Source of the DNA: an uncultured Verrucomicrobiae bacterium
GTDB lineage: Bacteria > Verrucomicrobiota > Verrucomicrobiia > Limisphaerales > Palsa-1400
DNA length: 64,000 nucleotides
Reading direction: 5' to 3'
NCBI GenBank assembly: GCA_963702845.1
Contig: OY969763.1
Coordinates: 800,001-864,000 of the forward strand
Below the pieces are notes generated by a model. That model made no database searches. It worked only from the letters and a program-made list of their open reading frames with translations, and had not been told where the DNA came from. Position 1 is the first letter of the stretch; every line of letters begins with the position of its first letter. Shown here in pieces: positions 1-64,000 of the stretch. The translations under genes were made by a program, and so were the position numbers.

Positions 1-748
1 AAACCTCGGGAACACTGGTTTCGAGCATGGCATCTTTTAAAGCGTCACGCCCGCTGAACGCAAGCCAGCGCTTGTTCTTGAGAATTCCGAATCGCGTGCC
101 GTGCTCGAGCCACGGTTCGTAGTTGTTCGTTCCAATAACAACTGTCGTCGGATTTTTTGCGGTTTGATTCGACAGCGTTTGCAAAAACTCGATGAGCCAA
201 CGTTGGGCGGGAACGTCCAGCCCGGACAAGGGTTCGTCGAGCAAGAGAACCTCGGGATTCAACGCCAGCGCGCGAGCGAGGCCGATTCGTTGCCGGAGGT
301 TGGGGCCAAGTGTGCTCGCGATGCGGGTGGCAACTTGAGTCAGGCCGGTGACGTTAAGCACGGATTCGACCTTTTTCGCAGCGTCCACGGGACCGAGATT
401 TTCATGGTAACGGACGGCGAGCGCGACATTTTCCAGCACGGTGAAATTGGCGAACATCCTGCCGCCATGTTTGAAGACCAAACCAATACGCCGTCGCAAC
501 TGGGCCAACTCGTGCTCGGGCACTTGCGCGATGTCGTTGCCAAAAAGCAGCACGCATCCGGCATCGGGACGTTGTAGTCCAGTGGCGGTGGAGAGCAGGT
601 CCGTTTTGCCAGAGCCGTATCCGCCGCCGACTATCCAAAACTCGCCGGCAGCGATGGTCCAATTGACCTCGTGAACGACACTTGCGCCGCTGTGTGACGA
701 AATAACATCAGCGTTTTGCAGTTCAATTAATGAGTTCGTTGTCGGCAT
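1..748 (-). CDS. ABC transporter ATP-binding protein (MlaF-like), runs off the window edge
   Basis: Manual translation from ATG at 748 (overlaps the mlaE stop): MPTTNSLIELQNAD...GGYGSGKT (Walker A)...RQRIGLARALALNPEVLLLDEP (Walker B); not in the ORF track because there is no stop in the window. Confidence 0.85.
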   Translation of the reverse strand, partial: MPTTNSLIELQNADVISSHSGASVVHEVNWTIAAGEFWIVGGGYGSGKTDLLSTATGLQRPDAGCVLLFGNDIAQVPEHELAQLRRRIGLVFKHGGRMFANFTVLENVALAVRYHENLGPVDAAKKVESVLNVTGLTQVATRIASTLGPNLRQRIGLARALALNPEVLLLDEPLSGLDVPAQRWLIEFLQTLSNQTAKNPTTVVIGTNNYEPWLEHGTRFGILKNKRWLAFSGRDALKDAMLETSVPEV

Positions 749-1596
749 CAGATTACGAGGTAAATGACGATGAACAACGCGTCGAGCAGAACGATGGCGA
801 CAACGCACTTTGCCACCGCGCCGTTAGTCGCGCTCGAGACATCTTCTAGACGCAATGGTTGCGCCAGTCCTTCATAGGAGGTGACCACTGCAATCAGAAT
901 TCCGAACCAGAGAGTCTTGAGTGCGAGCAAGACGAAGTCCTGCCAGATCAAACCACCGGCCAGTTGTTGCACGTATTGAGCGGGCGTTAGCGGCACATCT
1001 TGTAAAAATGCGAAGAGATAGCCGCTCATCAAAGTGATCAGGATTAAATAGACGGTCAGCGCAAAGACCGATAAGGCCAACCCGATGACGCGCGGAACAA
1101 CGAGGTAATGAATTGGATCAATGACCAAAGCCTCAAGCGCCTCAACTTCGTTTTGTGCGCGAGCGGTTCCGAGTTCCACGACGTTTGCTGTTCCCGAACG
1201 CGCCAGCACCAAAAGGGCCGCCAGCATGGGGCCGAGTTCGCGCACGACAACTGTATCCATCACCGTGCCGATATAATTTTCCGCACCGAACCGGGTCATC
1301 AGAAACACCGTTTGTCCGACGACCACCAGGCCAAGTGCGCACGCTAGAAAGCTGACCATTGGAAGGATTCCCAGGCCGGCTTTGGCAATTTGCGCGCGAA
1401 TCATCGGATGAATCACGTTGCGTGACCGGTCGAACTTCATAACCGTTACGCCCAGTGTAATAAGGAGAAATGCAACTAGGCCGTGGACCGTGCGAAAACC
1501 ACTGAGCAACTTGCGCCCGGCGATATCGACCATTGCGCCCGGTGAGAAATGGAAGCCTGGCGCAGCCGGCAAGTTCGCTGGTGGCGTTTGGCTCAT
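748..1596 (-). CDS. mlaE: MlaE-family ABC transporter permease
   Basis: VVVRELGPMLAALLVLARSG, ELGT...EVEALEAL..DPIHYLVVPR motifs; start chosen at MSQTPP, alternative at MVDIAG. Confidence 0.85.
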   Translation of the reverse strand: MSQTPPANLPAAPGFHFSPGAMVDIAGRKLLSGFRTVHGLVAFLLITLGVTVMKFDRSRNVIHPMIRAQIAKAGLGILPMVSFLACALGLVVVGQTVFLMTRFGAENYIGTVMDTVVVRELGPMLAALLVLARSGTANVVELGTARAQNEVEALEALVIDPIHYLVVPRVIGLALSVFALTVYLILITLMSGYLFAFLQDVPLTPAQYVQQLAGGLIWQDFVLLALKTLWFGILIAVVTSYEGLAQPLRLEDVSSATNGAVAKCVVAIVLLDALFIVIYLVI

Positions 1597-1719
1597 TGGC
1601 GCGATGTTGTAACAGATGCCGCGCGGCGGCAAGAGGGTTTGGACCGGTTGATTGGTAATCCGCATTGCGGAATGCGCGTGGTTGGCATAAGCTGCGCGCT
1701 CGTTTTTCTCAGAAATAAT

Positions 1720-2619
1720 ATGAGTATTCTTGTTGTTGGTTCGACCGCTCTGGATTCCATCCGCACGCCTAACGCGAAAAATCCGCGTTTGCTCGGTGGT
1801 TCTGCCAGTCATGCCGCCGTCGCGGCCAGTTTCTTCGCTCCGGTAAAGTTGGTGGGAATCGTTGGTGAAGATTTCCCGAAGCGCTACGTGTCGCTCTATA
1901 AGAAACACAAGATTGACCTCGAAGGTTTGCAGATCGCCGCCGGCAAAACGTTTCATTGGGCCGGCGAATACGAAGTGAACATGAACAACCGCCGCACGCT
2001 CGAAACTGAGCTCGGCGTTTTCGAAACGTTCACCCCGCGATTGCCCCAGAATTATCGGCAAAGCCAATTCGTGTTGCTCGCCAACATCGCGCCCTCGCTC
2101 CAGCACCATGTCTTGGACCAGATGAGCCGGCCGAAGCTGGTCGTCGCCGACACGATGGATCTATGGCTCAATATTGCGTTGCCCGACTTGTTGAAATTGC
2201 TGCGACGTGTCGATGGCTTCGTTCTCAATGAATCGGAAGCGCAACAGCTCACTCAGGAACACAACCTCGTCAAAGCCGCGCGCAAAATCCACAAGCTCGG
2301 ACCTAAATACGTTATCGTCAAAAAGGGCGAGCATGGCGCGATTCTTTCGGTCAATGGAACGTTGTTTGTCGCGCCGGCTTTTCCGCTGGAGCATGTGGTG
2401 GACCCCACTGGCGCCGGCGACTCGTTCGTCGGAGGCATGATGGGTTATCTCTCGACAGCGCGCGGCAGCGTTGATTCCAATCTGCGCCGCGCGATGATTC
2501 ACGGCAGTGTCGTGGCATCGTTCTGCTGCGAAGGATTCGGATTGATGGCGACCACCCGTGTGACCAAAGACAGGATTCAGAAGCGCGTAGCGGAGTTGGA
2601 AAAGCTGGTTCGATTCTAA
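1720..2619 (+). CDS. PfkB-family carbohydrate kinase
   Basis: MSILVVGS start, GGSA motif, VIVKKGEHGA, DPTGAGDSFVGG signature. Confidence 0.9.
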   Translation: MSILVVGSTALDSIRTPNAKNPRLLGGSASHAAVAASFFAPVKLVGIVGEDFPKRYVSLYKKHKIDLEGLQIAAGKTFHWAGEYEVNMNNRRTLETELGVFETFTPRLPQNYRQSQFVLLANIAPSLQHHVLDQMSRPKLVVADTMDLWLNIALPDLLKLLRRVDGFVLNESEAQQLTQEHNLVKAARKIHKLGPKYVIVKKGEHGAILSVNGTLFVAPAFPLEHVVDPTGAGDSFVGGMMGYLSTARGSVDSNLRRAMIHGSVVASFCCEGFGLMATTRVTKDRIQKRVAELEKLVRF

Positions 2620-2636
2620 CTACTGAACTGAACTGA
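2619..2636 (+). repeat. Stub tract ACT-ACTGA-ACTGA-ACTGA (5' fragments of the 37-bp element)
   Basis: Directly after the pfkB stop; same ACTGA units that precede the full 37-bp copies. Confidence 0.6.
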
Positions 2637-2733
2637 ACAACGCAGCGCAGATGACAGGCGCGCAACTGACTTTGTCTTTATAGGATGTTGGATAACCCGA
2701 AGCGCCAGTTAGCTCGATCTGGCTGGTTCGGCT

Positions 2734-3540
2734 TCACAGTTTCTCCCGATGCGGTTGGTGATCCCGATTCCAGCGGCGTAAGGCGTCGTCGCTGCTGTCT
2801 TCAAAAAGATATTGCAACGTCGGTGATTCAACGTGGCCATCGCAAAACACTACATCGGCTTTGCTTTGGTGGCGTGCAAACGTATTCCCTTCATTGTGAT
2901 GTTTTACATCAGATCAACTCGCCCGATCAATTACTGGGTTGCCGGTAAAGCCATCACCGATCGCAATCATGTCACCTGGATCAACTATTCCCGATTCGCC
3001 GACGGGAGGTGCAAGCGGGCCGTTTGCTGTAGCAGTTGTGCCGCCTAGGCCCAGCGCGCTATATTTTCCGGGGGAACTTAAGCCGACAAAGTTGTAGCCG
3101 TAAGAAAACCATGTCCTCAATGTATTTGGCGCAGGGTCGTTATTATACCAGCGGGCTGAAGGGCAGTTCCATACGCCATTTGTAAAAAAGGGCGTTTTAG
3201 ATTTTGGAACACCCAATTCTTCATAACTTAATGCTTCAGCCCAAGACCTGTAATGCTCCGAATACCCACTCCTTGAAATGTCTACATTTACGTACAAAGG
3301 GTAAAGATGGTTTTCTTGCACAAATCCATGCAAAGCGAGACCTAACTGCCGCACATTGTTGACGCATTGAATTTGCTGCGCTTTGCCTTTTGCTCGAGAG
3401 AACACGGCGAGTAATAGCGCTGCCAAAATCCCAATTATGGCAATAACGACTAAAAGTTCAATGAGCGTGAAGGCGGCACTACTCTGAAATTCTGGCCTTT
3501 GCTTTGTACCGGGTGATTGATGATCGGTAACCTTCGACAT
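2734..3540 (-). pseudogene. Prepilin-type N-terminal cleavage/methylation protein with H-X9-DG motif, interrupted by an in-frame TGA at 2914-2916
   Basis: [22 protein letters not shown] at the N-terminus; the same frame continues past TGA as SDVKHHNEGNTFARHQSKADVVFCDGHVESPTL...WNRDHQPHREKL* (stop 2734-2736). Confidence 0.8.
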
Positions 3541-3712
3541 CTTTATCGCCTTCGCCCTAAAATTGCGCTGTCACCACTTCGATGTCAACGGGCTTCGAAC
3601 ATTCGTCGGCTTGTTCTGGGCCTTTGCCAGTTCACACCCTTCTCGCTCGGGCGATTGTTTATGTGCCGCCGCATGCGGTCAACGGAGCGGGACGAAACCA
3701 GCAGCGTCGCGA

Positions 3713-3754
3713 ACTGAACTGATAGGAAATTGCTTTTTGACGCTGGCGCGGTTA
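3713..3754 (+). repeat. 37-bp element copy 1 (3718-3754) preceded by ACTGA
   Basis: ACTGA + ACTGATAGGAAATTGCTTTTTGACGCTGGCGCGGTTA read directly. Confidence 0.95.
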
Positions 3755-3755
3755 G

Positions 3756-4436
<681 letters not shown>

Positions 4437-4442
4437 ACTCCA

Positions 4443-7172
4443 TCAACGTAAATAAATCGCGCCGGTATTTGTCTTGCCCGTCCCGTCGTTGTTGCCAATA
4501 AAGGCGCCATACGCTGCGTTGCTGCTTTGCAAAACAACACCAACACCATTTCTAAGCCCTTTGATATTTGTCGGCTTGAAGTGGACGTTGAACAAACCCG
4601 TCGCTGTTATGACCGAACCTTGTAACGCGTTTGTCGGAGTATTCGACGTCTTCTGGAGGAGGTTATTGCCGCTGAACTGCGCATTGTAGGTCAATGGCAG
4701 ATTTAAACCCGAACCATCCGTGATCTGTAGCGTGCCCACGGCAACGGTCATCGCTGGCATGCTCGGCGCGTAAACTGAGCCGAAGACAGCAACAGTGTTC
4801 GTAAATCCGCCGAGATAGGTGGTCAAAGCAACGCCGCTCGGGTTCGCCGGTTTGATCCAGGTAAGTTGACCGGCGGGCGCGCCGCTGCTGAAATCGAGCC
4901 AGCCTTCTAACAGTCCCTGATGGTTATACAGGTCTACATACACCGGCCAGCGTCCGTCTTTCGAAATCGGCACCGTTTGGTTGATCGCACCCGACTCGGC
5001 GAGGGCTCCCGACAACGTCACCTTGCCAAGCGCATTGATGGACACCAGACCATAGCCGAAGCCACCCGGGGAACTTGCGGGCGCGTCGGCTGCTGGCGCA
5101 ATCGCCATCGTGTAACGAGCGAGTGCGTGTTGATTGTTTATATTGTAAATTCCGAAGTCGGCTAGCAATGGCGCGGACCATCCTTCGCTCGGACATGACA
5201 CCGTGCCGGTGATTTGTTTCGTTGCACCGGTCCAGTCCAAATACATAGCAACGTTCACAGGTGGTAAAACAACACCGCGTGCGATAGAAACTGTGCTGTT
5301 GCCCAAGGGATCAAACTGACCCTTCAATGGATATTTTGCGCCCGCTAAAAACAATCCGCCCGAATAAGTGCGGTTGAGTTGCACATTCAAATTGAACACG
5401 CCGCCCGCGCTTTGTTCTTTGATTAGCGGTTCACCCATTCCATTCGTCTCATAAAATAATCCGTTGCAGGTTCCCACGACGTCGGCAGAGTTGCCGAAGA
5501 AGAACATCCGGGTTGAAATGAGCGACGCGTCTCCAATATAGTCGAACGCCTGCACACTGAACGTATTCCAACCGGGCTGCAATGTGATCGGCGCGGTCCA
5601 TGTTATAAAGTTTTGTCCCAGTGGGGTCGTAACGCCATGTTGATCGCCGCCATTGAGTGAGTACAAAACCAATCCATCATTGCCCACGTTTGGATTCTGA
5701 TTGATATGGGCCGTCCCGGAAACAGTAATTGCCGGTGAGTTAAATACTTTGTTAGGCAGCGGTCCAACGATCGCGACACTGGGACGGTAGACGCCTGCGG
5801 GAGGACGGTATGGATTAACAACCACACTGTAAGTAGCAGTTCCGGTACAACCATTGGCATCCGTCGCAGTTACGGTGAATAAGTTGGTGCCGAGCGCGCA
5901 AGGAATACCGGTCCATGTCCCGTTACCGTGGAGCGTCAAGCCTGCGGGGATCGAACCGGCAGTCACTGAGAATGTATACGGCGGGACTCCGCTGCTGGCG
6001 CTAAGGTCGGCTGTCGGGTAAACTTCAGCCGTAGCATCACCGCCACCACACACTAAAACACTGCCATCATGAAGGAGCACTTGTCGGTGAAAACTGCGGG
6101 CGAAGGTCATAGGGCCAGTCGGTCGCCAGTTGTTCGATTCAGGATCGTAAAGTTCGGCGGTGTTGCGTTGGAATTGCCAGGCCCCGCCTGAAACCAGGAC
6201 CTTTCCACTGGGCAACAAGGTCGCTTGATGATCGACGTGTGTCCCAACCATCGGTCCAGTTTCTGTCCATGTGTCAGTGGTCGAGTCATAGACTTCCGCT
6301 CCGCCACCAGTGGCTAAAACTTTTCCATTCGGCAACAAGTTCAGTATTTGAAACAAAGCACCGGGCGTAGCGACTTCTGCGCGGGTTCGAGCTATAGGAT
6401 CATACATGTCTGCGAACGTTGGGCTCCATCGGCCACCTGCGAAAAAAACGTTTCCATTAGGCATTAACACCGCGCCGATGTCCCGCTGAGGACGGGTCAA
6501 GGAGCTCCAGAACTGCCACGTACCTGAGGATGGATCGTATACCTGTATGTCGGAAATCGGGAAATAGCCGGAATGTGGCGGCACGCCATTGAACACTTCA
6601 CCCCCTGCCACCATCACTCTTCCGTCTGATAGCAAGGTCGCCGCCGAAAAGGCGCAGCCTTCAATCAATGGATTAGTTGGCGTCCAACTGCCCGTCGCCG
6701 GATCAAAAAGTTCTGCGCTCGCCAGGTAGTGATCGTGCTCGTTGTTAGCGTCTAAATTGAAACCGCCCGCAACGAGGACTTTTCCATCCTGAAGCAATGT
6801 CGCGGTGTGATGAGCTCGTTTGGCAGACATTGGAGCAGTGGAACGCCATGTGCCGGTCGCCGGGTCATAGATCTCTGCACTAGACACGTAACGATCGACA
6901 ACGGGTATCGGCTGAACGTTGGAATATCCGCCCGTGACGAGAACCCTGCCATCGTTCAAGACAGTCGCAGTATGATTCACGCGGGGAATAGTCATTGAGC
7001 CAGTGACATTCCAAGCAGGGGTGGATTCACCCAAATTGTCACTGGGCAAAGTCGCCGGACTGATTGTGATCGTTGGACAGGCGTCCGCGTAAGACAACTC
7101 AGGAGCGCCGAGCGCAATGAGTAAAAGAGCAACCGCTGATCGCGTAGCGGTACCGAGAATGTTAGAATTCAT
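4443..7172 (-). CDS. Secreted Kelch-repeat (galactose-oxidase-like propeller) protein with Ig-like domains
   Basis: Signal peptide; repeated HTATLLxDGxVLVxGG...AExYDPATGxW units; TFSVTAGSIPAG/FTVTATDANG Ig-like segment. Confidence 0.85.
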   Translation of the reverse strand: MNSNILGTATRSAVALLLIALGAPELSYADACPTITISPATLPSDNLGESTPAWNVTGSMTIPRVNHTATVLNDGRVLVTGGYSNVQPIPVVDRYVSSAEIYDPATGTWRSTAPMSAKRAHHTATLLQDGKVLVAGGFNLDANNEHDHYLASAELFDPATGSWTPTNPLIEGCAFSAATLLSDGRVMVAGGEVFNGVPPHSGYFPISDIQVYDPSSGTWQFWSSLTRPQRDIGAVLMPNGNVFFAGGRWSPTFADMYDPIARTRAEVATPGALFQILNLLPNGKVLATGGGAEVYDSTTDTWTETGPMVGTHVDHQATLLPSGKVLVSGGAWQFQRNTAELYDPESNNWRPTGPMTFARSFHRQVLLHDGSVLVCGGGDATAEVYPTADLSASSGVPPYTFSVTAGSIPAGLTLHGNGTWTGIPCALGTNLFTVTATDANGCTGTATYSVVVNPYRPPAGVYRPSVAIVGPLPNKVFNSPAITVSGTAHINQNPNVGNDGLVLYSLNGGDQHGVTTPLGQNFITWTAPITLQPGWNTFSVQAFDYIGDASLISTRMFFFGNSADVVGTCNGLFYETNGMGEPLIKEQSAGGVFNLNVQLNRTYSGGLFLAGAKYPLKGQFDPLGNSTVSIARGVVLPPVNVAMYLDWTGATKQITGTVSCPSEGWSAPLLADFGIYNINNQHALARYTMAIAPAADAPASSPGGFGYGLVSINALGKVTLSGALAESGAINQTVPISKDGRWPVYVDLYNHQGLLEGWLDFSSGAPAGQLTWIKPANPSGVALTTYLGGFTNTVAVFGSVYAPSMPAMTVAVGTLQITDGSGLNLPLTYNAQFSGNNLLQKTSNTPTNALQGSVITATGLFNVHFKPTNIKGLRNGVGVVLQSSNAAYGAFIGNNDGTGKTNTGAIYLR

Positions 7173-7347
7173 AAGGAAAGCGATAAACGTACCGAAGCGT
7201 TGATTTGCATGACCCGTCCGACAAGATTCCCAACCCGTTCGTCATACGGCCGAGAGTCCACCTGCTGAAAAGTAATGTCAAGCATATGCGAGTGTGCAAT
7301 GTGGAAAAACAGGTGGGTCCGAAAAGATCGTAGGATATCGGCCGAAA

Positions 7348-7560
7348 CTATTCTGAAACCATGAGCCGGTAACCGATTCCAGCTTCGGTCATGAACATTT
7401 TTGGATGCGTTGGGTCCTCTTCCAGTTTGTCCCGCAGATGACCGAGGTAGACTCGCAAGTAATGCGTTTGCGTGACGTAATTGGGCCCCCACACCTCGCG
7501 CAGAATCTGCTGATGCGTCAACACCTTGCCGGCGTGCTGCACAAATAGTCGCAATAGCGA
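7348..7560 (-). pseudogene. C-terminal winged-helix fragment of a KdpE-like response regulator, truncated at the 37-bp element
   Basis: SLLRLFVQHAGKVLTHQQILREVWGPNY..YLRVYLGHLRDKLEEDPTHPK..TEAGIGYRL; the receiver domain is missing and the frame abuts 7561. Confidence 0.85.
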
Positions 7561-7612
7561 ACTGATACTGATAGGACTGATAGGAAATTGCTTTTTGACG
7601 CTGGCGCGGTTA
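7561..7612 (+). repeat. 37-bp element copy 2 (7576-7612) preceded by ACTGAT and ACTGATAGG
   Basis: Read directly from the sequence. Confidence 0.95.
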
Positions 7613-7617
7613 AGGCG

Positions 7618-8037
7618 TCACTTAGAATCCTCCAGTCGCCTCGCCCGCAATGTCTCGTCATCATGGTTGACGCTGGCTACCAACAGAAAGGGGCTGCGAC
7701 GACCTACAACACGGAATTCGAAACCAAAATTCTGGCCCGTGAATTTTACAAGAAATGCAGAATTGGAAGGAGAAAGCTGCCATGTGCCGGTGCCGGAAAC
7801 TTCTCCGATCGCACCGGAAGACGGCGACACGGGGAAATGCGCGACCATGAAGGTGTGGTCACCATTTAATCGGAGGTATTCCGTCGGCGGGCGAGTGTGG
7901 TGTACTGCGGGCACCCAAGTCCCAGCTAACGTTGATATGTCTGGCTGTTTGTCGGGATCAGCGTAGAGCAGGTGTCTCAAGACGGCGATCGCGAGCAGCG
8001 TAGCGCCAAAGATCAGAATCCTAACGTGCATTTTCAT
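7618..8037 (-). CDS. Hypothetical exported or membrane-anchored protein
   Basis: N-terminal hydrophobic segment; LAGTW...LNGDHTF...GTGTWQL beta-rich pattern. Confidence 0.6.
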   Translation of the reverse strand: MKMHVRILIFGATLLAIAVLRHLLYADPDKQPDISTLAGTWVPAVHHTRPPTEYLRLNGDHTFMVAHFPVSPSSGAIGEVSGTGTWQLSPSNSAFLVKFTGQNFGFEFRVVGRRSPFLLVASVNHDDETLRARRLEDSK

Positions 8038-8327
8038 AATGGGTTCTATTTGATCGGCGCCTAACAGTTAATACACGACAACTGTTCGCAGATTTTTAAT
8101 AGGCGAACAAGGGTTTTTGAGGTTCAAGATTCAGATTTCCGACCTTGGAATCACCGAGAGCGGACGGCTGCGGCGTAGGAGCGTTGCGACAGCATCGCGA
8201 CGGAGCCGCTGCCGGACGCGGACGTCGTAAGCGTGCAGCACGGAAAAATGAGCAAAGTTCGCGTGGTTTCGCATAGGTTCGCTTTGCTTCTGTAGATGTG
8301 AATGCTGCGGTTTGCGAAACTGCGTGC

Positions 8328-8410
8328 GTGCCAGTCAATACGACGCATCCTGATTACGCCGCGAACCAAGCTGCATGGCTTCGCGCTCGCGATGTTTTGG
8401 CTGGCGAAGA
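8328..8410 (+). pseudogene. N-terminal stub resembling DUF4055 (portal-like) proteins, cut by the 37-bp element
   Basis: GTG start: VPVNTTHPDYAANQAAWLRARDVLAGEE then runs into ACTGA; resemblance recalled from family N-termini, not searched. Confidence 0.5.
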
Positions 8411-8458
8411 ACTGAACTGATACTGATAGGAAATTGCTTTTTGACGCTGGCGCGGTTA
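8411..8458 (+). repeat. 37-bp element copy 3 (8422-8458) preceded by ACTGA and ACTGAT
   Basis: Read directly from the sequence. Confidence 0.95.
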
Positions 8459-8674
8459 ATTCGAAAGTTTCCCCGCTTTCCTGACGCGAAGCGGACTGAA
8501 GTCCGCGCTCCTTTGGTTCGAACGTTTTAAGCGCTGATCGGATGCGTAAATCTCTGAGCCGGACGTGCGCCTGATGCTCATTGCAAAAAACAGTGGTGGC
8601 TCGAGGGTTTCCTCGTTGGTGAGTTTGCCGCCCGGCAAGGGGCGACCAGACCACGCACGAAAGGATAACGGGCC

Positions 8675-9973
8675 ATGAATAGTAAACACACCCTCTTCCC
8701 GCTGGCCATCGGACTGGCGCTGAGTGTCACGATGCCTTCCATATTTGCTCAAGCCACCGCCCCTCCCACATCCACCGGGACGGCTTCCGTGGCGCCAGCG
8801 GAACCACCATCGGCAGGACATAAGCTTAGCACCGCCGAGCTTGATAAATTGGTTGCACCGATCGCGCTTTATCCTGACCCGCTCGTCGCAACGATCCTGC
8901 CGGCGTCCGCATACCCGCTGGAAATTGTCGATGCGGCGCGCTTTGTCAAAGATACGAACAATATCGCCAAGCTGGATGAACAACCTTGGGATAAAAACGT
9001 CAAAGAAGTCGCCCGCATTCCTAAAGTCCTCGACCAGTTGAACGAGAATATCAACTGGACCACCGCCCTGGGCGACGCGTTCGTCAAAGAACCGAAACAG
9101 ATCATGGAGGCGATCCAAACGATGCGCGACAAGGCAAAACAAACGGGCGCTCTCAAATCGACACCGCAGCAAACGGTCAACGTCGTCCAGCAGGCCGGCA
9201 CACAAGTCATCCAGATCGAACCGGCACAGCCGAACGTTGTGTATGTTCCGCAATACAATCCAACCGTAGTCTTCGCGGGCATGCCGGTTGCGTATCCCGG
9301 TTATTATTATCCACCCGCGGCGTATTATCCGGGAGCCGCTGCTGCGCTCTCGTTCGGTGCTGGCGTGGCAGTGGGGGCATGGGCCGGCAACAGCTGCAAC
9401 TGGCACGGCGGCACTGTGAATGTGAACAACTACAATAATTACGCTCACTACAACGGTGCCAATATTAACAATGCAAATATCAACAATGCTCGGATCAACA
9501 ACGCAAACATCAACTCGGCCAAGATCAATTCCGCCAACACTTCAACATGGCATGCGGACCAAAGCCGTCTGAACGCCTCCGGGGCAAGCGTGGCTACTGC
9601 CCAAAGCCGCGCAGACAGTGGTTGGGGCTCGAGCGCAAGCAAGGCTAATTGGTCGCAACAGGTCGACAACGCCAGCAAGCAATTCAGTGCGGAAAATAAA
9701 ACCTTGGAATCGCACCAGGGCGAGGCAGGACAATTTGGCAGTCACGGTTTTTCGGAAGCTTCCGGCGCCGATCGTTTTTCAGGAGCGCAATCCGCTGATC
9801 GATTCAGCGGCGCAGACAGGAGCGCCTTCGACAGTTCGCACGGTTCTTTCGCTGATCGCGACGCAAGCTTTCGAGGCGACATGAGTCGCGGTGGTTTCGG
9901 CGGCGGATTCCACGGAGGCGGCGGCTTTGGCGGGTTCCACGGAGGAGGCGGATTTCATGGAGGCCGCCGTTAA
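8675..9973 (+). CDS. DUF3300 domain protein
   Basis: LDKLVAPIALYPDPLVATILPASAYPLEIVDAAR and WTTALGDAF motifs; low-complexity Asn- and Gly-rich tail. Confidence 0.88.
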   Translation: MNSKHTLFPLAIGLALSVTMPSIFAQATAPPTSTGTASVAPAEPPSAGHKLSTAELDKLVAPIALYPDPLVATILPASAYPLEIVDAARFVKDTNNIAKLDEQPWDKNVKEVARIPKVLDQLNENINWTTALGDAFVKEPKQIMEAIQTMRDKAKQTGALKSTPQQTVNVVQQAGTQVIQIEPAQPNVVYVPQYNPTVVFAGMPVAYPGYYYPPAAYYPGAAAALSFGAGVAVGAWAGNSCNWHGGTVNVNNYNNYAHYNGANINNANINNARINNANINSAKINSANTSTWHADQSRLNASGASVATAQSRADSGWGSSASKANWSQQVDNASKQFSAENKTLESHQGEAGQFGSHGFSEASGADRFSGAQSADRFSGADRSAFDSSHGSFADRDASFRGDMSRGGFGGGFHGGGGFGGFHGGGGFHGGRR

Positions 9974-9988
9974 ACCTAAACCACGGAT

Positions 9989-10933
9989 ATGTCTATGAAC
10001 TCTATTTCTCGCTCTTTGCTTAAACAGGTATTGATCTTAGCCGCCGTGCTGTGCATCACGCCGATGATGTGCCTGAAGGCCGCAACCGCCGGTAAGACAT
10101 TCGCTTCGCCGGAAGATGCAGTGAAGGCATTTTCAAACGCAGTAAACAATAATGACACCAACGCTCTGATAGTCATCTTTGGTTCGGACTTCGACCAAAT
10201 TCAGTCTCCAAACCCGGCCAGGAGACAGGAAGATATGGCAACCATCGCCAAACGCCTGAAGGAAGGCACGCAACTCGAACCTTACGCCAGCAACCGGGTT
10301 GTGGTCGACATCGGCAAAGACCGTTGGCCGTTTGCCGTCCCCATCGTTCAGACAAACGGTTCGTGGCAATTCGACACCGACGCCGGCAAGGACGAACTCC
10401 AAAGCCGCCGCGTTGGCGGCAATGAACGGGACGCGCTTAGAAGTGTCCGGGCTTACGCAGTGGCCCAGCGCGTATACGCGAGCAAAGATCGAAACGGCGA
10501 TCAGGTGCCGGAATACGCCCAGAAATTCATCAGTTCGCCCGGCCAACAAGACGGACTCTATTGGTCAGCGGACGCCGGCGGTGAAACCAGTCCACTCGGT
10601 CCACTTTACGCCCAGGCCCAAAGCGCAGCGCAGGCGACCGCAAATGGAAACGGCTCGACCGGGGCACAACCGTTCTACGGTTACTATTTCAAGATTCTCG
10701 ATCGCCAGGGCAAGAACGCTCAAGGAGGCGCTAAAGATTACGTGAACAATGGCCACATGACCGATGGTTTCGCCCTCGTTGCCTGGCCTGCGGATTACGG
10801 CAAATCAGGCGTCATGACCTTCATCATCAATCAACAGGGCAAGGTTTATCAAAAGGACCTTGGGAAAAACACGGCGGACATCGCCCAAAAGATGCAGGCC
10901 TACGATCCGGATCGAAGTTGGAACGCGGACTGA
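9989..10933 (+). CDS. DUF2950 domain protein
   Basis: FASPEDAV, WPFAVPIV, RRVGGNE, EYAQKFISSPGQQDGLYW, GFALVAWPADYGKSGVMTF; the stop TGA lies inside an ACTGA stub. Confidence 0.88.
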   Translation: MSMNSISRSLLKQVLILAAVLCITPMMCLKAATAGKTFASPEDAVKAFSNAVNNNDTNALIVIFGSDFDQIQSPNPARRQEDMATIAKRLKEGTQLEPYASNRVVVDIGKDRWPFAVPIVQTNGSWQFDTDAGKDELQSRRVGGNERDALRSVRAYAVAQRVYASKDRNGDQVPEYAQKFISSPGQQDGLYWSADAGGETSPLGPLYAQAQSAAQATANGNGSTGAQPFYGYYFKILDRQGKNAQGGAKDYVNNGHMTDGFALVAWPADYGKSGVMTFIINQQGKVYQKDLGKNTADIAQKMQAYDPDRSWNAD

Positions 10934-10996
10934 TACTGATAACTGATAGGAAATCGCTTACTGATAGGAAATTGCTTTTTGACGCTGGCGCGGTTA
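10929..10996 (+). repeat. 37-bp element copy 4 (10960-10996) preceded by ACTGAT, ACTGATA and ACTGATAGGAAATCGCTT
   Basis: Read directly from the sequence. Confidence 0.95.
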
Positions 10997-11268
10997 AGGG
11001 AGAATTGCTTTTCACAATGTCTCATTTTTTGAGGATGCTGCGCCCGTAGAAGCGTTCAGTCAAGTGACCTTGCGCATTCCGGTGCATCGTCTTCAGTCCT
11101 GGCAGTCCCGGCGGATGCCTTAGAATGCGCTAAATCCAAGGCCCGATGGCGCTCTCAACACTTGGCATTTACGACCGGCGCGCTATTATATTGTCACAAG
11201 CGCCGGCGACATTCTCTACCTTTAAGTCGGCGCGATGGTTGAGGCGAAACGAAAGGAAACCAATTGCG

Positions 11269-12039
11269 ATGAAAAAATTGCTGGTTCTGTTTGTGTTGTG
11301 GGCGGGACTTCCGGCCCATGTTGTAGCGGATCTCGTAACATACCGTTTTGCCGGCGTTGTGATTGGGCAAAACAATACTGGCGTCTTCACCGGCGGTCAC
11401 CCTTACACGCTCACGATTGTAATTAACACTGCCGCCCACGGCAATTCTACCGTGCCGGAAAGAACTGATTACACCAACGCGATCACATCCTCGTATTTCA
11501 ATTACGATTCAGGCAACTACGTCGCACAAGGAACGAATGGAGGCACAGTGAGTGTGGAAAACGATGATCGTGGTCTTTACGATCACTTTCTAATACTCGG
11601 ACTTCCTGGGTTTTCTTCACTCGCGGGGCAGCCACTTACTTCTTGCGAAATTCACCTCATCGACACCAATCACATTGTATTTTCGAACAATGACCTGCCG
11701 CAGATTCTGCCAGTTGACGCGTTTCAGCAGCGCTATTTTAACATTGGCTGGGGAATTGATTGGGACACCCGTGGACTGGACCTAAGCATTGACTCAATTA
11801 CAGTTATTCAGCGTCGACCAGCCATCACAAGTTGGACTCGGACGATCGATTCACTTGCGTTCAATATAGAGTTCGCCGGCCAATCCTGCACAAACTTGTT
11901 GGAACGATCGTTTGCAATCGGTAGTTCTGCACAATGGGAGGTTGTCAGTTCCTGTGTTGCATCTGGCGGAAACACGAATTGGACCGTGCCACTGCAGATG
12001 GACCAACCCTCAGTGTTTTATCGTGTGAAAGGCCAATGA
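11269..12039 (+). CDS. Hypothetical secreted protein with C-terminal FYRV-type tail
   Basis: AGGA upstream of ATG 11269, signal peptide MKKLLVLFVLWAGLPAHVVA, ends SVFYRVKGQ. Confidence 0.7.
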   Translation: MKKLLVLFVLWAGLPAHVVADLVTYRFAGVVIGQNNTGVFTGGHPYTLTIVINTAAHGNSTVPERTDYTNAITSSYFNYDSGNYVAQGTNGGTVSVENDDRGLYDHFLILGLPGFSSLAGQPLTSCEIHLIDTNHIVFSNNDLPQILPVDAFQQRYFNIGWGIDWDTRGLDLSIDSITVIQRRPAITSWTRTIDSLAFNIEFAGQSCTNLLERSFAIGSSAQWEVVSSCVASGGNTNWTVPLQMDQPSVFYRVKGQ

Positions 12040-12064
12040 ACTGTTCCCGCTGATAAGTCATGCT

Positions 12065-12101
12065 TAACCGCGCCAGCGTTAAAAAGCAATTTCCTATCAG
12101 T
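12065..12101 (-). repeat. 37-bp element copy 5, inverted, one mismatch at 12080
   Basis: TAACCGCGCCAGCGTTAAAAAGCAATTTCCTATCAGT. Confidence 0.95.
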
Positions 12102-12790
12102 TGGTTTTGTGAACAAGTTTGCCTGCCAATGCCGACAAGCTACTCGTCGAAATATGTGTCAACGCTTTCTTGCTGTCGAAATTTGCAGCGGGATGCAGCG
12201 GCACGTATACCAGACGCAACTCCCCGCAACTGTTTGACCGACCGTCAGAAATTTTTTCAAAACCCTGTGATACGTTCGCCACATGAAAACACGAATTGCA
12301 CAGTTTGAACCGACACTGGTTTGCGACCACCCACAGCGCAACCGAAATCGTGTCAAAACTTTTTTGCATAGAAAAATGGCGCGTTGCGGCGTGGTAAGGC
12401 GTGTCAGTGCATGCAGGTGCATGATGGGAAACGGGCTTCGGAAAAATTCAGAAAAACATGTGATAGAAATGTGCGCATGAGCGAGAGCCATCAGTTTATC
12501 AATGAGCCGGCGAAGCCGGTGCCGCATCCGTTGTCGAATAAGCAGGCTGCCGATGTTCAACGCAAACGTGCCGCGCAGAAGAGAGTGCCAGTCGGCCAGT
12601 GTGAGCCATCTTCAGAAATCTGCCCAAATGTCGCTTTGTTTCGCTTTGTGTCGCGTTGCTTCGCTAGACGCCTGGCGACGAAACTCTCACCATATATGCA
12701 AATGACAGAGACATCGCGTTCGCCCAACTACCTGTCGCGCCGAAGTCAGACGCAGGCGGATCAACCCTCAACCCTCAACATGTTTTAACC

Positions 12791-13162
12791 ATGCATTCTA
12801 CAGACACAAAATCAAAGTTCCTCGAGTTCCGCGGCAAAGGCTGGAGCCTTGCCCGCATCGCAAAACAAATCGATGTCAGCGTCCGCACCTTGGCCGACTG
12901 GAACCAGCAACACCGCCAGGAAATACGCACGCTCCGCGCCATCGATATCGAAGCTCTTCAGGAAAAGTTTCTCGCCACCCACGAGCAGGAGCTCAGTTCT
13001 CTCACCGCCCAACTCCAGCGCATCGAGCAAGCGATCGGCGACAGCAAACTCCAATTCGTCGAAACTAAAGACTTATTCCGACTGGCTGCCGTGACCCGCG
13101 CCGAAATCCGCAAAGTCATCATACCCACGGAGCCGGATGATAAATCGCATGCACAAAACTAA
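12791..13162 (+). CDS. Small helix-turn-helix protein (terminase-small-subunit or transposase-type HTH)
   Basis: FLEFRGKGWSLARIAKQIDVSVRTLADW HTH followed by a coiled-coil-like segment. Confidence 0.75.
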   Translation: MHSTDTKSKFLEFRGKGWSLARIAKQIDVSVRTLADWNQQHRQEIRTLRAIDIEALQEKFLATHEQELSSLTAQLQRIEQAIGDSKLQFVETKDLFRLAAVTRAEIRKVIIPTEPDDKSHAQN

Positions 13163-13830
13163 AATTGCATCGTTTCTGCATCATTTTTGCATCATTTCCC
13201 AAATGGAGGCCGTTACAAAATCCAGCGGCGGTCACGTTTGGTCACGTTCGGTCATGTTCAGTCATCTTTGGTCACGTCTACCATCGGCTCGCCTCCTTCC
13301 TGTCGGGCCAAAGCGCCCCGCGAAGGCAGACGCGCCCTTCGAGCGAAATGCTTTACCGGTCAAAATTCGGTAAAGAAACGGTAAAGAAACGGTAAAGTTT
13401 TACCCCTTGTAAAATGAACACGGTTCAAACGAAAAAACGTACAGAAAATGTACAGAAAGGTTCAGTTTTCGGTCCACGCCTGAAAAACCGGGAAAAAGGT
13501 AACGGGAGGTAATCAGAAGTAATCGGAGGTAATCTCATTATGCAATCTCTGTCACGTTTGGTCATCTTTGGTCACGTCTGGTCATCGGAGGTAATCCCAA
13601 TGCACCACCCGTCGTCGCCATTCATGCAAAACTGCACCATTTCTGCCTCGTTTCTGCCTCATCTTTTTTGCGCACCGGATGTTCCGGTCGGTCAAATTCG
13701 GTAAAGAAACGGTAAAGAAACGTAAAGTTTTTTAAATGTGCCGCCGTGCCGTCGGACGTTCCGGTCCTGAATTGATCAGATCTCGGCAAAAAACAAAATC
13801 GACTGACTTTCAGTGACCTTTACGGAAATT
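13160..13830. repeat. Non-coding cluster of different short direct repeats with 10-11 bp period
   Basis: TGCATC x3, GGTCAC-like x5, CGGTAAAGAAA x3 (twice), GTACAGAAA x2, GGTAAT-like x4, CTGC(A/C) x3. Confidence 0.8.
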
Positions 13831-13980
13831 GTTTGCTGCCTGTCACCAAATGTAGCCTGTTCGGCGTTCCGGAGAATTCAATAAAATTGTAGCTTCCCTT
13901 TTGGCGAATCGATACAATAAGCTACTTTTCACAACGAAAAATAAAAACTCCCGGCATGCGGTCGGGAATGCAATATTAAT

Positions 13981-15444
13981 ATGGCACTGAGTCCAAAACT
14001 GGGGCCCGAACAAGCGGCAGCCAACATGGCTGACATTGCCCCCCGCTTTACACCACAAGAAGCTGTTATCGAAGCGAATCGTTGTCTGTTTTGTTTTGAT
14101 GCGCCCTGCATCCAGGCATGCCCGACCGGCATCGATATCCCGAGCTTCATTCAAAAAATTGCCAACGGTAACCTGACGGGTTCCGCGCGAACAATTTTAA
14201 GCGCCAACATTCTCGGCGCCAGTTGCGCGCGGGTTTGCCCCACGTCCGTCCTTTGCGAAGGCGCGTGCGTCGTGCTCGATCGCGAAGGCAAAGCTGTCCA
14301 GATCGGACGATTGCAGCGTTACTCGACGGATCACGTTTACGACAACAAAATCCAGGTCCTCAAGCCTGCCGCGAAAAAGTCTGGCAAAAAAGTTGCCGTG
14401 CTCGGCGGTGGTCCTGCCGGCCTTGGTTGCGCGGCGGAGTTGGCTCAACTCGGCCACGACGTCACTGTTTTCGAAAAGAAACCGCAAGCCGGGGGTCTCA
14501 ACACCTACGGCATCGCTTATTACAAGATGCCGCCGCAGGTGAGCCTTGAAGAAGTCGAGCTGGTCAAGAGCCTCGGAGTTCAATTCAAATTCGGCGTCGA
14601 AATCGGCAAAGACATTCAGGTCGCCGACCTCGAAAAGCAATTCGACGCGATTTTCGTAGGCCTCGGCCTTGGCCGCGGTCATCAGATGAATATTCCCGGC
14701 GAGAATTTGCCGGAAGTTATTCAGGCCCTCGATTTCATCGAAAAACTTCACACCACGCCGTTGCACAAAGTGCCGGTCGGCGCGCGTGTCGCTGTTATCG
14801 GCGGCGGCAACACCGCCATCGACGCGGTGACCCAGGCCAAGCGCCTCGGTGCCGAAAAAGCGATGCTCATTTATCGCCGCACTCAGGCTGAAATGTCGGC
14901 TTATGATTTCGAGCAGGACCTCGCCAAAACTGATGGCGCTGAATTCGTTTTCAATGCTGCACCCATCGAAGTTATCGCCGATTGCAACGGGCACGTGGCC
15001 GGCCTGAAACTCGCCCGCACGCAGTTGGTTAACGGCAAAGCCGAAATTATTCCCGGCCAGGAATGGGTCGAGCCCGTCGACATGGTTATCAAAGCGATTG
15101 GCGAACCTAAACAAGTCGAACTGCTCAAGCGCCTCTTTCCGAAAATCGAACTCGATAAGCGCGGCGCGATTGTTTACGACCGCGCAACCGGCGCAACGAA
15201 TCTCCCGAAAGTTTTTGCTGGTGGCGATTGCGCCAACGGTGGACGCGAAGTTGTTAATGCTGTCGGCGAAGGCAAGAAAGCCGCGCGCGGCATGCACGCG
15301 ATGTTCGTAAACCAGAAGGTTGTCGGCCCGGTTCAGCAATCTCGACTGGGTGTGAAGTCAGCGCCGGTGGGTTCTGGTTTGGAAAATCCGATCCGTGTGC
15401 CCGAACTGGAAAAAGAATACGCGAAGCAAGCGGCCGCACACTAA
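13981..15444 (+). CDS. preT: NAD(P)-dependent dihydropyrimidine dehydrogenase subunit (GltD-like)
   Basis: EANRCLFCFDAPCIQACP, GGGPAG, GGGNTAIDA, FAGGD; directly upstream of preA. Confidence 0.88.
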   Translation: MALSPKLGPEQAAANMADIAPRFTPQEAVIEANRCLFCFDAPCIQACPTGIDIPSFIQKIANGNLTGSARTILSANILGASCARVCPTSVLCEGACVVLDREGKAVQIGRLQRYSTDHVYDNKIQVLKPAAKKSGKKVAVLGGGPAGLGCAAELAQLGHDVTVFEKKPQAGGLNTYGIAYYKMPPQVSLEEVELVKSLGVQFKFGVEIGKDIQVADLEKQFDAIFVGLGLGRGHQMNIPGENLPEVIQALDFIEKLHTTPLHKVPVGARVAVIGGGNTAIDAVTQAKRLGAEKAMLIYRRTQAEMSAYDFEQDLAKTDGAEFVFNAAPIEVIADCNGHVAGLKLARTQLVNGKAEIIPGQEWVEPVDMVIKAIGEPKQVELLKRLFPKIELDKRGAIVYDRATGATNLPKVFAGGDCANGGREVVNAVGEGKKAARGMHAMFVNQKVVGPVQQSRLGVKSAPVGSGLENPIRVPELEKEYAKQAAAH

Positions 15445-15469
15445 TTTCTAACCTCAACCGAAAACCGTT

Positions 15470-16780
15470 ATGGCAGATCTCTCCATTAACATCGCCGGAA
15501 TCAAATCCCCTAATCCGTTCTGGGTCGCAAGCGGCCCACCGGCCAACACCGCTTACCAGGCAAACCGCGCATTCGAAATGGGCTGGGGCGGCGTCGTGTG
15601 GAAAACAATTGGTGACCCGGTCGTCAACGTTTCTTCGCGTTACTCTGCCCTGAATTCGGGCACGACGCGGATGATCGGCTTGAACAACATCGAGTTGATC
15701 AGCGATCGCTCGCCCGAGACGAATTTTCGCGAAATCGCCGAAGTCAAAAAGAACTGGCCCAATCACGCCGTCATCGCCTCGTTGATGGTCGATACGCGTG
15801 AACGCTGGCATGAATTCGTGAAGCGCTCCGCCGACGCTGGCGCGGACGGCATCGAACTGAATTTCGGTTGCCCGCACGGTATGTGCGAACGCGGTATGGG
15901 TTCGGCCGTCGGTCAGCAACCTGCGGTTGCTGAGAAGATTGTGAGTTGGGTAATGGAAGCCGCAACGATTCCTGTGATCGTCAAGCTGACGCCGAACATC
16001 ACGGACGTGACCTTCGCCGGTCGCGCAGCCAAAAAGAGCGGTGCAAACGCAATTTCGTTGATCAACACGATCAACAGCATCACGCAAGTCAACCTGGACA
16101 ATCTTTGCCCCGAACCATACGTCGACGGATTGAGCAGCCACGGCGGTTACTGCGGACCTGCAGTGAAGCCGATCGCTTTGAACATGGTTCAAAGCTGCGC
16201 GGCTGATCCAGAAATCGGCCTTCCGATTTCAGGAATCGGCGGCGTGCAAAGCTGGCGCGACGCCGCAGAATTCATCGCGCTTGGTTCGACTAGCGTTCAA
16301 GTCTGCACCGCTATCATGCATTACGGCTTCCGAATCGTCGCCGACATGAAAGAGGGCCTGAGCGATTACCTCGATTCCAAAGGCATGAAGAGCGTGATGG
16401 AGTTGGTCGGCAAAGCCGTTCCTACATTGCAAAAGTGGGAAAAGCTCGACCTGCATTACAAACGCATCGCGAAGATCGATTACAACAAATGCATTGGCTG
16501 CAACCTGTGCTACATCGCCTGCGAAGACGGCGCCCATCAAGCGATCGCATTGATTCCGCCGAACGGCCATGGGCTCGGCCCCGGTCGCGTTCCCGGCAAA
16601 CCCATTCCGGAAATCAAAGAAGAGGAATGCGTCGGCTGTAATCTTTGCTCACTGGTCTGCCCGGTGGACAATTGCATTAACATGGCGTCGATTCCGACCG
16701 GCCGCGAGCGCATGAGTTGGAGTGATTACCAGACCAAGCTTAGCCGTGGCGAAATGCAGCCGATACCGCCGCATCCATGA
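15470..16780 (+). CDS. preA: Dihydropyrimidine dehydrogenase subunit PreA
   Basis: ELNFGCPHGMCERGMGSAVGQ, HGGYCGPAVKPIAL, two C-terminal 4Fe-4S motifs. Confidence 0.95.
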   Translation: MADLSINIAGIKSPNPFWVASGPPANTAYQANRAFEMGWGGVVWKTIGDPVVNVSSRYSALNSGTTRMIGLNNIELISDRSPETNFREIAEVKKNWPNHAVIASLMVDTRERWHEFVKRSADAGADGIELNFGCPHGMCERGMGSAVGQQPAVAEKIVSWVMEAATIPVIVKLTPNITDVTFAGRAAKKSGANAISLINTINSITQVNLDNLCPEPYVDGLSSHGGYCGPAVKPIALNMVQSCAADPEIGLPISGIGGVQSWRDAAEFIALGSTSVQVCTAIMHYGFRIVADMKEGLSDYLDSKGMKSVMELVGKAVPTLQKWEKLDLHYKRIAKIDYNKCIGCNLCYIACEDGAHQAIALIPPNGHGLGPGRVPGKPIPEIKEEECVGCNLCSLVCPVDNCINMASIPTGRERMSWSDYQTKLSRGEMQPIPPHP

Positions 16781-16865
16781 TCAAATCCCAAGCACTAAAC
16801 ACCAGAGCTTCTCTGGAAGATTGGTGTTTGGAGTTTGAAGCTTTTATAATTTCCACATTGTATTT

Positions 16866-18365
16866 ATGACGAAGACCCTGACCCCTTGCCCCGTTTTCAT
16901 CGGCGGGGAATGGCGCAACCTTAAGACGAGCGCCTACAATCCCGTTTACAACCCGTCGACTGGCGATGTCATTGCGGAAACGCCCATGGGCAGTGCCAAA
17001 GATGTCGATGAAGCTGTGCAAGCTGCGGCAGACGCATTTCCCGGTTGGTGGGAAACGCCCGCTATCGACCGTGCGCGCATTTTATTCCGCTTCCGCGGAT
17101 TGGTAGAAGACAACTTCGAAGAGCTCGTGCGTTGCAACACTCGCGAACACGGCAAGACTTTGGCCGAGTCGCGCGGTGACGTTAAGCGCGGCATGGAAAT
17201 GATCGAGTTCGCTTGCGGCGCTCCTTCCCTGTTGATGGGCGAAAGTCTGGAGAACGTCGCCAAAGGCATCGATTGCGACACCATTCGCCAACCGCTCGGT
17301 GTTTGCGCTGGTATCACGCCGTTCAATTTTCCGGCGATGGTTCCACTCTGGATGTATCCAGTCGCCCTTGCTTGCGGAAATACGTTCGTTCTCAAGCCAA
17401 GCGAAAAAGTTCCGCTCACGGCGATCAAGGTCATTCAACTGCTTGAGAAAGCCGGTTTGCCCAAAGGTGTTTTGAACATCGTCCACGGCGGACGTGATGT
17501 CGTTGATGCGTTGCTGACGCATCCGAAAGTGAGAGCGGTTTCGTTCGTCGGCTCGACGCCGATTGCACGCCACGTTTTCGAACTCGGGACCAAACATGGC
17601 AAGCGCGTGCAATCGAATGGTGGCGCGAAGAATTATGTTTTCCTCATGCCCGATGCCGATGTGGACAATTCGTCACGCGGTTTGATCGAGGCGGCATTCG
17701 GTTGCGCGGGCGAACGTTGCATGGCCGGTTCAACCGCTGTTGTGATCGGCGGCGCGAGCAAGACAGTTTTGCCTGCGTTGGTTGAAGCCACGCGCGCCAT
17801 CAAAGTCGGTCCGACCGATCGCGAAAAACAACCGAACATGGGCCCTGTGATTTCGCGCCAGCACAAAGAGCGCGTGGAACAGCTTCTCGAAGCTGGTGTT
17901 AAAGAAGGCGCAAACGTCTCCGTCGACGGCCGTGGCGTGAAAAATTCGGATGAGCCCAACGGATTTTTCGTTGGTGCCAGTATTCTCGACAACGTCCAGA
18001 ACGGAATGACCGTCGCGAAAGAAGAAATCTTCGGCCCGGTCCTGAACGTGATGCGCTTCGACGACCTCGATGCCGCCATCGAAATGGCCAACAAATCGCC
18101 ATACGGAAACGGCGCATCGATTTTCACCAACAACGGCAAAGCCGCCCGGGAATTCAAGCATCGCATCAAAGCCGGCATGGTCGGAATCAACATCGGTGTT
18201 CCTGCATCCGTGCCGTGGTTCCCATTTAACGGTTGGGACGAATCGTTCTTTGGCGACCTACATATGCAGGGCAAAGAAGGTATCCAATTTTTCACGCAGC
18301 AAAAAGTGACGACGTCGCGCTGGTTCAATTACGGGGAAGGCGATATCTGGCATCGGGAAAAATAA
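16866..18365 (+). CDS. mmsA: CoA-acylating (methyl)malonate-semialdehyde dehydrogenase
   Basis: ITPFNFPAMVPLWM, AAFGCAGERCMA, EEIFGPVL, GMVGINIGVP, SFFGDLH. Confidence 0.92.
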   Translation: MTKTLTPCPVFIGGEWRNLKTSAYNPVYNPSTGDVIAETPMGSAKDVDEAVQAAADAFPGWWETPAIDRARILFRFRGLVEDNFEELVRCNTREHGKTLAESRGDVKRGMEMIEFACGAPSLLMGESLENVAKGIDCDTIRQPLGVCAGITPFNFPAMVPLWMYPVALACGNTFVLKPSEKVPLTAIKVIQLLEKAGLPKGVLNIVHGGRDVVDALLTHPKVRAVSFVGSTPIARHVFELGTKHGKRVQSNGGAKNYVFLMPDADVDNSSRGLIEAAFGCAGERCMAGSTAVVIGGASKTVLPALVEATRAIKVGPTDREKQPNMGPVISRQHKERVEQLLEAGVKEGANVSVDGRGVKNSDEPNGFFVGASILDNVQNGMTVAKEEIFGPVLNVMRFDDLDAAIEMANKSPYGNGASIFTNNGKAAREFKHRIKAGMVGINIGVPASVPWFPFNGWDESFFGDLHMQGKEGIQFFTQQKVTTSRWFNYGEGDIWHREK

Positions 18366-18374
18366 TCGGGTTCC

Positions 18375-18405
18375 TTGACTGTGATGCGGTGGTGTGGTAG
18401 CATCA
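18375..18405 (+). promoter_or_regulatory. Sigma70-type promoter with overlapping inverted repeat (TA operator)
   Basis: TTGACT-17 nt-TAGCAT with TG extension; TGATGC...GCATCA inverted repeat; ATG 7 nt after the -10 box. Confidence 0.65.
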
Positions 18406-18410
18406 GATGT

Positions 18411-18650
18411 ATGAGGACGACGTTAGACATCGAGGATGACGTGCTTCAAGCTGCGAAGGAACTGGCGCACAGCGAAGGTACTAGCGCAGGGAAGATGTTA
18501 TCGAAACTCGCACGCCGAGGGTTGTCAGCAGCGCAAGAGCCACAATCATCGAAGTTGACCATTCGTAACGGGGTCCCCATTTTTCCTCCTAGTGGGCAGG
18601 TTGTGACACTCGAAAAGGTCCGCAAGATTATGGACGAGGAAGGCATCTAA
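18411..18650 (+). CDS. VapB-type antitoxin (RHH/CopG)
   Basis: MRTTLDIEDDVLQAAKELA...RNGVPIF. Confidence 0.85.
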   Translation: MRTTLDIEDDVLQAAKELAHSEGTSAGKMLSKLARRGLSAAQEPQSSKLTIRNGVPIFPPSGQVVTLEKVRKIMDEEGI

Positions 18651-18652
18651 GA

Positions 18653-19087
18653 GTGCGTTCACTGTTTGACGTAAATGTGCTCATCGCGTTGCTGGACCCG
18701 GATCATGCTTTTCACGAACGTGCTCATTTTTGGTGGGACAAGAATGCTGCAGCGGGATGGGCAAGTTGTCCTATCACGGAAAATGGCGTTGTCCGTATTA
18801 TGTCAAACCCCGCGTTTCGAACAAATCGCCGACTGAGCTCCACAGACGTGATTTGTGGATTGCAGGAATTCGTTTCAAGAACGGATCACCAATTTTGGGC
18901 TGACGACATTTCGTTGCGCGACTCTGCTGTTTTTAGCAGCGAGCACATTCACGGTCCCAAGCAATTAACAGATTTTTATTTACTGGCGTTGGCAAAGACA
19001 CGCCAGGCGCGTTTTGCTACGTTTGACACCAACATTGCATTGTCGGCAATAAAATCAGCCACGGGCAACAATCTGTGCGCAATTTGA
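18653..19087 (+). CDS. VapC-type PIN-domain toxin
   Basis: LFDVNVLIAL, CPITENG, TDFYLLALA, ATFD. Confidence 0.9.
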   Translation: MRSLFDVNVLIALLDPDHAFHERAHFWWDKNAAAGWASCPITENGVVRIMSNPAFRTNRRLSSTDVICGLQEFVSRTDHQFWADDISLRDSAVFSSEHIHGPKQLTDFYLLALAKTRQARFATFDTNIALSAIKSATGNNLCAI

Positions 19088-19114
19088 CCTGAACCAATCA
19101 GAAAGAAATATCCT

Positions 19115-20494
19115 ATGCCCCTCCTCATAAAGAACGGTGAGATTATTACGGCGAGCGAACGCTACGTCGCGGATATTTATTGCGAAAACGAAACCATCAC
19201 CCGCATTGACAAAAACATTTCTGCGCCTGCCGGTGCTGATGTGATTGATGCGACGGGTAAGTTTGTTTTCCCCGGGTTCATTGATCCGCATGTGCATATT
19301 TATTTGCCGTTCATGGGGACGTTGGCAAAGGACACTCACGAAACGGCAAGCAAGGCCGCGCTTGTCGGTGGAACGACGACGTTTATCGAAATGATTTGTC
19401 CAAGTCGCGCGGATAAGCCGATGGAAGCTTTCGATCTTTGGCTCGGCAAAGCGCAAGGCAACAGCGCGTGCGATTTCACATTTCACATGGGCGTCACTCG
19501 GTACGATGCCGAAGCTGAAAAAGATTTTCGCGACATCGTCAAACGCGGTTGCAGTAGTTTTAAAATCTTCCTGGCATACAAAGGCGCGTTCGGCGTGACG
19601 GACGACGAACTTTACAACACGCTAAAGCTGGCGAAAGAACTCGGCGTCATTGTCACGGCGCACTGTGAAAATGCGGAACTCGTCGCTGAGTTGCAGAAGA
19701 AACTTTTGGCCGAAGGCAAGACGGGTCCTGAATACCATTATTGGAGCCGGCCACCTGTGGTTGAAGCGGAAGGCGTTCATCACCTGATGACTTTTGCCGA
19801 AATGACCGGTGCGCATGTTTACATCGTTCACACCAGTTGCGGCGAAGCGTTGCAGGAAGCGATGCACGGTTCCGCGCGGGGCGTAAAGGTTTGGGTGGAA
19901 ACGCTCATTCAATATTTGCTTTGCGATAAGACCGACGCGGAGAGGCCAAATTTTGAAGGTGCAAATTTTGTGATGTCGCCGCCACTTCGCGAAAAACACA
20001 ACCAGGACATCTTTTGGAACGCATTGCAGAAAGGTTTTGCTTCGACGCTCGCAACCGACCACGCGCCGTTCGATACGACGCAGAAGAAAATGGGCAAAGA
20101 CGATTTCACAAAGATCCCAAACGGCATTCCGTCACTGGAAGATCGCGTCAATCTTTACTACACCCACGGTGTGAAAACCGGACGCATCGACCTGCATCAA
20201 TTCGTCGCCACAGCGAGCACCAATACGGCGAAAATTTTCGGTCTGTTCCCGCGTAAAGGCACCATTCAAATGGGCGCGGACGCAGATCTCGTCGTTTACG
20301 ACCCCAACTACAGGGGTAAAATTTCTGCGAAGACCCATTCGATGAATCTCGATTACAATGCGTTCGAAGGAATGGAAATCGAGGGGCGTCCGAGCGCGGT
20401 CACTGTTCGCGGTCAGATTGCCGCGCGCGATGGTAAATTCGTCGGCAAAGTCGGCCGCGGCAAATTCCTCCAGCGCGAGCCGAATCATTTTTAG
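19115..20494 (+). CDS. hydA: Dihydropyrimidinase
   Basis: PGFIDPHVH, SFKIFLAYKG, HCEN, ATDHAPF, DFTKIPNGIP. Confidence 0.95.
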   Translation: MPLLIKNGEIITASERYVADIYCENETITRIDKNISAPAGADVIDATGKFVFPGFIDPHVHIYLPFMGTLAKDTHETASKAALVGGTTTFIEMICPSRADKPMEAFDLWLGKAQGNSACDFTFHMGVTRYDAEAEKDFRDIVKRGCSSFKIFLAYKGAFGVTDDELYNTLKLAKELGVIVTAHCENAELVAELQKKLLAEGKTGPEYHYWSRPPVVEAEGVHHLMTFAEMTGAHVYIVHTSCGEALQEAMHGSARGVKVWVETLIQYLLCDKTDAERPNFEGANFVMSPPLREKHNQDIFWNALQKGFASTLATDHAPFDTTQKKMGKDDFTKIPNGIPSLEDRVNLYYTHGVKTGRIDLHQFVATASTNTAKIFGLFPRKGTIQMGADADLVVYDPNYRGKISAKTHSMNLDYNAFEGMEIEGRPSAVTVRGQIAARDGKFVGKVGRGKFLQREPNHF

Positions 20495-20561
20495 TCTCGC
20501 CGCTGACTGCGCCGGTTCTCGAGTTGGGATAGATTGTTGACACTCGCACACGCGAGCGGGT

Positions 20562-21302
20562 GTGAACAAGAGAACGGCATTTACTTTGATTGAGCTTCTG
20601 GTCGTCGTCGCGATCATCGCTATTCTCGCCGCATTACTTCTGCCCACACTCGCGATGTCCAAGGAAAAAGCCAAGCGCGCGAGCTGTAAGAATAGTGAGC
20701 GGCAGTTCCTTTTGGCCCTGCACATGTACGGCGGCGACAACCTGCAACGCCTCCCGCCGGGAGCATCAGACGTCAGCGCCGAAGATGACCATCTGCCGGT
20801 ATTGTGTAGCATCACGAGCAACGCGGTAATCCGTTACAGCGGCAATCGCTCGATTCATTGCCCGAACTACCAGGATTATTTTATCACGCAGCAGGCCAAG
20901 CGCCCGGCAATAGAAGCGACTTACGGTTACGTCATCGGATACAATTATCACGGCGGCCATATCAACACGCCGTGGCCGGCAATTTCGGTATACACGAATC
21001 AGTGGGTTTCACCGATGAAGCTGACCGATTCACCTTTGTTAGTGTTGGTGTCAGAGATGAACGACTGGTCACCCGGATATCAGCAAACATTCGCTCCGCA
21101 TGGGAAAAACGGAGCTGTGATTTCAACCGGCGACTACGCAAACAATCCAAGTGCCGCCGGAGTTTCTTCGCGCGATGCTGGAGCTTTGGGCGGAAACATT
21201 GGGTTGCTCGATGGTTCGGTTTCGTGGAAGCGCGTTGACGACATGGTGATCTATCGTGGGTCGCAGGCATGGGACACCGACGGCTGTTGGGCGATGTGGT
21301 GA
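20562..21302 (+). CDS. Prepilin-type N-terminal cleavage/methylation domain protein
   Basis: [24 protein letters not shown]-terminal [13 protein letters not shown]. Confidence 0.88.
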
Positions 21303-21348
21303 CGCCCTGCGCTTGACGTCGGTGGCGTGAAGTTTATTGTTCGGCTAT

Positions 21349-21717
21349 ATGCAACATTCGTCTGGATTTCTGAAGGTCGTTAACGAAGCTCGCGTCAAAA
21401 TCAAAGAGGTCAGCGTCGCGGAAGCGCGCGCACGGATTGAGCAAAATCCCAAAGCTATTCTTGTCGATATTCGCGAAGATTCCGAATGGGCTAACGGCCA
21501 CGCGGCGCAGGCGATCCATCTCGGCAAAGGAATTCTGGAACGTGACATCGAAGAGACGATTACGGATAAAGACGCGGAGATTATATTGTATTGCGGCGGT
21601 GGGTATCGTTCCGCGTTGTCGGCAGAAATGGCGCAGCGGATGGGTTACAAGAATGTCGCGTCAATGATGGGTGGTTACAAAGGAATGGTTGTCGCTGGTT
21701 GGCCGATGACGAAGTAG
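21349..21717 (+). CDS. Rhodanese-like sulfurtransferase
   Basis: LVDIREDSEWANGH, LYCGGGYRS. Confidence 0.9.
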   Translation: MQHSSGFLKVVNEARVKIKEVSVAEARARIEQNPKAILVDIREDSEWANGHAAQAIHLGKGILERDIEETITDKDAEIILYCGGGYRSALSAEMAQRMGYKNVASMMGGYKGMVVAGWPMTK

Positions 21718-21794
21718 CGGCATTACGAAACTGTCATACAAACACCGTTGCGCGCTCGGGACGGTGCGGTAGTTTTGCAGCGAAAGGAAAATTT

Positions 21795-22808
21795 ATGTCT
21801 GCACGATTTTTTAAACCGATCTTCACTATCGCAATTGCTTCGGCTCTCGTCGCCAGCGCCGCACCGAAGCAGTATCACAAAATCACGGAGATTTCCGTCG
21901 GTGGTGAGGGTGGCTGGGATTATTTGGCGGTCGATGAAGCGGCGCGTCGGCTTTACGTGTCGCATGGCAATGTTGCTGTGGTCATCGACGTGGACAGCAA
22001 TAAACTGGTCGGACAAATCGAAGACACGCCGGGAATTCATGGCATTGCTATCGCGCCCAAGTTGGGACGTGTTTTTACAAGCAATGGACGCGAGAACAAG
22101 GTCAGTGTCGTTGATGCGAAAACGTTGAAGACGTTGTCGAAAGTGGAGACTGGCGAGAATCCGGACGCGATCATGTTTGAACCGGGCAAGTCTGAGGTCT
22201 ACGCGTTCAATGGCCGTGGTAAATCCGCGACGGTAATCGATGCGAAATCCGGCAAGGTTGTCGCGACTATTCCGCTGTCGGGCAAACCGGAATTTGCGGT
22301 GGCAGATCCGAAGGCGCATCAGGTTTACTGCAATCTTGAAGATAAGAGTGAGGTCGCGGTGATTGATACGAAATCGCACACCGTGAAAACGACATGGCCG
22401 GTCGCGCCGGGGGAGGAACCTTCAGGCATGGCATTTGATTCTGCGAATCATCGGTTGTTCCTGGGTTGCGGAAATAAGATGATGGTGATGATGGATAGCT
22501 CGAACGGGAAGGTGCTCGCGCATGTGCCGATCGGTGATGGTGTCGACGCGAATAAATTTGATCGCAAGAACGGTTATGCCTTTGCTTCCTGCCGCGACGG
22601 CACGGTGACAATCGCGAAGGAGAATGGAGACATGCTGGAGGTGTTACAAACTTTGAAGACTCAACAGGGGTCTCGAACGATGGCGTTGGATACGACCACC
22701 CATCGTATTTATTTAGCCGCGGCGGAGTTTGGTGAGCGGAAACCTGGAGAGCGTCGTCCTCCGATGAAGCCGGGGTCATTTAAGGTGTTGGTCTTCGGGA
22801 TGGACTAA
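21795..22808 (+). CDS. YncE/YVTN-type beta-propeller protein
   Basis: Signal peptide, GGEGGWDYLAVD, GIHGIAIAP, GKPEFAVAD, RTMALD. Confidence 0.85.
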   Translation: MSARFFKPIFTIAIASALVASAAPKQYHKITEISVGGEGGWDYLAVDEAARRLYVSHGNVAVVIDVDSNKLVGQIEDTPGIHGIAIAPKLGRVFTSNGRENKVSVVDAKTLKTLSKVETGENPDAIMFEPGKSEVYAFNGRGKSATVIDAKSGKVVATIPLSGKPEFAVADPKAHQVYCNLEDKSEVAVIDTKSHTVKTTWPVAPGEEPSGMAFDSANHRLFLGCGNKMMVMMDSSNGKVLAHVPIGDGVDANKFDRKNGYAFASCRDGTVTIAKENGDMLEVLQTLKTQQGSRTMALDTTTHRIYLAAAEFGERKPGERRPPMKPGSFKVLVFGMD

Positions 22809-23599
22809 GCCGATTTGTCGAACCTGAAAAACGCCTGTGCGGTGCGGCACGTTTGCTCGCTTAATTCTTCGAGCGAGCAATTTCTAACTTGTGCGGCGAG
22901 ATCGGCGATTTCTTTGACGTATGCGGGTTCGCAGCGCTTTCCTCGATAGGGCACCGGAGCAAGGAATGGGCAGTCGGTCTCCAGCATGAAGCGATCGGTT
23001 GGAGCGGCGGCTAAAGCGTCGCGAGCGCTTTGTGCGGTTTTGAATGTTAGCAGACCGGTGAAGCTGACCAGTGAGCCGAGTTCGAGAACGCGATTGAGAG
23101 AGGGGATGGGCTCAGAAAAACAGTGAAAGACGCCGCGCACTTTTTCACGGAATGGCTCCATTTGAGTGATGACGTCGTCGAAGGAATTGCGTTGGTGAAT
23201 GACGCAGTTGAGACCGAGTTGGGTGGCAACTTCCATTTGCTGACGAAAGATGCTGGCTTGTTTGGCCTTATACCCGTCGTGATTGCCTTCAGGCATGCGA
23301 TGGTAATCGAGACCAGTTTCGCCAATGGCGACCACTTTTGGGTGTTTCGCTAAATCGCGCAGGGCAGGGCGGATGTCTTCAGGCGCTTCCAAAACGTGCG
23401 TGGGATGCCAGCCCACGACGGCAAACACGTTTGGAAACTTTTCAGCGATAGCGATCGCACGTTTGCTGCCTTCGAGGTCGGTTCCGATCGAGATAATGCG
23501 CTCAATTCCCACCGCGTGCGCGCGAGCTACCACAGCGTCGACATCGACTTTGAAATCGGGGAAATCGAGATGGGCGTGCGTGTCGTAAAAAACTGCCAT
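22805..23599 (-). CDS. tatD: TatD-family hydrolase
   Basis: DTHAHL, AIGETGLDY, IHQR, GVFHCFS, LETDCPFLAP. Confidence 0.92.
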   Translation of the reverse strand: MAVFYDTHAHLDFPDFKVDVDAVVARAHAVGIERIISIGTDLEGSKRAIAIAEKFPNVFAVVGWHPTHVLEAPEDIRPALRDLAKHPKVVAIGETGLDYHRMPEGNHDGYKAKQASIFRQQMEVATQLGLNCVIHQRNSFDDVITQMEPFREKVRGVFHCFSEPIPSLNRVLELGSLVSFTGLLTFKTAQSARDALAAAPTDRFMLETDCPFLAPVPYRGKRCEPAYVKEIADLAAQVRNCSLEELSEQTCRTAQAFFRFDKSA

Positions 23600-23616
23600 G
23601 CGCACAGTGTGGCTTG

Positions 23617-25848
23617 CTACTGAAACCCAAGCAAGTGCCCGCCGTGGTAAACGACGAATGCGAATGTCCACGCGAGAACGCCCATATAGATCCATTGGAA
23701 TAACGGCCATTTCCAGGAATTGGTTTCGCGACGGACGACGGCGACGGTGCTGATGCATTGCATGGCGAGGACGTAGAAGACCATCAATGAAAGGCAGGTC
23801 AGCGTCGTGTAAACGGCGGTGCCGTCGGGACGTTTTTCATCGCGCAGGACCTGTGCAAGGTCGCGGGTGTGAGCGCCCTCGTCGGTATTTTCGGCGACGT
23901 TGTAGACGATGGACATGGTGCTGACGAAGACTTCACGCGCGGCGAAGGAGGAGACGAGGCCGATCCCGATTTTCCAATCGAAACCGAGCGGCCTGATGAT
24001 GGGTTCGAGAGCGCGGCCTGCCATACCGGCAAAGCTGTTGCGAACGCGTTCGCTACTGGCGGTCGTGGCTGATGCGGCCTGAGTTTGCAACGACGACGCG
24101 ACGTTTGTTGTTTGGTTCGTCGTTGTGTGACGCGGATAGCTGGCGAGGAACCAGAGCAAAATGTTGATGCCGAGAATGACGGTGCCGGCTTTGCGGAGGA
24201 ACAGTTTTGAACGGTCCCACATGTGACGAGCGACGATGCGCGCGAGCGGGCGTTTGTAGGGCGGCAGTTCCATCACCAGCATCGGTGTCTCGCCTTTGAG
24301 CAACGTTTTCTTGAAGAGCCATGCCATCAAGAGTGCGACGACGATGCCGAGGAGATACATCGAGAGCATGGTGAGACTGGCCATGAGTTGTCGGCCGGGA
24401 AACATGGCGGCGATGATCAAAATATAAACCGGTAATCGCGCGGAGCAGCTCATCAATGGCGCGACGAGGATTGTGACGAGCCGATCTTTTGGAGTTTCGA
24501 TGGTGCGCGTGGCCATGATGCCGGGGATGGCGCACGCGAAGGAGCTGAGCATCGGGATGAAACTTTTTCCGTGCAGCCCGACTTTGCTCATCAACCGGTC
24601 CATTAAAAATGCGGCGCGTGCCATGTAGCCAGTGTCTTCGAGCAGGCCGATGAAGAAGAAGAGTAAACAAATTTGCGGTAGAAAAACGACGACAGCGCCG
24701 ACGCCTTGAATGACACCGTTGACGAGGAGATCGCGCAGGTCTCCGGGTGGCATGGCGTTTCCAACCGCGTCACCGGCTAACTTGAAACCGGTTTTTAGCA
24801 GTTCCATCGGAATGGGCGCCAGAGTGAAGATGCTGAGGAACATCACAGCCATGATGGCGACGAAAATGAGCATTCCCCAAAACCGATGCGTCACGACACG
24901 GTCGAGTTTGTCGCTGAAATTTTCACCGCTCAAACCACTGTCGCTCGTGACTAATTGCTGGATTGCGGAGATGCGGAGGTAGCGCGCTTCGATCGTCGCA
25001 CTACGCCAATCCAGTCCGGTGGCTTCAATGCGTGCGCGCGCGGCTTCGACCGACTGAACGACACTCGCAGAATAATGTGAGGCGCTGCCCCGCAGGAATT
25101 TCTCGTCCGACAAGATCAACACCGCTTCCGCGTGCGCGGACGTATGGCGTTGGTGAAATGCGTTAGCGAGGAGGTCTGACAGAGGCTCGATCTCTTTGGC
25201 TATCGCGGCGGGTAATTCGTAAAAGGGTTTTGGCGTCGTGCGTTTTGGCGCGCGCACGAGTTCAACGATGCCCTTGCGCAACTCGGGAATTCCTTCGCCT
25301 GTGTTGGCGATAAGGGGAAGCACAGGGATGCCAAGTTGATTTGAAAGCTTTTCGGCGTCGATGGCATGACCATTTCCGGCGGCGACATCGACCATGTTCA
25401 ACCCGATGATCGTCGGATAGCCAAGTTCGACGACTTGTGTGGCGAAATACAAATTGCGTTCCAGGTTAGACGCATCGACGACGACAATGACAAGGCAAGG
25501 CGCCGGCACTTCAGACAAACGATGAAAGAGAACATCGCGCGCGACCTGTTCGTCGAGCGATTGCGGACTGAGACTGTAGGTCCCAGGCAGATCCAGGATT
25601 GTGATGGGCAGCTCATTGGGGGAGCCTTGGAGTTTCCCCTCTTTGCGTTCCACGGTGACACCGGCGTAATTGCCGACGCGCGCACGCAAACCAGTGAGCG
25701 CATTGAAGACAGTGGTTTTGCCGGAATTCGGATTACCGGTCAGGACAACGTATGCCGGTTGCGTGCGCGGTGAGGCACTGCCTCGTTGAGACTGAGTCTC
25801 AATAGGCGATTTTGCTGCGCTCGGTTGTGTTTTATCCTGTGTTAACAT
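23617..25848 (-). CDS. feoB: Ferrous iron transporter FeoB
   Basis: GNPNSGKT, VGNYAGVTVE, DLPGTYSL, MSCSARLPVY, FAAREV; exact start uncertain. Confidence 0.96.
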   Translation of the reverse strand: MLTQDKTQPSAAKSPIETQSQRGSASPRTQPAYVVLTGNPNSGKTTVFNALTGLRARVGNYAGVTVERKEGKLQGSPNELPITILDLPGTYSLSPQSLDEQVARDVLFHRLSEVPAPCLVIVVVDASNLERNLYFATQVVELGYPTIIGLNMVDVAAGNGHAIDAEKLSNQLGIPVLPLIANTGEGIPELRKGIVELVRAPKRTTPKPFYELPAAIAKEIEPLSDLLANAFHQRHTSAHAEAVLILSDEKFLRGSASHYSASVVQSVEAARARIEATGLDWRSATIEARYLRISAIQQLVTSDSGLSGENFSDKLDRVVTHRFWGMLIFVAIMAVMFLSIFTLAPIPMELLKTGFKLAGDAVGNAMPPGDLRDLLVNGVIQGVGAVVVFLPQICLLFFFIGLLEDTGYMARAAFLMDRLMSKVGLHGKSFIPMLSSFACAIPGIMATRTIETPKDRLVTILVAPLMSCSARLPVYILIIAAMFPGRQLMASLTMLSMYLLGIVVALLMAWLFKKTLLKGETPMLVMELPPYKRPLARIVARHMWDRSKLFLRKAGTVILGINILLWFLASYPRHTTTNQTTNVASSLQTQAASATTASSERVRNSFAGMAGRALEPIIRPLGFDWKIGIGLVSSFAAREVFVSTMSIVYNVAENTDEGAHTRDLAQVLRDEKRPDGTAVYTTLTCLSLMVFYVLAMQCISTVAVVRRETNSWKWPLFQWIYMGVLAWTFAFVVYHGGHLLGFQ
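25786..25802. promoter_or_regulatory. Perfect 8-1-8 palindrome TTGAGACTGAGTCTCAA, putative iron-regulator (Fur-like) box
   Basis: Perfect dyad within the feoB 5' end; near-identical copy upstream of the operon. Confidence 0.65.
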
Positions 25849-25879
25849 TCGAAGGGATTTGCCGATTAGGGCGCCTGCC

Positions 25880-26113
25880 TCATTTCGATTCTACAAAAAT
25901 TTGCTCAGCGTCTGCCCGTCGTAACGTCAGATGATAGCCACGCACTTTGATTTCAACGGGATCGCCTAACGGCGCGAAGCGAACCAATTGCACCGGTGTG
26001 CCGACGAGCAGTCCCATTTCAAGCAAACGTCCCCGGCTTTGCGGTGGCACTTTGATTTCCGTGACCGTTGCAGCGCTTCCCATGGTCAATGAAGTCAGTG
26101 GCTGGCTTGGCAT
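25880..26113 (-). CDS. feoA: FeoA
   Basis: RLLEMGLLVGTPVQLVRFAPLGDPVEIKVRGYHLTLR. Confidence 0.93.
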   Translation of the reverse strand: MPSQPLTSLTMGSAATVTEIKVPPQSRGRLLEMGLLVGTPVQLVRFAPLGDPVEIKVRGYHLTLRRADAEQIFVESK

Positions 26114-26114
26114 A

Positions 26115-26420
26115 TCACGCTGCCTTGCGCGACACTGTGATGGGAGATACGGGCTCAACCAAAATCTTATCGGCCAGTCGCGTGCTGATCCCGAGGCGCG
26201 CATTACAGACCTGGCAAATGATCGTGTTTTCGCGGGTCAAAACTTTGATCTGTTGCTCTTCGCCCAAGCCCATCTCACGCAGTCGTTTGGCCAGATCGTC
26301 GTCACACGCCAAGTGCTTGATGCGCACCGAGGAGCCGTCGCGCAGATGGCTCAGCGGGCACAGTTCAGGCTGCGGACAAACTTTATCATCGCAAGCCGTA
26401 TGCACTGGCACTTCATTCAC
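26115..26420 (-). CDS. feoA: Second FeoA-family protein
   Basis: KRLREMGLGEEQQIKVL...ICQVCNARLGIS..LADKILV. Confidence 0.8.
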   Translation of the reverse strand: MNEVPVHTACDDKVCPQPELCPLSHLRDGSSVRIKHLACDDDLAKRLREMGLGEEQQIKVLTRENTIICQVCNARLGISTRLADKILVEPVSPITVSRKAA

Positions 26421-26439
26421 GCGAACGAGGGTAAGCTAA

Positions 26440-26456
26440 TTGAGACTGAGTTGCAA
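26440..26456. promoter_or_regulatory. Putative iron-regulator box TTGAGACTGAGTTGCAA
   Basis: 15 of 17 identical to the palindrome at 25786; about 20 nt upstream of the first feoA. Confidence 0.65.
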
Positions 26457-26547
26457 GTGGAGTTGGAGGGCAGAAATTGGTTTTTTGACACCATTTTTTG
26501 GCTTTCGGGTCGCAAGAGAACTTCGGTATGCTCGTTTAATGGTTCCC

Positions 26548-27528
26548 ATGTCTCGACTAATCATCGGCCTTTTACTGGCCGTCGGTGTTCTCGCCGTGTC
26601 CGCGGCTGACCAGAAATATACGATTGCGGTGATTCCGAAAGGCACGACGCATGAGTTTTGGAAAGCGATCCACGCCGGTGCGCTGAAGGCGCAGCAGGAA
26701 CTCAAGACACGTGGAATCAACGTCGACATCATTTGGAAAGGGCCACTACGTGAGGACGATCGGGACCAGCAAATCCAGGTCGTCGAGAATTTTGTCGCGC
26801 GACATGTGAATGGGATTGTGCTCGCCCCGTTGGATTCGCAAGCGTTAGTGCGTCCGGTGGTCACGGCAGCGGCTGCGAAGGTGCCGGTCGTGATCATCGA
26901 CTCGGGACTAAAGACGGACAAATACCAGAGCTTTGTTGCGACGGATAACTTTAAGGGTGGCATTCTCGCCGGTGAGGAGTTGGGCCGATTGCTCGGTGGA
27001 AAAGGCGATGTGATTTTGTTGCGTTATGCCGTTGGTTCGGCGAGTACGGAGCAACGCGAGGCTGGGTTTCTCGACGCAATCAAAAAGTTTCCAGATATAA
27101 AAATTCTGTCGTCCGATCAGCATGCGGGCGCGACGCGTGAGTTGGCTTATCAGACTTCGCAAAATTTGTTGAACCGTTATGGCCGCGAGGTGAACGGGAT
27201 TTTCGTGCCGAACGAATCCGTTACTGTCGGGATGGCCAAGGCATTGCGCGACATAGGCAAGGCCGGCGGCAAAGTGAAGCTCATCGGTTTTGATTCGGGT
27301 TCGCTGTCGGTGCAGGATTTGAAAAACGGGGATGTGCAGGCATTGATCGTTCAAAATCCGGTCAAGATGTCGTATGTAGGAGTGATGACGGTGGTCGATG
27401 TGCTCACTGGCAAAACTGTACCGAAACGGATTGATACGGGTGTGGCGTTGATAACGCGCGAGAACATGAATCAGCCGGAAATGCAGGAACTGCTGTATCC
27501 ACCGCTCAAGAAATATTTGAATGAGTGA
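26548..27528 (+). CDS. Sugar ABC transporter substrate-binding protein (RbsB-like)
   Basis: IAVIPKGTTHEFWKAIHAGA, FVATDNFKGG, GFDS, VQNPVKM. Confidence 0.9.
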   Translation: MSRLIIGLLLAVGVLAVSAADQKYTIAVIPKGTTHEFWKAIHAGALKAQQELKTRGINVDIIWKGPLREDDRDQQIQVVENFVARHVNGIVLAPLDSQALVRPVVTAAAAKVPVVIIDSGLKTDKYQSFVATDNFKGGILAGEELGRLLGGKGDVILLRYAVGSASTEQREAGFLDAIKKFPDIKILSSDQHAGATRELAYQTSQNLLNRYGREVNGIFVPNESVTVGMAKALRDIGKAGGKVKLIGFDSGSLSVQDLKNGDVQALIVQNPVKMSYVGVMTVVDVLTGKTVPKRIDTGVALITRENMNQPEMQELLYPPLKKYLNE

Positions 27529-28570
27529 CGGTGTTTCAACTGGGTTGAGTAGCGCCAGCGTCATAAAGCGAGGCCGTTTGGGAACTGGCGCTCTGGTGAG
27601 AATGCTTTCTGGTTTGAGCAATGTTTTCGGACCATTGCTGGGATTGGCTTTCGTTATCGGCCTGTTCTGCCTCAGTTCGGAGGTGCGGCCATATTTTCTA
27701 ACCGGCGGGAACTTTAAGATTATTTTCACGCAAGCGGTTGTCGTTTCCATCGCCGCACTTGGAATGACGATGGTCATCATCAGCGGCGGAATCGATTTGA
27801 GTGCAGGGGCCTCCATTGCGTTGACCAGTGTGATTGGGGCGATTGCGTTGGCGAACAATCTTGGACCGGTTGCTGCGTTGGCCGGAGCACTTATCGTTGG
27901 CGCTTTGGTTGGTTTGATAAACGGCGCGGTTATTTCAGGATTCAAAATGATGCCTTTCATCGTGACGCTTGGCACGATGGGCATTGCGCGGGGCGTGGCA
28001 CTTTGGGTTTCCGGTAGTCAAACCGTGATGGTTCCTGACACTTGGGTCAACAAGTTGATGGAGCAGCAATCGCCGGATCAATTGCTACCGGTGCCGATGG
28101 GTGTATGGGTGACAGTTGCAATGGCCGTCGTGGTTGCGCTGGTGATGCGCGAGACAGTTTTCGGCCGTTACATTTTTGCAATGGGCGGCAACGAGTTAGC
28201 TGCGCGTCTTTCGGGGGTGCGAGTCCGATTTCAGAAGACGTGTGTTTACGCGTGCGCTGGGGTTCTTTTTGGATTGGCCGGAGTGATGCAACTCTCGCGG
28301 TTGACCCAGGGCGATCCTTCGACGGCAAACGGCTTGGAACTCGACATCATCGCCGCTGTGGTGATTGGTGGCGCGAGCTTGAATGGTGGCATAGGCAGCA
28401 TACCCGGGGCGTTGATTGGGGCGCTGATCATGGCCGTGCTGCGAAATGGCTCGAGCCAGATGGGCTGGCCTACCTATGTGCAGCAAATCATAATTGGCGG
28501 AGTTATCATTATCGCGGTGGGGTTGGACAGGTTACGACGCACCAGCCGAGCGAAACATTTGTCCCCTTGA
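27521..28570 (+). CDS. Sugar ABC transporter permease (RbsC-like)
   Basis: GMTMVIISGGIDLSAG, PFIVTLGTMGIARG, ELDIIAAVVIGGASLNGG. Confidence 0.92.
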   Translation: MSDGVSTGLSSASVIKRGRLGTGALVRMLSGLSNVFGPLLGLAFVIGLFCLSSEVRPYFLTGGNFKIIFTQAVVVSIAALGMTMVIISGGIDLSAGASIALTSVIGAIALANNLGPVAALAGALIVGALVGLINGAVISGFKMMPFIVTLGTMGIARGVALWVSGSQTVMVPDTWVNKLMEQQSPDQLLPVPMGVWVTVAMAVVVALVMRETVFGRYIFAMGGNELAARLSGVRVRFQKTCVYACAGVLFGLAGVMQLSRLTQGDPSTANGLELDIIAAVVIGGASLNGGIGSIPGALIGALIMAVLRNGSSQMGWPTYVQQIIIGGVIIIAVGLDRLRRTSRAKHLSP

Positions 28571-28608
28571 ATTTCCCGTCGACGAGTCCAATCTATTGAC
28601 ACAGCTGC

Positions 28609-29499
28609 ATGAATAGCCGCGAAAACATCTCTGCCGATTCGGCGCCTCTCGCCAACCTCGATGAATGGGAGGATTTTCTGAAGGAGCGCTATCCCGAGAA
28701 GCCGTTCCAAACTGTCGATCCAAACAAGAAGAAGGAACAGTTCCGCAATTATGAGGCTGATGCACGCCCGACTGTCCGTGAATTTTATCGGTTGAATCAT
28801 CGTTATCAGACGCGCGATTTTGTGCAGCAGAAGAGACGTGAATTCCTGGCGCTGAATCGTAAACAAATGGGAATTTGGGAAGCGCTCGAGTTTCTTAATC
28901 AACTGGTCGATGACAGTGATCCGGATACGAACCTGACGCAGTTGGATCACTTGGTGCAGACGGCTGAACAAATTCGAAAAGATGGACATCCACGTTGGTT
29001 CATTTTAACGGGTTTGATCCATGATCTCGGCAAGATCCTGTGCTTGTTCGGGGAGCCACAATGGGCGGTGGTTGGCGATACGTTCCCGGTCGGTTGCGCA
29101 TATTCCGACAAGATCATTTTCCACGATTTTTTTGCGGACAATCCAGACAGCAAAAACCCGCAATATCAGACGCGCCTTGGCGTCTATGACCAGAACCGCG
29201 GGCTCGACACTGTGCAGATGTCATGGGGGCACGACGAATATTTATATAACGTGGTCAAAGATTACCTTCCGATGGAAGCGCTCTACATGATTCGTTATCA
29301 CTCGTTTTATCCCGCGCATCGCGAGTGCGAATACGATTACCTGATGAACGATCAGGACCGCAAAATGTTGAAATGGGTACAGGCGTTCAATCCTTACGAC
29401 CTCTACACAAAGAGCCAGCAGCCGCCGAATGTGAAAGAATTGCGGCCGTTTTACGACGATTTGATTGGGGAATTTTTCCCGCCGGTGATGAAGTGGTGA
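28609..29499 (+). CDS. Inositol oxygenase (MIOX) family protein
   Basis: [53 protein letters not shown]. Confidence 0.92.
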
Positions 29500-29500
29500 T

Positions 29501-31117
29501 GTGAAAACCGCTACGCTCAAACCAAAGCAGGTTTATTTAATATCGAATGGCGACCTCCGCCTTTCCGCTAATCAAAAATGCTGGCCCGAACAGGCGAAAA
29601 TGGAAGTGGCATTGGGTTGGGCGCTAAAAGCCGAGGGATGGACAGTTGTGCGGGCGCATCCGTATGACGAACAAAAGAAGCACGGATTTATCGATTCGCA
29701 GAAGATGGGGTTGGAAGTATTTCGCAAACTCGACCCAACTGCGCCACTCATCGTCGCCGAGTCCGTCTGGCAATACAGTCAACATTTACTCGGAGGATTG
29801 TTCACACACCGCGGCCCAATTTTGACCGTTGCGAATTGGAGCGGCACCTGGCCCGGGCTGGTTGGCATGCTGAACTTGAATGCTTCGATGACGAAGGCGG
29901 GCATTAGATATAGCTCGTTGTGGAGTGAAGATTTTAGCGACAAGTTTTTCACAAGTGGCTTACGCCAGTGGCTCAATGCCGGCGTGGTTACTCATGATGA
30001 AAACCATGTTCGAGATTTTTCGGCTGTAAAAATTCCGAAGTCGGACGAACAACTGGGCCGTCGTTTCGCGCGCAGGTTCAAGCAGCAAAAAGCGATCATG
30101 GGCGTTTTTGACGAGGGCTGCATGGGAATGTTTAATGCCATCATTCCCGACGAATTGCTTCATCAGACGGGACTGTTCAAAGAACGGCTCAGCCAATCTG
30201 CGCTTTATGCCGCGATGCAACGGGTAAGCGATGACGAGGCGGATGCCGTGTTGCGATGGCTGCTTAAAAAGGGAATGACTTTCCACTGGGGCAAGGATGA
30301 GTCAACCGAGCTGACACAAGCGCAGACCTTGTTGCAGTGCAAAATGTATATCGCCGCAGTCAGGATCGCTGATGAATTTGGCTGTTCGACCATCGGCATC
30401 CAATATCAGCAGGGCTTGAAAGATCTCGCGCCTGCCAGTGATTTAGTGGAGGGATTGTTGAACAATGTCGACCGTCCGCCAGTGAAGTGCATAAAAACTG
30501 GCCGCACGTTATTCGACAACGAAGCGGTGCCGCACTTCAACGAAGTGGACGAGTGCGCGGGACTCGATGGACTTGTGACTTATCGCTTATGGCGTGAGCT
30601 TGGGTTTGCGCCGGAGAACACGCTCCATGATTTGCGGTGGGCCCAGCATTTTAACGACGCTTATGTTTGGGTGCTGTTGATTTCCGGCGCAGCGCCGCCT
30701 GCACATTTTATCGGTGGTTATAAAGGAACCTCGAGCGAGCGTCAGCCGCCAATGTATTTCCGGCTCGGTGGTGGAACGGTAAAAGGAATTTCCAAGCCTG
30801 GTTCGGTTGTTTGGAGCCGCATTTTTGTAATGGGTGGGAAACTTCACTGCGATCTCGGCGTGTGCGACGTGGTAAAACTCCCGCATGCCGAAACGGAACG
30901 GCGTTGGAATGAAACAACTCCACAATGGCCGATCATGCACGCGGTATTTAAAGGCATATCTCGCGACCAGATGATGGCGCGCCACAAGTCCAATCACATC
31001 CAAGTGGTTTATGCGCCCAATTCAGCACAGGCCAATCGAGCCGCGCGCATCAAGGCGGCGGCGCTTGATGAGCTTGGGATAGAGGTGCATTTCTGCGGTG
31101 ATCTCCGGCTCAAGTAA
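29501..31117 (+). CDS. L-fucose/L-arabinose isomerase-like protein
   Basis: NGDLRLSANQKCW, ANWSGTWPGLVG, GIQYQQGL, HFNEVDECAG, TTPQWPIMH. Confidence 0.7.
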   Translation: MKTATLKPKQVYLISNGDLRLSANQKCWPEQAKMEVALGWALKAEGWTVVRAHPYDEQKKHGFIDSQKMGLEVFRKLDPTAPLIVAESVWQYSQHLLGGLFTHRGPILTVANWSGTWPGLVGMLNLNASMTKAGIRYSSLWSEDFSDKFFTSGLRQWLNAGVVTHDENHVRDFSAVKIPKSDEQLGRRFARRFKQQKAIMGVFDEGCMGMFNAIIPDELLHQTGLFKERLSQSALYAAMQRVSDDEADAVLRWLLKKGMTFHWGKDESTELTQAQTLLQCKMYIAAVRIADEFGCSTIGIQYQQGLKDLAPASDLVEGLLNNVDRPPVKCIKTGRTLFDNEAVPHFNEVDECAGLDGLVTYRLWRELGFAPENTLHDLRWAQHFNDAYVWVLLISGAAPPAHFIGGYKGTSSERQPPMYFRLGGGTVKGISKPGSVVWSRIFVMGGKLHCDLGVCDVVKLPHAETERRWNETTPQWPIMHAVFKGISRDQMMARHKSNHIQVVYAPNSAQANRAARIKAAALDELGIEVHFCGDLRLK

Positions 31118-31146
31118 TTGCGTAGAGAATGTTTGCTGCGGGAAAG

Positions 31147-31220
31147 TGGCTGTCCGACATGGATTCGAACCATGACTAAAGCCTCCAAAGGGCTCTGTGC
31201 TACCATTACACCATCGGACA
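31147..31220 (-). tRNA. tRNA-Gln(TTG)
   Basis: TGTCCGA acceptor stem, TGGTGTAATGGTAGCA D arm, CT-TTG-GA loop, GGTTCGAATCC, encoded CCA; downstream of ispE. Confidence 0.96.
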
Positions 31221-31279
31221 AGTCGTGGTTAAGGTAACGTTTTGAAACCAGACTGCAAATAAATTTCGATTGAGAGCGG

Positions 31280-32185
31280 CTAGGCGGTGAGTGGAACTGC
31301 CGTTAACCACATCTTCTCGCCAAAATGGGATTTGAATTTTTCCAGAATTTGGTCGGCAACCGATTGCGAATCGACGATGGCAAATGTCGCGGAACCGCTG
31401 CCGGACATCAAAGTAGTCAGGGCACCCTGTTCGCGAAAAAACTCCTGGAAGAGAACGAGCAGGGGATACTTCTTGAGTGCTGGTGCTTCGAGCGAGTTGT
31501 AAAATTCTTTACTGGCGTCAGCCATGTCCCCTTTGGCTAAAAGCCCCGCGAGTTTTTCAGCGCGACCGGGTTTTCCATTTTGAGCTTCGGGGAACTTTGA
31601 CATCTGCTGATAAGCCCATGGCGTGGAAATACCAAAGCCAGGATGAACCACAATAATGCTCTTGCCGCGCAAACAGGAAAACGAATCCAGCGGCCTGATT
31701 TGTTCGCCCCGGCCGACACCGATCGCAGGCCGGTTTTGAAGGAAGAACGGGATATCCGACCCGAGGGAAGCGGCAAGTTCGAACAGTTTATCGTTTGGCA
31801 ACGCCGTGCCAAAAACTTCGTTCATGCCCAGTAGCGTCACGGCTGCGTCACCGCTGCCGCCGCCAAGACCTGCGGCTGTTGGCACGTGCTTGTCTAGATG
31901 AATACGAACGCCGTCGCGAATACCAGCGGAGTTGCGGAAAAGGTCAGCCGCGCGATAGACGAGATTCTTTGAATCGACTGGGAGAGTGGGGTCGCTGCAC
32001 GTGAGCTGAATGCCGCTGCCTTTACGTTCAAACGTCAACCGATCGCAGATTGGGATCGGGTGCATGAGCGTTTCGAGCTCATGAAAGCCGTCGGGGCGCT
32101 TGCCCAAAAGATTGAGCAAGAAGTTGACCTTGCAGGGGGACTGTTTTTCGAGTGCCAACAAGGTGCGGAGTTTCCGCTGAATCAA
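31280..32185 (-). CDS. ispE: 4-diphosphocytidyl-2-C-methyl-D-erythritol kinase
   Basis: PCKVNFLL, DGFHEL, AAGLGGGSGDAA, LGSDIPFF, MSGSGS; true start may be TTG near 32158-32161. Confidence 0.95.
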   Translation of the reverse strand: MIQRKLRTLLALEKQSPCKVNFLLNLLGKRPDGFHELETLMHPIPICDRLTFERKGSGIQLTCSDPTLPVDSKNLVYRAADLFRNSAGIRDGVRIHLDKHVPTAAGLGGGSGDAAVTLLGMNEVFGTALPNDKLFELAASLGSDIPFFLQNRPAIGVGRGEQIRPLDSFSCLRGKSIIVVHPGFGISTPWAYQQMSKFPEAQNGKPGRAEKLAGLLAKGDMADASKEFYNSLEAPALKKYPLLVLFQEFFREQGALTTLMSGSGSATFAIVDSQSVADQILEKFKSHFGEKMWLTAVPLTA

Positions 32186-32625
32186 TTATCGAAAATACGG
32201 AACCGGCTGCCAGGAACAAATGGCACTATGTCGCCGCCGCCGAAGCCGAGGGCTGCGTCAGGTTGGACAAATTCATCGGCAATCCAGCGCGGACGATAGC
32301 TGTCGGGATAAACCGGCCATTCAGGACGATAGATCGGGCCGTAGTCTTTGGTGCACCAATCGTTCGGGAAAGGAGCGGTGGCCATTTCGTAGATGCCGAC
32401 GCCAGTGCGGGCGACGCTACGGTTGAAGCCGTGGAAAAATCCAGCGGTATAACCGGCTTCGGGGTTTTTCAGGACGACGGTTTGTTCCATCGAGCGGCGA
32501 ATTTCGCCCAAGCGGGTGAATTCAGTGACATTGGCGACGCCGCGACCAAATTTTCTTTCGGTTCCGGGAACAGAGCAACCCACGGCAAGAAAAGCGATTG
32601 CGAAAACAGACAGGAGGACTTTCAT
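32182..32625 (-). CDS. Lipoprotein, TIGR04073 (exosortase-system-associated)-like
   Basis: Lipobox LAVGC; KFGRGVAN...RTGVGIYEMATAPFP. Confidence 0.65.
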   Translation of the reverse strand: MKVLLSVFAIAFLAVGCSVPGTERKFGRGVANVTEFTRLGEIRRSMEQTVVLKNPEAGYTAGFFHGFNRSVARTGVGIYEMATAPFPNDWCTKDYGPIYRPEWPVYPDSYRPRWIADEFVQPDAALGFGGGDIVPFVPGSRFRIFDN

Positions 32626-32757
32626 ACTTGGCATATGTATCTTTGACAAATCTGACACGTCGCGGTGATTTGTCGAGACTTTTTGCGAAACGAATCAAGA
32701 ACAGACGGACACCGATAAACACAGATAACTTGCTCGGACGCGCCGCTCTGTTATTGA

Positions 32758-33321
32758 TTGGCCGTGCCTGGCAAGAAAGCAATTTTTCTGGACCGAGACG
32801 GGACGATTATCGTTGAAAGGGACTACCTGAAACGACCCGAAGATGTCGCCGTATTTCCCGGCGCGGGCAAGGCCTTGCGGTGGTTGGCCGATGCCGGTTT
32901 TGCCTTGATTATGGTGTCCAATCAATCCGGCGTGGGCCGCGGCTATTTCACCATGGCGGACGTCGAGGCGGTGAATGCGCGTTTGCTCGAGCTGTTGTCA
33001 GCAGAAGGCGCCAGATTTCAGAAGATATATATAGCACCAGAAGCGCCCGAGCAGCCGAGTCATGGGAGAAAACCATCGCCGGCATTTCTTTTTGATGCGC
33101 GGGACGAGTTCGGGATCGATTTGTTCCAAAGCTATATGGTCGGCGACAAAGAGATCGATTTGCAGTGCGGCTGGAACGCGGGTCTCAAAAAAAGCATTTT
33201 GGTTCGCACCGGGTATGGTAAACAAACAGAAGCAGCCGGGAAGGTTGGCGCGGGGATTGCAGTGGATGACTTGGCCGCTGCTGCCGATTGGATTTTGTCA
33301 GAATGCCGCATAGCCAAATAA
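32758..33321 (+). CDS. gmhB: D-glycero-D-manno-heptose 1,7-bisphosphate phosphatase (HAD-IIIA)
   Basis: FLDRDGTI, SNQSGVGRG, RKPSP, SYMVGDK. Confidence 0.85.
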   Translation: MAVPGKKAIFLDRDGTIIVERDYLKRPEDVAVFPGAGKALRWLADAGFALIMVSNQSGVGRGYFTMADVEAVNARLLELLSAEGARFQKIYIAPEAPEQPSHGRKPSPAFLFDARDEFGIDLFQSYMVGDKEIDLQCGWNAGLKKSILVRTGYGKQTEAAGKVGAGIAVDDLAAAADWILSECRIAK

Positions 33322-33334
33322 CTGAACTCAAAGA

Positions 33335-34123
33335 ATGAAAAAAATTATAATTCGACTCGTCCTCGCGGTCGCCGTCCTGCTGGTGTTGGTGTTGATCGTC
33401 GGCTGGATTTTCCTCGGCTCGATTGTCACAAAAGGCGTGAACACCGTTGGCCCAACCGTTACCAAGACAGACGTCCGGCTTGGCAGTGCGAATGTTTCAA
33501 TTTTATCCGGGAGCGCAACGTTAAAAAATCTGTTCGTTGGCAACCCCGAAGGCTACACCACGCCGTCGGCCATCAAAGCGGACAAAATCGCGGTTTCGCT
33601 CCAACCGATGTCCATCTTCGGTGACAAAATCGTAGTGAAGAGCGTCAATGTGCAGGCGCCGGATATCACTGTGGAAGGCGGCATCACCAAAAACAACCTG
33701 ACGAAGATCCTTGATAACACACAGGGCAGCGCCGATCAGGCTGAGGCAAAGAAAAACGAACCGAAAAGCGAAAAGAAAACCCCGACCGATAAGGCATCGC
33801 GGAAGATTGAAGTGGATGAGTTCGTCATCAGCGGGGCGAAGGTTCATTACAACGGCGGCGCGCTCACTGGTGGTAAAACGGTCACGGTTCCAATTCCTGA
33901 TATTCACCTGAGCAATCTCGGGACTGGTCCGGACGGAATAACTGCGGCGGATCTGACCAAACGCGTGATGGATGCCGTGGTTGCCTCGATCGGACCGGCC
34001 CTTACTAGCGCGGCTGGAAATGTGGGCAAGGAAGCGACTGGAATTCTGAAGGATGTTGGCAGCAAAGGCACATCTGGACTGACGAACGTGACCAAAGGCC
34101 TCAAAGGACTTTTCGGAAAGTAG
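33335..34123 (+). CDS. AsmA/DUF748-like membrane-anchored protein
   Basis: N-terminal TM helix, VGNPEGY, IPDIHLSNLG. Confidence 0.7.
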   Translation: MKKIIIRLVLAVAVLLVLVLIVGWIFLGSIVTKGVNTVGPTVTKTDVRLGSANVSILSGSATLKNLFVGNPEGYTTPSAIKADKIAVSLQPMSIFGDKIVVKSVNVQAPDITVEGGITKNNLTKILDNTQGSADQAEAKKNEPKSEKKTPTDKASRKIEVDEFVISGAKVHYNGGALTGGKTVTVPIPDIHLSNLGTGPDGITAADLTKRVMDAVVASIGPALTSAAGNVGKEATGILKDVGSKGTSGLTNVTKGLKGLFGK

Positions 34124-34124
34124 G

Positions 34125-36463
<2,339 letters not shown>

Positions 36464-37733
36464 ATGGGTTACAGCGAAGCCATTCAGTTTTTATACTCGT
36501 TGCGACGGTTTGGGGCGAAGCTTGGGTTGGATAACACACTCGCTCTCGCGGGCCTTTTCGGGAATCCGCAGAACAGATTCGAGGTTCATCCACGTCGCCG
36601 GCACCAACGGAAAGGGTTCAACCTGCGCCATGTTGGAATCAATCTACAGGGCAGCAGGTTTGAAGGTCGGACTGTTTACTTCCCCGCATCTGGTCTCGTT
36701 CCGCGAGCGTATTCAAGTAAACCGCGAGATGATTCATGAGAATGAGGTGGCGGTGCTTGTCGACGATTTAAAATTTCAGATTAAGAAACTCAAAACGCAT
36801 CCGACATTTTTTGAGGTGGTCACGGTCATGGCGTTGCGATATTTCGCCACCAAAAAGTGCGACATCGTCATCTGGGAGACAGGGCTTGGTGGACGGTTGG
36901 ACTCGACAAACATTGTCACTCCCATGGCGAGTGTTATCACCAACGTGCAACTCGATCATCAACAATGGCTCGGTAACACCATCCCGGAAATCGCGCGAGA
37001 GAAGGCTGGGATTATCAAGCCTGGCGTGCCGTGTTTTACCGCGGCAGAAGACGAAGCCGCGTTGCAAACAATTGCTCAGGTCGCTGCGCGCAATAACTCG
37101 GCCTTTTGGACGGTGTCGCAGAGCGAAGCGGAGAAAATCCGAAAACTGGGAATTCCGCTTCTTGGTGAGCATCAGCTCTTGAATGCCGCATTAGCCGCTG
37201 CGGTGGTGCGGTTGCTTGGCAATCAAATTTCTGTTTCTGAGCAGGCGATCGCCGACGGATTAAAACAGACGAAGTGGCCGGGGCGCTTTCAGGTGGTACA
37301 ACGAGGGGAGCAAACAATCGTGCTGGATGGCGCCCACAATCCTGCGGGAGCAGCGACTCTCGCCCAGGCGCTCAAACAGCATTTTTCGGGTGCAGAACTG
37401 ACCTTGGTTCTTGGCGCGATGGAAGACAAGGACGTCCGCTCGATTTGCGCAATCCTTGCTCCGTTGGCAAAAAAAATTGTCGTCACCAGAGTTGGAAGCG
37501 AGCGTGCTGCGAATCCGGTTGCGTTGTTTGATTGTTGCCAAAAATCGAACACGACAGCCGACGTAAAATCGACAGACAGCCTTGCTGCAGCTCTGAATTT
37601 GACGCAGCAGGACAAAGTTGTCGTCGTGACCGGTTCGTTGCATTTCATCGGTGAAGCTTTGGAATTACTCCGCCTGAGCGATGCTCCGTCAGAACGCGAG
37701 CTGAACGAATATATGCCCGCGCCGCAGCGATGA
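36464..37733 (+). CDS. folC: Folylpolyglutamate synthase/dihydrofolate synthase with a 1-nt insertion frameshift near 36580
   Basis: First frame MGYSEAIQFL...GNPQNR; second frame RFIHVAGTNGKGST, ETGLGGRLDSTN, WPGRFQ, LDGAHN. Confidence 0.88.
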
Positions 37734-38383
37734 TTTTTGGCCGTGACATTCGAGCGATGACATTCGATGTCGGCGGAACTTTGATTGAACCATATCCGAG
37801 CGTCGGCCACGTGTATTCAGAAGTGGCCGCTCGCCACGGTGTCTACGTTGAGCCTGATGTGTTGAACGCCCGTTTCGCCGCCGCCTGGAAAGCCAGGAAA
37901 GACTTTGGTCACAGCATGCGCGACTGGTCCAACCTCGTTGACGTCACATTTTCCGGTCTGGCCGAACCGAGCCGCACCTTCTTCCCCGATCTGTACGCGG
38001 CTTTCATCAAATCAGCAGTATGGCACATTTTCGACGACGTCCTGCCAACGCTAGAACACTTGCAGAAAAACGGCATGAGACTCGCAGTCATTTCCAATTG
38101 GGACGAACGCCTCCGCCCTTTGCTCGCGGCGTTGGACTTGGCCCGCTTTTTTGAAGCGACCATCGTCTCGATCGAGGTCGGGATGGCAAAGCCCGACAGG
38201 AAAATATTCGAAGCCGCCAGCCAGCAATTGCAGTTGGCCCCTTCGCAAATCCTCCACATCGGCGACAGCCAAAACGAAGATTTAACAGGGGCTCGACAAG
38301 CCGGCTTCAACGCTATCCTCATCGAGCGAGGTCAGTCACCCGTTCCCGGTGAACAGGTCTCATCCCTGCTTCAAGTGATCTGA
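37730..38383 (+). CDS. HAD-IA family hydrolase
   Basis: FDVGGTL, ISNWDER, KPD, HIGDS..DL.GA. Confidence 0.88.
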   Translation: MIFGRDIRAMTFDVGGTLIEPYPSVGHVYSEVAARHGVYVEPDVLNARFAAAWKARKDFGHSMRDWSNLVDVTFSGLAEPSRTFFPDLYAAFIKSAVWHIFDDVLPTLEHLQKNGMRLAVISNWDERLRPLLAALDLARFFEATIVSIEVGMAKPDRKIFEAASQQLQLAPSQILHIGDSQNEDLTGARQAGFNAILIERGQSPVPGEQVSSLLQVI

Positions 38384-38402
38384 TTGCTTCTCGCAGGGCT
38401 GC

Positions 38403-38630
38403 TTAATGTGAATGAGGCTTGCCGGTGCCACACATCCCGCAAGAACGCGGTTTACCAGAGCAGGACGGCGCGGCAGCTTCGGCGGGGACGCTCGATGCGA
38501 ACACCGATAGTTTTTTGGAAAGCTTTTTCGAGCCACATTTCGGGCAGGGCGTTCCTTCCCATTTACTGGAGCGAACCAGGATTTCACTATCAACACCGCA
38601 CTTTTCGCAATGAAACTCGTAGATAGGCAT
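38403..38630 (-). CDS. FmdB-family zinc-ribbon protein
   Basis: MPIYEFHCEKCG...CPKCGS. Confidence 0.88.
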   Translation of the reverse strand: MPIYEFHCEKCGVDSEILVRSSKWEGTPCPKCGSKKLSKKLSVFASSVPAEAAAPSCSGKPRSCGMCGTGKPHSH

Positions 38631-38691
38631 AAATCAAAACCTGGGTTGATGGTATGCCCGCAGCTCCTGTAGTGCGAGAAAATTGGACGGC

Positions 38692-39249
38692 TCAATCTTC
38701 GCTAAAACCGCGGCCAATTAAAAGTTGTCGTGCCTTATCCGCTGCGCCGGCAAGCGTCAATCCGTTATTCGTCGCGTCGATCGTGTCCGCTTTGTCGTAG
38801 ACAATGGCACCGCGATAATCGAACGAATACGCGCCGGCAAGCCCTGATGGAACATAGGCATCAGAGCCGCCGACAATAAACGTCAATGGGCTCGAGATCG
38901 GCTGCGAACCGCCGACGTTCAGCCAATTATTGACGCCTCTCGCGTTGAGGCCTTCGCCAGCGCCGGCTTTGATCTGAAGAACGGTTCTAAAACCACTGCT
39001 CGAATATTGAACTGTCGAAATTTTGTGGTCCGGTTGTTCCACCTTGAACCGTTTGCTTTTGACGTCAGCAGAAATAAACATCAGGTCGCCTGTTGAACTA
39101 TCGACCAAAGTAAACCCGGTGAAATTGCGAACCATGGCCCGTCCGCCGCCGGTGACGGTCACGGAGAGAGTCTGTTTATAAAACAGAATGGTGGCATTTG
39201 CGCAGTGTGCGAACCCGAGGCACAGCAGCAGAAAAAACATCCTTTTCAT
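38692..39249 (-). CDS. Hypothetical secreted protein
   Basis: Signal peptide MKRMFFLLLCLGFAHCANA. Confidence 0.65.
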   Translation of the reverse strand: MKRMFFLLLCLGFAHCANATILFYKQTLSVTVTGGGRAMVRNFTGFTLVDSSTGDLMFISADVKSKRFKVEQPDHKISTVQYSSSGFRTVLQIKAGAGEGLNARGVNNWLNVGGSQPISSPLTFIVGGSDAYVPSGLAGAYSFDYRGAIVYDKADTIDATNNGLTLAGAADKARQLLIGRGFSED

Positions 39250-39394
39250 ACAATTTGATTTACTCAAACGCCAACAAAAGCGTCCATCGGGCCAGTTACG
39301 CGTAACACGGTAAATCGTTTTGCCAACATCTCATCCGCGTTTTCACCGTGCGGCCATAGTTGAAAACTCCGGCGGCATCTGTTCTGATGACTAC

Positions 39395-40156
39395 GTGCAA
39401 AAGGCTGACCTGTTCAAAATTGTTGAGCACTGCGATAAAACATTTCGCGCGGATACTTTCACCGATTACGACGGCGCGGTGAATGGCTTACAGGTAGAGA
39501 ATTCCGGTGTAGTGAGCAGGATTGCGGCGACGGTTGATGCTTCTTTGGCGACGGTCCGGATGGCCGTTGAAGCCGGTGCAGATTTACTCATCGTGCATCA
39601 TGGGCTGTTTTGGTCTCCGACCGTTCCATGGACAGGCCGGCGCTATGAACTGCTCGATTTGTTAATCAGCAATAATGTCGCTGTTTACAGCATGCACCTG
39701 CCGTTGGACGCGCACCGCACGCTTGGAAACAACGCGTTACTTTGTTCCACCCTGGGCTTCAAAAATCTGAAGCCGTTCTTTTTCGAAAAAGAACAGTTTC
39801 TCGGCTATCGCACCGACACGAAGATTTCCCGGAAGGAACTTTCTCAAAAGCTCACTAAAGCTTTGGGACGCGCTCCGATACTGTTGCCCGGCGGCAACGA
39901 GCGTTGTGAGCGCATTGGGGTGGTGACCGGTGGCGCGGGAGGCCAGTTAAAAAAAGCTGCAGCCGAAGGTGTGGACACCTTCATTACTGGTGAAGGCCCG
40001 CACTGGACTTATGCCCTCGCGGAAGAGTTGCGCATCAACGTGTTTTATGGCGGACACTACGCGACTGAAACTTTTGGCGTCAAAGCATTGGCCGCAGAGC
40101 TCGCGAAGAAATTCCGGTTGTCGTGGTCCTTTCTCGATCATCCCACGGGTCTATAA
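39395..40156 (+). CDS. Nif3-like dinuclear metal centre protein
   Basis: NGLQVE, IVHHGLFW, HLPLDAH..GNN, ITGE, GGHYATE; GTG start inferred. Confidence 0.92.
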   Translation: MQKADLFKIVEHCDKTFRADTFTDYDGAVNGLQVENSGVVSRIAATVDASLATVRMAVEAGADLLIVHHGLFWSPTVPWTGRRYELLDLLISNNVAVYSMHLPLDAHRTLGNNALLCSTLGFKNLKPFFFEKEQFLGYRTDTKISRKELSQKLTKALGRAPILLPGGNERCERIGVVTGGAGGQLKKAAAEGVDTFITGEGPHWTYALAEELRINVFYGGHYATETFGVKALAAELAKKFRLSWSFLDHPTGL

Positions 40157-40328
40157 CGCCTGTTTGAGAGCTCCCTCCGGATCGACGGCAAAACGTCACA
40201 CAACCGTCAGTTGCAAAAATCCCCGATGGCAGTATCAGATTATTGATGTTGATAAAAAAGGACGGCCACCTTATTGCGCGATGAGGCAGGCGTTCTTTAT
40301 AGTTGGCCGCTGACTTTGAGAGGACGCT

Positions 40329-40586
40329 ATGAGTAAACAAACGAAAACTTTTACAGAACCCACCGATCACGAAATCGCTGCATACGCTTACAAACTCTGG
40401 GAGGCTGAAGGCCGTCCCGCAGGACACGATCTTGACCATTGGTTGCAAGCCAAAGCGCACCTGACCGCCGACCGCCAATACGAAGCTGGCGTGCTTGGCT
40501 CGCCGACGGCGAGCCGTGAAGCGGAGGCCAAGAAAAAGCGGACGCAGAATGGCCGCTCGACGCCGCGCCAACCGGCTTACGCGTAA
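40329..40586 (+). CDS. DUF2934 domain protein
   Basis: EIAAYAYKLWEAEGRPAGHDLDHWLQA. Confidence 0.85.
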   Translation: MSKQTKTFTEPTDHEIAAYAYKLWEAEGRPAGHDLDHWLQAKAHLTADRQYEAGVLGSPTASREAEAKKKRTQNGRSTPRQPAYA

Positions 40587-40606
40587 ACGCGACCTTTGAC
40601 TCGATC

Positions 40607-40635
40607 AAAAAGCGCGCCTGCTGGTGCGCTTTTTT
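40607..40635. terminator. Bidirectional intrinsic terminator
   Basis: AAAAAGCGCGCC-TGCT-GGTGCGCTTTTTT between convergent genes. Confidence 0.8.
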
Positions 40636-40690
40636 ATTGTCGCCAGCATCCGGGGTTCATGACCGCTTTAAGGGTTGCGGCTCGACTCAG

Positions 40691-41458
40691 CTATTTGCTG
40701 ATGCCGCGCTCGCTCTTGCGAATGAAATCGACGAGGTGCTTCAATTCGGGCAGTGGCGGCAATTCTGATTCGATTTTCGCCAACGCGTTTGAATTCGTTA
40801 GTCCATCGCGAAACAGCATCTTATAAGCATGTTTCAAACATACCTGTGCTTCTTCCGAAACGCCGTTCCGTTCCATCCCGATTTTGTTAACCGTGCGCGT
40901 TTCGGCAGGGTTGCCGTCGGCTAGCATAAAAGGAGGCACGTCCTGGACGACTTTTGAGCAGCCGCCAATGATTGCCATTTTCCCAAGCCGACAAAATTGA
41001 TGCACTGCGGCGAGACCGCCGATGATGACGTAGTCTTCAACGATGATGTGCCCGGCGAGGGTGGCGACGTTCGACATCACAACATGATTTCCGAGGGTGA
41101 CGTTGTGGGCGATATGGCAGTAGGCGAGGATGTGGTTGTTGGAACCGACTCTGGTTACTTCACCATCGCCCGTCGCGCTGTTCACCGTCACGTATTCGCG
41201 AAACGTATTGTTGTCACCGATCTGTGTGCGGGTGATGCCGCCTTTCCATTTCAAATCCTGCGTTTTGAACCCGATACTCGCGAACGGAAAAATTTCATTA
41301 TTCTCGCCCAGCGTCGTGTGCCCGTCCATGACCACATGCGAGTGCAGCTTGCAGTTTTTTCCGAGAACGACGTTCTCGCCAATAACGCAGTAAGGCCCGA
41401 TGGAACAGCCGGGCCCAATCTTTGCATCAGGATGAATTACTGCTGTGGGAGCGATCAT
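40691..41458 (-). CDS. lpxA: UDP-N-acetylglucosamine O-acyltransferase
   Basis: Hexapeptide repeats, QDLKW, FREYVT, HIAHN, LAGH, VHQFCR. Confidence 0.96.
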   Translation of the reverse strand: MIAPTAVIHPDAKIGPGCSIGPYCVIGENVVLGKNCKLHSHVVMDGHTTLGENNEIFPFASIGFKTQDLKWKGGITRTQIGDNNTFREYVTVNSATGDGEVTRVGSNNHILAYCHIAHNVTLGNHVVMSNVATLAGHIIVEDYVIIGGLAAVHQFCRLGKMAIIGGCSKVVQDVPPFMLADGNPAETRTVNKIGMERNGVSEEAQVCLKHAYKMLFRDGLTNSNALAKIESELPPLPELKHLVDFIRKSERGISK

Positions 41459-41892
41459 GGGAACATTGCGGATTGCGGATTGCGAATTACGGATTGCGTT
41501 TTCGTTCCGACAGCAGCCCGCGTATTTTGCACGGCACTTTTCAATCGCAATTTTGTTGTGTTAATCGAAGCAGTTGTCATTGCCAGTATCTCGCCTGCTT
41601 CCTTGCGTAAATTTGCAGCTGATTTTAGATTCACCTGTCCCGATTCAACCAACAGTTCAATCCAATACATCGATTCGTCTGATTCTTCTTCAACATCACC
41701 CATTTTTGATATGAAGTGTGTGGGCGACTTGGCCCGAAAAGTGGCCCGGTAATTAGCTCCGACGGACGTTCCGCTACGTAGCAATTGATTTCCAATGACG
41801 CGCGACACTTTGGTGTCGGTCAGAACTTGAGTGAAGCTGATAATCTTCAAAGCAAACGCTTTTGTCCGGCGCTTGAAATCATCAGAGTTCAT
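41455..41892 (-). CDS. Four-helix-bundle protein (23S rRNA IVS protein / TIGR02436-like)
   Basis: QLLRSGTSVGANYR...FISKM..VEEESDESMYWIELL; flanked by heptamer repeats. Confidence 0.9.
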   Translation of the reverse strand: MNSDDFKRRTKAFALKIISFTQVLTDTKVSRVIGNQLLRSGTSVGANYRATFRAKSPTHFISKMGDVEEESDESMYWIELLVESGQVNLKSAANLRKEAGEILAMTTASINTTKLRLKSAVQNTRAAVGTKTQSVIRNPQSAMFP

Positions 41893-41936
41893 AAAGCTGA
41901 GTTCAAAATTCGCAATCCGAAATCTGCAATTCGCAA

Positions 41937-43292
41937 TCAACGATCGATTAGCATGAACGTCACTTCGGCTTCGCTGACTGCTTCGCCGTCGACCAAACAT
42001 TTACCTTTTGCTTTGCCGATTTTGCCGCGTGACTTGGTCAGTTCGACGTCGATGACCAGACTGTCACCGGGCCGGACTGGCTTGCGCCATTTTACATCTT
42101 CGGCCGCCATAAAGTAAGCGAGTTTGCCGAAATTTTCTGCCTGTTTCAGCATCAGGATTCCCGCGACCTGCGCGATGGCCTCGAGTTGGAGCACGCCCGG
42201 CATGATCGGATGATTCGGGAAATGGCCCTGAAAATAGGGTTCGTTGGCGGTGACGTTTTTGACGCCGACGATCCGGTTGCCTTCGATCTTCGTGACTTTG
42301 TCCACCATCAGGAACGGATAGCGATGGGGAAGGATTTTCATCAACTGCGTGATATCCAGCACGGCGCCATCTTGAATGAGGGGCGCTTCATCAGCAGATT
42401 TCGCGGCGACAGGCTTTTGCGGCGGTGGTGGCGGTGCGAAGGTCTGAGCTTTTTCCAGCGGCTTGCGCATCTGCGCGATGATCTGTTTTGCGAGTTCGCA
42501 ATTGGCGCTGTGGCCCGGGCGGACGGCAATGATGTGTCCACGAATCGGGCAGCCAACCAATGAAAGGTCGCCGATGATATCGAGCATTTTGTGCCGAACA
42601 AATTCGTCCGGGTAACGCAATGGTTCGGTGGTAAGGATGGCGTCGTCGCGAATGACCACTGCATTTTCAAGGCTGCCACCTTTAATCAGACCGTTCTTGA
42701 TGAGAAACTCGATTTCTTCGAAGAAACAAAATGTGCGTGCGTGCGAGAGTTCGCGCTCCCAACTTTCGGGCGTGATCTCGAGGCTGTAAAACTGAGTGAA
42801 GCGCGATTTTTTGTCGGCGCTGGTACACGTGATTTTTAGGCCGTCGTGTGGGAAAACCGAAATGGTAGCGTCGCCGGATTCCAACATGATCGGTTCTTTG
42901 ATGCCAAAACTTTCGCGCGGCTCGCTTTGGGCCTGGATGCCGGCGGTCTCCAACATCTTCATGTATTGCCGCGCGCTGCCATCGCCGATAGGCGGTTCGT
43001 TGGCATCGATTTCGACGATCGCATTATCAACTCCGCGTCCGGCGAATGCAGCGAGGACGTGTTCGACGGTGTGAATCTTCGCGTTGCCTTTGGAAAGGGA
43101 TGTCGAGCGATTGGTGGTGCTAACGTAATCGACCTTTGCTTCGATCTCGGGTTTGCCTTCCAGATCGACACGGCGGAAACGGATGCCGGTGTTGGGCGGC
43201 GCGGGCAAAAACGTCATATTGACGCGATTACCACTGTGCAGGCCGATGCCGGAGAAACTCGCTGGTTGACGCAGAGTTTGTTGATGTAACAC
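41937..43292 (-). CDS. lpxC: Bifunctional LpxC/FabZ
   Basis: GIGLHSG, HTVEHVL, ARTF, HKMLDIIGDL, then LPHRYPFLMVD, FQGHFP, MPGVLQLEA; GTG start inferred. Confidence 0.96.
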   Translation of the reverse strand: MLHQQTLRQPASFSGIGLHSGNRVNMTFLPAPPNTGIRFRRVDLEGKPEIEAKVDYVSTTNRSTSLSKGNAKIHTVEHVLAAFAGRGVDNAIVEIDANEPPIGDGSARQYMKMLETAGIQAQSEPRESFGIKEPIMLESGDATISVFPHDGLKITCTSADKKSRFTQFYSLEITPESWERELSHARTFCFFEEIEFLIKNGLIKGGSLENAVVIRDDAILTTEPLRYPDEFVRHKMLDIIGDLSLVGCPIRGHIIAVRPGHSANCELAKQIIAQMRKPLEKAQTFAPPPPPQKPVAAKSADEAPLIQDGAVLDITQLMKILPHRYPFLMVDKVTKIEGNRIVGVKNVTANEPYFQGHFPNHPIMPGVLQLEAIAQVAGILMLKQAENFGKLAYFMAAEDVKWRKPVRPGDSLVIDVELTKSRGKIGKAKGKCLVDGEAVSEAEVTFMLIDR

Positions 43293-43369
43293 GCGAGAAT
43301 AAAACAGTGCAGGGCTAGCTTTGGCAAGCGGCGAAACCGGCCGCACGGTAACGCAAAAAAAGTCGCGGG

Positions 43370-43780
43370 AATGTTGCTACTAGTTGCTACAATTAGCTAC
43401 TAACGGCAACTGGTAGCGATTTTGTAGCTACTTTCACTCATCTTAAAAGCGGCCCGCGCGGAGCGACGGCCCTACCAGAGCCCCTTCGGATTTTGCGGAG
43501 TCTTACGGAATTTTGCGGAAAGATGCGTTATTTCGCAGTGAAAACGCGGTGTTTTTTGGTGTCTGCCATCGGCGTATGCGCCTCATCCACAGGGGGCAAC
43601 GCATGAACCAAGCTCTTTTTGAGGGGGTGGGTCTTTTTTAACCGCAACTATCCGTAACTCTCCGAAACTCGTTTTGAATTCGAAAACACAAGTTCCGAAT
43701 TAATAACGAATTAGCGCAATCCGCCCAAACTGGACACAAATGAAAACATTTGGACCAATTTAGCGACAACCAAACTCAAC
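43370..43780. repeat. Non-coding cluster of short repeats with about 10 bp period
   Basis: GCTAC-like x5, CGGA x4, CCG(C/T/A)AACT x3, CGAATTA x2. Confidence 0.65.
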
Positions 43781-44110
43781 CCTGATCGACAGATATTTGT
43801 CTGCATTTCAAAGAGCTTCCGCCTTCGCGCAAGGCTACGGCGCGACTGTGCCGCCTTCTGACGGGCGGCCGGGACATGCATCCATCCAGTAAGAGGAGCA
43901 GGCCCACGCCGACGCTTTGGTCGGCATTGAATGTTGTAGTGTGAAGGGGCTTACTTTGCAAGTATGAAGGGCTTGCCGATAAGCTCTTAGGTCAGGCTGT
44001 GGTAGTTGTCCTGATGAGCACTGACATGGATGTCTGATGGTAATGCATGAAGACCGAGTCGATATAAACGAAGTGCGAAAAGAACAGGTCCAAAATGAAA
44101 GGCAGTTAAA

Positions 44111-44830
44111 ATGAAGATATTTCACGCGTCATTAATTAGCGCGACGGTGTTCGTAATGGTTGTCGGCTGCAAATCGTCCTGCAAGGACGTCTCGTCCGAA
44201 CCAAGCGGCGCTGCCGTCGGTTCGTCCGTCATCACTGTCAGTTCTCCGGTCACTGTCAGCTCACCCATTACAGTCAGTTCGCCGGTCAGCAGCACAGCCA
44301 ACCAAAAGGGCGAGTTCCTTTTCGTGCAAAACGCCAAAGACGTGAGCTTCGACAAAGGAACAATGACGTTGCACGAGGTTAATCCGGTCACTGTCTGTTT
44401 CACTGATCGGCCCGAGCGTATCGCCGGACATATGCCGACGGCGAATATGATTCCGATGTGGTCGGAAGGAAAAGACAGCTTCTTGCACGATCCGCCGAAC
44501 GCCACTCTCTCGCTGGTCGGGGAAACCAATGCAAACAAAGTTTCTGATGTCGTGATGGTGCTTAGCAATCCTCGTATGTCAGGCAGCGACTTGACCTACG
44601 ACATCCGCGTGTTGGAAGGAACTCCTCCGGCACACGGCAGCGATTGTTCGCTGTTTATCGACATTATCGGAATGCCACTGACGCCGTATTCCTATGCCGG
44701 CGCAGCTCGCCGTGCTTACCGAAGCGGTTACATGCATCCAGGTTACATGTATCCAGGCGCTTACGGCCCCGCGTTTGTTCCAGTCGCGCCAGTTGCAGTC
44801 GGGCCCTTGGGCCGGCCGTATTTGCGCTGA
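44111..44830 (+). CDS. Hypothetical lipoprotein
   Basis: Lipobox VVGC; TVSSP x3; FLFVQNA...FTDRPERIAGH...DPPNATL domain. Confidence 0.75.
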   Translation: MKIFHASLISATVFVMVVGCKSSCKDVSSEPSGAAVGSSVITVSSPVTVSSPITVSSPVSSTANQKGEFLFVQNAKDVSFDKGTMTLHEVNPVTVCFTDRPERIAGHMPTANMIPMWSEGKDSFLHDPPNATLSLVGETNANKVSDVVMVLSNPRMSGSDLTYDIRVLEGTPPAHGSDCSLFIDIIGMPLTPYSYAGAARRAYRSGYMHPGYMYPGAYGPAFVPVAPVAVGPLGRPYLR

Positions 44831-44990
44831 GCAAACAACAGGATTAAAAATTTCCTCACCGTGCGGACGAGGGCTGGGATGAGCGTTCGCTCCAACTGCA
44901 TCGTTACGAATTAGAGCGATTGCCAAAATTGATTTCCGGAATGGCTGCTGACGTCTGTCATCGGGGGCTGGAGGTTTGAAGGGGGGCCGT

Positions 44991-45977
44991 AGCCCCAAAG
45001 GGGCGACTCAATAACAGCCCAGGGCAACGCCCTGGGAAACGGGATGGCGCACCAAATTATAAGCCCTGAAAGGGCGTCCTAATCCCAAACGTATCGTTCA
45101 TCAAACGCAACGTTGTGCCGCTCCAGAAATGACCGGTATTCTTCCTGAAAAGATTTCTTCCGATGATGTTCCTGTTGATTGGCGATGTATTCTCGCACCA
45201 CCGGAACGTTCGACTCGGAAACGGCGAACGCACCATATCCGGCCTGCCATGCGAATGCGGCAAATTCATTTCCCTCGGTCTTGATCCATCTGGACGAAGT
45301 CTTTTTTACTTCCTCGACTGCATTGGCGACGGAGACGGTCCGGCCGAGTTCAAAAAGGATATGGGTTTGATCGGCCACCGAGTTAATGAGCACGGGTGGA
45401 CAATCGAAATTTTGCAGGACGGTCGCCATGTAGCGATGGAGTGAATCGTGGACATGGTCATGGATGAAGGGTTCGCGGTTCTTCGTGCTAAAAATCAGGT
45501 GGATGTGCAGGCTCGCGAGCGATTGAGGCATTGGTTGATGTCACGGTGCATAAAATCGTTTTACGCGCCAAGCAAAGAATAGGACGCCCTTTCAGGGCTT
45601 AAATTCGTTTGCGGCGTTTTAAACCCAGGGCGTTGCCCTGGGCTGGGGTTGAGCCGCGCCGTTGGCGCTGTAGACTTTTCCAGGGTGCTGGAGGTTTGAA
45701 GAGGGGCCTTGAAGGGGGGGGGCGGGGAAGCCCCAAAGGGGCGACTCAATACAGCCGAGGGCAACGCCCTGGGAAACGGGATCGCACCAAATTATAAGCC
45801 CTGAAAGGGCGTCCTAATCCCGAAGCCGGAGATTTGAAAGGGCGCCGGGGAGCCCCGAATGGGCGATTCAATACCGCCCGGGGCAACGCCCCGGGGAAAA
45901 CCGTCACGCGAATAGTTGAGCCCTGAAAGGGCGTCCTAATCCCGAACGTATCGTTCATCAAACGCAACGTTGTGCCG
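44991..45977. mobile_element. REP/RAYT-like unit: Y1 transposase flanked by multi-hairpin repeats in both orientations
   Basis: Hairpins GCCCCAAAGGGGC, CCCAGGGCAACGCCCTGGG, GCCCTGAAAGGGC at about 44991, 45585 (inverted), 45729 and 45851. Confidence 0.8.
45079..45531 (-). CDS. tnpA: IS200/IS605-type (RAYT-like) HUH tyrosine transposase, first His of HuH replaced by Gln
   Basis: HLIFSTKNR, ADQTHIL, KKTSSRW, FAWQAGYGAFAVS, YIANQQEHH. Confidence 0.9.
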   Translation of the reverse strand: MPQSLASLHIHLIFSTKNREPFIHDHVHDSLHRYMATVLQNFDCPPVLINSVADQTHILFELGRTVSVANAVEEVKKTSSRWIKTEGNEFAAFAWQAGYGAFAVSESNVPVVREYIANQQEHHRKKSFQEEYRSFLERHNVAFDERYVWD

Positions 45978-46017
45978 TCGTCGTCCCTTTTAACCTTTTA
46001 ACCGTGGCCGGAGAAAT

Positions 46018-46070
46018 TCATTTCTTCGGAAACAGGAACGTGATGTCAAAGCGCGAGCCCCAGTCCGGAC
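46018..46070 (-). pseudogene. 3' stub of a paralog of the 47893-48798 gene
   Basis: PDWGSRFDITFLFPKK* versus PDWGLRFDVTFLFPKK*, with the same downstream sequence. Confidence 0.8.
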
Positions 46071-46397
46071 TTCGCCCCACGCTGGTTGCCGGGTCCAAGC
46101 GATGACGGGTCCGCAGTGAAGCTTGGAACGTTGCCGGAACCGCCCACAGAATCAATAAATCTCCCCGTCGCGCCGCGGCGCAAGGAATCAGCGAGGCTGA
46201 ACAATCGGTTAGTGGTAATAGTAACAAACCTGCCGTCAGCACAACCATCGCGATTTTTCGCACCGTAGTCCTGCTACAAAATACGGCAAACCGCGATGCC
46301 CATGCCATCCATGTCCAGCTTGCCGAATTACCCATAAGCGCAGAAAACTTCCGCAGTCGTTTAATTGACTCGCAAAGCATGTCGGATAAGGAATTAG

Positions 46398-47141
46398 ATG
46401 AAGTCGAACTACAGTTTAAAATTTGCCGAAAAAAACGCACGCCAGCGGCCGAACCGCGAGTCGCGGCGCGCCGCACCGCACAAGCGTCGAAAGATAATCA
46501 ACGCATGCGTCTCGTTGGTCTTAGGCCTTTTTGCCGGCAATCGTGTGTTTGCGGATGAAGCAGTCATTAGTTCGCAACCAAGATTTGATATTGATTCCTG
46601 TCGATCTGTTTGGACTTGCGATGTCGGGGACGGCTTTCGAAAACACGCAACCGAAGTTGGAATTAGCGGTGGCTACGGAATTGGTTTGCTCGCGCTCGCA
46701 TCAGAACAGCGCCACGATCTGGTCCTGGCCGATGTGCATATTGGGACAATGCTGAGTGGGCTTGTGGCCAAAGACCATTTCTGGCGAGGCAATTGGGAAT
46801 TGCTCGGGCAACTATTCGGAGGTGAGCAGATCAAACCGCGCAATGCCTACGTGGTTGGTGCGGCACCGTTGCTCCGTTACAATTTTGCGACCGGCACGCG
46901 TTTGGTTCCGTTCATCACCGGCGGAGCCGGGGTGTCGTTGACCGATATCCGGCATCCGGACTTAGGCTCGGACTTCGAATTCAATTTGCAAGGCGGAGTC
47001 GGAGCGCATTGGTTTTTCAAACGCAACGTATCAGCGATGTTGGAAGGACGCTGGTTGCACTTGTCCAACGCCGGAATCGATGAACCCAACAATGGTGTGA
47101 ACACGATAATGATCTACCTGGGCGCGAATTGGTTCTTTTAG
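46398..47141 (+). CDS. Acyloxyacyl hydrolase / lipid A 3-O-deacylase (PagL family)
   Basis: PLLRYNF, FEFNLQGGVG, HLSNAGIDEPNNGVN, terminal Phe; start uncertain. Confidence 0.8.
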   Translation: MKSNYSLKFAEKNARQRPNRESRRAAPHKRRKIINACVSLVLGLFAGNRVFADEAVISSQPRFDIDSCRSVWTCDVGDGFRKHATEVGISGGYGIGLLALASEQRHDLVLADVHIGTMLSGLVAKDHFWRGNWELLGQLFGGEQIKPRNAYVVGAAPLLRYNFATGTRLVPFITGGAGVSLTDIRHPDLGSDFEFNLQGGVGAHWFFKRNVSAMLEGRWLHLSNAGIDEPNNGVNTIMIYLGANWFF

Positions 47142-47259
47142 AATTCTGCAGACAAGGTTTCAAGGGGCGGAAAATGTTGTAAGGCTTGTATGGTCCGCTG
47201 AAGGGGTAAACGAGATGAACTCGGGTTTTCCAAAACGGTCGATGCAGAAACGATGCAAA

Positions 47260-47485
47260 TTTCTTCGACGGCTGCATTGGCGACGGAGACAGTCCGGCCG
47301 AGTTCAAAAAGGATATGGGTTTGATCGGCCACCGAGTTAATGAGCACGGGTGGACAATCGAAATTTTACAGGACGGTCGCGATGTAGCGATGGAGTGAAT
47401 CGCGGACACGGTCATGGATGAAGGGTTCGCGGTTCTTCGTGCTAAAAATCAGATGGATGTGCAGGCGCGCGAGCGATTCAGGCAT
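47260..47485 (-). pseudogene. tnpA: Second tnpA copy, nonsense codon and 3' truncation
   Basis: MPESLARLHIHLIFSTKNREPF...ATVL* (CAA to TAA); similarity ends near AVEE. Confidence 0.88.
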
Positions 47486-47536
47486 TGGTTGATTGTCACG
47501 GTGCATAAAATCGTTTTACGCGCCAAGCAAAGAATA

Positions 47537-47835
47537 GGACGCCCTTTCAGGGCTTAAATTCGTTTGCGGCGTTTTAAACCCAGGGCGTTGCCCTGGGCTG
47601 GGTTGAGCCGCGCCGTTGGCGCTGGAAGGATTTCGTTCCGCAGTGTGAGTGTTGGGGCGGCCGTTGGCGCTTTAGGCTTTTCTATGGGGCTGGAGGTTTG
47701 AAGGGGGGGCCGTAGCCCCAAAGGGGCGATTCAATGCAGCCCAGGGCAACGCCCTGGGAAACGGCATCGCACCAAATTATAAGCCCTGAAAGGGCATCCT
47801 AATCCCAAACGTATCGTTCATCAAACGCAACGTCG
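47537..47835. repeat. REP-like hairpin cluster plus tnpA 3' stub
   Basis: Near-identical to 45585-45665 and 44960-45110. Confidence 0.85.
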
Positions 47836-47892
47836 TCCCTTTTCACCTTTAACCTTTTAACCTTTTAACCTTTTAACCGTCGCCGGAGAAAT

Positions 47893-48798
47893 TTATTTTT
47901 TCGGGAACAGGAACGTGACGTCAAAGCGCAAACCCCAATCCGGACCGCCACTGGGTTTGTCGGCGTAATAGCGATAGCCGAACTGGAAGGCCACGGGAAG
48001 TTTGCAGATCTTTACCAACTGCTGAACAGAAAAGTTCAGCGGCACGGTCCACTCGCTGTTTTCCCAGTTGTAAGTCGATTCGGTGTTCACCCCATAGGTG
48101 GTTTTTTTCTTTGTCGTGTAGGTAAGGAAGGGTTGAAGGAAAGTGGAGTTGACGGCCGTATCACCCCAGCCCGCGTAGGACCAGATATGATTGGCTAGAA
48201 TCCCGTAAGTCCAACCGTGTTGCTGCCGCAGTACCACGATGGTCGGGCCCGCACCCCATTTGCCGGCGCCCAGCACGCTGTCGGTTGCGGTGGGATAATA
48301 CAACACCGGCCCGGCTCCAATGACCCAACCGCAGACCGGTTTTTTCGGGGAGAGAAAGAAGCTCTGCGTGGTGTCACCCAAACCGGAGTGACTTTCCCGG
48401 GCGACGGCAGGAGCCAACGGATTGTTGTCCACCGCATCCAGATGGATCACCGGGACGATGGTGCGAATGATGACGTTATAATTCGAGCTGATGGAAACCG
48501 GAATGACCGGTTGGAACTTGAGTGTGTATTCCATCGCGTGGGCCGGGCCGATGCCGAAGTCCCAGTTGTTCTGGAAGGGCACGCTGATGAGATCGGCGAC
48601 GGGGTTTTGAAGTTTCTTGGCCAACTCGGCATCCTTATCCTCCTCACCGCCACCGCCGGCAGGAGCTGCTTCGGCGGCCGCAAGGTTGAGCCTAAGCGGA
48701 TGATAGAAGCCTGATTCAGTTTGCGCGTAGGCACCGGTGGCGCCGAGCGCGCAAACTAGGGCGGCGACGACGACGCTAAATTTCAGTGTGGTTTTCAT
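47893..48798 (-). CDS. Putative outer-membrane beta-barrel ('transporter'/neuromedin-U-like annotation family)
   Basis: Signal peptide; LAKKLQNPVADLISVPFQNN, FQPVIP, GLGD, GKWGAGP, NHIWS, C-terminal FLFP. Confidence 0.75.
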   Translation of the reverse strand: MKTTLKFSVVVAALVCALGATGAYAQTESGFYHPLRLNLAAAEAAPAGGGGEEDKDAELAKKLQNPVADLISVPFQNNWDFGIGPAHAMEYTLKFQPVIPVSISSNYNVIIRTIVPVIHLDAVDNNPLAPAVARESHSGLGDTTQSFFLSPKKPVCGWVIGAGPVLYYPTATDSVLGAGKWGAGPTIVVLRQQHGWTYGILANHIWSYAGWGDTAVNSTFLQPFLTYTTKKKTTYGVNTESTYNWENSEWTVPLNFSVQQLVKICKLPVAFQFGYRYYADKPSGGPDWGLRFDVTFLFPKK

Positions 48799-49305
48799 TA
48801 TTGCAGTTTAGCTGCTTATGGTTTTCAGAATCTGACCAGTTTGATGTTCGACAACTCCCAGTCCGTGAATCTAAAGCGGTAGCCAGTTGCGGGGGCCGTG
48901 GTCGTCGCTATGATCGCTTTTGGCAAGCCTAACAGTTCGTTACCGTTTCGTTCCATCGGGCGAAACGGGTTTTCCGGATCAGAGAAATCCTTACAGCTTT
49001 TTCAGTTTGCTCGATATTAGACTATCGAATGTCCCGTCTCCCGGTCTCGCCAATCAGTAAGTTAGGAATGACGCCTGCTCCTTGGGAAAGATTCGCTCAA
49101 CGTAGTCCTCGTCCTGGTCCTCGTCGGTCCACGCTGGTCGCAGAGTCCAAGCGGTGACGGACCCGCCGTGAAGCCGGGATTCATCTCCACTAAAATCTTG
49201 AGCTCAGCGGAAACTATCGGATGTTCCTTTAGAAGCTCCTGAACGCCCTTTCGCTGTGGCGTGGCGGGCGATACTCCAAGCCCGCAAATGTTTGGACAGG
49301 CATAA

Positions 49306-50655
49306 ATGAAAGCGCATGGTTTCTTTTCGCCGCCGGTTTTCGATGATGAAGAACAAACGCGCAGTGCCTGGCTGCTCCACGTGGCGCTGATCACCATAAT
49401 GCTCGTCGTTATCGTCGAGTTGATTATTTCCATCTTTGTTCTTCCTGAAAACTGGGGACGCTGGCTGATGTTTATCACGATCATTGGCAGCACGAATCTG
49501 ACCTTGCTGTGGTTCAATCAGCGGGGACACGTACGAGGAGCGAGCGTTGCCTCGCTGGGAGTGTTTTGGGTTGTGGTGACGAGCGCCGCCCTGACTGAGG
49601 GAGGGGTGCGATCTCCCGCATCCTTAGGTTATCTGATCATCATTCTCCTCGCGGGTTTGTTATTTAATGAAAAGATCGGTGCCGGCGTGGGAGTGGCTTG
49701 CGCGCTCACGAGTTTGTCTCTGGCTATTTCAGAAAAAACGAACCATTTGCCCCAAAGCGCGGTGAACCACGGGCCGATGAGTTATTGGTTGGCACAAATG
49801 ATTTTCATGGGAGTGGCCGTTGGCGTCCAATTCATGGCCACGCACAGCATCAAATGCGCCCTTGAAAAAGCCCGACGGGAATTGGCCGGACGAAAGCAGG
49901 CGGAAGAGGCTTTGCGCCGGTCGAACGAGGAACTGGAACAGCGCGTCCAGGAACGGACCGAAGAACTGCAACTTGCCAACGAAGAATTAAAAAGTTTTTC
50001 CTATTCTGTGTCACACGATTTGCGCGGGCCGTTGGCCGCCATTTCAGGATTCTCCGATATATTGCTGGAGGATCACCGTCACGAACTCTCTGCCGATGCG
50101 CAGGATATGCTGGACAGAATCCGCAGCAGCTCCCGCCGGATGGACCAGTTGACTTCGGATCTTTTGAAGCTGGCGCGCCTGGGAAATCAGCCACTGGCTG
50201 TCGCGACCGTCGACGTCCATACAATGGTGGAGGAAGCAATCCGAGAACTACGCATTGAACACAAAGAACGAAGTGTAGATTTTCGGGTTGATGCACTACC
50301 TGAGTGCATGGGCGATGCGTCGTTGCTCAAGCAAGTGCTCGTCAACTTGCTTTCCAACGCCTTGAAATTTACCGGTCGCTGTGAAAAGGCGAGAATTGAA
50401 GTGGGCAGTTTCCGGAAAGATTTGGAAACGGTTTATTTTGTTCGCGACAACGGAGCCGGCTTCGACGTGAAGCAGGCCAGCCGCCTCTTTCGAGTTTTCC
50501 AGCGATTGCACAGTCAGAACGATTACCGAGGATCGGGCATCGGTCTGACGATCGTGAAACGCATCATCGATCGACACAAGGGACGAATCTGGGCTGAAGG
50601 GGTTGTAGGACAGGGCGCCACTTTTTATTTTACGTTACCGCAGCCTCAACGATAG
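49306..50655 (+). CDS. Membrane sensor histidine kinase
   Basis: Multiple TM helices; FSYSVSHDLRGPL, NLLSNALKF, DNGAGF, GSGIGL. Confidence 0.92.
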   Translation: MKAHGFFSPPVFDDEEQTRSAWLLHVALITIMLVVIVELIISIFVLPENWGRWLMFITIIGSTNLTLLWFNQRGHVRGASVASLGVFWVVVTSAALTEGGVRSPASLGYLIIILLAGLLFNEKIGAGVGVACALTSLSLAISEKTNHLPQSAVNHGPMSYWLAQMIFMGVAVGVQFMATHSIKCALEKARRELAGRKQAEEALRRSNEELEQRVQERTEELQLANEELKSFSYSVSHDLRGPLAAISGFSDILLEDHRHELSADAQDMLDRIRSSSRRMDQLTSDLLKLARLGNQPLAVATVDVHTMVEEAIRELRIEHKERSVDFRVDALPECMGDASLLKQVLVNLLSNALKFTGRCEKARIEVGSFRKDLETVYFVRDNGAGFDVKQASRLFRVFQRLHSQNDYRGSGIGLTIVKRIIDRHKGRIWAEGVVGQGATFYFTLPQPQR

Positions 50656-50661
50656 CAGCGG

Positions 50662-50693
50662 CGACGCGGTCAACCATGGGATTGGCCGCGTCG
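50662..50693. terminator. Hairpin between convergent kinase and sulfatase genes
   Basis: CGACGCGGTCAA...TTGGCCGCGTCG; no clear U tract. Confidence 0.45.
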
Positions 50694-50714
50694 GCTTCGG
50701 CTTCGATTGATTGA

Positions 50715-53210
50715 TCATTGCCCCGCGTTGATGGCGGTCTGCGTTCCCTCTTTGAGGAGCTTGTCCTCCGCAGCAGTCCTCCGCGGCTCTTCCAACTTGA
50801 TCGTCAGCTTGTCTAGGCTGCCGGTGAACGGGAACGGCACATGGTAGTCGTTGTCATTCACCCCATAGCGAGTGTCTACCCCAATGTCGAAAGACTCGTC
50901 CATTGAGACCAGAAACGGAATGGTGTGTTGCAATTGTTTCGTGTCGACTTCCTTGCCGTCGACCGACAGAACCCCGGTGCCACCCTTGCCAAAACCTTTG
51001 CCATCGTATCTGAAGTCAAACGCAACTGTGTGCCTTCCGGGCCCGAGCGCCTCCGGGGATTCCCATCGGGTTTTTTCCCCCGTGAGTTGTACGTAGGTGA
51101 AGACAGGCTTGCCCTTTACCAGATAGAGTCCATAGCCGCCGAATGCGCCTCCGATCGTATTGAGCATCCCCTCAGCACCGTCGCGCGGTATCTCCACCTC
51201 AGCCGTGATGGAGTAAGACTTGTTGAGAGTATTGGGTGCGCTGCCTTCGGGCGTGCCAGACACTTCTCCGGAGTAAGTAAACACCGTCTTGCCTGCTGTC
51301 GGGCTTGGTCGCGGTGCGAGAGCGCGCTGAAGCACATTGTTGTCGAGCGGAAATACATTGTTCTTCGATGCCTCGACCAGGAAGAGTTCCTGCATCTCAC
51401 GGAGTTTGTCAGGCATCCTGGAAGCGAGGTCGTTGGCCTCAGAATAGTCCTCGGTGATGTTGTAAAGCTCCCATTTGTAGCCGTCCACCACGTTCGGCAT
51501 TTTGCCCATACCCATCAACCACGGGCCCGCAGGCGGCGTCGTCGCGGCGAGCCAGCCATCATGATAGATCGCCCGATTGCCCATCATTTCGAAAAACTGC
51601 GTCTTGCGCTTCGACGGGGCGCTCGCGTTGGCGTTGTCGAACGTGTAAACCATGCTCACGCCTTCGATAGGTTTCTGCGCGATGCCATCGACCATATTCG
51701 GTGCCGGAACGCCGGCCGCTTCGAGTATGGTCGGTACGATATCGATGAAATGGTGGAACTGCGTGCGGATGCCGCCCAGGTCCGTGATATGACCGGGCCA
51801 TGAAATGGCCATGCCTTGTCGAGTGCCGCCGAAGTGCGACGCGATCTGCTTCGTCCACTTGAACGGCGTGTCAAATGCCCAGGCCCACGCTACCGCCATA
51901 TGCGGTTGCGTTTTGTCCGAACCCCAGGCGTCGTAATACTTCATCTGGTCGGCGACCGGCATAGTAATGGCTTCAAGAGCAGCCATGTCAAAAGGCGTTC
52001 CGACCAGCGAACCTTCCGCGCTCGTCCCATTGTCGCCGCAGATATAGATGACCAATGTGTTGTCGAGTTTGCCCTCAGCTTGGATTTCCTGGATCACTCT
52101 GCCGATTTCATGGTCGGTATACGCGGCGTAAGCGGCAAAGACATCAGCTTGGCGAATGAAGAGTTTTTTCTCCTCGTCGGAAAGCGTGTCCCATTTCGCG
52201 AGTTTGGCTCCTCCGTATTCGGGCTGTCCATCCGGCCAGGGCGTGAGCTTGGCATTCGCCGGGATCACGCCGAGCCGCTTCTGATTGGCAAAAATCTGCT
52301 CGCGCAAATCGTTCCAGCCCTTGTCGAACAGATGCATGTCGCTGATCTTCTTGATCCACTCCGGCGTCGGCTGATGCGGCGCGTGCGAGCCGCCGGGGGC
52401 GTAATAGACAAAAAACGGTTGATCGGGCGAGGCGGCGTTCAGTCCCCTGATGTGCTTTATCGCCTCGTCAGCCATACCGGTGGTGAGGTTGTACTTGGGG
52501 TTCTCGACCCACGGAAAAATCTGGGTGTGATCCCGGAAAAGCCACGGCCTCCACTGGTCGGTCTCGCCGCCCATAAAGCCGTAAAAATATTGGAAGCCCA
52601 TTCCGCTCGGCCATTGATCGAAGGGTCCCGCCAAACTGTATTGGTAGCCCGGCGTATTGTGATTCTTGCCGAACCACGAAGTCGAATATCCATTCTCGGC
52701 GAGGATTTTGCCGATGGCTTCGTTGTCCCGCCCAATGATGGCATCATATCCCGGATAGCCGGTGGATTGCTCGGCGATCACACCAAATCCGACCGAGTGA
52801 TGGTTGCGTCCGGTAAGTAGTGCCGCTCGTGAGGGCGAGCAGAGCGAGGTGGAATGGAACTGCGTATATCGAAGCCCGGCCTTTGCAATCCGGTCCAGCG
52901 TTGGCGTCGGGATGACACCGCCGAAGGTGCTGGAAATACCGTAGCCCTGATCGTCCGTCATGATGAGGAGCACGTTGGGAGCGCCCTTGGGCGGCACGAC
53001 GCGTGGCGGCCAATACGGCTTGGAATCTTTGGCATCAAGGCCGATCTGCCCGCCGAATTTCGGTGCCGGGTTCGGCACGACCTTCCCGTCAACGGTCGTG
53101 GTGGCGTTTGCCGCACCCGGCCTGCCGGTGATTTGCTGACCCTGTGCGAATGCCATAGTCGCCATCAAGGCAGCTACGAAGATACCACTGAAGATGTGGT
53201 TGTTTTTCAT
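50715..53210 (-). CDS. Arylsulfatase (Cys-type) with C-terminal LamG-like domain
   Basis: PNVLLIMTDD, CSPSRAALLTGR, GKNH, GDNG. Confidence 0.93.
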   Translation of the reverse strand: MKNNHIFSGIFVAALMATMAFAQGQQITGRPGAANATTTVDGKVVPNPAPKFGGQIGLDAKDSKPYWPPRVVPPKGAPNVLLIMTDDQGYGISSTFGGVIPTPTLDRIAKAGLRYTQFHSTSLCSPSRAALLTGRNHHSVGFGVIAEQSTGYPGYDAIIGRDNEAIGKILAENGYSTSWFGKNHNTPGYQYSLAGPFDQWPSGMGFQYFYGFMGGETDQWRPWLFRDHTQIFPWVENPKYNLTTGMADEAIKHIRGLNAASPDQPFFVYYAPGGSHAPHQPTPEWIKKISDMHLFDKGWNDLREQIFANQKRLGVIPANAKLTPWPDGQPEYGGAKLAKWDTLSDEEKKLFIRQADVFAAYAAYTDHEIGRVIQEIQAEGKLDNTLVIYICGDNGTSAEGSLVGTPFDMAALEAITMPVADQMKYYDAWGSDKTQPHMAVAWAWAFDTPFKWTKQIASHFGGTRQGMAISWPGHITDLGGIRTQFHHFIDIVPTILEAAGVPAPNMVDGIAQKPIEGVSMVYTFDNANASAPSKRKTQFFEMMGNRAIYHDGWLAATTPPAGPWLMGMGKMPNVVDGYKWELYNITEDYSEANDLASRMPDKLREMQELFLVEASKNNVFPLDNNVLQRALAPRPSPTAGKTVFTYSGEVSGTPEGSAPNTLNKSYSITAEVEIPRDGAEGMLNTIGGAFGGYGLYLVKGKPVFTYVQLTGEKTRWESPEALGPGRHTVAFDFRYDGKGFGKGGTGVLSVDGKEVDTKQLQHTIPFLVSMDESFDIGVDTRYGVNDNDYHVPFPFTGSLDKLTIKLEEPRRTAAEDKLLKEGTQTAINAGQ

Positions 53211-53317
53211 AGTTTTGATTCCCCAAGTAAGTGAAAGCCACCGCGAAGTGAGTTTGCGGCGGGGAAGATTTTTTTAGATAGTTCATTCAACGAGTTCGTG
53301 AAAGAAGTGTTGTTGTT

Positions 53318-54906
53318 TCACGGCCTCTCCTTCTTTTGCTCCTCGTGCGATTTGCGCTCGGCGCCCGCAGCGGACGGAAGGACTTGGCCACCCGCCTTCG
53401 CGACGACCGGTGGCTGCCAGGAGCCGTCGAGGACGGCCTGGTCAGGCCAATAGTCGCGGATCCAAACCGAAAATTCTCCAGTCGGCGCGGGCAGCCAGTT
53501 GGATTCCTTCTCCTGGCCGGGCGATTGGTTCCCGACATAGAGGGTCAGGCTCCCATCGTTGTTGTACTTCAGCGATTTGTTTTTGGTGCCGAGCGCGTAG
53601 CGATTCAGGTCGTTCGCGTAGAAGAGGTGTTCGGGGTTGTAGACCGTCAATGACCAGAAGCCCTTCGTCGGTGGCAGTTGGTCTTTGGGAAAGGTGATGG
53701 AGTACGACGACTCGCCGACAAGCGGCTGCCCCTGCGTGTCGTTGGCGGTATAGTAATAGACCGTCTCGTTGCGCTTGTTGGCGTAGGGGTAAGCCTTCAC
53801 TGCACCCATACGGTGGATGTAGTCTGTGCCAAACGCGGCGTTGTTGGTCGCCGCTGTCCAACCGTTTCCCGCGGGCTGGCCGTTGTAGCGCCACTGCATC
53901 ATTGGCGCGACCATTTCCTTGTCCGTCGCCAAAGCAGTTTCCCGCAGCGTATTCATGACTTCCGGGTTTTTCGCGGCGGCATCGAGCAGGTTGCCGATCC
54001 CCTCGTAAAGCGACTCTTCTCCGGGCATCGGAGGCACTTGCTTCATGACGGTCGCGAGTTGATCGAAGAACGTCGCCGGGTCAACCCAAGGCGGTTGCTT
54101 GGTCGAATACTCGGGCCGGGCCTTTTCTTCTGGCATCGGGGGTTGAGGGAGCGTGCTCCAGTCTATGGTCTTCATTTTCCCGTCGAATTTGCTGAGCGGG
54201 TAGACCTGAATTTGGGTCAGCGCGGGCTGGATGGCCGCGCGATCCTTGGCCGTTGCATCCATGAAGATGCGCGGCATCGTCACCGCGAAGTCGGTGGTCG
54301 AGCGCAAGACGCCGGCAATGCCGTCCGGGGTTGCGCCTTTCCAGTGCGGCCCCACCACCATGTAGAAACCGGGCTTGGTCCCGTATTGCAACCCAAGCTC
54401 GCTGATTCGCTCGTGCGCGCGTCGTAAACCGGGAACGTCCAGAACCGATCACCAAAGTCGGGCACTTGAAGGACCACCGGTTCTTCTGCGAGAGACAGCC
54501 AGCCCAACCCGTAGACGACATCCTGGTTTGGGATCGGGATGAATTTCTCCCTGGGATCGACGTAATTGGTCAGCATCACGACCTGATTCATCGGGCCAAC
54601 CGGCATGACGCCGGCGACGAGAGCCGTTTTGGGAGCCTTTGTGAGCGCCGTCCGTTGGTTATCGACATAGACGAGAGGCCAACCCCAAACGTAGGCCATG
54701 CGGCCCATCATCTGCACAGACGCCTTGGTCATCGGACCGGCTGCGGGACCCGGAACTTCCGCGGCGGTCTGCGGAATGGGGACTTGCACACCGGATGACC
54801 GGGTGTCGGCGGTGATTGGATTCGGATTTTGCTGCGCCTGCGCAGTCGTGAATGCCAGCGCGCCAACTAGCGCGATGGCAGGGAAGATTTTTTTAATAGC
54901 ATTCAT
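53318..54906 (-). pseudogene. DUF1254/DUF1214 protein with a 1-nt deletion near 54407
   Basis: AYVWGWPLV, PNQDVVY, VPDFGDRFW..VYDART then a frame change to LQYGTKPGFY...GFWSLTVY...NWLPAP. Confidence 0.85.
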
Positions 54907-55262
54907 AGCACATTGCTCCCGTTTGACTCAGTCACCGCACTTTTTCGAGAGACCCTGTAGTAAAGATCAAGGACCGGCGGGGTTGAACCTCGTTCTCATA
55001 GTGACACGCTAGGCCTTCTCAGTGTTTTTCGAATATTGAGAGAATTGTTTTTTGGGCTGAGAGAAAGTCGCACGGCTTCAAGATTGAAGCCGTAGACAAT
55101 TTACCCATCGGAGGCGCGTTCAAATTTCAGCGGCCACTCAGCCAAACCCCTTTCCGTCATCACGTGAAAATCTCCGTAGGAAAAAGTTTTCCTGAGTGGA
55201 AGGTACTTCGAGCGGTTCGTATCAATACCGCAAAATAATTCACAACTTTACCCCTTACGCTT

Positions 55263-56735
55263 ATGAAAAAGAACCCGAACAGTTTTATTTCGGTTTTTGG
55301 CATCGCGCTGTTGTTGACGTCTGCGCCGCTGATTCGCGCGGAGGTCTCGGCGGACGAAGCCCGCCAAATTGCCGAGGACGCATATATTTACGGCTACCCG
55401 CTCGTATCGATGGAAATGACCCGTCGCGTCATGACCAACGTGCGCGAACCTGAAGGCACACGCGTGCCGATGGGACAATTCATGCGCATGAAAGAGTATC
55501 CCACCGCCGCTTTTCACGACGTTGTCGCGCCCAATGCGGACACGCTGTATACAACGGCGTGGGTGGACGTCGGCAAGGAACCTTGGGTTGTCAGCATTCC
55601 AAATTCGAACGGACGTTATTATCTGTTCCCGATGCTTGATGGATGGACCACGGTGTTTCAAGTTCCCGGCAAACGCACCACTGGCACCGGAGCGCAGAAA
55701 TACGCTATCACCGGTCCCGGTTGGAAAGGAACCTTGCCCGCAGGTGTGAAGGAATACAAATCGCCCACGGCGATTGTTTGGTTGCTCGGACGTATTTCTT
55801 GCACGGGCACGCCCAAGGATTACGCGGAAGTTCATGCCATGCAGGATAAGTGCGCTCTGGTTCCGCTCAGTTCCTTCGGCAAATCTTACACGCCGCCCCC
55901 TGGCGAAGTGGATCCGGCCATTGACATGAAGACGCCTGTCAAAGAAATCGTGGATCGTCTCGACACTGAAAGTTTTTTCAAATTATTGGCCAAGCTGATG
56001 CAAGACAACCCGCCTGTCGCCGCCGATGCGCCCATCGTCGCCCGGATGGCAAAAATTGGGATCGTTCCGGGACAACCTTTCGACATCAACAAACTGGGAC
56101 CGGACACGGCCAAGGCGTTGCAGGACGTTCCCAAAACTTCCGCTGAAAAAGTCATGGCCTATGCCAAGGATGCGCGCACCGAAAACGGTTGGCTTTTTTC
56201 CACTCATACCGGCGTTTATGGCACGAATTATCTGAACCGCGCCCTCGTCGCCGCCATCGGACTGGGGGCCAACCGTCCGGAGGACGCCATTTATCCAACG
56301 TCCAAAGCGGACGCCGAGGGGCAGCCTTACACCGGGGCCAGCAAATATGTGATTCATTTCGCCAGTGCCAAAGACTTGCCGCCGGTGAACGGCTTTTGGT
56401 CGCTGACGATGTACAACTCCAAAATGTTTTTTGTTGAGAACCCGCTCAACCGCTACACGCTCAGTTCGCGAAATAAATTCAACACCAATCCCGACGGCTC
56501 GCTCGACCTTTACATCCAACACGATTCGCCGGGCTCAGAAAAAGAAGCCAACTGGCTTCCCGCGCCCGCCGACAATTTCGCATTGATGTTTCGTTTTTAT
56601 TGGCCCAAGGAACAAATCCTCAACGGTAGCTGGAAAATGCCTGCCGCGAACAAAACGCCCGGAGAAATCGTGCCTTCCGCCGCAGGTGCCGAACGCAAGT
56701 CCGACCAACAAGAAAAGGAATCGCAAAAGAAATGA
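55263..56735 (+). CDS. DUF1254/DUF1214 protein
   Basis: AYIYGYPLV, PNADTLY, GLGANRPEDAIY, FWSLTMY, NWLPAP. Confidence 0.92.
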   Translation: MKKNPNSFISVFGIALLLTSAPLIRAEVSADEARQIAEDAYIYGYPLVSMEMTRRVMTNVREPEGTRVPMGQFMRMKEYPTAAFHDVVAPNADTLYTTAWVDVGKEPWVVSIPNSNGRYYLFPMLDGWTTVFQVPGKRTTGTGAQKYAITGPGWKGTLPAGVKEYKSPTAIVWLLGRISCTGTPKDYAEVHAMQDKCALVPLSSFGKSYTPPPGEVDPAIDMKTPVKEIVDRLDTESFFKLLAKLMQDNPPVAADAPIVARMAKIGIVPGQPFDINKLGPDTAKALQDVPKTSAEKVMAYAKDARTENGWLFSTHTGVYGTNYLNRALVAAIGLGANRPEDAIYPTSKADAEGQPYTGASKYVIHFASAKDLPPVNGFWSLTMYNSKMFFVENPLNRYTLSSRNKFNTNPDGSLDLYIQHDSPGSEKEANWLPAPADNFALMFRFYWPKEQILNGSWKMPAANKTPGEIVPSAAGAERKSDQQEKESQKK

Positions 56736-57026
56736 TAGGAAGGCTTTTGTACCTCGGGCTGCCGCTAAAATTGAACCGGTCGTGCTAGTCCTCGACATTT
56801 ATAAACCTCGGCGTGTCCTTCACTGCTTGGACTCGGCAACCAGGCGTGGGGCGAAGACGTCGACGAGGACGGGGCCGAGGATGGACGTGACGAGAAACCA
56901 GGACGAGGAGACGTTGAGTGTCGGGCGGTCGAGGAGGGGTTCGTGGGCCAGGGTGCTGAGCTTGAATCGTCAGGCCACATTGAAAGTGTATGCATGCTCG
57001 ACGTCATTCTCAAAAGGACTGAAACC

Positions 57027-57353
57027 ATGGCTTGGATTTACTTAGTCATCGCAGGCGTTCTGGAGATTGGATGGGCCATTGGCCTCAAATATACAGAAGG
57101 ATTCTCCAAATTTTGGCCGAGCGTAGCGACCATCTGCGCCATGATTGCCAGCTTCGCATTGCTGGCGACGGCACTCAAGACGATACCCGTGGGCACCGGG
57201 TATGCGGTATGGACGGGTATCGGTGCAGCAGGCACGGCTATCATCGGGATGGTCTTCCTCGGCGAGTCGCGAGAAGTCCTACGTGTGCTATGTATTGTGC
57301 TCATCGTTGCAGGCGTCGTTGGACTCAAGTTCGCGTCCGCATCCACACATTGA
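57027..57353 (+). CDS. sugE: SMR-family exporter SugE/Gdx
   Basis: [47 protein letters not shown]. Confidence 0.9.
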
Positions 57354-57720
57354 TCATGAGGCCTGGGCTGGGGCGCTGATCGCACCTTATTTTGGGTCGT
57401 TAGGCCGCTTATGTACAAAGACGAATATGAACACGACAGCTCACATTTTTGTTGCTCAACGGCACGTAAGTCGGTGTGAGTCCGTGTGAGTCCGTGGCAT
57501 CACTTCGGAATTACAAACCGCTTTTATTAGATAGGGCGCGTTGGCGAACCGGACAGCATCCGCGGTTAGCGGTGCATCAAGTCGTGTTGTTCCGTCTTTC
57601 CGGCTCCGAGCGCGCCGCCTCAGTGCTTGATGAGTTCATGAGTTTCAAATCGAAAACGGTTTGTGCGTTTTGTGCCTCTTTTGTGGCAATCCGCAATTCG
57701 AAATCCGCAATCCGACGCAG

Positions 57721-59106
57721 TTACGGCATTAGTTTGGTGACGATCGCGCGTTGCCATTGACGCTTCGCGTAAGGCGGATAACGCACGCCGGGATCCAGCT
57801 TCGCACTGTGATAGAGGACACCGCGTGCGTTAGTGAACGTCTCGAATCCCCATCGGCCATGGTAATTTCCCATCCCGGAGTTTCCCACGCCACCGAACGG
57901 AAGCTCGTGAAAGAGCGGATGAATGGCACAGTCATTTACCTCCGCGTCACCAGAAGAGGTCGCGTCCAGGATGCGATCAACCACGTCCGCGTCCTCGGCG
58001 AAGACGTAAAGGCCCAGCGGGCTTGGCCTGTCATTGACCCATTTGATTACTGCTTCGACCGATTCAATCTCGAGCACCGGAAGGATCGGGCCGAACACTT
58101 CCTCCTGCATGATGGGTGAATCCGGCGAAACATCCACCAGCACGGTCGGGGCAATGTAGAGTTCGGCCGGGTCGCTTTGGCCACCGGCCACGATTTTGCC
58201 GCAGCTCATCAGCCCCACGAGGCGGTCGAAGTTTCGGCGGTTGATCACACGACCGTAGTCCGGGCTTTTTTTGGGATCATCACCGTAAAATTCACGGATG
58301 GTTTCGCCCAGGTGGCGCACGAACTCATCCTTAACCTCGGGCCAAACGAGGACGTGGTCGGGCGCGGTGCAGATGTGCCCGGAGTTTGAGAAGCGGCCAT
58401 AAGCAATGCGGCGTGCCGCCACTTTCAAGTTCGCGGAGGAATGAACGATGGTCGGATTTTTCCCACCCAACTCCAGCACGCACGGCGTCAGATGCTTCGC
58501 CGCCGCCTGTTGGACGACCTTGCCGACCGAAGAGCTGCCGGTGAAAAAGATGAAGTCCCAATGCTGCTCCAGCAGCCCGGTCGTCTCTGGAACGCCTCCC
58601 TCGACTACCGCGACTGCGCGGGGATCAAAATACTTCGGCACCAACCGCACTACCGCCGCCGCGGAATTCGCCGCGACCTCCGACGGCTTCACCACTGCGG
58701 TGTTTCCCCCGGCCAGCGCTGCCGTCAATGGCCCAAAGGTCAGCATAAACGGCTCGTTCCAGGCACCGATGATCAGCGTCACGCCAAGGGGATCGCGGCG
58801 GACGCGGATTCGGCCGGGTTGGAACACCAGCGGCACCGGGGCGCGTTCTGGCTCCATCCAGTCCGCGAGATGTTTAAGAGTGTATTCGGCTTCCTTGGCG
58901 CAATAGGCGACGTCAATCAGATCGGCATCAATGACGTTGCGACGTAAATCCTTCCACAGCACATCGCACAGCTCGTCGTGATTTTCGGTGAACAGCGCCT
59001 TGACCGCTTCGAGTTGGGTTCTGCGCCACGCCGCCGGACGCGTCTGGCCAGAGAGGAAATATTCGCGCTGTCGGGCGACAAGGGTCGTGTAATCAAAGCC
59101 GGGCAT
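57721..59106 (-). CDS. Aldehyde dehydrogenase (ALDH3-like)
   Basis: IGAWNEP, KPSE, FTGS, LELGGKNP, GHICTAPD, EEVFGPILP, PFGGVGNSG. Confidence 0.93.
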   Translation of the reverse strand: MPGFDYTTLVARQREYFLSGQTRPAAWRRTQLEAVKALFTENHDELCDVLWKDLRRNVIDADLIDVAYCAKEAEYTLKHLADWMEPERAPVPLVFQPGRIRVRRDPLGVTLIIGAWNEPFMLTFGPLTAALAGGNTAVVKPSEVAANSAAAVVRLVPKYFDPRAVAVVEGGVPETTGLLEQHWDFIFFTGSSSVGKVVQQAAAKHLTPCVLELGGKNPTIVHSSANLKVAARRIAYGRFSNSGHICTAPDHVLVWPEVKDEFVRHLGETIREFYGDDPKKSPDYGRVINRRNFDRLVGLMSCGKIVAGGQSDPAELYIAPTVLVDVSPDSPIMQEEVFGPILPVLEIESVEAVIKWVNDRPSPLGLYVFAEDADVVDRILDATSSGDAEVNDCAIHPLFHELPFGGVGNSGMGNYHGRWGFETFTNARGVLYHSAKLDPGVRYPPYAKRQWQRAIVTKLMP

Positions 59107-59210
59107 GATGCAGTATCTTCAGTGGTTCCGTTATCCGCAATCCGCAATCCGGTGGACAGGCGATTATGCCTTTCCACGAGAAAATACCGGAGTGAGGGTG
59201 CTCGGTTCTG

Positions 59211-59356
59211 AGCCCCAAAGGGGCGACTCAATACAGCCCGGTGGCAACGCCCCGGGAAACGGGATCGCACCAAATTATAAGCCCTGAAAGGGCGTCCTAA
59301 TCCCAAACGTATCGTTCATCAAACGCAACGTTGTGCCGTTCCAGAAATGACCGGTA
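59211..59356. repeat. REP-like hairpin unit plus tnpA 3' stub
   Basis: Matches 44991-45138. Confidence 0.88.
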
Positions 59357-59600
59357 GCAGAGGCGGCAGATCACGCTCCGGAGGCCCACCGTGTTCGGCG
59401 GGGCCATGAGGTATCACCCGTAAGCACCGCGTCAGTCCTAACTGGCCAGGTGACAGGGGATAGGGGCAGTGCAAGACCGTGCCTTCGCCGCAGCTTTAGC
59501 CTTTCGGTTTCCGGCTTACGTCCTTCGTTTCAAAACCATCTGTGTCCATCTGTGGTTTAATTGTTCTTCGGGGCTTTCTAAACAAACATGCACTTCTAAC

Positions 59601-61337
59601 TTAAGTTCCTCTGAGCAGCACAAACCGATGCCAAAACGGCTGCGCCCGCCTCGGCTCCCGCGCCGCCTTTTCCGCGCTCGCACCGGGCAACCGAATCCAA
59701 AATCGACTGCCTTTCCCGACCTCCGACTCAACCCCTACGCGACCGTCCATCCGTTCCGCGGCCTTCGCCACCACTGCCAATCCAATTCCTGTGCCCTTGT
59801 AATCTGCAGGCGCCGCGCGCTCGAAAATCTGAAAAATCCGTTTCTGATCCTTTGGCTCAACACCAATGCCATTGTCCTCCACGAACACCGTAACCTCCGA
59901 ATCCTCCTGTGTGGCGCGAATGACCACCTGTGGCGTTCGTTCCTTGGGAACAAACCTTACAGCATTCGAAAGGAGGTTTTCCAGGATTTGCGTCAACAGT
60001 GTGGGATTACCCCGCACCGCTGGGAGTGTTGAATCGATTTGAAAATATTGACGCTGCTCCGGTGGAACTCCGTCGATCAATTGATGAACTAACGGATCGA
60101 GCTCGACTGTGTCCATTGGCCAGTCCGAGCTTGTGGCACGACTGTAAGCGAGGACGTCGGCGATCATTTTGTCCATACGAGAACCACTGGCAATGATGCG
60201 CTCCAGGTAACCTTGCTCCTCGCGATTCAGCTTTTCGTAGCAGTCCTCTTTTAGCACCTGGGCAAAGCCGGTGATGCCACGCAACGGCGCACGCAGATCG
60301 TGGGAGAGCGAATGAGAAAAAACCTGCATCGATTCGTTGGCCTCCTGCAATTTGGATTCTGCCTTACGCCGGACGCGAATCTCTTTCCGCATGAAGAGAT
60401 TCCATAATATCAACAGAAGTCCGGCAATGGCTGTCGCTATCAAGGCCTGCTTCGCCCGTTTCTCCATCAGGAGAAGGCGATGTCGCGATTGCAACCCAAA
60501 CATAAGGTGTTTGGCGAAGATATCGTCCAGTTCTTCACGAGAGATGGAGTCCAGTCCCTTTTCCAAAATACCCACTGGCAGGCCATGATCAAGATCGCGC
60601 CGAACCGCCACCCTCAGAGGCATGTCGGATTTGACAAGCACACCGCTGATGGCCAATTTCAGTTCTGGATGGCCGTTCAGATATTGGCTTGCGACGAACA
60701 GGTTCACAATGGTCGCATCCGCTTTTTTCTTTGCCACCAAATCGAAGCACTCTTGCTGCGTCCCCGCCAAAATCACCGATGCCGATGCAGGCAGGCGGTT
60801 GGTCGCTATTTGGGTTGTCATTTGCCTTCGCGGCAGGGCCAGCCTCCTGCGGCCCAGAACGGCCGCGGGGCCAAATATCTCCTCCCCTTCTCGTTCTACA
60901 ATAACCAACGGAGACCTGGAATAATCTTTGGTAAAGTCGAATAATTGCGCCCGTTCCGGCGATTTTGCGATGCCGCACGCAATATCCCAATGCTCACGAT
61001 TCGCCTCCAAATCTTCCGCGCTTTTATACGGTATCAGTTCAAATCTCAAACCCGTCCGCTGCGAGATCAGGTCCAGAATATCGTTATTGATTCCGCTCAG
61101 CTTTCCGTCTGGAAGGACATAGGAAAAAGGAGCCAGATTTGTCAAAACACCCACCCGCATCACCGGATGCCGGGCAATGCACTCGCGCTCCTCCAGTGAT
61201 AAAGTGACAGGGACGCCGCGTGCTTCTGCTACATTAGTCGCGGCAAACAAATGCGCGGTCGTCGCAAAAAGCCCGGCGGTTAATAGGATGACTCTGACCC
61301 CCAACCTCATGGGGCAACCTTGCACCAATCGCGCCAT
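59601..61337 (-). CDS. Sensor histidine kinase with periplasmic substrate-binding domain
   Basis: MRVGV..APFS SBP domain, TM helix, SHDLRAPLR, NLLSNAV, DNGIG, GTGIGL. Confidence 0.9.
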   Translation of the reverse strand: MARLVQGCPMRLGVRVILLTAGLFATTAHLFAATNVAEARGVPVTLSLEERECIARHPVMRVGVLTNLAPFSYVLPDGKLSGINNDILDLISQRTGLRFELIPYKSAEDLEANREHWDIACGIAKSPERAQLFDFTKDYSRSPLVIVEREGEEIFGPAAVLGRRRLALPRRQMTTQIATNRLPASASVILAGTQQECFDLVAKKKADATIVNLFVASQYLNGHPELKLAISGVLVKSDMPLRVAVRRDLDHGLPVGILEKGLDSISREELDDIFAKHLMFGLQSRHRLLLMEKRAKQALIATAIAGLLLILWNLFMRKEIRVRRKAESKLQEANESMQVFSHSLSHDLRAPLRGITGFAQVLKEDCYEKLNREEQGYLERIIASGSRMDKMIADVLAYSRATSSDWPMDTVELDPLVHQLIDGVPPEQRQYFQIDSTLPAVRGNPTLLTQILENLLSNAVRFVPKERTPQVVIRATQEDSEVTVFVEDNGIGVEPKDQKRIFQIFERAAPADYKGTGIGLAVVAKAAERMDGRVGVESEVGKGSRFWIRLPGASAEKAAREPRRAQPFWHRFVLLRGT

Positions 61338-61599
61338 TTTAAAAGGGAGGGGAAACTCCTAGAGCGATTGCCGTTCCTGTTCCGCGTCGGTGCAGGTCCG
61401 TGCCTTCATCGCAATTTTAGCCGTTTCCTTTCCCAGCTCGCAGTCTGAATTTGAATTCCGAATTTTAGAAATCTCGTAGGGTGACCTATTTATAGCCCCG
61501 GGCAAACTGGCTCAGCCAGCGCAGCCCGGGGTAAACATAAAAAACGAAGTTTCACTTTCGCGAAGCGGCGACGAAAGAGTTAACAAATGACTCCGTCCT

Positions 61600-63510
61600 G
61601 TTTACAAATTCCAAAAATCCCTCGCGTATCGAAACAGGTCAGTAAGCGGCTTGGAAAAATTCCTGAAAAATGTGTGCTAAAAACGTTCGCGTGAATGCGA
61701 CTAGGAAACCCTGTCAAACTTTTTCCGGCTGAAAAACGGCGCGTATATGCACGAAAACTGTACCCAAATGTCGGTCTATGCGTGTCGCGGGTCTTCGCTG
61801 GAAAAAGTTTTCAAAAACGTGTGATAAAACTTTGCGCATGAGCAAGAGCCATCAGGTCCTCGCGGGGTAGCCGAAGACGATGCCCGCACACGCTGTCGAG
61901 GAGGAAGGCTGCGGATTTCAACGCAGCCGGTGCGGAGCGGAAGTGGATGCCAATCGGACAATGCGATCCATTTCAAATACGTGCGCGACTTCGCGTGGCT
62001 TCGCTGGACGCAATTCGCACGGCAACCGATATTGAACCGCAATTGAAAGGAAAACTATGAAAGATCAGGAAACACAACTGCGCTTCATCTTCATGCGCTC
62101 CCAGGGCGCCACCTTTTTTCCCTTCGTTACCTTCTGTATACAGAACTACGGCTTACGGTTACGGGTTGTGAATAACTTTTGGAGGGTGTCACCCCATAAC
62201 TGTCCAACCCCCTCCTGTAATTTTGACTGCATGAAACCTACAAATAGACAGTTTCGAAAGGGGCGGGCGGCGGTCCCCCAATCCGAATTCCGCAATCAAT
62301 ATGCCTTAGCGTGCTTTGCCCCCTTCGCTCCCGTCGCGCGAAATCCGTTAACGGGCATGGACCCCATAAATTGAATAATGATGAAAACGAAAAATTGTAG
62401 CAGAAAAGTTCAGTTTTGCGGGGTTCCGTCCCGATAAAATCTGAAACAGGTAACGGGAGGTAATCAGAAGTAATCGGAGGTAATCTCATTATGCCGCAAA
62501 TCCGCCAACGAGCAAAGCGAGCCCCGACGGTCGTCGGTGGTTCGAAATCCGCGATCGAAGAAAATTGCACCATTTCTGCACTATTTTTGCCTCATCCAAC
62601 CGTTGCGGGTTCGTCGCGTCCGTTTCGAGACCCTCACTTTGGATCGCAAAAATCCCTTTTCGATCACTTTAAGTCACGTTTGGTCACGTTTGGTCACGTC
62701 CATTGCGAGACATCAAAAAATTTATTTTCATGTGACCTTTAGTGCCTTTATGTGACGTCTTGTGACCTTGACGACTTTATGTGACGAAGAATCTGACAAT
62801 TTAAGGGCTTCCCAGGAGGTGTGCCCCAAACACCGAAACAACCGCCGTGAATCCGCGGGTTGGTATCGCATCGCGATAGCAAGAGGTGTCGCCGAGGGGG
62901 GTGGGGGAGGTCTGTGTTCGCGCGCCGGATAGCATCCCCGATCAGTGGGTGCGTCAGTCCTGTTGTTCCGTCTTTCCGGCCTGTCGTTAACCGCGCCAAA
63001 AGATGTAAAACAGGTAACGGGAGGTAATCAAAAGTAATCGCGGCCTGAATGAAGGGGATGATGTGCAGGTGCCTGCTGACTCCTCTTCGAAACTCGGACC
63101 TGACGGGTGCCTGCCGTCAGCCTGACGTTTGAGAACCACTCCAACCCATTGACCATCAACATTCCTGACGGCCTGACGGCTCTACCCCCCTGGAAGGGGT
63201 ACCTACCCCTTTGCCTCGAGCTGGCCAGACATGTGCGCTGCTAACCAAGCCAAAACAATTTATTTCCGGTGCCGTTTGGTGCCGCCCGAGCCGGTCTCTC
63301 AACCCTCAACCATTTCCCCGCGCGTCCCTGCGCGACGCGACATCGAAAAAATCTCTTTTCGGTGCGTTTTGGTGCGGTTTCCGGAAAATCCGCAATTCTC
63401 AATCGGCAATCCGCAATTGATGAGATATGTGTTTCATCTGTGTTCAATCCGTGGCTAAAAACCCGCAAGCAGTAAAGATCGGTAAAGAAACGGTAAACTT
63501 TTTGTGCATC
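61600..63510. other. Degenerate paralog of the 12.2-13.8 kb region (HTH stub at 62057 plus phased repeats)
   Basis: Shared GCGCATGAGC(G/A)AGAGCCATCAG, AGGTAACGGGAGGTAATCAGAAGTAATCGGAGGTAATCTCATTATGC, GTCACGTTTG and CGGTAAAGAAACGGTAAA; MKDQETQLRFIFMRSQG resembles MHSTDTKSKFLEFRGKG. Confidence 0.75.
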
Positions 63511-63562
63511 ATTTACCTTTTTGTGGCCAACCCGTAATCCGCAATTCGAAATCCGCAATCAG

Positions 63563-63989
63563 TTATGGCATTAGATCGGGCCGAACACTTCCTCCTGCAT
63601 GATGGGTGAATCCGGCGAAACATCCACCAACACGGTCGGGGCAATGTAGAGTTCGGCTGCGTCACGCCAAAGGGGTCGCGGCGGACGCGGATGCGACCCG
63701 GTTGAAACACCAGCGGCACCGGGGCGTGTTGTGGCTTCATCCAGTCCGCGAGATATTGAAGGGCGTATTCGGCTTCCCTGGCGCAGTAGGCGACGTCAAT
63801 CAGATCGGCATCAATGACGTTGCGATGTAAATCCTTCCACAGCACATCGCACAGCTCGTCGTGATTTTCGGTGAACAGCGCCTTGACCGCTTCGAGTTGG
63901 GATTTACGCCACGCCACCGGACGGGTCTGCCCGGAGAGGAAATACTCGCGCTGTCGGGCGACAAGAGCCGGGTAATCAGAAACAGGCAT
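63563..63989 (-). pseudogene. Internally deleted paralog of the aldehyde dehydrogenase at 57721-59106
   Basis: Three collinear pieces matching 58776-59106, about 58085-58167 and 57721-57732. Confidence 0.9.
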
Positions 63990-64000
63990 GATGCAGTTTC

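Follow-up and report, generated by a model that had tools for sequence, protein, structure and literature searches.

A 37-base sequence, R, behaves like the working end of an uncatalogued mobile-DNA system and separates kilobase-scale pieces of DNA from related species. The window analysed here is a 64,000-nucleotide stretch of the genome of an uncultured soil bacterium of the Verrucomicrobiae, and coordinates are window positions unless another genome or locus is named. R occurs five times in the window, against 0 expected (100 shuffles): four exact copies lie on the forward strand at 3718, 7576, 8422 and 10960 (R1 to R4) and one inverted copy with a single mismatch lies at 12065 (R5), as an earlier note on this DNA had read them. 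The start-to-start spacings are 3858, 846 and 2538 bp. R4 and R5 form a 39-nt inverted pair, 97% identical, enclosing 1.1 kb, and the window's other copies are all direct or solo. Genome-wide there are 24 R-like sites, against 0 with a reversed control, and seven exact copies at three loci.

The DNA between R copies measures 0.8-3.8 kb per block, and each block holds one to three genes, on both strands, plus gene fragments (Pfam). The earlier note had called the blocks unrelated, kilobase-scale and arbitrary in their end points, and this holds: no repeat family connects them to one another. All ORFs translated from the blocks start with a hydrophobic, signal-like N-terminus, as read from the translation. 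Block 1 carries a copy of the dispersed repeat 'fam4' (2636-2680, forward strand; many copies elsewhere in the genome) and a prepilin-type gene (2914-3540, reverse strand; Pfam N_methyl/DUF1559) that matches N_methyl and the first ~35 DUF1559 positions only and is thus truncated. Block 2 opens, at the inner edge of R1, with the C-terminal half of a GH51 arabinofuranosidase gene (3756-4436, forward strand). Alpha-L-AF_C is the only domain of its ORF (3804-4436; Pfam), and alignment to the full-length GH51 genes of two congeners begins at ~3756. An intact gene for a 909-aa Kelch/He_PIG protein with a signal-like N-terminus follows (4443-7172, reverse strand), and then the C-terminal DNA-binding fragment of an OmpR/KdpE-type response regulator (7348-7560, reverse strand), broken at 7560, whose ORF (7348-7554) matches OmpR-type Trans_reg_C only (profile 15-77 of 77). 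Block 3 comprises a 139-aa ORF with a signal-like N-terminus (7618-8037, reverse strand), the dispersed repeat 'fam3' (8058-8146, forward strand) and a phage portal gene stub (8149-8410, forward strand), broken at 8410. The stub is 84% identical to G000 141776-142038 and corresponds to a DUF4055 portal gene from its upstream region to about codon 30. All three breaks, at 3756, 7560 and 8410, had been placed there by the earlier note. Block 4 contains DUF3300 and DUF2950 genes (8675-10933, forward strand), and block 5, enclosed by R4 and R5, encodes a secreted-type protein with no family match (11269-12039, forward strand).

Partial copies of R, which we call prefixes, pile up directly upstream of every forward copy in the window. 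R1 (3718-3754) is preceded by ACTGA (from 3713), R2 (7576-7612) by ACTGAT and ACTGATAGG (from 7561), R3 (8422-8458) by ACTGA and ACTGAT (from 8411), and R4 (10960-10996) by ACTGAT, ACTGATA and the 18-nt ACTGATAGGAAATCGCTT (from 10929). The inverted R5 (12065-12101, reverse strand) has its outer tip pointing rightward. Observed prefix lengths are 3-10 and 18 nt, never longer. The 18-nt prefix has a base typical of another R variant, which argues that its block derived from a different array. The left flank of R1 has ATGTGCCG..GGTCAACGG..GTCGCGA in common with two G002 copies. A prefix abuts position 1 of R at 5 of 15 near-exact G000 sites, plus one 'CTGAT' case, and in 3-4 of 10 copies of other assemblies, where chance would give a 5-nt prefix at about one site in 1024. 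The DUF2950 gene (9989-10933) covers nearly the whole profile (2-272 of 274) and lacks its last few codons. Its TGA stop, which the earlier note assigned to the repeat, falls in the first prefix, ACTGAT, preceding R4 and outside the 37-mer. Orphan prefixes mark island limits in the window and on the left side of the nuo island. The window orphan (2619-2639, forward strand; read directly) is a stutter of ACT, three ACTGA and AC that has no full 37-mer. It lies directly after the pfkB stop codon and forms the left limit of the island, and the pfkB homology of G001 stops at 2619. The prefix stacks, this orphan and the run-on unit of the 10960 copy are absent from the earlier note.

R has razor-sharp edges on both its outer and inner sides. 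At the inner edge, GGTTA|A, R meets arbitrary DNA in a precise joint, and at least 17 copies give way to unrelated sequence at position 37-39, in two cases within a gene. Full R is found in three genera, two besides that of the host, and exact R also occurs in contigs from a relative whose flanking genes are ~84% identical. The two bases ahead of TGATAGG vary in the R of other genera, so the core of R starts with TG.

R-bearing islands are insertions. In both comparisons available, the corresponding sites in relatives (G000 2768118-2768132 and G002 nuoI-nuoH) are empty and R-free; neither has a target duplication, and one has lost ~13 nt of target. No junction is common to the window and G001 or G002, in which the same genes are uninterrupted. 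A fixed integration site, the core of the earlier proposal, is contradicted by the dispersal of R over 24 sites and three genera and by these R-free empty sites. The GH51 fragment is about as far from the host's own gene (80.7% identity) as from those of the congeners G001 (82.6%) and G002 (77.9%), and these three are 77.6-83.2% identical among themselves. Judged by these identities, the fragment looks like a copy from a fourth congener rather than a duplicate of the genome's own gene. For the other blocks the genome contains no donor at ≥95% identity, their relatives there being just 68-84% identical.

We tentatively propose, at somewhat less than even probability, that a trans-acting, non-autonomous element has R as its recognition end, and that staggered breakage, fill-in and end joining add R-led segments to one another head-to-tail. 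This is closer to the tiny mobile end sequence that the earlier note gave as its alternative than to its fixed-site system. R would be a self-contained, putative protein-recognition sequence of 37-39 bp and not a fixed chromosomal target, and its mobile system would be lineage-specific, non-autonomous and at home in soil Verrucomicrobiota. The resident 'canonical' R would be the 10960 copy, which continues into a conserved unit and adjoins a small HTH/iteron element. Growth would proceed to its left by head-to-tail addition of R-led segments, probably genome pieces of other species in the same genus with arbitrary break points. The proposed enzyme would be provided in trans and would cut at the outer edge of R with a stagger of at most ~18 nt. 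Fill-in and Ku-dependent end joining would then either reseal the site or join another R-led segment, and every round would leave one prefix, building the stacks of ACTGA, ACTGAT, ACTGATAGG and the 18-mer. Ku is present in 3/3 genomes of the genus, and its role at these joints is conjectural.

Accretion accounts for the joints at the outer edge more readily than for the inner edge, which would be a second precise joint to arbitrary DNA. Because at least 17 copies switch there to unrelated DNA at position 37-39, a second precise step is required. The native gene beside the mid-gene inner joints resembles the 3' end of R (GH51, 11/16; PPK2, 8/12 with one gap), and a site-specific recombinase acting at pseudo-sites could have made these joints instead. 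The earlier note had proposed listing enzyme genes beside the 37-mer: no transposase lies within 6 kb of R at nine external loci or near the genome's own copies, and no recombinase, integrase or integrase remnant lies in or beside the R arrays examined. One Y1_Tnp gene is located 4.6 kb from a degenerate R copy.

It is unlikely that R is instead a target duplicated at each capture, like a CRISPR repeat or casposon target. In such a process, an integrase would attach an arbitrary linear fragment by its two ends to the two edges of R, one on each strand, and filling of the gaps would give R-fragment-R. This one step would yield the identical direct copies, the two sharp edges and the arbitrary block ends on both sides, and to that extent the duplication at capture posited in the earlier note retains explanatory value. 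Four identical direct copies per array are also expected from duplication of R in situ, a 1-nt deletion common to two 36-nt copies at 315 kb fits local duplication, and the position of the canonical unit at one array end, here and at 315 kb, suggests polarity. The length of R is typical of CRISPR repeats (23-50 bp), and foreign, arbitrary DNA lies between its four exact direct copies. However, a search for Cas1 (PF01867) found nothing in the genome, although its control matched in 7/14 genomes; blocks of 0.8-3.8 kb contrast with spacers of tens of bp; and R is dispersed, carried on insertions into sites that are R-free in relatives. Duplication also sits poorly with the mixture of R variants inside some arrays (L048) and with the foreign-variant base of the 18-nt prefix, and it predicts neither the prefixes nor the inverted 12065 copy.

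Distinctly unlikely is a reading in which R forms the identity segment within an attachment site and a trans-acting tyrosine or serine recombinase serially integrates R-bearing circles there, rare events between R and pseudo-sites creating new cassettes with broken genes. Such integration would flank cargo with direct repeats and leave no target duplication, and the genome does encode two non-Xer tyrosine recombinases and two large serine recombinases. Its four tyrosine recombinases lie outside the arrays, however, and no recombinase was found in or beside any array examined. Islands start at or beside the stop codons of upstream genes, and native joint sequence has a patchy likeness to the adjoining part of R, yet the empty sites have no R. 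In tycheposons, successive integrations push older elements inward, and, as in CIME/ICE accretion, short direct repeats bound the remnants (10.1101/2020.12.28.424599). R differs in lying outside any tRNA or conserved gene, in having R-free empty sites and in the lack of an integrase in its arrays. It also has no inverted binding arms and no hairpin: single-stranded folds of R and of its 71-101-nt contexts, on both strands, gave z of -0.9 to +1.0, the sole stem being one of 7-8 bp at the 3718 copy. Stacked prefixes are not a product of precise recombination, and no plausible circle would have the two ends of a block next to each other.

We consider it decidedly unlikely that R is conserved for regulation, for instance as the promoter or operator of genes for exported proteins, and serves only as a passive identity island or fragile site at which homologous and illegitimate recombination joins DNA imported from relatives. 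R is near-identical between genomes otherwise ~80% identical, proteins with a signal-like N-terminus occur in all blocks, and genes of other genera often begin 10-50 nt downstream of R. The motif GGAAAT-N16-CGCGG within R, which by eye we take to resemble an ECF-type promoter, would also count in its favour. Set against this, 0/5 copies score as a sigma-70-type promoter, and many copies face a convergent gene or gene fragment. A stretch of 37 bp is a short anchor, and homology-driven exchange is not expected to give sharp edges or prefixes.

It is quite improbable that an ordinary DDE insertion sequence or MITE has R as its terminal inverted repeat and that the array arose from one-ended transposition, insertion beside its own ends and adjacent deletions. 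Points in its favour are the inverted R4/R5 pair, the TG at the start of the R core and the degenerate, inverted R-like sequence that closes the island of L047. None of the R pairs has a transposase within or close to it, though, and target duplication is absent at R4/R5 as it is in the 2/2 empty-site comparisons. Three rve transposases are present in the genome, but the one rve insertion sequence examined has unrelated 37-nt terminal repeats; no Tn3-type DDE transposase was found in the genome. Adjacent deletions would leave the unrelated DNA at the inner edge of at least 17 copies unexplained.

A chimeric assembly, with reads joined via the short repeat, is very improbable: although the genome is of metagenome type, has genes elsewhere that look frameshifted (AcrB, in three pieces) and has only one junction (10842-10996) covered by an exact short-read contig (155 nt, which may stem from the source sample), with no short-read piece spanning the whole of R and both flanks, R recurs with like prefixes and different flanks elsewhere (four further genome records, five metagenome contigs), and a 37-bp repeat would not lead a long-read assembly astray.

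The accretion reading has partial likenesses among known systems. The earlier note judged that integrons, CRISPR and IS-adjacent deletions do not fit fully, and each of the three models, the IS model in its ordinary form, is contradicted by a defining test. Integrons and CALINs resemble R arrays in that heterogeneous cargo is split by a recurring site on which an enzyme could act in trans. The integron core consensus is GTTRRRY, which the right edge of R (GTTA plus a purine) loosely resembles. Unlike integron cassettes, R has no attC hairpin (z ~0), and its blocks are multi-gene, on both strands and with fragments, rather than single, mostly whole ORFs. The best genome match to the integron integrase profile TIGR02249 reached 85.9 bits against a cut-off of 265, and the matches are Xer-like.

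With ISCR/IS91 elements R has in common a sharp conserved end abutting variable, often truncated DNA, and dispenses likewise with inverted repeats. According to PMC6218425, ISCR common regions have a conserved end followed within 0 to ~1.2 kb by variable, often truncated genes, and ISCR1 also provides outward promoters. R differs in being just 37 bp, sharp on both sides and unaccompanied by an HUH Y2 transposase gene; the Y2 profile (PF04986) had no match in the genome, and the control was silent in every genome too. We know of no prefix stacks in ISCR.

Cut-and-paste transposons leave donor footprints, partial copies of a terminus that remain after staggered cleavage and end joining. In T-DNA, direct border repeats delimit kilobase transfer units, and filler DNA is found. 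Both differ from R in being eukaryotic or plant-directed, and no relaxase or transposase is tied to R. IS200/IS605-TnpB and REP/RAYT systems are set apart by the lack of a hairpin in R and by a search of three genomes of the genus that found no TnpB zinc-ribbon domain, and retroelements by the lack of any RVT_1 (PF00078) match in the genome (control matched in 3/14 genomes).

The 10960 copy continues into a conserved unit of ~140-280 bp (10997-11140, forward strand) that is also present at 6007074, 6015461, 315010, L048 and L065. Beyond R5 lies a multi-copy element of ~1.2 kb with phased 10- and 11-bp repeats (12345-13543, forward strand), which recurs near R arrays and contains a gene for a 123-aa HTH/coiled-coil protein (12791-13162, forward strand). 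This protein was found in 4 of the 31 genomes searched and is limited to the three genera with full R. R-like sites lie 0.4-0.8 kb upstream of three of the seven HTH genes, and in L047 and L048 the HTH element and R copies are on one contig.

The 37-bp repeat (R) occurs five times in the window, as the earlier note had reported: exact copies lie on the forward strand at 3718, 7576, 8422 and 10960, and an inverted copy with one mismatch lies at 12065, where none is expected by chance. The blocks between copies are mutually unrelated, in that no repeats are common to them. Each forward copy is preceded by stacked partial copies of R's own start (prefixes), a feature missing from that first record: ACTGA before 3718; ACTGAT and ACTGATAGG before 7576; ACTGA and ACTGAT before 8422; and ACTGAT, ACTGATA and ACTGATAGGAAATCGCTT before 10960. 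The 18-nt prefix before 10960 contains a C typical of a different R variant. An orphan stack (ACT, then ACTGA three times) lies at 2619-2639, directly after the pfkB stop codon and with no R behind it. The copy at 10960 is the sole forward copy to run on into conserved sequence (the canonical unit), which also follows R at 6007074, 6015461 and 315010 in the window's own genome (G000) and is found in part in two other assemblies. Together with the inverted copy at 12065 it forms a 39-nt, 97% inverted pair enclosing one secreted-type gene.

Pfam scans and comparison with relatives bear out the broken genes first noticed at the repeat edges. The GH51 half-gene is an ORF encoding the C-terminal domain only, and its homology to the full-length GH51 genes of two congeners starts at ~3756. 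The KdpE fragment at 7348-7554 on the reverse strand encodes the DNA-binding end alone of an OmpR/KdpE-type regulator, with the break at 7560. The match of 8149-8410 to the portal gene of a prophage elsewhere in G000 covers the sequence upstream of that gene and its first codons, and stops at 8410. The DUF2950 gene, which had been thought to take its stop from the repeat, is nearly complete and lacks its last codons; its stop codon lies in an R prefix and not in R itself. Signal-like N-termini are common to all translated block ORFs.

None of the blocks reaches 95% identity to any other part of G000; their best matches there are 68-84% identical. An intact GH51 gene of the kind proposed as a donor does exist at 635.6-637.8 kb of G000, but it is a separate resident gene and not the missing half, and was rejected as the reciprocal of the fragment. 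Over ~650 nt the fragment is 80.7% identical to this resident copy, 82.6% to that of G001 and 77.9% to that of G002 (both congeners), and these three are 77.6-83.2% identical among themselves. Since the fragment's identities are similar to those between species, it looks like a copy from a fourth congeneric species. G001 and G002 share none of the junctions of the array in the window; their contigs break in the pfkB-preT interval and differ there in synteny.

G000, a single contig of 6.03 Mb, contains 11 copies of R at up to three mismatches (seven exact) in three loci. A Hamming scan allowing length variants found 24 R-like sites at up to ten mismatches, against none for reversed controls. 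At up to three mismatches R is present in three of 61 related genomes searched, all of one genus, and it was also found in four public genome records (Verrucomicrobiota MAGs) and five metagenome contigs. Of 31 family genomes, 10 contain the 18-mer forming its first half, and the full site including TGACGCTGGCGCGGT was seen in two further genera (G003 and G007). Full R was seen in three of ten genera. Synteny across genera around the G003 and G007 copies is too poor to locate empty sites. Accessory genes, among them AbiGi, MazF, Fic and AbiEii-like ones, adjoin these copies, and a conserved hydrolase gene of G003 takes its stop codon from the TGA at the tip of R. Two scans of viral contigs gave no match to R. 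Among public runs only two, both from soil, had small shares (0.08 and 0.07); searched as contigs, they gave no joint across R, a result with no bearing on habitat or absence. At 315010-315908 of G000 (L034:9045-9945), one methyltransferase gene lies between two direct 36-nt R copies, forming a one-gene cassette inside a polysaccharide-synthesis gene cluster.

Comparison with empty sites indicates that R travels on insertions. A relative's metagenome contig (L047) carries a 4.6-kb island at a site that is uninterrupted and free of R in G000 (2768118-2768132). The island consists, in order, of a prefix, R, a 2-kb block, R and a 2.4-kb block that includes the HTH/iteron element described below; the sequence flanking it is not duplicated, and the target has lost ~13 nt. 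In G000 itself, a 13.8-kb island (6002308-6016132; L009:1308-15132) splits the nuo operon between nuoI and nuoH, genes that overlap by four bases in G002, and comparison with the G002 arrangement reveals no duplication at the insertion. Its cargo comprises small and large terminase genes, a collagen-like tail-fibre gene, two R units, response regulators and a rhodanese gene, with an orphan GCGAACTGAT near its left limit. The G000 nuoH has acquired a new start codon.

At its outer edge (position 1), R behaves as if joined precisely but to no specific partner: the adjoining sequence is in some cases arbitrary DNA and in others the opening 3-18 nt of another R. Uninterrupted microhomology across the joints amounts to 0-1 nt, and patches of similarity occur nearby. 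At the inner edge (the 3' end of R), native GH51 ACGCGCGCGCGCCAAG matches R ACGCTGGCGCGGTTAG at 11 of 16 positions, and a second mid-gene joint, in a PPK2 gene (L050), matches at 8 of 12 with one gap; near the outer edge, CTG-containing stretches lie close to the break in the native sequence in three to four cases. The base after GGTTA is A in about 17 of 22 R copies. Truncated copies consist of a suffix only (L043 and L065) or a 25-nt prefix (L076), and one locus in G002 has a version that lacks 31-33 nt between two AATTGCTTTT direct repeats.

We tentatively propose that R serves a non-autonomous element as its recognition end, for an enzyme acting in trans; this is the likeliest mechanism, though somewhat short of probable. 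The array's anatomy, its recurrence, insertion without duplication, the foreign origin of the blocks and the presence of Ku are observed, and the enzyme, the chemistry and the order of events are inferred. The pattern at the outer edge fits a staggered break, in which one strand would be cut at the tip of R and its partner as far as ~18 nt within the repeat. Filling in and rejoining the ends would then leave one prefix per cycle, and such prefixes are similar to the donor-site footprints of transposons. End joining is available, since the three genomes of the genus all have Ku. A segment cut from one array would bring its old neighbour's prefix into the next, and the 18-nt prefix of a foreign variant suggests such transfer between arrays. 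R-led segments with arbitrary far ends would thus accrete head-to-tail beside a canonical R. The inner edge would need a second precise step, which is the weak point of the model; precision at that edge is the strong point of the main rival, in which an integrase duplicates R in situ.

A six-frame Pfam search of G000 gave no match to RVT_1, Tn3-type DDE or Cas1 and none above cut-off to IntI, and the TnpB zinc ribbon is absent from the three genus genomes searched. Y2_Tnp and PF10136 also had no match in G000, in searches whose controls were silent. The genome does encode three rve, two large serine, four tyrosine, one IS110-type and one Y1 recombinase or transposase, none of them in or beside any R array, and all-against-all BLASTP of the ORFs from 14 R-bearing stretches found no enzyme-like protein in common. 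In G002, a 697-aa PF10136 'site-specific recombinase' gene (L044:5831-7924; E 2.7e-205) ends 20 nt before R. It was set aside as a neighbour because it was not found in G000, where the control was silent. R and its contexts fold no better than shuffles (z -0.9 to +1.0); attC, REP and IS200/605-type ends are therefore excluded, and a terminator-like hairpin is likewise unsupported. A known RNA or tRNA-derived att site was rejected, with Rfam and tRNA matches absent from 2400-14000. None of the five R copies scores in a sigma-70 promoter scan, and many R copies face convergent genes. The recurrence of R with different flanks in independent records led us to reject an adapter or assembly artefact as the main reading; the array is a real and unusual feature.

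The one rve insertion sequence examined has termini unrelated to R. This 1281-bp element with 37-nt terminal repeats lies at 1945546-1946826 of G000. Short pieces from its left end (6015733-6015780 and 1152226-1152602) adjoin an R unit, through a common GGTTTCG, and flank an R-like site.

To the right of the array, at 12345-13543, is a multi-copy element of ~1.2 kb, with further pieces near 61800-63560. It contains a gene for a 123-aa HTH/coiled-coil protein together with phased 10-bp (GTCACGTTTG-like) and 11-bp (CGGTAAAGAAA) repeats. The protein shows weak likeness to small terminases and transposase HTH domains. Its relatives are mostly on metagenome contigs of ~1 kb, which is the signature of a repeated element. 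It is encoded in four of 31 family genomes, representing exactly the three genera with full R. G000 has seven copies of the gene, three with R-like sites 0.4-0.8 kb upstream, and the element or its parts occur near R at 315-319 kb and 3.125-3.128 Mb and share a contig with R in L047 and L048. This is an association and not proof that the protein acts on R; R and the GAAATTGCTTTT half-sites are putative binding targets. R was rejected as a fixed terminus of the element, as distances and orientations vary among copies.

Two G000 loci, at 2551785 (L104:6785-7612) and 3261116 (L105:7116-7943), have diverged HTH homologues, each followed by a gene for a 275-aa arginine-rich protein without a family match, the two copies being 88% identical; at one of them the HTH gene is preceded by an R-like site 448 nt upstream. 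A segment of ~95 nt lies towards the outer end of the HTH/iteron element (window 62796-62889; L047:725-820; G000 876629, 2353505, 3895563, 4344018 and 1542824). It is 88-96% identical across copies and between species and has no Rfam match at gathering score.

The R array departs in defining features from integrons, CRISPR arrays, DDE insertion sequences and att-site accretion, and is rated as a variant form of mobile-end-driven island building. The closest systems in working are ISCR/IS91, whose conserved ends, according to PMC6218425, adjoin variable and often truncated DNA, as R does. R arrays also resemble tandem accretion at attachment sites, as described in 10.1101/2020.12.28.424599; the comparison with the literature covered these two systems. 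A minority reading, considered unlikely, is a DNA-capture system of a new kind, in which a trans-acting enzyme would recognise the hairpin-less R, attach kilobase pieces of congeneric, and hence foreign, DNA with arbitrary ends to both edges and build polarised arrays on the HTH/iteron element as a platform. Such a system would parallel CRISPR adaptation or cassette capture on a kilobase scale, without Cas1 or IntI.

If R belongs to an active joining system, it would give soil Verrucomicrobiota a route to gain and retain kilobase pieces of their relatives' DNA without a catalogued integrase or transposase. The captured cargo here is mostly genes for exported proteins, and the neighbours in other genera are abortive-infection, toxin and other accessory genes. 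The prefix stacks would be an internal trace of DNA broken and rejoined many times, and the chemistry is therefore open to testing. For annotation, gene halves in R islands should be treated as imports from relatives and not as decayed resident genes.

Two further repeat families are dispersed in G000, normally ~10 nt apart: fam4, present in the window at 2636-2680, and fam3, which has two small hairpins and is present at 8058-8146. They separate many small ORFs, including those for Imm50, Imm32 and Imm53 immunity proteins, in G000 arrays at 1716001-1734000 (L040), 4284001-4292000 (L041) and 136042-141777 (L039); in one case the array separates the large terminase gene of a prophage from its portal gene. 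These arrays look like a separate cassette-array system. At ~3129757-3132845 of G000 (L035:13757-16845), an AcrB-type transporter gene is present as three consecutive ORFs, reflecting either decay or assembly indel errors. Elsewhere in the window are a tRNA-Gln gene at 31147-31220 and, at 47714-47758, an Acido-Lenti-1 small RNA match that scores 38.3 bits where the cut-off is 37.

Follow-up and report, generated by a model that had tools for sequence, protein, structure and literature searches.

A sharply bounded 37-nt repeat of the Limisphaerales, a putative mobile promoter with partial copies anchored at one end

The stretch of DNA analyzed here (the window; 64,000 nt, positions 800001-864000 of the single 6.03-Mb contig of an uncultured Verrucomicrobiae bacterium) carries a 37-nt repeat whose direct copies are each preceded by short partial copies that begin at the same base and stop at different lengths. 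We term the ACTGAT end of the repeat its head, the opposite end its tail and the partial copies stubs. The preliminary description of this DNA had treated the repeat as the element of a local array; it is instead an order-wide, gene-proximal and orientation-biased module, present in 62 of 301 genomes of the order. The explanation that best accounts for its anatomy, distribution, orientation bias and breakpoints is that the repeat would be a spreading, sharply bounded "putative mobile promoter", with stubs arising where DNA has been broken and rejoined at a fixed position at the head. We give this reading a probability of about 0.4.

How promoters can travel from gene to gene, and from genome to genome, with no transposon to carry them is still unsettled, and a survey of putative mobile promoters in 2012 left their mode of movement unknown (PMC3575422). 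The repeat offers a tractable case, being 38 bp long with base-sharp ends and reaching tens of copies in some of the genomes that carry it. Its visible scars, namely head and tail stubs, tandem copies and gene-truncating joints, fix where DNA was cut or joined. Should the repeat prove to be an active promoter, it would also provide an expression element, ready for use, in a phylum for which genetic tools are scarce.

The repeat and its stubs in the window

The 37-mer, ACTGATAGGAAATTGCTTTTTGACGCTGGCGCGGTTA, occurs in the window as four exact direct copies and one inverted copy with a single mismatch (Table 1); none is expected from 100 shuffles. Start-to-start spacings of the direct copies are 3858, 846 and 2538 nt. 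The two ends of the repeat are unlike each other and form no inverted repeat, the flanks of the genomic copies vary without a constant tetranucleotide, and the repeat does not fold appreciably (minimum free energy -2.6 kcal/mol; z-scores -0.25 and -1.21 for a 40-mer on the two strands; no stem longer than 3 bp). Rfam covariance models gave no matches at E up to 1 between 2000 and 14500 on both strands, no tRNA lies near the repeat, and a search of viral contigs for the repeat gave no match. The last direct copy has a "long form", with a second GAGAATTGCTTTT box 33 nt past the first GGAAATTGCTTTT box. Allowing up to 6 substitutions, the whole genome holds 11 copies, of which 7 are exact, 2 have a single mismatch and 2 have three, and 22 matches are found when degenerate copies are included by short-word BLAST and a sequence-only model.

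Table 1. Copies of the repeat, stubs and neighboring genes in the window
Feature	Coordinates	Strand	Remark
Head stubs without full copy: ACT, ACTGA x3, AC	2619..2638	+	sequence reading
DUF1559/N_methyl gene	2914..3540	-	starts 173 nt past head of 3718 copy, which points at gene
Head stub ACTGA (5 nt)	3713..3717	+	directly before full copy 3718
Full 37-mer	3718..3754	+	exact copy
5'-truncated OmpR-type response-regulator fragment	7169..7542	-	followed by Kelch gene (4443-7172); 7576 copy points at both
Head stubs ACTGAT (6 nt), ACTGATAGG (9 nt)	7561..7575	+	before full copy 7576
Full 37-mer	7576..7612	+	exact copy
Head stubs ACTGA (5 nt), ACTGAT (6 nt)	8411..8421	+	before full copy 8422
Full 37-mer	8422..8458	+	exact copy
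Head stubs ACTGAT (6 nt), ACTGATA (7 nt), 18-mer ACTGATAGGAAATCGCTT	10929..10959	+	before full copy 10960
Full 37-mer with long-form extension	10960..11101	+	exact 37-mer; 96% identity over 142 nt to genome position 6007074
Inverted 37-mer, 1 mismatch, no stub	12065..12101	-

On re-reading the sequence, the stubs proved to be present exactly as first listed, at the four direct copies and after pfkB, and the inverted copy has none. The stubs after pfkB begin on the last base of its stop codon and adjoin a different, 40-nt repeat family (2636-2680); synteny around this possible empty site is not conserved in two congeners. At 10929 the TGA stop of a DUF2950 gene falls within the first stub. The 18-mer of this site, which starts at 10942, has one mismatch to the repeat, a C at position 14, and this C is the base found in variant copies at 6007284 and 6015672. 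GA precedes 3 of the 5 window stub sites.

By automatic parsing, exact stubs of at least 5 nt stand before 4 of 4 direct window copies. This is far above chance, because random genomic upstream sequence yields an exact prefix stub of this length at a rate of 0.00175 per copy. A public soil metagenome run contains a 155-nt contig that spans 10842-10996 and shows zero differences; the contig possibly derives from the source sample, and it excludes only a polishing artefact of this assembly record. No variant of the 10929 site was seen in the assembled contigs of two soil metagenome runs.

Stubs at other copies and the borders of the repeat

The claim that stubs precede every direct repeat holds within the window (4/4) and fails outside it. 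Tabulation of the genomic copies gave an exact stub of at least 5 nt at only 1 of 18 copies examined elsewhere in this genome (1152294), although stub-like variants can be seen by eye at 1151016 (ACT, ACTGAT) and 315908 (CTGAT), and a degenerate copy at 2646577, found separately, has the stubs ACTGAT and ACTGA. In an unselected sample of 60 copies from 36 loci of the order, stubs of at least 5 nt were found at 1 copy and of at least 3 nt at 4. The stub-forming process is either occasional, or the window is special in some way, because stubs occur at only 1 of 60 copies in the unselected sample.

Head stutter at the repeat is nevertheless seen in no fewer than 17 further genomes of the order. 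A search with the pattern ACTGA, 0-4 nt, A[AC][CT]GATAG[AG]AA gave 48 places in 31 of 301 genomes, compared with 7 for the reversed control; among 30 loci fetched from these matches, 19 were the real repeat with stubs and 11 were chance-like. The series read at these loci include ACTGATA, ACTGATAG, a 14-mer and ACTGATAGG twice (7,8,14,9,9); a 21-mer, ACTGAT and a 21-mer (21,6,21); ACTGA, ACT and ACTGAT (5,3,6); 6,3; 5,3; two copies of ACTGA; and three of ACTG. One genome has ACTGAT followed by ACTGATA, the same stubs as at 10929. Lengths thought to increase toward the full copy do so in the window, but the rule breaks down elsewhere, as in the first five of these series and at 2646577 (6,5). 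All stubs start at one base and have lengths of 3, 4, 5, 6, 7, 8, 9, 14, 17, 18, 21 or 22 nt, with 5-7 nt commonest. A fixed-unit microsatellite, which had been named as the finding that would overturn the initial interpretation, is not what the stubs form overall: units of 3-22 nt are mixed (5/6, 6/9 and 6/7/18 at single window sites), and some runs of equal units occur, in the window only at the pfkB site (5,5,5) and in other genomes as 4,4,4; 5,5; 9,9; and 21,21. Sometimes the stubs are not simple copies of the adjoining repeat; at one locus (L053), two stubs, 22 and 17 nt long, depart from the adjoining copy at several bases. The tail border can be duplicated too, with the suffix stubs CTCCGCGGTTTA and TCCGCGGTTTA behind a full copy; such stubs occur at 1 of 60 copies in the unselected sample. 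Similar behavior of this border is seen in perfect tandem copies of period 38.

The proposal of one fixed and one variable position was borne out, in that all stubs share position 1 and homology ends there. Across the 60 copies from 36 loci, conservation begins abruptly at position 1 and fades at about positions 38-41; positions 2-19 were fixed by the search pattern, and only the borders of this profile are informative. Homology of the flanks to paralogues or orthologues breaks off either at the outermost stub base or at the tail, as seen at 7561, 8411 and 3755 and likewise at two further loci (L029, L027). Because homology to paralogues and orthologues stops there, position 1 marks a genuine DNA junction.

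Several of these joints can be read in detail. To the left of 7561, homology to a response-regulator paralogue runs up to ...GCGA and ends at 7560/7561, in mid-gene, and the paralogue continues through its winged-helix domain where the window switches to ACTGAT; the winged-helix motif of the window fragment was read from its translation, and Pfam gave no match. To the left of 8411, homology to a multi-copy gene (paralogue at 141776-142038) stops exactly at 8410, after ...GAAGA, and the paralogue keeps its reading frame past the breakpoint. Right behind the tail of the 3718 copy, at 3756, starts a C-terminal fragment of a GH51 arabinofuranosidase comprising the last 226 residues, where full-length relatives in two congeners have 512 and 531 aa. 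In metagenome contigs of a related organism, the tail of one copy interrupts a gene whose counterpart in this genome is intact, and the head of another copy, with an adjoining ACTGA, replaces the 3' end of a gene. Pfam matches show genes cut at the borders in two other families as well: GFO_IDH_MocA is present from profile position 56, ThiC with its last 55 positions only, and ThuA over positions 1-140 of 209.

Distribution and position relative to genes

Of the 301 genomes of the order, 62 have an exact match to the 18-nt head, CTGATAGGAAWTTGCTTT, and these represent 47 of 144 genera; the reversed control matched in none. The head occurs at about 298 places (150 among the matches listed and 148 more). 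Other families carry ACTGATAGGAAWTTGCTTTCTGGACGCTCCGCGGTTYA with both flanks unrelated, and there the repeat is 38 nt long, compared with 37 nt here. When up to 3 mismatches are allowed, matches to the full 37-mer occur only in this genus (3 of 61 genomes); within the family, a model search detected diverged copies in 12 of 31 genomes. One genome holds 60 dispersed copies over about 40 contigs. Copies in local clusters share one orientation, at start-to-start spacings from 38 nt, a perfect tandem, to 7 kb.

Copies are found in accessory DNA. A segment of 2.0 kb between an aminotransferase gene and its neighbor, absent in a congener (G002), holds two units of motif followed by gene, and its ends relative to that congener are not formed by the repeat. 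A 13-kb insertion, which interrupts the nuo operon between nuoI and nuoH and also carries a terminase gene and a collagen-like tail-fibre gene, contains another four copies.

The repeat lies close to gene starts, predominantly at its head. At 36 of 44 copies an ORF of at least 100 aa, directed away from the ACTGAT end, has its start no more than 250 nt from that end, compared with 18 of 44 at the tail, and the median distance from head to ORF in this sample was about 65 nt. The 44 copies have at least 700 nt on both sides and are unselected, being the first matches per genome of the 18-nt head search together with six array regions. In this genome, a home-made gene caller placed a gene on the head side of 19 of 25 copies, compared with 10 of 25 on the tail side. 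The head-side gene was absent in 8 of the 44 copies, and the window itself has an exception, the 10960 copy, beyond whose head no gene starts and into whose head the DUF2950 gene runs. Head-side genes belong to unrelated Pfam families from copy to copy and include those for a DUF1559 pseudopilin-like protein, a methyltransferase, a sulfatase, a Ser/Thr kinase, peptidases, PQQ propeller proteins, CHRD/PEP-CTERM proteins, a TonB-like protein and an ECF sigma factor.

The repeat is most likely a core promoter or a promoter-proximal control site that would act outward through its ACTGAT end. Among sequencing runs recorded as RNA, none was found to contain this region. On the strand facing the gene, the sequence of the repeat is TTAACC (in other genera CTGACC), 17 nt, and CAATTT (CAAATT), and it ends 9 nt later; we infer that the element would extend from a -35 hexamer to about +3. 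This -35/-10 reading fits only about 6 of 12 consensus positions, and a search for the sigma-70 consensus (TTGACA, 16-18 nt, TATAAT, at least 9/12) gave 11 sites in 2500-12400, with none in the repeat on either strand. The spacings of sigma-54 and ECF promoters did not fit the repeat by eye. A T7-like phage promoter was also considered; PF00940, the T7-type RNA polymerase, had no match in this genome and 0 matches in 5 genomes, in a search in which the control genomes were silent too.

Further readings of the repeat were rejected. Differences of 1 nt in length between genera and differing frames rule out the motif as the coding N-terminus of the faced gene. The stubs at 7561 leave all stop codons in one frame, which speaks against a three-frame stop-codon cassette, and stub-bearing copies occur in both orientations, which speaks against head-on conflict of replication and transcription.

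Related systems and the origin of the stubs

Putative mobile promoters (PMPs) are near-identical non-coding sequences upstream of unrelated genes, both within a genome and across genera and families (PMC3575422). They gave no Rfam match, no known mobile element is attached to them, and the mode of their movement is unknown (Nijveen, Matus-Garcia, van Passel 2012, PMC3575422). The repeat resembles them in that this genome has 7 exact copies and 4 near-exact ones, whose head-side genes are of unrelated Pfam families, and in being common to different genera, as judged by the exact 18-nt head in 47 of 144. It differs in dimensions: PMPs were defined as at least 50 nt long and located at -150 to -50 from the start codon (PMC3575422), whereas the repeat is 37-38 nt long, has ends defined to the base and is situated 2-150 nt from starts. 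Gene-truncating breakpoints and end-anchored partial copies are found here and neither is described in that survey (PMC3575422). On the simplest reading, the repeat would be of the PMP kind, with a sharper and shorter unit, stubs and truncating joints.

Other known elements share single properties with the repeat. CRISPR repeats are alike in their 37-38 nt, direct local arrays, unrelated intervening sequence and occasional partial repeats; unlike them, the repeat has spacings from 0 nt to 7 kb, occurs mostly as solitary dispersed copies upstream of gene starts, and lacks Cas1 in this genome. Correia elements, ERIC and REPIN are short dispersed intergenic repeats that can supply promoters and spread within a lineage; they have terminal inverted repeats or hairpins, and Correia elements also have a TA duplication. 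The repeat is likewise short and dispersed, but it has no inverted repeat, no fold and dissimilar ends. All three of these elements are named in the PMP survey (PMC3575422). Without a foldable palindrome, the repeat is also not an integron attC site, a REP/RAYT element or an IS200-type end.

IS91 and ISCR elements have one fixed end and a variable other end, make no target duplication and co-mobilise adjacent DNA (PMC13181058); subterminal palindromes and a fixed adjoining tetranucleotide are described at the oriIS end of IS91 (PMC13181058). Outward promoters are reported for ISCR1 (PMC6218425). The repeat shares one fixed and one variable end with these elements. It is not an IS91 oriIS, having no palindrome and variable flanks; the IS91-type Y2 transposase (PF04986) had no match in this genome, in a search in which control genomes were also without a match and absence is weakly shown. 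At a locus of another family (L112), an IS91-type transposase lies 193 nt from the tail, and none lies near the other 16 of 17 loci.

The stubs themselves, partial copies of the first 3-22 bases laid beside a full copy, would arise if DNA had been repeatedly broken and joined at one constant site, immediately ahead of position 1, and at a second site that varies within the copy. Repeated breaking and joining at the borders of the module is suggested because the stubs share a fixed end that is a real joint, the tail border behaves alike, the pattern recurs in separate lineages, and some stub sequences are foreign to the adjoining copy. Two routes can be imagined. Staggered breaks, with one nick at the border and another at a variable internal place, could be filled in and religated. 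Alternatively, a new copy could enter an older copy's head, itself head-first; the duplicated tails would then collapse and the short head duplicate would stay. This route would also account for the predominance of short stubs. Serial re-insertion is no more than a candidate, because complementary halves of the truncated genes were not found near other copies, and a tandem duplication could make each single stub. The module travels in accessory DNA and recurrently lies at joints between unrelated, often truncated segments. This genome has 3 rve and 11 tyrosine-recombinase genes, none of them beside a copy. Ku is present, and end joining is therefore available.

Ordinary replication slippage is a serious rival for any single stub, in that any tandem duplication beginning at position 1 reads as a stub followed by a full copy. 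As a general account, in which small tandem duplications would simply be frequent at the head and would build up a compound short tandem repeat, neither a dedicated cut nor an enzyme being involved, we consider it possible but unlikely. The equal-unit runs, such as the three ACTGA units at the pfkB site, speak for slippage, as does the GA before three of the window sites, which could act as a 2-nt microhomology for a 5-nt unit; under the break-and-rejoin reading the equal-length runs would be secondary slippage. Slippage gives no reason, however, why units of 3-22 nt, in so many independent copies and genomes, should share one starting base, why this anchor should coincide with homology breakpoints, or why some stubs should differ in sequence from the copy that they adjoin. 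Nor is (ACTGA)2 enriched genome-wide (14 found, 9.5 expected, and 3 of the 14 within this island).

The arrays invite a different explanation, in which the repeat bounds captured DNA: an integrase like that of CRISPR adaptation or integrons would attack both 38-bp borders, insert DNA and duplicate the site, and a second, internal attack would leave the stubs. Same-orientation arrays with copy spacings of 38 nt to 7 kb agree with this, as do anchored partial duplications at both borders and the unrelated segments between copies, several of which are gene fragments cut at both borders (arabinofuranosidase, response-regulator and portal-like fragments here; GFO_IDH_MocA, ThiC, ThuA and an RHS fragment elsewhere). 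Yet no candidate integrase lies beside the arrays, Cas1 is absent from one 24-copy genome as well as from this one, the site has no hairpin and hence is not attC-like, and the 2.0-kb insertion lacks the repeat at its ends. Most copies, moreover, are single, dispersed and upstream of intact genes, which suits a promoter better than a recombination site, and we regard such a capture array as improbable. By analogy with CRISPR and integron capture, though loosely, the 38-bp site might instead be the working site of an undescribed DNA-joining system, whose enzyme would cut at both borders and join arbitrary DNA; the non-palindromic site would double as a promoter, its same-orientation arrays would hold captured gene fragments and promoter-gene units, and the stubs would be mis-measured second cuts. 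This proposal is speculative and decidedly unlikely.

Target duplications left by a transposon that repeatedly inserted into the head and excised were among the mechanisms first suggested, and they agree with the stubs only loosely, in the sense of staggered cuts of variable width. The commonest stubs, of 5-7 nt, are within the range of target duplications, and the head is AT-rich. A given transposase, however, makes duplications of one length, and here they would range from 3 to 22 nt; the 3 rve genes are distant from the copies, no transposase is nearby and no Y2_Tnp match was obtained. An occupied site, with an element between stub and full copy, was not seen among the loci read, and bacterial cut-and-paste excision rarely leaves footprints. 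This origin is very improbable. The related possibility that the repeat is itself a Tn7- or Mu-like end was dismissed on the same grounds, there being only 3 rve genes, all distant; a resemblance to the 38-bp inverted repeat of Tn3 was also considered, but the repeat has no GGGG outer end and no inverted partners. Nor do the copies at 10960 and 12101, which form an inverted pair, enclose an insertion sequence: the 297-aa ORF between them has a signal peptide and no Pfam or NCBIfam transposase match.

Abortive copying of a template, by a reverse transcriptase or by a telomerase-like or protein-primed polymerase starting over at the end of its template, had also been put forward, and a shared start, a variable stop and a restart are indeed what end-to-end template jumping would be expected to give. 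Neither version survives closer inspection well, and we find this origin scarcely plausible. Stubs read as 5'-truncated reverse transcripts would call for a reverse transcriptase, and RVT_1 (PF00078) had 0 matches in the single 6.03-Mb contig, in a search whose control matched 3 of 14 genomes; a structured RNA was not detected either (Rfam 0 matches at E up to 1; fold z-scores near 0). Against telomerase-like or slide-back copying, the 3' ends of the stubs share no common realignment base, the copies are internal and not at DNA termini, and the suffix stubs at the tail border would need the opposite polarity.

Composition of the promoter-like repeat and two of its neighbourhoods

In some copies of the promoter-like repeat at four loci in other genera (L041, L046, L110 and L111), an insertion of about 20 nt separates the head half, ACTGATAGGAAATTGCTTTT, from the GACGCTGCGCGG block, so the repeat is composed of at least two separable boxes. 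In G248, a lineage with many copies, a Cas1 gene whose reading frame spans 824 aa is located about 1.7 kb away from one copy, and that copy is oriented toward the gene. In the source organism the nuo operon is interrupted between nuoI and nuoH by an insertion encoding a large terminase, a collagen-repeat/S74 tail-fibre protein, a rhodanese and two receiver-domain proteins. It also carries two 250-nt modules, in each of which a pair of repeat copies is spaced by 210 nt.

Other repeated sequences

Copies of a second repeat family often adjoin a third. The two families cluster together close to tyrosine-recombinase genes, at about 0.14-0.18, 1.72-1.73, 2.24, 4.28-4.29 and 4.83 Mb of the genome, a pattern suggestive of a multi-copy integrative element. 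The GCGGACTGAAGTCCGC element forms a hairpin and looks like a REP element or a terminator.

The multicopy element of about 1.2 kb contains ORFs of 134 and 123 aa, the latter with weak HTH/IS3-OrfA/Terminase_5-like matches. Its blocks of 10-11-nt tandem repeats (GTCACGTTTG..., TGCATCGTTTC... and CGGTAAAGAAA...) look like iterons.

Coordinates and copies of the features described
Feature	Location	Copies
Second repeat family, core GCAGCGCAGATGACAGGCGCGCAACTGACTTTGTC	window 2636-2680	7 others
Arabinofuranosidase-Kelch segment, 3.3 kb	window 3756-7172	genome 632957-636266
Third repeat family	window 8058-8146	>20
GCGGACTGAAGTCCGC hairpin element	window 8470-8520	dozens, near-exact, in congener G001
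Multicopy element, ~1.2 kb	window 12345-13740	at least 6 more in genome, 80-93% identity
nuoI/nuoH insertion, ~13 kb	about 4320-17765 of L002 (genome 5998001-6018000)	
Repeat copy near Cas1	G248:C2:69926	

The arabinofuranosidase-Kelch segment

An arabinofuranosidase fragment and a 909-aa Kelch/Ig protein make up a segment that recurs, with 70% DNA identity, at another locus of this genome. There too the arabinofuranosidase ORF is short, with 385 aa as against 512-531 aa in congeners.
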